Source: Gemmatales bacterium (GTDB taxonomy: Bacteria > Planctomycetota > Planctomycetia > Gemmatales > Gemmataceae). From it: a DNA stretch of 29,759 bases. The stretch lies in contig JBBQPD010000001.1 in assembly GCA_038331535.1 (NCBI GenBank), positions 1 to 29,759 of the forward strand, written 5' to 3'. Position numbers and translations under genes: made by a program. The notes beneath the pieces were generated by a model. The model worked only from the letters and a program-made list of their open reading frames with translations, ran no database searches and was not told the origin of the DNA. Shown here one piece after another: positions 1-29,759 of the stretch (position 1 is the first letter of the stretch; every line of letters begins with the position of its first letter).

Positions 1-84
1 CCCCCGGGCGCCCCCGCGGGGGGCCCCCCCCCCCCCCGCTCGCCGTTTTGAAATCACATTTCATCGCGATTCGAGACCTTCGCC

Positions 85-1341
85 ATGATCGCCGACGCAC
101 TCGTCCGGGATCTCTATACCGAGATTTGCAAGATCCCCCTCATCGACCCGCATTCGCACATCAACCCGCACCGCGCCGCTTCGCGCCGCCTCGACGACAT
201 CCTCGGTTACCACTACTACACCGAGCTGGCCCACTCCGCCGGCATGGACCAGTCGGCGCTGCGGCCGGAGGTCGCCCCGCGCGAACGGGTCCGCGCCGTC
301 CTGTCCTACATGGACCGCCTCGACAACACGGCTCAGTACAGCTGGTTCCTCGAAATCGCCCGCACCTTCCTCGGCTTCACCGGCGACCGCGTCACCGCCG
401 CCGACACCGACACCCTGTTCGACGCCGCCCAGCGCGTCTTCGCTCAGCCCGACTGGGAAGCGCAGGTGTTGAAGAAGTCCAACCTCGAAAAGGTCTTCCT
501 CACCAATGACTTCGACGACCCGCTCCAGGGTTTCGACACGACGCGCTACGTCCCGTGCCTGCGCACCGACGACCTCGTCTTCCACCTCGACAAGCCGGAA
601 GTGAAACAACGGCTGGCGAAGGCGACGGGCATTGAGGCGACGGACGCGGAGTCTCTGCGGCAAGCGCTGCGCAAGCTGTTCGAGCATTTTGTCGGCAAGG
701 GGGCGAAGGCCTGTGCCATCTCGCTGCCGCCGGACTTTTCGCCGGCCGCCGTGAGTGACAACGACCTGACACACGGCCTACCCTCCGGCGGCAACTCGGT
801 GGCGCGTTCGTGCGGCGTCTTCTGGATGCTGGCGGAGCACTGCCGCGAGTTCGGTTTGCCCTTCGACCTGATGATCGGCGTCAACCGCCGCGTCTACCGC
901 AACGGCGTCTACCAGGGACAGGACTTATTCGATCAGCGCACGTCGCTGATCCAGTACGCGGAGCTGTTCAACGCCTTCCCCGAGGTGACGTTCCCGATCT
1001 CGGTGCTGACCAGCGTGCAGAATCAGGAGCTAGTGAGCTACGCCTGGATCTTCCCGAACGTGGTGGCCAACGGCCACTGGTGGTACTCGAACGTGCCGGT
1101 GTACATCGAGCGCGACACGCGCGCCCGCTTGCAGGCGGTGCCGAAAACGAAGCAGATTGGTTATTACAGCGACATGTACAAGCTGGAGTTCGGCCTGCCG
1201 AAGTTCAACATGTATCGCCGCATTCTGGCGAAGGTGCTGGCCGACGAGTATGTCCGCGCCGGCGTGCTGAACGAGAAGACGGCGGTAGACCTGGCCCGCT
1301 GCGTGCTGCGCGACAACGTGCGGCGGATCTTCAAGGTGTGA
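85..1341 (+). CDS. uxaC: Glucuronate isomerase (uronate isomerase), amidohydrolase fold
   Basis: 418-aa ORF with the N-terminal metal motif IDPHSHINP, the GHYYTELAHSAG segment, and C-terminal GHWWY and YYSDMYKLEF motifs typical of UxaC; strong G/C third-position bias. Confidence 0.9.
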   Translation: MIADALVRDLYTEICKIPLIDPHSHINPHRAASRRLDDILGYHYYTELAHSAGMDQSALRPEVAPRERVRAVLSYMDRLDNTAQYSWFLEIARTFLGFTGDRVTAADTDTLFDAAQRVFAQPDWEAQVLKKSNLEKVFLTNDFDDPLQGFDTTRYVPCLRTDDLVFHLDKPEVKQRLAKATGIEATDAESLRQALRKLFEHFVGKGAKACAISLPPDFSPAAVSDNDLTHGLPSGGNSVARSCGVFWMLAEHCREFGLPFDLMIGVNRRVYRNGVYQGQDLFDQRTSLIQYAELFNAFPEVTFPISVLTSVQNQELVSYAWIFPNVVANGHWWYSNVPVYIERDTRARLQAVPKTKQIGYYSDMYKLEFGLPKFNMYRRILAKVLADEYVRAGVLNEKTAVDLARCVLRDNVRRIFKV

Positions 1342-1392
1342 ACGGATCGCTTACGGTAGAGAATTGGTGCAGTGTATTTCGCGAAGTGTCCC

Positions 1393-1677
1393 ATGACGAT
1401 GCGGACGATCAAGCCAAGAGTGAGCGAAGCGTCCCTTTTCGGACGACTGCTCGCCAACGGCCGAGGCAAGATGTCCGCGGAACTGGCGCGCTACGTCTTG
1501 AGCCTCGGGTTCGAGAACAACGACCAGGCACACATGCGGGATTTGGCGGCACGGAACCAGGACGGCATGCTCTCTCCGGAAGAACAGGAAGAACTGCAAG
1601 GCTACGTCAAGGCGGGGCACTTGCTAGCCCTGCTCCAGTCGCAGGCCCGGATTGCTGTTTTAGCTGATAGCTGTTAG
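1393..1677 (+). CDS. Small helical hypothetical protein, antitoxin-like; paralog of 6361-6630; last codons run into a tandem repeat
   Basis: Aligns by eye with the 6361-6630 product (LAARNQDGMLSPEEQEELQGYVKAGHLLALLQSQAR vs LADKCNEGTLTAEERDEYASYVSFGTFVALLKAKAR). Start at ATG 1393 or 1399 is uncertain. Confidence 0.7.
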   Translation: MTMRTIKPRVSEASLFGRLLANGRGKMSAELARYVLSLGFENNDQAHMRDLAARNQDGMLSPEEQEELQGYVKAGHLLALLQSQARIAVLADSC

Positions 1678-1699
1678 CTTTTAGCTGATAGCTGTCAGC
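1658..1699. repeat. 21-bp tandem repeat, two copies, one mismatch
   Basis: ttttagctgatagctgttagc (1658-1678) followed by ttttagctgatagctgtcagc (1679-1699). Confidence 0.9.
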
Positions 1700-1764
1700 C
1701 AACTCCTCTTATACTTTGCGCAGAAGTATTGTCACTCGCAGTCTCGTGCATTCTTGCTTAACCC

Positions 1765-2160
1765 TTACTTCACACCGGCCTTGCTCGCGGCGACCGGGTC
1801 AATCTGCTTCAACGCCGCGGCGGCGGCTTTGCGCACGCTCGGCTCCTTGTCGCGCAGCCGCTCTCGAAGGGCCGGCACCGCTTCCCCGGCCTCCGCGCCG
1901 AATTGGCCCAGCGCTTTGGCCGCGTCGCGGCGGACGTAAACATTCTCGTCCTTCAGCGCCTCAATCAGCACCGGCAGCACCGCCTCTTTCTCGTTCATGC
2001 GCTCTTGCAGGGCATGAATGGCCTGCAATCGTTTGGCGGCCTCGTCCGCTTTAGCCTGGGCCGCCAGGTCGGCCGTCGATTTCCCGCAGCCGGCAGCGCA
2101 CAGCAGCAGACAGTAGACGGCCGCATTCCGCGAAACGGCAAGCCGCCGATCAGTAACCAC
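1765..2160 (-). CDS. HEAT-repeat lipoprotein
   Basis: Lipobox-like LLLCAAG-C after a basic and hydrophobic N-terminus; HEAT/PBS-type repeats ([24 protein letters not shown]; [23 protein letters not shown]). GTG start at 2160 overlapping the DUF1559 stop is inferred. Confidence 0.75.
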
Positions 2161-3052
2161 CGACGGGGTTGCCGTCGTTGCGATTGAGCAAGTTCTCATA
2201 GACGGCCCCGTTGATGGAACTGGACAGCGTGCGCACGGAACCGTCGCCGAAGAGGAAGTTCGCCCCCGCCGTGTGCTTGCTGTAAAAGACGTCGGCGTCC
2301 CACAGCAACGGGTCGTTGGGGAGATGCGTCGCGCTGCCGTGGGCCAGCACCAGGCCCGAGGCGTACTCCGCGTTGCCGACCGGGTCTGGCGATTGCATCG
2401 CCGGCACGCTGCCGCCAGGCACCGCCCCCGTCCACGTCGTCCGCGAATGGCCGCTGTTGCGCTCGCCGATGAACAGCGTGTTGCTCAGGCCGTCGGTGAT
2501 GTCCGACGTCCGAAACTTGCTGTTGCGCAGGAAGGCGCCGCCGTTGTTGCCGGGGTAGAAGCTCGTCTCCTTGACCCCGTTGACCGCGACGTAGTTGCCC
2601 TGGGCGACAGTAGCCAGCGTTGCCGACGGATTGGTGCTGCTGTAGACGGCGAAGGTCGGCAACCGTTCGTCCGATGGACAGAGGAACGTGTTCAACACCG
2701 TCCGGCAGATCGGGTTCACGCCCACGGTCTGGTTGAAGTTGATCTGGTTGTAGACGTTGGCCTGTTCGAGGTCGTTGAGCAGGAAGGACGCCCAGCCCCA
2801 GCCCGGCCCCACGTCGAACGAGGCGTCGGAGTTGGGATCGGGATTGTTGTCCTTGTAGCCGGGCGGGAAGGAACCCATGCGGTCGTGATAAGAGTGCAGG
2901 GCGATGCCGATCTGCTTCAGGTTGTTCTGGCACTGCATCCGGGAGGCAGCCTCGCGGACCTTCTGCACCGCGGGCAGCAGCAGGCCGATGAGGATGGCGA
3001 TGATGGCGATCACCACCAGCAGCTCGATCAAGGTGAAGGCTCGGCGTCGCAT
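2150..3052 (-). CDS. DUF1559 family protein with prepilin-type N-terminal cleavage/methylation motif and H-X9-DG motif
   Basis: N-terminus [51 protein letters not shown], and C-terminal [14 protein letters not shown]. Confidence 0.95.
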
Positions 3053-3366
3053 GGGTGTGTCTCGCTGGAGTTATACTTTGTATGACCTCGTATGAGTTTG
3101 TACTCGCGGCGTGGCGAAGTGTCAAGGGAGAGAAGGGAAAAAAGGTGGACCCGGCGCTGGGCCAGCCGCACAAGCTGCCGGACGGCGCCCTGGAGTTCAT
3201 CTCGACGCGCCCCGGCCGCATCGACAAGGCAGTCGAGCTGACCCACATGGAACCGGCCGATCCGGCTGTTTGTATTGCCACCTCAAATACTGCCGGCCGA
3301 GCGTGTACAATACGGAGGTGTCGCGCTTACCGCCAAGGCACATCAAGCCGCGAAGGAGACTTCGCC

Positions 3367-3765
3367 GTGTTGCAGATTCAGACCGCGAACCTCCCTTTAG
3401 AACAGCAACAGAAGGTTCATCCGGATTTCCTGGCCAACGAAAAAGCGTACTTGAGCATGCGCGACGCCCTGCTTCCCCAGTACAGGGGTCAATGGGTTGC
3501 CGTCCAGGACGGGAAGGTGATCGCGGCGGGGCACGGACTTCTGGATGTTATGGGGAGCCCGTCCGACGGCGGACATCCCTACTTCGCCCTGGTCGGCGCG
3601 GAAGATGCGGTCGTCTTTCGGGTACGCCGTGCCGTCTTTGCTTACGACCAGGCCTATCTGCCGTTCCCGTTGCCGCGCCTCACCGCGACCTTCTTGAACC
3701 ATGCCGAAACGCATGCGCAACTTTTCCGCTGCCGTCCTACCCGCATGACGGCTACAATAGCGTAA
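3367..3765 (+). CDS. DUF5678-like protein, probably C-terminally truncated
   Basis: GTG start after RBS aaggag; motif LLPQYRGQWVAVQDGKVIAAG typical of DUF5678; the sequence after about 3720 (LFRCRPTRMTATIA) looks like read-through into a promoter-like stretch. Confidence 0.65.
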   Translation: MLQIQTANLPLEQQQKVHPDFLANEKAYLSMRDALLPQYRGQWVAVQDGKVIAAGHGLLDVMGSPSDGGHPYFALVGAEDAVVFRVRRAVFAYDQAYLPFPLPRLTATFLNHAETHAQLFRCRPTRMTATIA

Positions 3766-3793
3766 AGCGTCGCCGAACCGGAAAGAGACTCCC

Positions 3794-4093
3794 ATGAACA
3801 TGTGTCCTGAATGCGGTCGTCCAAGCTCCGCAGAGGTTGCGAAGTGCGCGACCTGTGGCCACGCGCTCGCGAACGGGACCGCGCCTCAGGAAACTAGCCC
3901 TGCGGAGAAACTCCTGCCCGGATTAAACGGCTACGTCGTCCACAAGACGCCGCCGGAGATGATCGAGGAGGCGATCCGCACCTTTGACGAGGACGCGTTT
4001 CTGGCGGAATTGCGGGAAGTCGAGCGTAACGGCGGCGGCGAGTTGAAGGATTTCATCCATGAACTCGAACAGGAAGTGACCGTCCGTGAGTGA
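3794..4093 (+). CDS. Putative antitoxin with N-terminal zinc-ribbon (CxxC-x10-CxxC) and acidic C-terminus
   Basis: CPEC...CATC motif; acidic helical tail; overlaps the next gene by 8 nt (gtgagtga). Confidence 0.7.
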   Translation: MNMCPECGRPSSAEVAKCATCGHALANGTAPQETSPAEKLLPGLNGYVVHKTPPEMIEEAIRTFDEDAFLAELREVERNGGGELKDFIHELEQEVTVRE

Positions 4094-4397
4094 AACTCCC
4101 GCGACTCCCTACAAGGTGGTTTACTCCGAGCGCGTGCGGGCAGCCTTGCGGGAGTTCCTGGTCCGCGCGACGAAAGGCGGTCAGCGCGATTCCTTCTTGG
4201 CGGCGTTGAAGGAACTGGATCGTCTCCTTCACCTCTATCCGCAATTCGGCGAACCGTTACTCGATCTGAAGAAAGAGGTCGGCCAGGTCTACTGCGGCAC
4301 CGTGCCGCCGCTCGTCGTGCGCTATGCGGTGTTTGAAGATCGGCGACTGGTCTTCGTGGGTTCGCCGCCTCAATTGCTACTCAATACTGGATACTGA
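4086..4397 (+). CDS. RelE/ParE-like toxin candidate
   Basis: 103 aa; YKVVYSERVRAAL N-terminal strand/helix, PQFGEPL, and LVVRYAVFEDRRLVFV C-terminal strands resembling the RelE/ParE fold; coupled to the upstream small gene. Confidence 0.65.
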   Translation: MSETPATPYKVVYSERVRAALREFLVRATKGGQRDSFLAALKELDRLLHLYPQFGEPLLDLKKEVGQVYCGTVPPLVVRYAVFEDRRLVFVGSPPQLLLNTGY

Positions 4398-4462
4398 AGC
4401 TGTAGGGCAGACTTGACGCTCGAACCTGCCGTTCTCCCTTCCTTCCTCAATGATAAACTTGC

Positions 4463-4480
4463 CCGTCCCTTTTTCCGTCC
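4463..4480 (-). repeat. Degenerate inverted copy of the ggacggaaaa...gggacgg motif
   Basis: ccgtccctttttccgtcc; its reverse complement ggacggaaaaagggacgg resembles ggacggaaaaggtgggacgg at 5700-5719. Confidence 0.5.
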
Positions 4481-4495
4481 GATGATACTACTCGA

Positions 4496-5491
4496 TCACC
4501 TGTCCTGCTTCTTCGGAGTTGAAACGGCCCATAATTTGATGGTTCGGTCCTTACCAGCGGAGGCTAAGAACTTCCCGTCTGGGCTGAATGCCACCGCCCA
4601 CACCTGATCGGAATGTCCGTTCAGGGTGACGATTGATTTACCATCATCTGCGAGGTTCCACAGGCGGATGGTTTTGTCCCAACTTCCTGACGCCAACCAT
4701 TTGCTATCAGGCGAAACCGTGACGCCGCCGACCCAGTCCGTGTGTCCTTCGAGTGTGTTCCGTTCCTTCCATATCGCAACTTCCCATACTTTCATTGTTC
4801 GATCCAAACTGCCAGAGACAAGCAGTTTGCCATTTGGACTGAACATCACGGAGTTGATTCCGTCGGCATGCCCTTCGAGCAGAGCAATTTGTTTGTAGGT
4901 GGAAGTGTTCCACACCCGGATCAGATCGTCGTCACTACCACAAGCCAGTTGTTTGCCGTCCGGGCTGAAGGCCACGCACACGACGCTGGTATGCCCGTCC
5001 AGTTCGGCTCGCTCTTTGCCAGTGACAACATCCCATAACTTCACGCTACCAGCCCAATTACCCGACGCAAGCGTTTTCCCGTCGGGTGAGAAGATAACGG
5101 AGCAGGCACCCACTTCATGCTTAAAGCAGCGGATTTGTTTTCCTGAACTGACATCCCAAAGCCTGACTGTCTTGTCTTCACTTGCAGACGCCACCATCTT
5201 TCCGTCCAAACTGAATGCCACGGAAGACACCGTCTTCTTGTGGCCTTTGAAGGTGGTCTTCTCTTTTGCAGCAGCCACGTTCCACACCTTCACGGTTCCA
5301 TCGTCGCTACCAGAAGCCAACAAGCCCCCATCTGGACTGAAAGCGACGGACCGAATAAGTCCCTCATGCCCCTCGAGGGTAGATTGCTCCTTGACTTCCA
5401 GAACTTGGGCATTTGCACCTTCACCCTGCGAAAAGCCAATCCACCCAAGCAGGAGAACCGCCCCAAGTACAAAGCTGTGCTGCACGACCAT
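4496..5491 (-). CDS. Secreted WD40-repeat (beta-propeller) protein
   Basis: About seven repeats of GH...V..VAFSPDG..LASGS.D.T.K.W; N-terminal signal-like hydrophobic stretch; ATG 5491 preceded by aaggaggag; codon usage visibly more A/T-rich than the flanking core genes. Confidence 0.92.
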   Translation of the reverse strand: MVVQHSFVLGAVLLLGWIGFSQGEGANAQVLEVKEQSTLEGHEGLIRSVAFSPDGGLLASGSDDGTVKVWNVAAAKEKTTFKGHKKTVSSVAFSLDGKMVASASEDKTVRLWDVSSGKQIRCFKHEVGACSVIFSPDGKTLASGNWAGSVKLWDVVTGKERAELDGHTSVVCVAFSPDGKQLACGSDDDLIRVWNTSTYKQIALLEGHADGINSVMFSPNGKLLVSGSLDRTMKVWEVAIWKERNTLEGHTDWVGGVTVSPDSKWLASGSWDKTIRLWNLADDGKSIVTLNGHSDQVWAVAFSPDGKFLASAGKDRTIKLWAVSTPKKQDR

Positions 5492-5683
5492 GAACTCCTC
5501 CTTGGTGGATAGCGGCCCCTTGGAACCTTTCTGCCCCGTCACGATACTGCCAAAAAAAGGGTAGTGGGGGATTGTGTCTCAAACCGACGCTTTTTTCAAG
5601 GCATTCTTCGTGGCGACGGCTATGACAAAAAAGGTTTACCATACCTGTCAGCAGGGGACTGGCCCGTTCCACGGACGCCTGGA

Positions 5684-5732
5684 ACGGAAAAGGTGGCAGG
5701 GACGGAAAAGGTGGGACGGAAAAGGTGGCAGG
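5684..5732 (+). repeat. Three direct copies of acggaaaaggtgg(cagg), REP-like
   Basis: Copies at 5684-5700, 5702-5714 and 5716-5732. Confidence 0.85.
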
Positions 5733-6016
5733 AAGCGTTGTATCCAGATCGATCTTCGGCAAAATCCCGCAGCCTCCCACCCGGAGAGTTGGCAATGGCC
5801 TCGATCAAGTCGCTCTGCGGTTCGCTCTTCCCCACCTCCAGGTCCGCGATCACCTCCCGCGCCTGGCGGAACGGGACTCCTCGGAGCGCTGACGAGGCCA
5901 GTGAGTCCGCCTACCAGTCCGTACACCGGAGAGGTATAATCCACTCCCATCAGGAGGCTCGAGCGCAACCGAATTGCGGCCGTTCTTGACCCGCAGCTTC
6001 CGAACGAGGCAGAGCC

Positions 6017-6220
6017 ATGAGTCCGGTCGTTCAAGACATCCTTCAGCGTATTCAGCAGTTGCCGGCCGATGACCGCTTGCTGTTGGACGAGCAGCTTGCG
6101 CAACTCGCGGAAGTCGAATGGCAGCGTGAAGCACAAGACGCCCGCCGGTCGGCGCGACAGCGCGGCATCAACCAGGCCGCAATCGACGCGGCTGTCGAGA
6201 AGGTTCGCTACGGGCCATGA
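6017..6220 (+). CDS. Putative antitoxin (67 aa) of a PIN-toxin module
   Basis: RBS gaggcagag; MSPVVQDILQRIQQLPADDRLLL helical small protein; ATGA overlap with the downstream PIN-like gene. Confidence 0.75.
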   Translation: MSPVVQDILQRIQQLPADDRLLLDEQLAQLAEVEWQREAQDARRSARQRGINQAAIDAAVEKVRYGP

Positions 6221-6345
6221 ATATCTTCTTCGACACCAACGTTTACGTGGCCGAGACTCTTCTCGGCGAAATAGCCGAAGAAATGCTGGCGGCCACCGAA
6301 GCGGCTTCCTGGCGAATCCACGCCAGCGGCTATCTCCTCGATGAG
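6217..6345 (+). pseudogene. 5' fragment of a PIN-domain toxin, truncated after about 43 codons
   Basis: MNIFFDTNVYV is the PIN first-strand motif and YLLDE carries the second acidic residue. Beyond 6346 the frame is only the antisense of the 6361-6630 gene. Confidence 0.7.
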
Positions 6346-6360
6346 TCGCGGCGTCGACCA

Positions 6361-6630
6361 TCATGCCCCCGGATTATTCGCGAGCAGTTTCCGGGCTTTC
6401 GCCTTCAAGAGTGCGACGAAGGTGCCGAAGGAGACGTAGCTGGCGTATTCGTCTCGTTCCTCGGCGGTGAGCGTCCCTTCGTTGCACTTGTCCGCGAGTT
6501 GATCCATCTGCACTTGCAACTGAGCGTCTGCCCGAAGTTTCAAGAGGCGCTTCGCCGACTCCGGAGTCAGGCAGCGGCTGAGGGGATCGACGAGCCGATC
6601 CAGAACGGGAGATGACTTCGATGCGTTCAT
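6361..6630 (-). CDS. Small helical hypothetical protein, antitoxin-like; paralog of 1393-1677
   Basis: 89-aa ORF with good codon bias; its stop overlaps a new start (tgATGATGgtcgacgccgcgact = MMVDAAT) that is cut after 7 codons. Confidence 0.8.
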   Translation of the reverse strand: MNASKSSPVLDRLVDPLSRCLTPESAKRLLKLRADAQLQVQMDQLADKCNEGTLTAEERDEYASYVSFGTFVALLKAKARKLLANNPGA

Positions 6631-6645
6631 GGTGAAATTGTACCA
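6631..6645 (-). promoter_or_regulatory. Extended -10 promoter TGnTACAAT, 6 nt upstream of ATG 6630 (leaderless transcript candidate)
   Basis: Minus strand reads tgg-tacaat-ttcacc-ATG; no Shine-Dalgarno is possible between -10 and ATG. Confidence 0.6.
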
Positions 6646-6816
6646 CGAAGAAAGATAACAGGACAGCGGGGCTTCGCCGGTGCTCCCAGCGGCAGGAGAG
6701 TCTATTCCGCAGCGGATCGGGAATGGTCTGCTGCTTTCCCGGTGAAGCGAAGACTACCGCAGTCGGCCAGGTTGTGGGGAGTCGAATTCCAGAAAAATCA
6801 ACATTCTTGAGCAGTC

Positions 6817-6907
6817 CCGCCAGAGTATGTAGGGGTGTGGCGGACATACTCGGTCGCCAGGCGCGGAGTCAAAAACGGCATGGACTTACGTCGAAAAGTA
6901 TGTCCGC
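6817..6907. repeat. Nested, overlapping inverted repeats
   Basis: gcggacatact (6840-6850) / agtatgtccgc (6897-6907) perfect 11 bp; gagtatgt (6823-6830) / acatactc (6844-6851); ccgcca (6817-6822) / tggcgg (6838-6843). Confidence 0.7.
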
Positions 6908-7060
6908 GACGCGTGGCGGAGATAGTCGGGAAGGGGCGGACCTGGTTCCGAACCTTCCAGCAGGATGAAGGGTGTAACACGCTTCGTCGATGAAGTCATT
7001 CATGGGGCCTCCAGGAGTCGGATCGGCTCGCGGGGGTAACAAGTCCCCAGGCACATCCGC

Positions 7061-7306
7061 TCAGGCCGATTTCTTGTCCTGCTCGAAGGGCGGGTCCGTG
7101 TTCTTCGTTTTCTCGCCATCCGCCAGCGGCACAACTTCGCCGGTATCGAGGTCGACTTCCGGCAGCACAACACAGCAGTGCTCATATCCGAGGACTGCCG
7201 GGACTGGCAGCGTCGGCTCATCCGGGTCGTTGAGCAGAACCTCGGGGAGAAGAACCCACAAATTCTCATACCCGCGCTCACGGTCATCAGGTGCCGGGTT
7301 GCTCAT
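7061..7306 (-). CDS. Acidic hypothetical protein (81 aa)
   Basis: ATG 7306 overlaps the reconstructed stop of the upstream frameshifted gene (ATGA); protein-like composition. Confidence 0.65.
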   Translation of the reverse strand: MSNPAPDDRERGYENLWVLLPEVLLNDPDEPTLPVPAVLGYEHCCVVLPEVDLDTGEVVPLADGEKTKNTDPPFEQDKKSA

Positions 7307-7717
7307 GGAATTTCCCTCCACCGCAGGATTTCCGACGCGAGAACGTCCCCTTCAGAAATAAGCCGAAACTCATACAGACTAGGGCCCGGGATAACGAGGT
7401 TCTTCCAATGCAACGGCAGTTCACGAGCCGCCAGCGGATCCAGCCCCAGATCCACTGTAAGCGTCCGCGAGTTTTATCAACCGTTCCTCTCCGTTATCGT
7501 CCCAGGTGATCAATTCAACCTCAAAGGAGAAGTCGCCGTGACCATCCGTCACCACGGCGGCGAGCGTAATCTGAGCGAGTGTGTACGGGAAACTGCTTCG
7601 CGGCAGCAGACGAATAGCGTGCATGAGGTTTCGCAGCGTCACGTTCCCGCCATCCGCCGACCTCTCGACGCGCTCGCAGGCTATGAAATGCCGTACGACA
7701 GGTTTGCGAACGGCCAT
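7303..7717 (-). pseudogene. DUF6941-like beta-rich protein interrupted by a +1 frameshift
   Basis: RBS gagga before ATG 7717. Removing one A from the A4 run (plus-strand TTTT 7472-7475) gives a continuous frame ...NSRTLTVDLGLDPLAARELPLHWKNLVIPGPSLYEFRLISEGDVLASEILRWREIP* ending at 7303. The span is 415 nt = 3n+1. Confidence 0.7.
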
Positions 7718-7796
7718 GATACGGTCCTCTTCAGAAGTCCGCGATGGACAACGGGCCAGAGACTCTCGCCCCCGGCCCGTCGCTGTCATCCCACCG

Positions 7797-10523
<2,727 letters not shown>

Positions 10524-10642
10524 GGACTCGTCATCCTGTGGGAAAACATCGGGTTATTCGAGTAGTTTACGGAGGAGCGCGGGGGGAGGCAAACGGGCCG
10601 AGAAGGCCGCCGTGCGCGGAGTAAGCGACGGAGGAGCGGGGC

Positions 10643-10670
10643 TTGACTTGTGGGGCCAAAAGGTTACGAT
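10643..10670 (+). promoter_or_regulatory. Sigma70-type promoter of the 10688-11546 module
   Basis: TTGACT (10643-10648) - 16 nt - TACGAT (10665-10670), followed by GGAGG and ATG 10688. Confidence 0.6.
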
Positions 10671-10687
10671 GCCGAGGGAGGTGGGTC

Positions 10688-11122
10688 ATGAGCGATGCGA
10701 CGGGAAATGGGCGGGATGCACTGGATTTCGCCAGTGCGCTCGGTGCCGAAGCTGCGTTTTGGACACAATGCCTTCGCATCTACATCCCGAACTAAGATCA
10801 GACCGGCAAGGAAACGGGCAATCAGCGGAAGTGGGTTTTGGAAGCAATGGAATTGCTGGCAACGATGAACGGCGGCGCGACGGCCATGCCGCAAGTCGAA
10901 GGCGGTTGGCTGAACGACAAAGGCGAACTGATCTGGGAAAATCCCGTCGTCGTGTACTCTTTTGTCGAGAACGACAAGTTTCTCAAAGACCTTCCACGAC
11001 TGTGAGAATTCATGCACCGCATGGGGCGTGAGACGAACCAAGGTGAAATCGCGTTTGAGTTCGCGGGACAGTTCTATCGCATTCGCACATTCGACGCACC
11101 AAATGGGGCTGACCATGAATAA
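10688..11122 (+). pseudogene. Hypothetical protein (possible PII/DUF3574-like fold) with two in-frame nonsense codons
   Basis: One 145-codon frame from ATG 10688 to TAA 11120-11122, protein-like throughout (QCLRIYIPN*DQTG...WVLEAMELLATMNGGATAMPQVEGGWLNDKGELIWENPVVVYSFV...PRL*EFMHRMGRETNQGEIAFEF). Internal TAA 10793-10795 and TGA 11003-11005. Not in the ORF track. Confidence 0.8.
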
Positions 11123-11546
11123 ACCTATCCGGGTGAAAGAATCGACGCAGAAGCCGATTCGGGTTGTCGGCTCGACCCAACCACGTCTCGATCCAGCCGA
11201 GGTGGCGCGGGCGCTCGGGGGCGAACCGACCGAGGTCACGAGAGGTTCTGCTCCGGCCCCGCTGAGTCTGTTCGCCATGCGTGGGGAGTTGTTCAACCGT
11301 CTGCACTCGAGCGGCGGCCGGCCCGCGCTGGAGGGAACGTCGCGTAGGCCGAAGATTCCTCTGAGCGAGCAGGATTGGCAACAGCTCGAAAACCTGGCGG
11401 CGTCCCTCGCCTCGGCCGACTGTGCGCCTTCCGCCGGTCAGGTGGCGAGCGTTCTGCTCAGTCGCGCGCTGCGCGAGTTGGCCGCGCAAGGGGCCGACGA
11501 AAAGCTGGCCGCGGCGCTGGCCCAGGAAGCGGCGAAGTCGGATTGA
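11115..11546 (+). CDS. Hypothetical protein (143 aa), antitoxin-like partner of the upstream pseudogene
   Basis: ATG 11115 overlaps the pseudogene end by 8 nt; segment RRPKIPLSEQDWQQLENLAASL...SAGQVASVLLSRAL resembles a ribbon-helix-helix. Confidence 0.7.
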   Translation: MNKPIRVKESTQKPIRVVGSTQPRLDPAEVARALGGEPTEVTRGSAPAPLSLFAMRGELFNRLHSSGGRPALEGTSRRPKIPLSEQDWQQLENLAASLASADCAPSAGQVASVLLSRALRELAAQGADEKLAAALAQEAAKSD

Positions 11547-11552
11547 TTTCCA

Positions 11553-11647
11553 AACCTCTCCCCCCACCCCCTCCCCTGCAAAGGGAGGGGCCAAACGCCT
11601 GTCTTTTCCCCCTTCCCTCGTAGGGAAGGGGGCCGGGGGGTTAGGTT
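11553..11647. repeat. REP-like double hairpin between convergent genes
   Basis: Imperfect hairpin cccctcccctgcaaagggagggg (about 11567-11590) and perfect cccccttccct-cgt-agggaaggggg (11608-11632), framed by aacct / aggtt. Confidence 0.75.
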
Positions 11648-11659
11648 GCGAAACGACGC

Positions 11660-12256
11660 CTACTCGGTAGCACGCGCGGATGACGCCGCCAGCGTCGTGA
11701 CAATTCGGCGGTCGGGAACCAGCCAGATCACCGCCACCACGGCGTAAAGACAGCAGGCCGCCACCGGCTCAAAGAATGCCACCGTGATGGCCAGGATGTA
11801 AATCAGCAGCGAGAGATTGCCTTTCAAGTCGCTGCCGAGCGCCGCCGCCAGCGCCGATTCCCGGCCGTGCAGAGCGACGAGGGCGCGGGTCAACAGCGAA
11901 TACGCGAAGCCGGACAGCAGCAGCACGACGCCGTAAGCCGCGACCGGCAGCTGCGCGAAGCGGGTCGCTCCCATCCAGGCCGTCACGAACGGCGTCAGCG
12001 ACAACCAAAACAGTAGGTGCAAATTGGCCCACAGCACCCAGCCGTTGACTCGGGTTGCCGCCTGCAACAGATGGTGATGGTTGTTCCAGTAGATGCCGAC
12101 AAAGACGAAGCTCAGGAGATAACTGAGCAACGCCGGCACCAGCGCTTGCAGCGCCTGCCACTCGGCGTTGAGGGGCGGCTTCAGTTCCAGCACCATGATG
12201 GTGAGGATGATCGCCAGCACGCCGTCGCTGAATGCCTCCAAGCGCCCCTTGCTCAT
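11660..12256 (-). CDS. TMEM175-family potassium channel (DUF1211)
   Basis: Signature RLEAFSDGVLAIILTIMVL, IYWNNHHHL, and about six hydrophobic helices; the conserved region begins at ATG 12256. Confidence 0.92.
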   Translation of the reverse strand: MSKGRLEAFSDGVLAIILTIMVLELKPPLNAEWQALQALVPALLSYLLSFVFVGIYWNNHHHLLQAATRVNGWVLWANLHLLFWLSLTPFVTAWMGATRFAQLPVAAYGVVLLLSGFAYSLLTRALVALHGRESALAAALGSDLKGNLSLLIYILAITVAFFEPVAACCLYAVVAVIWLVPDRRIVTTLAASSARATE

Positions 12257-12400
12257 TCCCTGTCCCCGGGGCGATTTCCACGGCGTCGTTAGAACGCAGT
12301 CTACGGACGCGGCGGGAAGAGGCCAACGGGGCCAGCGTAGTGGGAACAGAAGCGGGATTGGGGTACAATCACGGACATCCACGATCAGGGAGGCTCCGAG

Positions 12401-13048
12401 ATGAAGGTTCACGATTGGACTCGCGTCGAGGGCGGGGTCTTTCACGACTTTCACCTGTCGTGGGTCGTCCACCTGTGTACGTCGCTGAACCACCTTTTAC
12501 CGCCCGATCACTACGCCCGTATCGAACCGCACATGAAGAAAGCGTTGGTGGATTTGCTCGTCGATTTTCCTGACGTTCCATCGGACGCGAAAGGAAGTCG
12601 CCGCACGCTCACCATCCGGCACATTACCGGCCACCGCATTATCGCCCTGGTGGAGATTATTTCCCCCTCGAACAAGAGCGGAGAAAGGGGCGTCGCCGAG
12701 TTCGTGCAGAAGGCGGTCGCGGCCCTGCGGTCGCGGATTCACTTGGTCTTCGTCGATCTGTTTCCGCCGGGAAGGCACGACCCGCAAGGAATGCATGCCG
12801 CGATCTGGGAACACCTCGACGCCGAGGCTTACGAACTGCCCGCGGACCAACCGTTGACTCTCGCGTCCTACGCCGCCGGGACGGAAACGACCGCGTATGT
12901 CGAGCACCGCGCCGTCGGCGACCCGATGCCGGTTATGCCGCTGTTCCTCACCGGCGAGCGCTACGTGAACCTGCCGCTGGCATCGACCTATGAGGCGACG
13001 TTTTGCGGTCTGCCGGACTTCTGGATTGATGTGCTGGACAAAGCTTGA
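12401..13048 (+). CDS. DUF4058 family protein (restriction-endonuclease-like fold)
   Basis: HDWTRVEGGVFHDFHLSW N-terminus, VEIISPSNK motif, IHLVFVDL; RBS gggagg. Confidence 0.88.
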   Translation: MKVHDWTRVEGGVFHDFHLSWVVHLCTSLNHLLPPDHYARIEPHMKKALVDLLVDFPDVPSDAKGSRRTLTIRHITGHRIIALVEIISPSNKSGERGVAEFVQKAVAALRSRIHLVFVDLFPPGRHDPQGMHAAIWEHLDAEAYELPADQPLTLASYAAGTETTAYVEHRAVGDPMPVMPLFLTGERYVNLPLASTYEATFCGLPDFWIDVLDKA

Positions 13049-13197
13049 AAGACGAAAGGGAACCGTGAAGTAACGGCGCACCGTGATCTCGGCGGCCGGT
13101 TGACGGTCGCGCAGGGCGGATTCAAAGAGTGAGACAGAGGCAGGGAGGGGGTTACGGTGTCGTGAAACGGGCCGTGTCCTGCCGCCGCTCCGGGCCA

Positions 13198-13299
13198 TTA
13201 CGAATGCGGCTGTTTGCCGCGCACCCAGACGAAATACATCGTGCCGACGAGCATCGTTCCCAGAGAACCCACGACCACGCCCAACAGTACCGGATCCAT
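13198..13299 (-). CDS. 33-aa single-pass small membrane protein
   Basis: MDPVLLGVVVGSLGTMLVGTMYFVWVRGKQPHS*; RBS ggag 10 nt upstream; hydrophobic core followed by a basic tail; below the ORF-track size cutoff. Confidence 0.6.
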   Translation of the reverse strand: MDPVLLGVVVGSLGTMLVGTMYFVWVRGKQPHS

Positions 13300-13381
13300 G
13301 ACCAGATCTCCGCTTGTGCCAGATTAAGGGCGAACGAATTGCACAAGCATAGGTCAAAAACCGTGATCGGGCGTCTGTCGA

Positions 13382-13948
13382 TTACACGTCGAACACTTCG
13401 TTCACCGCCATGCGCCAGCCCGGCACCGCTGGTGCCGCTTCCGCCGTGTCGCCGCGGCGACAAATCGTCGGCTGATCGGGGGTATCGAGTTTGTACACGG
13501 CGACCGTTTCCGCGATCGGGTCCACGTTCCAGACGACGAGCGTGCCGGCCTCGAAGTAGTCGGCGCGCTTCGCCGCCATCTCGCGCTCTGCGGCGGGACC
13601 GTAGTCATTTTCGCTGCGCACCTCGACGGCGAACTGCGGCGCCCCTTCGATGAAGCGCATGAGATTGGCTGGCAGCGGTCCCTCGTAATACGAAGTGTCA
13701 GGAGAAAACGATTCGCGGCCCGAGGACAATTCGAGGACTGCATAGGCACTGCCGTCGGTCTTTGCCACGCCGCGTCCGGATTTCTTGGCGTGGCTCCGAA
13801 GGTTGACATAAATGTTCGCAGCAACTTCGGTCGGGAGGTGGCCACTTCCCATGATCTGCACGATCCTCCCGTTAATGAGTTCAGCCTTGCCCTCGATCCC
13901 ATTTAGGTCGTCCAGAGTAGCGCGGGGCGGTGCAGTCGGTGCGGACAT
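13382..13948 (-). CDS. Uma2 family endonuclease (DUF820)
   Basis: KAELINGRIV, SPDTSYY, PQFAVEVRSEND, KRADYFEAGTLVVWNVDP; RBS aaaggag before ATG 13948. Confidence 0.92.
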   Translation of the reverse strand: MSAPTAPPRATLDDLNGIEGKAELINGRIVQIMGSGHLPTEVAANIYVNLRSHAKKSGRGVAKTDGSAYAVLELSSGRESFSPDTSYYEGPLPANLMRFIEGAPQFAVEVRSENDYGPAAEREMAAKRADYFEAGTLVVWNVDPIAETVAVYKLDTPDQPTICRRGDTAEAAPAVPGWRMAVNEVFDV

Positions 13949-13979
13949 GGCAGCTCCTTTCGTCTCAGACCTTTTGGAA

Positions 13980-14627
13980 TCATGCTTCCAATTCCGCGAA
14001 CAAATCGCGCAGCGGCAACACAAATCCAGGCAATACCGGATCGCCGGTCAAGGTTTGATCCTGGCGCAGCACGACGGACTGATCGGGGGCCGTGAAGACT
14101 TCGACGGTCCGTGCCACGGGATCGACGTACCACACGAGAAGGACTCCCGCTCCGAAATAATCGTGCAGTTTGCGATCCATCTCCTGCGCCGTGTTACTCG
14201 GACTCAGCACCTCAACCGCCAGGTCCGGGCCGGATATCAGCATGGGGATTCGCGGAATGCGCCGGCTGGGAAAGTGCCGCCAGGAAATGAACAAAACATC
14301 GGGGATACGGACCAGACCGGGAGCCAGGCGCGCCATGCCGTCTGAGCCGAGGACAAAACCAAGCCGATGGATAATGACAAAATCACCGAGCGCCCGAACG
14401 ATAAAAGCCGCAAGGAAGTATTCTTGCAATCCCATGGCCTTTTCCACCAGCACGCCGTCTACCAACTCGAACAAACGCTTGTCCCGATCGTGAATGTCGA
14501 TCACGTCTTGCTCGGTGGCCGTACCGGGAGGTGGATCCTGGCGAATACGCCGGTGTGCAATCGGCCCGAAGTGGGCCAGCAGATCGGCAACGGTCCACTC
14601 GGTCGGCATGGTCGCGGTGGTGGTCAT
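13980..14627 (-). CDS. Uma2 family endonuclease (DUF820)
   Basis: LFELVDGVLVEKAMG, RIPDVLFIS, PDLAVEVLSPSNT, KLHDYFGAGVLLVWYVDP; RBS gggag before ATG 14627. Confidence 0.92.
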   Translation of the reverse strand: MTTTATMPTEWTVADLLAHFGPIAHRRIRQDPPPGTATEQDVIDIHDRDKRLFELVDGVLVEKAMGLQEYFLAAFIVRALGDFVIIHRLGFVLGSDGMARLAPGLVRIPDVLFISWRHFPSRRIPRIPMLISGPDLAVEVLSPSNTAQEMDRKLHDYFGAGVLLVWYVDPVARTVEVFTAPDQSVVLRQDQTLTGDPVLPGFVLPLRDLFAELEA

Positions 14628-14660
14628 GTAATCAACTCCCCATGATCCTGCGCCTATCTG

Positions 14661-14703
14661 CCGCTTGCGGCTTAGCGGTCCGCTGCCGCTAAGCCGCAAG
14701 CGG
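14661..14703. repeat. Palindrome family A, copy 1 (REP-like)
   Basis: ccgcttgcggcttagcgg - tccgctg - ccgctaagccgcaagcgg; perfect 18-bp stem. Confidence 0.95.
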
Positions 14704-14737
14704 AAAACAATTACCATTCTACCCGACGTTTCCTCGT

Positions 14738-16030
14738 TCACGCCACCTCGGCCAGCGCCTCCTGCGCCGCGCCGATCGTCTGTTCGACCTCCTTGTCGCC
14801 GTGGCGGATCGACAGGAACGCCGCCTCGAACTGGCTGCACGGCAGGTAGACGCCGCGGTCCATCATCGCCCAGAAAAAGCGGCCGAACTTCGCCGCGTCG
14901 CTCTGCTTCGCCGTGTCGTAATCCGCCACCGCGCTTCCCGTAAAGAACAGCGTCCACATGCTGCCGAGGCGGTTCAGCCGGTGCGGCACTCCCGCCGCTG
15001 TCGCCGCCTTTGTCAAACCGTCCGCCAATTTCGCCGTCTGCTGCTCCAGCTTCGCGTAAGGCGGATGGTCGCGCAGCTCCTGCAAGGTGGCGATGCCGGC
15101 GGCCATGGCGACGGGGTTGCCCGACAGCGTGCCGGCCTGGAACACCGGCCCGGCCGGCATGACCTGCGACATCACGTCGAGCCGCCCGCCGTAAGCGCCG
15201 ACCGGAAAGCCGCCGCCGACGATCTTGCCCAGCACCGTCAGGTCCGGCATCTGTTTGTAAAGCTGCTGCGCTCCGCCGTAGGACAGCCGAAAGCCGGTCA
15301 TCACCTCGTCGTAGATCAGCAGCGCCCCGTGCTTCTCGGTCAGCTGGCGCAGAGCGGACAGGAACCCGTCGGTCGGCGTGACCAGGCCCATGTTGCCCGG
15401 CACCGGCTCAACGATGACGCCGGCGATGCGCGCGCCGTGGGCCGCGAAGGCGTCGGCCAGTCCCTGGGCGTCGTTGTAGCGCAGCGACAGCGTGTCGGCG
15501 GTGCAGCCCTTCGGCACGCCGGGGCTGTTGGGGACGCCGAGCGTGGTGGCGCTGGAACCGGCCTGGACGAGCAGGCTATCGACGTGGCCGTGATAGCAGC
15601 CGGCGAACTTGACAATGACGTCGCGGCCGGTGAAGCCGCGCGCCAGGCGAATGGCGCTCATCGACGCCTCGGTGCCGCTCGACACCATGCGCACCATCTC
15701 GATGGACGGCACGGCGGCAATGACGAGGTCGGCCATCTGCGTCTCGGCCTCGGTGGGCGCGCCGAACGACGCCCCGCGCCGCACCGCCTCCTCGACGGCG
15801 GCGACGACGCGCGGATGGGCGTGGCCGAGGATCAGCGGCCCCCACGAGCCGATGTAGTCGAGGTACTGGTAGCCGTCGATGTCGAAGAGGTACGCCCCCT
15901 CGCCGCGCGCGATGAAGAGCGGTTCGCCGCCGACGCCGCCGAACGCCCGCGCCGGGCTATTGACGCCCCCGGGGATGACGCGCCGGGCGCGCTGGAAGGC
16001 CTCACGACTGCGGACGCGGTTGGGTTTCAT
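14738..16030 (-). CDS. hemL: Glutamate-1-semialdehyde 2,1-aminomutase
   Basis: 430 aa; IPGGVNSPARAF, YIGSWGPLILGH, SGTEASMSAIRLARG, YHGHVD, DEVMTGFR, LGKIVGGG, AGTLSGNP. Confidence 0.97.
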   Translation of the reverse strand: MKPNRVRSREAFQRARRVIPGGVNSPARAFGGVGGEPLFIARGEGAYLFDIDGYQYLDYIGSWGPLILGHAHPRVVAAVEEAVRRGASFGAPTEAETQMADLVIAAVPSIEMVRMVSSGTEASMSAIRLARGFTGRDVIVKFAGCYHGHVDSLLVQAGSSATTLGVPNSPGVPKGCTADTLSLRYNDAQGLADAFAAHGARIAGVIVEPVPGNMGLVTPTDGFLSALRQLTEKHGALLIYDEVMTGFRLSYGGAQQLYKQMPDLTVLGKIVGGGFPVGAYGGRLDVMSQVMPAGPVFQAGTLSGNPVAMAAGIATLQELRDHPPYAKLEQQTAKLADGLTKAATAAGVPHRLNRLGSMWTLFFTGSAVADYDTAKQSDAAKFGRFFWAMMDRGVYLPCSQFEAAFLSIRHGDKEVEQTIGAAQEALAEVA

Positions 16031-16054
16031 AGCGAATGATCCTGGGTACTGAAA

Positions 16055-16399
16055 TTAAGGCGCCAGCCCTAACCTGATCCGCGCCTCCTGTCGCACGAAC
16101 TCGGTATGACGTAAAGCTGATTTCAGCCGCCGCCCGGTAGTGCGCACGCCAGGATAGCGATACTCCACGGCGTACCGCGTGAGGGACTTCAAACCGCGCC
16201 GAAGGGTTCGGAGTGTGGCGTCATGTGGCAGGAGCAAGTTGAGAAGACCCTTGAGATCATGTGTCTTTGGAACGGGGTCGCCGCTTTCTTGCAGGAGGGC
16301 TTTGAGAGATTTTCCCGCTGCCTGTTGGCAATGGGAGCACGCCAGATCGAGCAGAGGGGGCCTGAGTGCGGCCAGCGCTATCGCTCCCTTCCAGTCGTC
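16055..16399 (-). pseudogene. HEPN-domain protein (MNT-HEPN TA type), 5'-truncated and eroded
   Basis: SHCQQAAGKSLKA (typical consensus FHxQQAAEKxLKA), PKTHDL, LTRYAVEYRYPG. No plausible start codon; the frame runs into an AT-rich segment and then a 35-bp inverted repeat. Confidence 0.8.
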
Positions 16400-16424
16400 A
16401 TTGTATATCAGCCCGTCTTCACCA

Positions 16425-16504
16425 GGGTGGACGGGGTTGAGGTACTCCGAAACCCCGGCTATTACGACGGCCGGGGCTTCGGGATACTTCAGCCCCGGCC
16501 ACCC
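16425..16504. repeat. 35-bp imperfect inverted repeat, family B (REP/MITE-like)
   Basis: Left arm 16425-16459 vs reverse complement of 16470-16504: 29/35 identical; 10-nt spacer. Confidence 0.85.
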
Positions 16505-16605
16505 ACCGCACGAGAAGAAGAATGAGGACAAAAGAGGAGGGAAATAGTGGGCATGTTCATCTATCGCAGGCGACAACTGAAACTGACCCCTTTTACACTT
16601 TCATG

Positions 16606-17679
16606 TTAGAGATTCAACTGCTGTCGAAGATGATCGAAAACCAATCTCCGCTGCTCCAAGCTCTCAGCCGTCGTTTCCACCCTGAGCCCAAGCGGCGGCC
16701 CTTCACCTGTAATCACAACTTGGAGATCGGCTTCATTCTCCTTGGCCAAGCGAATTCCTTTCTGGCTACCGGCCGATTTGTCATAATAAACGAGCCGAAC
16801 GAACGCACTCCGGGCAAGTCGGTTCACAACCTGTTCCCAACCGTGGGGCCGGTGGTGGCTCTCCTGTAGTTTGATCTTCTTCTCCGGAGAAGTGTCGCAA
16901 GAAGGTGGCCAATCGACTCCGGGGGCCTCCAATAATTGTGCCGCAATCTCTCCCAAGAGATTTCCACAAACGATTTCTTTGCCGCCCTCTTCAGCCGATT
17001 CTAGTAGCATTTCCAATCGACCGTCGGCTTTCAGCAAGCCTGCAACTTCGGATCGCGGAAGGCATTCTCCGCCAGCAATCTTGCGCAACAGAGCTTTTCC
17101 AGACCCTTCGCGGAGCCAGTCCGGTGCAAGGCTAATCGGCAGTGGTTCGAGTTTGATGAGTTGTTTGAATTGCTCGTAGATATAATATACCGGCGCCCCT
17201 AACAGTGCCCCAATCAAGTTGGCAATAGCAATCTCTGCCTTGAAGCCACCAGTCGCAGCTATGGCTACCTCACCGCTCGTATGCCCAGATCGAATTTCTT
17301 CTGCCAGGACTCGTACCAGTTGGCCAAGACCACGGTTAAACGTGTCAGCGTCAGTATAATTGAGTTCATGCACCTGCCGAGATTCGGCTTGCAATTTGTT
17401 CTGCCGCGCGTACTCCTTCAACCGCTCCGCACAGTACTGCCCGTCAGGGGTGTGGGAATGTACAAGCAGAACCTTTTCTCCATTTGGTTCGGTGAGAATA
17501 CCAAGCTTCGCCCAAGTATGAATCTCTGCGCTGGCCCGCTCTGGAGGTGCTGTGGTGAGCCAGGGAAGGACGCCGGTCGGTTCGGGAAACTTCTCCCCGA
17601 AACGCCATCCTGCCCACGGTCGATCATCTCGACTATTTGTCAACAGCGATGTTCCGACTGTCGTAATTATCGTCCGCAT
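16606..17679 (-). CDS. Stand-alone CARF-domain protein, APE2256/Sso1393-like family, with unassigned C-terminal domain
   Basis: 357 aa from ATG 17679 (RBS gggag); IITTVGTSLL, SAEI, HSHTPDGQYCAERL, ATGGFKAE and VYYIYEQF are APE2256-type CARF motifs; A/T-richer codon usage than neighbours. Confidence 0.88.
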   Translation of the reverse strand: MRTIITTVGTSLLTNSRDDRPWAGWRFGEKFPEPTGVLPWLTTAPPERASAEIHTWAKLGILTEPNGEKVLLVHSHTPDGQYCAERLKEYARQNKLQAESRQVHELNYTDADTFNRGLGQLVRVLAEEIRSGHTSGEVAIAATGGFKAEIAIANLIGALLGAPVYYIYEQFKQLIKLEPLPISLAPDWLREGSGKALLRKIAGGECLPRSEVAGLLKADGRLEMLLESAEEGGKEIVCGNLLGEIAAQLLEAPGVDWPPSCDTSPEKKIKLQESHHRPHGWEQVVNRLARSAFVRLVYYDKSAGSQKGIRLAKENEADLQVVITGEGPPLGLRVETTAESLEQRRLVFDHLRQQLNL

Positions 17680-17790
17680 AATCTTCTCCCGGGACGCAGA
17701 CAGTTGCGCTGCAGCGCAGGCGAAGTTTTTCGTGGCCGAACAACCGATTCTCCACACCGGCGCCGGTAGCGTTATGACCCTCTTCGACTC

Positions 17791-17820
17791 AGTACAACAC
17801 GACAGCATTCCTCCTGTCAA
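17791..17820 (-). promoter_or_regulatory. Candidate sigma70 promoter for the CARF gene
   Basis: Perfect TTGACA (plus strand 17815-17820), 18-nt spacer, weak TGTACT -10 with an upstream TG. Confidence 0.35.
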
Positions 17821-17925
17821 GCGCCCGTTTCCGATCACTCCGCGATTTTCGTGCTCGGGCCGCCTCCCGCTGGGACACGACTCGCCCCGCGCTCCCCTAT
17901 CGGGTCGCGGCAAAACGATGAATCC

Positions 17926-19335
17926 TTATTTCGGCTCGTAAACGACCAGCACCGCCGGCCGGTTCTTGACTTCCTTCGCTTCGCGCGAATGGGCCGTCAT
18001 GTAGTCGTGCGAGTCGCCGTGCAGCATGAAGCCGTGGTTGGGGTGCTTGCCGTCCGTCCAGAAACGCACGGCTTCGGCGAAGTCGAGCGTGAGCGCTTTG
18101 ACAGTGCCGGGGCCGTGGGCGAGGAACGTTGGCAGGAAGTCCGGGTCTTCACCCCATGACATGCCGCCGATCTCCTTCCAGAACTTGTCCTTCGCATACT
18201 GGAAAGCGTTCACCTCGTACTCTTCCCACGGACGATTGCATGGTTCGACGACCCACATCGTCGGTTTTTTCTCCGGGTTGTGATCGTCCAGGTATTTCTC
18301 ATTCGCCCGCACCACGAGCAGCCGGGCGGCCAGGATATTCGAGCCGGCAGGGATCGTGCCCAGGTCCACGCGCATCAGCGGACTGCGATGGCGCATGAAG
18401 ATTTCGTGCGACGCCGACTTGCCCCGATTGTCGCCGCGATCGACGTAGTTCGTGTCGGGACCGTGACTGTTCCAGTAGGCGTCCTTCCAGCCGGCGAACA
18501 CCTTGTCCGGCTGGGTCGAGTCGTAGCCTGTCTCGCCATCGCGCAGCACGGCCAGCATCACCTTCGGATGTTTCTCTTTGAGCGCGCCGAAGTGCTTCTT
18601 GAAATCGGTCTCCACCTGCTCGACGGAGTTGGGCGTGGGCGCGGTCCACTTCTCTTTCGACATCTTGCCCAGCGCGATCACGGCGTCGGCGGACGATTTG
18701 CCGGACAGGATGGTGTCGGTGCCGGCCAGGATGAACTGCTTTACTTGCGGCGGCGCGACCTTGTCGGTCGATAAACGGATGTTGTCCACGAAGATCGACT
18801 CGCCGTCGTGCGGCTGGTACATGAAGATCTCAAAGCGGATGACCTTGCCCCACTTGGCGGCGATGGCGTAATCGTTCGGCTGCGGCAGCACGGCGACGAT
18901 GTGGTTCGTTCCGGCATGCAGAAAAGCGGTCTTCGTCCAGCGGCTGATGAGCGCCTCCCAGCCGCTGCCGCGCAGGCTCTTCTCCTGATGGACCGTGAAG
19001 CCGACCACGCAGGGCCGGATCACCGTGACGTCGGCCTTGAGCGTCTGGTAGGGCGGCAGCCAGTTGTCGAGTACCTGCGTCGTGGTCACCGTCGGCCAGC
19101 GCCCGCCGGCAAACGTGAGCTTCAAACAGCGTTTGCCGGCGGTCGCATTCTCGGCGACGCACTCCAATTTGACCGGCGGTTCCTTGTCCCTGGCGTCCGG
19201 CAATTCCAGGTTCGACCAGGCCTTGATTTCGGCCGGTTCTTCGAAATCGTAGAGCATCTTCTCCGCGAGATCGGCTTTGCCCGCGACGAAGGCGGGAGCG
19301 CTGAGCAGAAGAGAGAGACAGAGGACGCGACGCAT
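17926..19335 (-). CDS. Secreted protein with N-terminal carbohydrate-binding-like beta-sandwich and C-terminal DNRLRE-like domain
   Basis: Signal peptide MRRVLCLSLLLSAPAFVA; LYDFE start typical of CBM-like modules; C-terminal LMRVDLGTIPAG...ILAARL...NHGFML...SREA...RPAVLVVY pattern. Confidence 0.75.
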   Translation of the reverse strand: MRRVLCLSLLLSAPAFVAGKADLAEKMLYDFEEPAEIKAWSNLELPDARDKEPPVKLECVAENATAGKRCLKLTFAGGRWPTVTTTQVLDNWLPPYQTLKADVTVIRPCVVGFTVHQEKSLRGSGWEALISRWTKTAFLHAGTNHIVAVLPQPNDYAIAAKWGKVIRFEIFMYQPHDGESIFVDNIRLSTDKVAPPQVKQFILAGTDTILSGKSSADAVIALGKMSKEKWTAPTPNSVEQVETDFKKHFGALKEKHPKVMLAVLRDGETGYDSTQPDKVFAGWKDAYWNSHGPDTNYVDRGDNRGKSASHEIFMRHRSPLMRVDLGTIPAGSNILAARLLVVRANEKYLDDHNPEKKPTMWVVEPCNRPWEEYEVNAFQYAKDKFWKEIGGMSWGEDPDFLPTFLAHGPGTVKALTLDFAEAVRFWTDGKHPNHGFMLHGDSHDYMTAHSREAKEVKNRPAVLVVYEPK

Positions 19336-19507
19336 GAGACGTCTCCGGGGCGGAGTCGGAGTAGGAGAGTAGGTTGGACTATACCCGACGGATTTGCGTA
19401 TTTCCATTGTTCCGCCGAGCCGCTGGCGTGTTCAATGGAGATGGTGCGTTTTTCCGCGAACCGCAGGAAAGCACAACCGCATTCGGAACGTAGATCGGGG
19501 GCAACGG

Positions 19508-20890
19508 ATGTGGACGGTCTGGGGCGGTAAACGCCGAGCGTATTGCGATGGGCTTTCACGGCGTGATTTCCTGCGCGTCGGCGCCCTGGGGCTGTCCAGC
19601 TTCACGCTGTCGGATCTCCTGCGCGGCCGTGCGCAGGCCGCGCAGCCGGCCGGCGGCCGCAAGGCGGTTATCATGATCGTCCTGCCCGGCGGCCCTAGCC
19701 ACCTCGATATGTACGATCCGAAGCCAGACGCGCCCGCCGAAATCCGCGGGCCGTTTTCGCCGATCAAGACGAACGTGCCCGGCATACTGTTCTCGGAGCT
19801 GATGCCGCTCCAGGCGAAGATCGCGGACAAGCTGGCGGTCCTGCGCGGACTCAAGACGCACGTCAAGGAACACTACTATCACGAGATCGTCACCGGCTTC
19901 CCGCCGAAACTCAACGGCATCCAGGCCAATCCCTCGGGACGGCCGGCATTCGGCTCGGTGGTCAGCTGGCTGCGCGGCCGCGGCGGCGACGGCATGCCGC
20001 CCTACGTCAGCCTGCGGGCCGCGGCCGCCTTCGGCGAGCTGCGCGACGCGGAGGACGCCGCCTATCTCGGCGCCGGACACCGGCCGTTCGTGCCGCAGGG
20101 GGCGAGCGTGACCAACCTGCGCCTCGGCGACGGCATGACCACGGGCCGTCTCGACGACCGTAAGGAGCTATTGAAATCGATCGACGCCGGGCGCCGCGAG
20201 CTTGACGCCAGGGCCGACGCGGCCGGCAAGGACGAGTTCACCCGGCGGGCGTTCGAGATGCTTGGCTCCCCCAAAGTGCGCGACGCTTTCGACGTGAGCC
20301 GCGAGCCGGAGCCGGTGCGGGCGAAATACGGCGTGAAGGGGCAGTACATCTATTACGGCAGCAAGCTCCCCTGGGATCCGGCCGTCTTCGTGCAGGCCCG
20401 GCGCCTGGTCGAAGCGGGCGTGCCGGTCGTGACGCTGGCCATCGGTTCGTGGGACCATCACAGCCCGAAGGACGGCATCTTCTCCGACTTGAAGACGATG
20501 GTGCCGCAGCTGGACGCCGCGATTTACGGCCTCGTTACCGACCTGCACGAGCGCGGCCTGGAGAAAGACGTGGCCGTCGTCATCTGGGGCGAGATGGGTC
20601 GGACGCCGAAGATTTCCCCGGCGACGGGTGAGGGTTCCGGCGCGGGCCGCGACCACTGGCCGGAGGCCGGCGCCGCCGTATTCGCCGGTGGCGGCTTCCG
20701 GACGGGCCAGGTCATCGGCGCCACCGACGGCCAGGGCGGCCACTCGCGCGATCAACCGTACACGCCGCAGAACGTCTTCGCTACACTATACGATGTCCTC
20801 GGTATCGATCCGGAGCGGATCGTGCCCGACCGCACCGGCCGGCCGACGCCGTTGCTGGACGATTGCGCGAAGATCAAACAATTACTGTGA
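19508..20890 (+). CDS. DUF1501 family protein (Tat-type signal)
   Basis: SRRDFLRVG twin-arginine motif, LPGGPSHLDMYDPKP, ARRLVEAGV, WDHH, GEMGRTPKI, GRDHWP. Confidence 0.95.
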   Translation: MWTVWGGKRRAYCDGLSRRDFLRVGALGLSSFTLSDLLRGRAQAAQPAGGRKAVIMIVLPGGPSHLDMYDPKPDAPAEIRGPFSPIKTNVPGILFSELMPLQAKIADKLAVLRGLKTHVKEHYYHEIVTGFPPKLNGIQANPSGRPAFGSVVSWLRGRGGDGMPPYVSLRAAAAFGELRDAEDAAYLGAGHRPFVPQGASVTNLRLGDGMTTGRLDDRKELLKSIDAGRRELDARADAAGKDEFTRRAFEMLGSPKVRDAFDVSREPEPVRAKYGVKGQYIYYGSKLPWDPAVFVQARRLVEAGVPVVTLAIGSWDHHSPKDGIFSDLKTMVPQLDAAIYGLVTDLHERGLEKDVAVVIWGEMGRTPKISPATGEGSGAGRDHWPEAGAAVFAGGGFRTGQVIGATDGQGGHSRDQPYTPQNVFATLYDVLGIDPERIVPDRTGRPTPLLDDCAKIKQLL

Positions 20891-20920
20891 GCACACTCCG
20901 GCCCGAGGAGAGTCCGAACC

Positions 20921-21508
20921 ATGAAGTCCGCTGCTCGTCAAAGAACCTGGCTCGCCGCGGCCCTGGCGCTGCCCGTCGTTCTGCTTGCGCTGGATGCCGT
21001 CTACGGCCAGAACCAAAGGCCGCCGGTCTTTCAGCCGCAGCCGCCGCCGCCGGTCTTTCAGCCGCAGCCGCCGGTCTTTCAGCCACAGCAACCGGTCTTT
21101 CAGCCACAGCAACCGATCTTTCAGCCGCAGCAACCGATGCCGCCTATTCAGCAGCCGCCGGTCTTCAACCCGCCCCAGGGGCCGATGTTCGTTACCGTGT
21201 GGTCGTGCAATCGTTGCGGAAGGGAACTGGGCCGGGGCGATATCAAGCCTGTCATCGACTCCTGTCCCGGCTGTGGTGCCCGACTGAACGGGTTCGGCTT
21301 CTCTCAGGGTACCTCAAACCCCGGCAAGACGCCGGTGAATCCCGAATCCATGCGGACCGGTGCGATTGTCCTCGGCGGCGTCGTGCTCGGCGTCGGGGTC
21401 ATGGTTGGCGCCGGATTTCTGATTGCCCATTTGCGCAAGCCCGCCCGAAAGCGCGCGCGCCGGCGCCGCCGCGATGAAGACGAAGACGACTTCGATTCTC
21501 GGGATTGA
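20921..21508 (+). CDS. Membrane protein with PVFQPQ repeats, CxxC...CxxC motif, TM helix and Arg/Asp tail
   Basis: N-terminal hydrophobic segment, repeat region, CNRC...CPGC, TM GAIVLGGVVLGVGVMVGAGFLIA, tail RRRRRDEDEDD. Confidence 0.8.
   Translation: MKSAARQRTWLAAALALPVVLLALDAVYGQNQRPPVFQPQPPPPVFQPQPPVFQPQQPVFQPQQPIFQPQQPMPPIQQPPVFNPPQGPMFVTVWSCNRCGRELGRGDIKPVIDSCPGCGARLNGFGFSQGTSNPGKTPVNPESMRTGAIVLGGVVLGVGVMVGAGFLIAHLRKPARKRARRRRRDEDEDDFDSRD
21023..21130 (+). repeat. Coding tandem repeat, five copies of ccggtctttcagccgcag
   Basis: Copies start at 21023, 21050, 21071, 21092 and 21113; the last four have a 21-bp period. Confidence 0.9.
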
Positions 21509-21556
21509 ATCACGAGCCTCATACGGCTCGCGATGCCGCGTGAAACGTAAACGACC

Positions 21557-22048
21557 TCAGTTCACACTCGGCTGCGGGATCATTGGCGGGACGAGGAGCT
21601 TCCACAGATCCTCAGCCGGGGTGTCGAACAGTAGTTCGCCGCTGGCCGGCACCACGGCCCAGTCGCCGACGGTCAACTCGCGCTCCAACTGGCCGCCGCC
21701 CCAACCGGCATAGCCGCGGAATACACGCACGCGCCGGCGCACTTCCTGCCCCGCCTTGCCGGCCCGCTCGAACACGGCCGCATCGCCGACGAAGACGCCG
21801 GGGGCGATCTCCTGCGGGCCGTCCGGTTCAACCCACGCCGAGTTGCCATGCAACAGGAACAAGCCGCCTGATGAACACGGTCCGCCGTCGAAGAGCGGCA
21901 ACGGCAATTCCTCCGTTTCGGACGGCCGATTCACTACCAGGCCGAGAGCGCCTTCCTCGTTGTGGGCCAGCAACACGACCACCGTGCGGGCGAAGTTCGG
22001 ATCGCGCAGGATGGATTTGGCCACCAGGAACTTACCGGCGAGAGACAT
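21557..22048 (-). CDS. YqgE/AlgH family protein (DUF179)
   Basis: LAGKFLVA...DPNFARTVV, GALGLVVNRP, GGP, FRGYAGWGGGQLERE; RBS ggaggg. Confidence 0.92.
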   Translation of the reverse strand: MSLAGKFLVAKSILRDPNFARTVVVLLAHNEEGALGLVVNRPSETEELPLPLFDGGPCSSGGLFLLHGNSAWVEPDGPQEIAPGVFVGDAAVFERAGKAGQEVRRRVRVFRGYAGWGGGQLERELTVGDWAVVPASGELLFDTPAEDLWKLLVPPMIPQPSVN

Positions 22049-22091
22049 GATCGAGGCCCCCTCCGCAGGGTTGGCGTTCGGAGTCGGGGGT

Positions 22092-22100
22092 ATTATAGCA
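22092..22100 (-). promoter_or_regulatory. Extended -10 promoter TGCTATAAT for the YqgE/AlgH gene
   Basis: Perfect TGnTATAAT on the minus strand, 43 nt upstream of ATG 22048. Confidence 0.65.
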
Positions 22101-22158
22101 CGACCCACCCGCCGCGCCGACAAGCGAAATCGTGGATCGTAAAGACGCGAAAACACGA

Positions 22159-22192
22159 ACAGCCTTCCCGGCCATGAGGCTGGGAAGGCTGT
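22159..22192 (-). terminator. Intrinsic terminator downstream of the RRM gene
   Basis: acagccttccc(ggcc)-atga-(ggct)gggaaggctgt hairpin, followed on the minus strand by tcgtgtttt. Confidence 0.7.
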
Positions 22193-22232
22193 CTGTCGTT
22201 TCGTCGCGGTTCGGAGAACCGCGGCTCACGGC

Positions 22233-22556
22233 CTAGTAGCGCCGGCCGCCGCCGACCGTATCACGGTCGCGGCCGCCCGAGGACGGACCGCGACTGGCGC
22301 CGCGGTCTTCGCGCGGCCGCGCTTCGTTGACGGTGAGCGCCCGGCCGTTGATCTCCTGGCCGTTCATGGACTTGATGGCCGCCTGCGCCTGGTCTTCGCT
22401 CTCCATCTCGACGAAGGCGAAGCCCTTGGAGCGACCGGTTTCCCGGTCCATGATGACCTGGGCGGAACGCACGGTGCCGTGCGGCGCGAACAGGTTTTGC
22501 AGATCGCTGTCGGTCATGCCATAGGCAAGGTTCCCGACGTACAGTTTCGTAGCCAC
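22233..22556 (-). CDS. RRM-domain RNA-binding protein
   Basis: RNP2 LYVGNL and RNP1 KGFAFVEM, ALTVNEARPRE, Gly/Arg tail; GTG start at 22556 after gaaagagg. Confidence 0.95.
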   Translation of the reverse strand: MATKLYVGNLAYGMTDSDLQNLFAPHGTVRSAQVIMDRETGRSKGFAFVEMESEDQAQAAIKSMNGQEINGRALTVNEARPREDRGASRGPSSGGRDRDTVGGGRRY

Positions 22557-22734
22557 TGTTGTGCCTCTTTCAGAATGCATCACGCAACACGAGCACGGCC
22601 CAATGCGGGCTGATCCCGTCGCATGAAAAACGTAAACAATCTTGCGAATCGGGATGAGAGAGATGCGAATGGAAGGACAACAGAAAGGGTCGTCACGGCC
22701 ACGAAAGCTCTGCAAACCGTACAAGAACACTGTT

Positions 22735-22763
22735 AATATACGCCGGCAGATTGCAAAAGGCAA
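22735..22763 (-). promoter_or_regulatory. Sigma70-type promoter of the RRM gene
   Basis: TTGCCT - 17 nt - TATATT on the minus strand; implies a ~170-nt 5' leader. Confidence 0.55.
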
Positions 22764-22788
22764 CTCTGGCCGTGGGATTACCGGATTA

Positions 22789-22831
22789 CCGCTTGCGGCT
22801 TAGCGGGGCATTACCGCTAAGCCGCAAGCGG
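22789..22831. repeat. Palindrome family A, copy 2
   Basis: ccgcttgcggcttagcgg - ggcatta - ccgctaagccgcaagcgg. Confidence 0.95.
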
Positions 22832-22843
22832 CACACTGAGGAC

Positions 22844-24154
22844 TCAATCTTTCAAAATCGCGTGGCGTTCAACCTGAACCCGATTGCGGTCCCAGCGCGG
22901 CGCCGGTTCGCGGACGGCGCGGGCGATGGCGCCGATACACTCCGGCTTCTCGACGACGGCGGCGTGCGAGACGTGCAACCGCACCGCCGGCACGCCCTGA
23001 TCCTGAAGGTCATCGCTCCACTGGCTGCGGCAGGTCACTACCCAGTCGGTCTTCACCACGGCGTCGCCGACAACGCAGAGGAACTCAACGCCTTCCGGAA
23101 GACGCGTACCGTCTGCCCGGCAATTGGCGGCCTTCAACGAGTCCACGTAGGGCCGCTGCGTGGAACAGGCGACGGCGCCGAAGTATGCCCAGAAAGAACC
23201 CGCGTTGGGCGTGCAAACCTGCACGACCTTGGTGACGCCGGCGCCGGGATGATGCTCGACGAAGTGACGGCACACCAGCCCGCCGCCGCTGTGGCCGAGC
23301 AGCACCAGGTCGGTGTAACCCATCTTCTTCAGCCGGGCCACGCCCTCCGCCAGCTCCGGCGCCTCAGATACCGCGCACACCGGTACATTCTGCCCGTAAT
23401 AGAAGGCGTACACGTCCGCGTCGCGCTTCAGGATTTGCACCATGAACGAGTCCGGTTCCTGCCAATCCTGGAGGACGGCGCGGGAGGTCAGGTAGCGGTC
23501 AAGCTCGGGCCGGTAGCCGTGAATGAGGATGACCGCCCGCTTCTGCTCGGCGGCGCGCTCGAAGTTCATCGGCCGCTGCGGCACCGGCGCAACCTGCGCG
23601 AACGCCGCGTGCAGCGGCTCCTTCTTCCCCACGGATGACGTCGGCGGCGTCGCGTCGCGCTTCGCCTGCTCCAGCTTCAGGAACAGCTCGCACAACCCCC
23701 TGGCGTCCGCCTCGTCGCATTCGCGCAGCAGCTTACGGCTGTCGCGCCCCGCGGGATGGTCCTCCATGAAGGAGCGGAGTTTCTTCAGCTCTTTCTTGCC
23801 GACGGCGTCCTTGAAAGGCGTGTAATGCGTCGTGGAGCGAACCACCTTGCAATAGTCGAAGCGCCCGGACTGGTCGAGGTAGAACGCCATGCGCGTCGTG
23901 TTGGTGCGCCAGAAGCTCTTGCTCTCGAAGGTAAAAGTCAATTCGTAACCGTCGCTGAGCCGGCGGTAATCGTTGTAGCCGGCGCTGACGTACTTGTAGG
24001 TGGGCAGCGCGAAATAGACGATCGAACGACCGTTGTCCTTGATGATCTCGCGCGCCTGCTGCACTTCCTGCGGCTCGGACGCGGGGAGCGCGGCGCCGTG
24101 GAACACCCAGACAAAAATCACGATCATGCTCGCGAATCGGATGTTGCACCGCAT
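22844..24154 (-). CDS. Secreted alpha/beta hydrolase (esterase/lipase-like) with unassigned N-terminal domain
   Basis: Signal-like N-terminus; VILIHGY oxyanion motif, LLGHSGGG nucleophile elbow, VVQVCTPNAGS, D-x-VV and C-terminal His (SHAAV); RBS gagaggg. Confidence 0.85.
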   Translation of the reverse strand: MRCNIRFASMIVIFVWVFHGAALPASEPQEVQQAREIIKDNGRSIVYFALPTYKYVSAGYNDYRRLSDGYELTFTFESKSFWRTNTTRMAFYLDQSGRFDYCKVVRSTTHYTPFKDAVGKKELKKLRSFMEDHPAGRDSRKLLRECDEADARGLCELFLKLEQAKRDATPPTSSVGKKEPLHAAFAQVAPVPQRPMNFERAAEQKRAVILIHGYRPELDRYLTSRAVLQDWQEPDSFMVQILKRDADVYAFYYGQNVPVCAVSEAPELAEGVARLKKMGYTDLVLLGHSGGGLVCRHFVEHHPGAGVTKVVQVCTPNAGSFWAYFGAVACSTQRPYVDSLKAANCRADGTRLPEGVEFLCVVGDAVVKTDWVVTCRSQWSDDLQDQGVPAVRLHVSHAAVVEKPECIGAIARAVREPAPRWDRNRVQVERHAILKD

Positions 24155-24268
24155 CGGTGGTTCCCTCTCGGGGCTGAACCCGGACGGAGGGGGATAGAGC
24201 GTCCCCGTGTGAGCTTCCCCTTTCATAGTAACTGCGCTGCGCCGGAAGGGAAATAGCGCCAACGATTT

Positions 24269-24312
24269 GCCGCTTGCGGCTTAGCGGGTCTGACCGCGAA
24301 GCCGCAAGCGGC
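24269..24312. repeat. Palindrome family A, copy 3
   Basis: gccgcttgcggcttagcgg - gtctga - ccgcgaagccgcaagcggc; one mismatch. Confidence 0.93.
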
Positions 24313-24397
24313 AATCAGGCTTCCCGCTGGACCTTCGCCTCCGTGCGCATAAACTCCCGATTGCCTCTCCGCCCTGGATTCACTCGGAGGAATAGCT

Positions 24398-26431
24398 GTG
24401 ACCACATACCGCTGGCTGCTGGGAGCGCTCGTCCTCGTCGGCGCCTCGGCGCTGCTCGCCGACGGGCCAGGCGACAATATCGCCGAGAAGGTCCGCCCCG
24501 TCCCGCCGCCCGGTGTCAAGATTGCCGCCGGCGATCGGCAAGAGTTGGAGACCGGTGTTGCCGCGCTCGGCAAGGAGATCGCCGACCTGCGCGCGCTGCT
24601 GGCGAGTAAGCCGGCCCTGCTCGAGCTGCTGCCCGACGTGCAGATTTATCACAACGCCGTGCGTTACGCCCTGGCCAACGACGAGTTTTACAATCTCAAC
24701 GAAGTCGCCGTCGCTCGCAAGTTTCTCACGCAGGGGATGGAGCGGGCGAAGGAATTGCGCGAGGGCAAGTCATCGTGGACGACGAAGACCGGCCTGGTGG
24801 TGCGCGGCTACGTCTCGAAGATCGACGGCTCGGTTCAGCCCTACGGCCTCGTCGTGCCGAAGGAGTACGTCGAAGGTGATGCGGGCAAGTACCGTCTCGA
24901 CGTCTGGTGCCACGGCCGCGGCGAAACACTGAGCGAGTTGAGCTTTCTCAATGGCCGGCAGAGTTCGCCCGGCGAGTTCGCGCCGGCGCACGCCATCGTC
25001 CTGCATCTCTACGGCCGTTACTGCAACGCCAACAAGTTCGCCGGCGAGATCGACTGCCTCGAAGCGCTGGCCCACGTCGAGAAGCACTATCCCATCGACG
25101 AGTATCGCCGTGTGATTCGCGGCTTCTCGATGGGCGGGGCGGCCTGCTGGCAGTTCGCCGTTCACTATCCCAGCCTGTGGTGCGCCGCCGCGCCGGGCGC
25201 CGGCTTCTCCGAGACGGCCGACTTTCTCAAGGTCTTCCAGAAAGAGATCGTCAAGCCGACCGATTTCGAGCAGAAGCTGTGGCACGTCTACGACTGCACC
25301 GACTACGCCGGCAACCTCTTCAACCTGCCGACGGTCGCCTACAGCGGCGAGAAGGATTCGCAGAAACAGGCCGCCGACATGATGGAATCGGCGATGAAAA
25401 AGGAAGGGCTGACGCTGCTGCACTTGATCGGCCCCGGCGCCGGCCACTTCTACAACCCGGTGACGAAGAAGGAGCTGAACCGCCGCATCGACCGCCTGGC
25501 CGAGCGCGGCCGCGAGCTGGTCCCGAACCGCATCAAGTTCACCACCTACACGCTCCGCTACGACCGCAGCTTCTGGTTGCGCATCGACGGCCTGGCCCGG
25601 CACTGGGAGCGGGCCGACGTGGATGCGAACCTCATCGGCGCCGACGGCGCGATCGAGATTCACACCAAGAACGTCACCGCCTTCACGCTGGAAATGGACT
25701 CCGGCGACTTCCCGCTCGACGCGAGCGACAAGCCGAAGGTGACCATTGACGACGAGGAGCTGGAGGGCGCCCCGGTCCTGTCGGACAAGTCGTGGAAGTC
25801 GCACTTCCGCAAGAAAGGCGACACCTGGGAGGCAGTCGAGAAGCCCGATGAGACCGGCCTGGCCAAACGCCACGGCCTGCAAGGGCCGATTGACGACGCC
25901 TTCATGGACAGCTTCCTGATCGTCAAACCGAGCGGCAAGCCCATGAACGACACGACCGGCGCCTGGGCCGACGCCGAGATGAAACGGGCCATCGACCAGT
26001 GGCGCAAGCAGTTCCGCGGCGAGGCGCGCGTGAAGGCGGACAGCGACGTCACCTGGCTCGATGTTGCCCAGCACAACCTGATCCTGTGGGGCGACCCGGC
26101 GAGTAACGGCGTCCTGGGTAACATCGCGGACAAACTGCCTATCAAATGGGGCAAACAGAGCATCGAAGTGAACCGCGCGACGTTCGACGTCGAGAATCAC
26201 GTCGCGGTGATGATCTACCCGAACCCGTTGAACCCGAACCGCTACATCGTGGTGAACAGCGGTTTCACCTTCCGCGATTACGACTACCTGAATAACGCCC
26301 GACAGATACCGAAGCTGCCGGATTACGCGGTGGTGGACGTGCGCACGCCGCCGTCGCCGCGCTGGCCGGGCAAGGTCGTCAAGGCGGGCTTCTTCGACGA
26401 GAAGTGGCGCTTCCCGACGCTGGAAAAGTAA
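24398..26431 (+). CDS. Secreted alpha/beta-hydrolase / prolyl-oligopeptidase-like protein
   Basis: 677 aa; signal peptide, DGSVQPYGLVVP, WCHGRG, GFSMGGA nucleophile elbow, GEKD, GAGH; GTG start after ggagga. Confidence 0.88.
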   Translation: MTTYRWLLGALVLVGASALLADGPGDNIAEKVRPVPPPGVKIAAGDRQELETGVAALGKEIADLRALLASKPALLELLPDVQIYHNAVRYALANDEFYNLNEVAVARKFLTQGMERAKELREGKSSWTTKTGLVVRGYVSKIDGSVQPYGLVVPKEYVEGDAGKYRLDVWCHGRGETLSELSFLNGRQSSPGEFAPAHAIVLHLYGRYCNANKFAGEIDCLEALAHVEKHYPIDEYRRVIRGFSMGGAACWQFAVHYPSLWCAAAPGAGFSETADFLKVFQKEIVKPTDFEQKLWHVYDCTDYAGNLFNLPTVAYSGEKDSQKQAADMMESAMKKEGLTLLHLIGPGAGHFYNPVTKKELNRRIDRLAERGRELVPNRIKFTTYTLRYDRSFWLRIDGLARHWERADVDANLIGADGAIEIHTKNVTAFTLEMDSGDFPLDASDKPKVTIDDEELEGAPVLSDKSWKSHFRKKGDTWEAVEKPDETGLAKRHGLQGPIDDAFMDSFLIVKPSGKPMNDTTGAWADAEMKRAIDQWRKQFRGEARVKADSDVTWLDVAQHNLILWGDPASNGVLGNIADKLPIKWGKQSIEVNRATFDVENHVAVMIYPNPLNPNRYIVVNSGFTFRDYDYLNNARQIPKLPDYAVVDVRTPPSPRWPGKVVKAGFFDEKWRFPTLEK

Positions 26432-26446
26432 CGACGCGCACGATCG

Positions 26447-26490
26447 CGGCTGGCGGCTAAGCGGCACCTGCCCGCTAAGCCGCAAGCGGC
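26447..26490. repeat. Palindrome family A, copy 4 (left arm degenerate)
   Basis: cggctggcggctaagcgg - cacctgc - ccgctaagccgcaagcggc, between convergent genes. Confidence 0.85.
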
Positions 26491-26494
26491 AACA

Positions 26495-27478
26495 CTACTT
26501 GTTTTTCTTCACCAACAACCTCCCGCACCCCGCCGCGCCGATGAACCCCGCGTCGCTGCCGAGTTCGGCCCAGCGCACCACCGTCCGCTCCGCCGGTACC
26601 GGAAACGCCAGCTGCCGCACGTGATGGCGGATGCGCTCCATGAACGGTTCGCCCGCCGCCGTCATGCCGCCGCCGAAGACCACCACGTCCGGGTCGATGA
26701 TGTGCATCATGTTCGTCGCGCCGACGGCGAGGTAATACGCCGTGTCCTCGACGACGCGCGCCGCCAGCGCGTCACCCGCATCGGCGGCGAGGAACACGTC
26801 GCGGGCAGTCATCTCCTCTCTCGCCGCCACACCATGCAGCGTTGATCGTCCGCCATCTTCCGCGAGCGCCTCGCGCGTGCGCGTGACGACGGCGGTGGCG
26901 CTGGCGTAGGCCTCCAGGCAGCCCATGCGGCCGCAACCGCACGCGCGCGGATTCGTTATCTCAATCTTGATGTGGCCCAGCTCGGCGCCGTGACTGTGTT
27001 CGCCTTCGAGTACGCGGTCGCCAATCACGATGCCGCCGCCGACGCCGGTGCCGAGAGTGAACAGTACCATGCTGCGCGCGCCGCGACCGGCCCCGCCCCA
27101 CAGCTCGCCGTAGGCGGCCGCGTTGGCGTCGTTCTGAAACGCCGTCGGCACCTTCAATTGGTCCTGCACGTACTGCCGCACCGGCACGTTCTTCCAGGGC
27201 CGCAGGTTCGGCGGATCGAGGATCATCCCGGCAGGAATATCCATCAGCCCCGGCGTGGCGACGCCAATGGCTGCGACGCGCTCCCAGCCGACGCCAACGG
27301 CTGCGACGGCCTGGCGCAGCGTCTCGCACATGCGCTCCAGGCCGAACTCCTGGCCGCGGTGCGCCTCGGTCGTCAGGCTGATGGGCGGTCCGAGCGGCCG
27401 ACCGTCGTCGTCCACGACTCCGGCTTTCATTGTGGTGCCGCCGACGTCGAGACCGGCGTAGTAGGGTGTGTGGCTCAT
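26495..27478 (-). CDS. ROK family sugar kinase (glucokinase-like)
   Basis: GLDVGGT, NDANAAAYGE, TLGTGVGGG, GAELGH, CGCGRMGCLEAYAS zinc motif. Confidence 0.95.
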   Translation of the reverse strand: MSHTPYYAGLDVGGTTMKAGVVDDDGRPLGPPISLTTEAHRGQEFGLERMCETLRQAVAAVGVGWERVAAIGVATPGLMDIPAGMILDPPNLRPWKNVPVRQYVQDQLKVPTAFQNDANAAAYGELWGGAGRGARSMVLFTLGTGVGGGIVIGDRVLEGEHSHGAELGHIKIEITNPRACGCGRMGCLEAYASATAVVTRTREALAEDGGRSTLHGVAAREEMTARDVFLAADAGDALAARVVEDTAYYLAVGATNMMHIIDPDVVVFGGGMTAAGEPFMERIRHHVRQLAFPVPAERTVVRWAELGSDAGFIGAAGCGRLLVKKNK

Positions 27479-27589
27479 GGATACGATTGGACACGACGGC
27501 GGCGCGAAAGGCCAGTGAAAAGCACGGGACGACACTTGAGGTGCCGATGGTAAAAGGGAGCGAGACGCGATTGCAAAGCAGAGCCGGCG

Positions 27590-27994
27590 TTAGACGAGCC
27601 AGTTTTCAGTCCGGATGTCAGGAAGCGCCTCGAAGTCTCTGTCCGTGGTCAAGACGATAACTCCCAGCTGTCGCGCCAGACTCGCCAGGACTCGATCTGC
27701 GTGTGAGAGAACCCGCCCTCCACGTTTCAACTCGACATGAAGCTTTCCGAATTCTTCGGCAACGTGCTGGTCGATCGGCCAAATTCGGACGCGGCGAAGC
27801 ACCCGGTGCAAAGTCGTCCGGTACTCTTCCGGGCAGGCGGTTTGCTCAATTCCGGCTTCGATTTCGCACAAGACGGGCCAGCAAGTGCCGAGGCGAAACC
27901 CGTTGCGCCGTGCCTCCGCGAGGCGATCGCGAATCGGCGCCACGGGCCGCAGCGCCGCGCTGAGATGGTTGGTGTCGAGCAGATACCCTCTCAT
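27590..27994 (-). CDS. PIN-domain toxin (VapC-like), intact
   Basis: YLLDTNHL, LCEIEAG, HADRVLA, LTTDRDF acidic motif set; ATG overlaps the antitoxin stop (ATGA). Confidence 0.92.
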   Translation of the reverse strand: MRGYLLDTNHLSAALRPVAPIRDRLAEARRNGFRLGTCWPVLCEIEAGIEQTACPEEYRTTLHRVLRRVRIWPIDQHVAEEFGKLHVELKRGGRVLSHADRVLASLARQLGVIVLTTDRDFEALPDIRTENWLV

Positions 27995-28254
27995 TCCGCC
28001 ACTCCCACTTCGCGCCGCGCCTCCAGCTTGGCTTCCGCGCGGATGGCGCGGATGGCCTCCTGGAAAGTACGTTCCGATTCGGGAGGAATCGCCAACGCGG
28101 CCTCTTCCACACCCTGAAGCCATTCGGCCGTGTCGTCCCGTTCTGTTTCCGATTCCGGCCTGGCTTCGAGGTAGATTTCCGTCCCGTCTTTCCACTCGGG
28201 AGGAAGAGGCTCCAGGGGAATGATGCGGCCGTCCTTCAACACAGCTTTCGGCAT
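27991..28254 (-). CDS. Putative antitoxin (87 aa)
   Basis: MPKAVLKDGRIIPLEPLP beta-hairpin N-terminus and acidic body; directly upstream of and coupled to the PIN gene. Confidence 0.85.
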   Translation of the reverse strand: MPKAVLKDGRIIPLEPLPPEWKDGTEIYLEARPESETERDDTAEWLQGVEEAALAIPPESERTFQEAIRAIRAEAKLEARREVGVAE

Positions 28255-28289
28255 GGATGACCTTCTTTCCTCGACGGGGCAACACCATC

Positions 28290-28298
28290 AGTGTACCA
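28290..28298 (-). promoter_or_regulatory. Extended -10 promoter TGGTACACT for the antitoxin-PIN operon
   Basis: TGnTACACT on the minus strand, 35 nt upstream of ATG 28254. Confidence 0.45.
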
Positions 28299-28379
28299 CG
28301 CTGGCAACACGGAGACCCTGAAACCCGGGCCCGAACTCCAGCAAGCTAACAGGACCGGTTGGCCGAATCGGTGCCTCGT

Positions 28380-29072
28380 TCACGTCAAATACGTATCGGC
28401 AGCAGCTTGTTTGTACGTCTGCTCCAGATCGATTGTCAGGGCGGAGTGGACCGAGAGCGGCAGCGGTATTGCGGGCAGTGGCTCGCCAATCGCGAACGGG
28501 CGGCGCCATGTCCCCAGCAAGCGACCGCCCTCCGGGGAGGGCTCGCCGACGCGGTAACTGACGGCCAGGGGCGTCGGGCACACGACAGGGGGCAATTGCA
28601 ACTCCTGCACGATCCGCTCCGCGAAAGAGAACCGCAGCGGAAGTCGATGCACGTCCACCAGCAGCAGATGAACCCCCTCATGTAAATAGCCCAGGTAGCG
28701 GGCCAGGTAAATATCACGCGAGGCGGGGCGGTCTTTGTTGCGAGGGGAAACCAGTTCGACCGCCGCGATCAGGTGCCCCGCGCTCGCCACATAGAGAGCA
28801 GGTTCCGCGGTCAGAACGGAAACGGCAACCTCCTCATCCGGCGCCACGGCTCCACCCGTCGTAGCGCCTCCCGTTGGCTGTTCCGGCAGCCATTGAGGAA
28901 CCTGGACGTCGGCATGGGCCGGCGGCGCGCCGATCGTCAACGTCGGCGTCGAACCGACATAAGCCCGGTAACCTTCGGGCAAACGCGGCTTGATCCAGCG
29001 CAGCAGTTCGCTGATCCACAACGTGTGGACGCCGTCCCAACCGGAGTGCATCGACCAGTCATGCAACGGCAT
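28380..29072 (-). CDS. DUF4058 family protein
   Basis: MPLHDWS...WDGVHTLWISEL, AAVELVSPRNKDRP, GVHLLLVDV, EPLPAIPLPL, IDLEQTY. Confidence 0.9.
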   Translation of the reverse strand: MPLHDWSMHSGWDGVHTLWISELLRWIKPRLPEGYRAYVGSTPTLTIGAPPAHADVQVPQWLPEQPTGGATTGGAVAPDEEVAVSVLTAEPALYVASAGHLIAAVELVSPRNKDRPASRDIYLARYLGYLHEGVHLLLVDVHRLPLRFSFAERIVQELQLPPVVCPTPLAVSYRVGEPSPEGGRLLGTWRRPFAIGEPLPAIPLPLSVHSALTIDLEQTYKQAAADTYLT

Positions 29073-29124
29073 AAAATCATCTCCCGTCAGGGAGCCAACG
29101 CGAATCGAGGAGTTACACGTGCTC

Positions 29125-29188
29125 ATTCTATCACGCCGCGAAGCCTCGTCCGCGTCGCCTCAGCGCCGGCTGTTTCGTATGCTATCTT
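29125..29188. promoter_or_regulatory. Divergent extended -10 promoters
   Basis: Minus-strand TGATAGAAT (29125-29133) toward DUF4058 and plus-strand TGCTATCTT (29180-29188) toward the isomerase. Confidence 0.4.
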
Positions 29189-29217
29189 CCGACTCGCTTT
29201 ATTGATGAGGCACCGCC

Positions 29218-29759
29218 GTGAAACTCGCGTTCTCTTCCAACGCCTACCTCAATTTCTCCTTCGCCGAGGCGGTGCGCCGCATCGCCGCCCTCGGCTATCA
29301 GGGCGTCGAGATCATGGCCGACGTGCCGCATGCCTGGCCGGCCTGGATGCTCGACGAGCAGAAACAGGCCATCCGCGATACGCTGGCGAAGCACAACCTC
29401 GCCATCTCGAATATCAACGCCTTCATGATGCACGCGGTCAACGATCCGCGCCAGCGTTACTGGTATCCGTCCTGGATCGAACCCGACCCGCACTACCGCC
29501 AGATACGCATCGACCACACCACGCGTGCCCTCACCCTGGCACGCGAGCTGGGCGCGCGCTGCATCACGACCGAGCCGGGCGGCCCCGTCGAGAAGGGCGC
29601 GTCGTGGAGCGCCGCCCTGAAGCTGTTCGTCGAGATGCTCAAGCCCGTCATCGCCCACGCGGAGAAAGAGGGCGTCCTGCTGCTGATCGAGCCGGAGCCG
29701 GGGCTGCTCGTCGAGACGGCCGACCAGTTCCTCGAACTGATGAAGCACCTCGATTCGCC
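29218..29759 (+). CDS. Sugar phosphate isomerase/epimerase (xylose-isomerase-like TIM barrel), 3'-partial
   Basis: GTG start after gagg; MKLAFSSNAY, LGYQGVEI, LARELGARCITT, LLIEPEPG; runs off the window and is absent from the ORF track. Confidence 0.9.
   Translation, partial: MKLAFSSNAYLNFSFAEAVRRIAALGYQGVEIMADVPHAWPAWMLDEQKQAIRDTLAKHNLAISNINAFMMHAVNDPRQRYWYPSWIEPDPHYRQIRIDHTTRALTLARELGARCITTEPGGPVEKGASWSAALKLFVEMLKPVIAHAEKEGVLLLIEPEPGLLVETADQFLELMKHLDS

Follow-up and report, generated by a model that had tools for sequence, protein, structure and literature searches.

The gene and its surroundings

The window, by which we mean the whole 29,759-nucleotide stretch of Gemmatales DNA analyzed here, carries on its minus strand (16606..17679) a complete gene for a protein of 357 amino acids in which a CARF7 sensor domain, a winged-helix-like (wHTH) middle domain and a DUF2103-like C-terminal domain follow each other. 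The translation is free of stops up to the stop codon at 16606-16608. A sequence search retrieved more than 350 full-length homologues of this protein, and an alignment of 28 homologues that share 34-66% identity with it served for the assessment of conservation. The longest open reading frame in place begins at an upstream TTG and would yield a protein of 435 amino acids (P0003). Because all close homologues in the 28-sequence alignment have the N-terminus M-R-T-I-I-T-T-V-G-T-S in common, we take the 357-residue start, which had also been chosen in the initial annotation, to be correct as judged from sequence, and the 435-residue form is probably over-extended.

The intergenic region upstream of the gene comprises 246 nucleotides (17680..17925, minus strand). 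Reading the sequence directly, we recognized a promoter-like site, TTGACA-18-TGTACT, with its -35 hexamer at 17816-17821 on the minus strand, and a Shine-Dalgarno element, GGGAGA, about 7 nucleotides before the ATG. The initial annotation had credited the gene with a promoter of its own; the elements are in place, but TTGACA-18-TGTACT was not called by a consensus promoter scan of the upstream region and the promoter assignment is therefore weak. Among RNA datasets, none was listed as containing the gene; among DNA datasets, the sole strong one is a metagenome from sediment, possibly the source sample itself.

The gene is solitary, flanked by hemL on one side and by a gene of unknown function on the other. 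Further neighbors on the contig encode pyruvate phosphate dikinase, a ROK kinase, DUF1501, WD40 and PIN proteins and two Uma2 proteins. In agreement with the initial annotation, neither a cas gene nor a CRISPR array is present on the 29.8-kb contig, that is, within 13-16 kb on each side, and the contig is also free of integrase, transposase and phage genes. The atypical composition that had been noted earlier is pronounced: the GC content of the gene is 53.7% as compared to 64% for the genome, its GC3 value is 53% as compared to about 0.8-0.9 in the neighboring genes, and only 0.24% of the windows of the same size across the genome are equally GC-poor. This composition fits the recent acquisition that had been proposed, as do the lack of an orthologue in a genome of the same genus and the patchy occurrence of the family among 40 relatives. 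Horizontal acquisition, or displacement out of a type III locus, is thus the probable origin of the copy. In the same-genus genome, hemL is 88-90% identical and has different neighbors; since synteny around hemL is not kept, an empty insertion site is not definable.

Immediately downstream lies an open reading frame with a HEPN domain (16055..16576, minus strand). PF05168 matches only its residues 75-164, starting from profile position 23, residues 1-73 are without counterpart in the paralogue encoded on another contig (C795), and a GC-rich 10-bp palindrome is located at about 16466-16497 within the region of this reading frame, which is probably a 5'-truncated remnant. A HEPN neighbor is absent from all seven homologue neighborhoods inspected, and the reading frame is not a conserved partner of the CARF7-DUF2103 family.

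Domains of the encoded protein

The N-terminal half of the protein is a CARF7/Crf7 sensor (residues 1-180; 17140..17679, minus strand), as is evident from profile matches, from matches to PDB sequences and from Foldseek. The assignment to the APE2256 type made in the initial annotation holds, with scores of 101.5 bits for PF09651 (Cas_APE2256; cut-off 24.8) and 87.1 bits for TIGR02619 (cut-off 37.45, E 1e-24). An AlphaFold2 model of the full-length protein, calculated with the homologue alignment as input, has a pLDDT of 88.4 and contains a Rossmann-like domain at residues ~1-180. Among solved proteins, those nearest in sequence are Cami1 (8PHB/8PHJ; E 2.7e-18, residues 49-258) and the ring nucleases Sis0811 and Sso1393. 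Foldseek searches with the full model returned the same proteins, with E values of 1e-13 for Cami1 and of 1e-12 to 1e-10 for the two ring nucleases. The serine of the TVGTS motif (S11, codon 17647-17649) and the lysine of the ATGGFK motif (K147, codon 17239-17241), both of which had been pointed out before, are invariant across the 28 homologues, and the same applies to A51 and E52 (codon 17524-17526; all codons on the minus strand). S11, E52 and K147 have counterparts in S12, E70 and K167 of SyCsm6, a CARF7 protein that cleaves cyclic oligoadenylate (cOA) (PMC9676260). Both SyCsm6 and Cami1 bind cOA and cleave it slowly (PMC9676260, PMC12409355). We infer that cA4 is the ligand of the protein studied here, and its CARF domain probably cleaves cA4 slowly via S11, E52 and K147. 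The Crn1-type ring nucleases Sso1393, Sis0811 and Sso2081 likewise share the CARF fold and the catalytic serine and lysine; however, they consist of the CARF domain (with or without a wHTH domain) only and comprise ~180-320 amino acids, whereas the 357-residue protein encoded in the window has an extra conserved domain of 100 amino acids.

The middle domain (residues 186-251; 16927..17124, minus strand) was delimited on the basis of the AlphaFold2 secondary structure and is helical and winged-helix-like. The phmmer alignment with Cami1 extends to residue 258 and thus covers it. The C-terminal domain (residues 257-357; 16609..16911, minus strand) was defined with the help of a domain-only model, structural matches, a bridging protein and conservation. 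In the AlphaFold2 model its fold at residues ~265-355 starts with a helix that is followed by four strands and a second, long helix (alpha-beta4-alpha), and the three-part layout described in the initial annotation is thus recovered in the predicted structure. The domain-only AlphaFold2 model reached a pLDDT of 93.4. Its best structural match in the ESM Atlas belongs to a cluster that is 100% PF09876, i.e., DUF2103 (TM 0.76 over 104 residues, rmsd 2.9), and among the AFDB clusters it resembles a 'Predicted metal-binding protein' (E 2.4e-4). A sequence link is provided by the protein P0247, the C-terminus of which reaches 26.6 bits with the PF09876 model (cut-off 22.4) and can be aligned to the profile of our C-terminal family with a probability of 97.4% (E 1e-11, 94 columns). 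Direct comparisons are not significant: PF09876 matches neither the C-terminal part at E <= 1 nor any of the 28 family members, i.e., the protein from the window and 27 homologues, at E <= 0.1, and hhalign yielded E 0.0034 at a probability of 9% against a single DUF2103 protein and E about 0.01 (0.0097) at a probability of 4% against an alignment of 18 planctomycete DUF2103 sequences, neither of which is significant. A K...H-x-R/P...G motif is aligned between the C-terminal domain and DUF2103. As the link runs via structure and a bridging sequence and significance is not reached when the domain is compared directly with Pfam DUF2103, the accurate label for it is 'DUF2103-like'. The likeness both to Pfam DUF2103 and to the DUF2103-like domain of NsnC from the Menshen system (PMC12065111) lies in the predicted fold.

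Among solved structures of known function, the C-terminal domain has no relative. A search of the C-terminal profile against PDB sequences gave nothing at E <= 10, and the best values against solved structures were an E of 0.12 with Foldseek and a Z score of 4.5; under the rules of the aligner, the absence of a structural match to RelE is not decisive. When the C-terminal domain was modeled as a homodimer, the score was 0.01, which speaks neither way. By sequence, the domain is not a canonical RelE, because RelE/ParE-type Pfam families match none of the 28 members at E <= 0.1 and hhalign detects no similarity (E 0.65) when the domain is compared with the C-terminus of P0335, a protein of the CARF7-RelE class encoded in a related genome; this control was obtained via PDLC01934, while a scan of 200 genomes of the phylum with PDLC01937 gave no CARF7-RelE protein covering the RelE part. 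The claim of the initial annotation that the output domain differs from RelE is therefore backed by sequence evidence. Cami1 shares with our protein the CARF7 and wHTH scaffold and the serine, glutamate and lysine of the cA4 site; the difference resides in its RelE output, the position of which is occupied by the DUF2103-like domain in the 357-residue protein.

Distribution and conservation of the C-terminal domain were studied by a profile search of 1.84 billion representatives, in which it was found in only 151 clusters. Sixty-nine of these are CARF7 fusions, 26 consist of the domain alone or of fragments, and 56 have other N-termini, among them a Cas_NE0113 (Csx13-type) CARF, coiled-coil and membrane-anchored coiled-coil proteins and a YaaA/DUF6884 fusion. 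The neighborhoods of two carriers without CARF domain (P0233 and P0132) held nothing informative. In plants, weak structural look-alikes are fused to S1 RNA-binding domains (AFDB, ESM Atlas). Over the 125 near-complete clusters, which include all architectures, T336 (codon 16672-16674, minus strand) is conserved in 98%, T337 in 94%, K268 in 93%, P278 in 91% and H275 (codon 16855-16857, minus strand) in 90%; conservation is lower for A338 (87%), H276 (74%), Q343 (73%) and R277 (62%). No position carries an acidic residue at a conservation of at least 60% in this set. The His-His-x-x-His patch that had been proposed earlier thus exists but is conserved only in part: H276 is kept less often than H275, and the last histidine, H279, is variable among the 28 aligned homologues.

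The family and its type III context

While the initial annotation had considered the C-terminal domain as unassigned, the protein belongs to a known, catalogued class and does not constitute a new kind of system. The PADLOC model PDLC01931 ('CARF7--CARF_DUF2103'), one of three models for this architecture (PDLC01930-01932), covers residues 1-355 on its positions 1-339/340 (E 2e-93, 311 bits). The CARF7_DUF2103 architecture is referred to as 'previously catalogued' in the Domainator paper (PMC11754643), the class is listed in the CARF classification by Makarova et al. 2020, as quoted in later papers, and the 2025 CRISPR-Cas classification contains Crf7 and lists the architecture (PMC12669027 supplement). 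No characterized CARF7-DUF2103 member was found in the literature searched, and CARF7-DUF2103 does not figure as an effector class of its own in surveys of type III loci. The protein resembles the class in its CARF7 sensor, the wHTH domain, the DUF2103-like C-terminus and the type III linkage of its family; it differs from it in that the copy in the window resides outside any CRISPR-Cas locus and has a foreign-looking GC content.

Type III genes (Cas10/RAMP) adjoin family members in six of the seven homologue loci sampled. The closest homologue (P0004, 66% identity), which is chromosomal and encoded beside Cas10, and a second one (P0042) are located in III-D-like loci with Csx19, three others (P0022, P0009 and P0074) in III-B Cmr loci, and a III-A locus holds the homologue in Thermovirga lienii. 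The seventh (P0100) is an orphan adjoining lon. A further family locus (L022) adjoins a RAMP-like gene. Since the family is normally found within type III loci, the gene in the window is a displaced copy and not, as the initial annotation would have it, the representative of a CARF lineage outside CRISPR.

The assembly from which the window originates is a sediment metagenome-assembled genome of 6.9 Mb in 1216 contigs, with 84% completeness and 3.4% contamination. On one of its contigs (C25), a gene for a Csm-type Cas10 with a GGDD motif is followed by genes for Csm2, Csm3 and Csm4, a CARF7-DUF2103 paralogue and an RT-like protein, and on another (C637) a gene for Cmr2 with GGDD is followed by those for Cmr3 and Cmr4. 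A third contig (C744) ends within a gene of the CARF7-RelE class, which is therefore partial. The paralogue on C25, embedded in a type III locus of this genome, belongs to the sub-family PDLC01930 (E 3e-123), whereas the copy in the window belongs to PDLC01931; their CARF parts share 33% identity. The Cas10 loci reside on other contigs of a fragmented assembly and are presumed to share a cell with the gene studied here. With Cas10 and Cmr2 genes of this kind in the assembly, the earlier idea of a type III partner acting in trans is plausible. There is no sign of the other cyclic-nucleotide pathway that had been suggested as an alternative, because a search of the assembly, which is 84% complete, revealed no SMODS CD-NTase.

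Proposed function and competing explanations

We favor the interpretation that the gene encodes a dimeric-type CARF7 sensor for cA4 with a DUF2103-like output domain, which serves as an ancillary type III effector in trans and is present as an acquired or displaced copy; we assign this reading a probability of about 0.6. It builds on family membership, domain folds, conserved residues, orphan position, atypical GC content and the cyclase-competent Cas10 genes in the assembly, and activation in trans is inferred. According to this proposal, Cas10 of the resident type III systems (Csm-type on C25, Cmr on C637) would make cOA upon encounter with foreign RNA, and cA4 would bind to the CARF domain in trans. 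Ligand binding would release the activity of the C-terminal domain, and the slow cleavage of cA4 by the CARF domain would allow the protein to switch itself off.

The conserved polar residues of the C-terminal domain and its recurrence without CARF suggest an independent activity for it. The chemical model is provided by RNase A, RNase T1, MazF and the 2H enzymes for metal-independent phosphoryl transfer, and a constellation of basic residues, histidine and threonine without acidic residues would fit this type of reaction. Tentatively, the putative output activity may be a metal-independent cleavage of RNA or of another phosphodiester involving K268, H275 (together with H276 and R277) and T336/T337, a possibility to which we give somewhat less than even odds. 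The evidence for a ribonuclease consists of the position of the domain, the chemistry of its residues and its fusion partners. In the Menshen protein NsnC, the DUF2103-like domain sits in the effector slot (PMC12065111). One may go further and speculate, with similar reserve, that the DUF2103-like domain represents a new enzymatic fold, a putative metal-independent RNase or phosphodiesterase that is switched on by CARF7 or NE0113 sensors, and that stand-alone copies are portable plug-in effectors that tap the type III cOA of a new host.

Other explanations have to be weighed against the favored one. The protein could mainly be an off-switch, a Crn1-like ring nuclease that resets type III signaling by degrading cA4; its wHTH and DUF2103-like parts would then serve structure or regulation, and there would be no toxic output. 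Such a role would be in line with a CARF domain that is closest to those of the Crn1-type proteins Sis0811 and Sso1393 and keeps their serine and lysine, with a partial match to the NCBIfam model 'CRISPR system ring nuclease' (NF040951, E 1.5e-10), with the finding that SyCsm6, a CARF7-RelE protein, exhibited no activity in vitro other than that of a ring nuclease (PMC9676260), and with the view that many Crf7 members are probably ring nucleases (PMC12669027 supplement). The score of 40.5 bits, however, is far below the equivalog cut-off of 600, and the strongly conserved polar residues that the C-terminal domain has of its own, its occurrence without CARF and its use as the effector in other systems (PMC12065111) suggest that the domain is active itself, which renders a predominant ring nuclease function unlikely. 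An even less probable alternative is that we are dealing with a stray copy or one derived from a mobile element, which either counteracts the type III signaling of the host as an anti-CRISPR-like sink for cA4 or is functionless and decaying. The strongly atypical GC content, the orphan position beside a truncated HEPN remnant and the fact that ring nucleases are carried by mobile elements (PMC12409355, PMC12751052) are compatible with such an origin, but the reading frame is intact, every residue conserved in the family is present, integrase, transposase and phage genes are missing from the contig, and the closest homologue is a chromosomal neighbor of Cas10.

A cOA-responsive transcriptional regulator that works through the middle domain in the manner of Csa3 is suggested by the winged-helix-like domain following the CARF domain and by similarity to Csa3, which amounts to a weak profile match (E 0.07) and Foldseek E values of 1e-6 to 1e-4 for the full model. 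As the same wHTH domain is common to Cami1 and the Crn1-type ring nucleases, and as the conserved C-terminal domain would be left unexplained, we consider this very improbable. Least credible of all appears the possibility that the protein is simply Cami1, i.e., a ribosome-dependent mRNA interferase of the CARF-RelE type whose RelE domain has diverged. It is true that residues 1-351 can be aligned to the PADLOC 'CARF_RelE' model PDLC01033 (E 3e-53), that the Foldseek alignment between the full model and Cami1 spans 386-399 columns and that the CARF7-wHTH scaffold is identical, but the phmmer alignment with Cami1 breaks off at residue 258, RelE/ParE families and the hhalign comparison are negative for this domain, its profile is without a match in the PDB even though Cami1 is contained there, and the positive evidence ties it to DUF2103.

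Proteins of this architecture may be counted together with Cami1 in type III surveys, because these do not list CARF7-DUF2103 separately. The activity of the DUF2103-like domain, once found, would add a new effector chemistry to cOA signaling, an expectation that arises from an output domain that is rare, is without a solved relative and recurs in other defense contexts. The copy in the window offers a clear case of such an effector separated from its CRISPR locus, with two cyclase-competent Cas10 genes retained in the genome, and this orphan copy could be used for testing trans-activation.

Reading frame of the CARF gene and the adjoining HEPN ORF

The longest ORF for the CARF gene starts at an upstream TTG and spans window positions 16606-17913 on the minus strand, which corresponds to a 435-residue product recorded as P0003. 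Homologues place the true start at the ATG at 17679 instead. Immediately 3' of the CARF gene lies an ORF with a HEPN domain (16055-16576, minus strand), in which the match to PF05168 is confined to residues 75-164 and begins at profile position 23, while residues 1-73 have no counterpart in the paralogue compared. A GC-rich palindrome of 10 bp is located in the region of this ORF, at approximately 16466-16497, and a gene for an MNT partner is absent. The HEPN ORF is probably a truncated toxin-antitoxin remnant.

Further genes and repeats in the window

Two Uma2 genes (DUF820, 'putative restriction endonuclease') are arranged in tandem at 13382-14957 on the minus strand; their GC3 is lowered (0.62-0.72), and they give weak matches to the PADLOC candidate system PDC-S03. 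The gene for a seven-bladed WD40 protein (4496-5542, minus strand) has a GC content of 54%, low compared with the contig, and partially matches PADLOC HEAT-ARM_XIII. On the plus strand, a 21-nt tandem repeat at 21011-21190, reported as six overlapping 42-nt copies, falls within an ORF (20921-21508) for which no family match was found; the nucleotide repeat apparently translates into a peptide repeat rich in proline and glutamine.

The DUF2103-like domain in other contexts

The DUF2103-like domain is also present at the C-terminus of metagenomic proteins of 580-670 residues (P0131, P0132, P0141 and P0148), which are devoid of Pfam domains and of CARF. Judged by eye, P0131 and P0132 seem to cross the membrane twice and to contain a region of periplasmic appearance as well as a long coiled coil rich in alanine and glutamate. 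In other fusions, the C-terminal domain is combined with a different CARF clade, Cas_NE0113/Csx13 (P0190, P0205, P0231 and P0252), or, in one cluster, with YaaA/DUF6884 (P0250). Searches of ESM Atlas and AFDB with the predicted structure m730ef28f313f revealed a weak structural likeness (TM 0.53 over 77 residues) between the DUF2103-like domain and part of some S1-domain proteins ('nucleic acid-binding OB-fold-like') of plants (Streptophyta), roughly 750 residues long.

CARF7 genes elsewhere in the assembly

A type III-A/D-like locus is present in the same assembly (L010, G000:C25, 9368-16582), where cas10 is followed by csm2-4, the gene for the CARF7-DUF2103 paralogue P0124 and an RT-like gene of 408 codons, whose match to DRT UG29 is weak. 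The encoded Cas10 contains GGDD and lacks an HD domain, and the contig ends just upstream of its gene. Another contig (L012, G000:C744, 3363-3851) carries part of a CARF7-RelE-class gene, truncated where the contig stops, which matches PDLC01934 (E 2e-65); the assembly therefore contains three different CARF7 genes.
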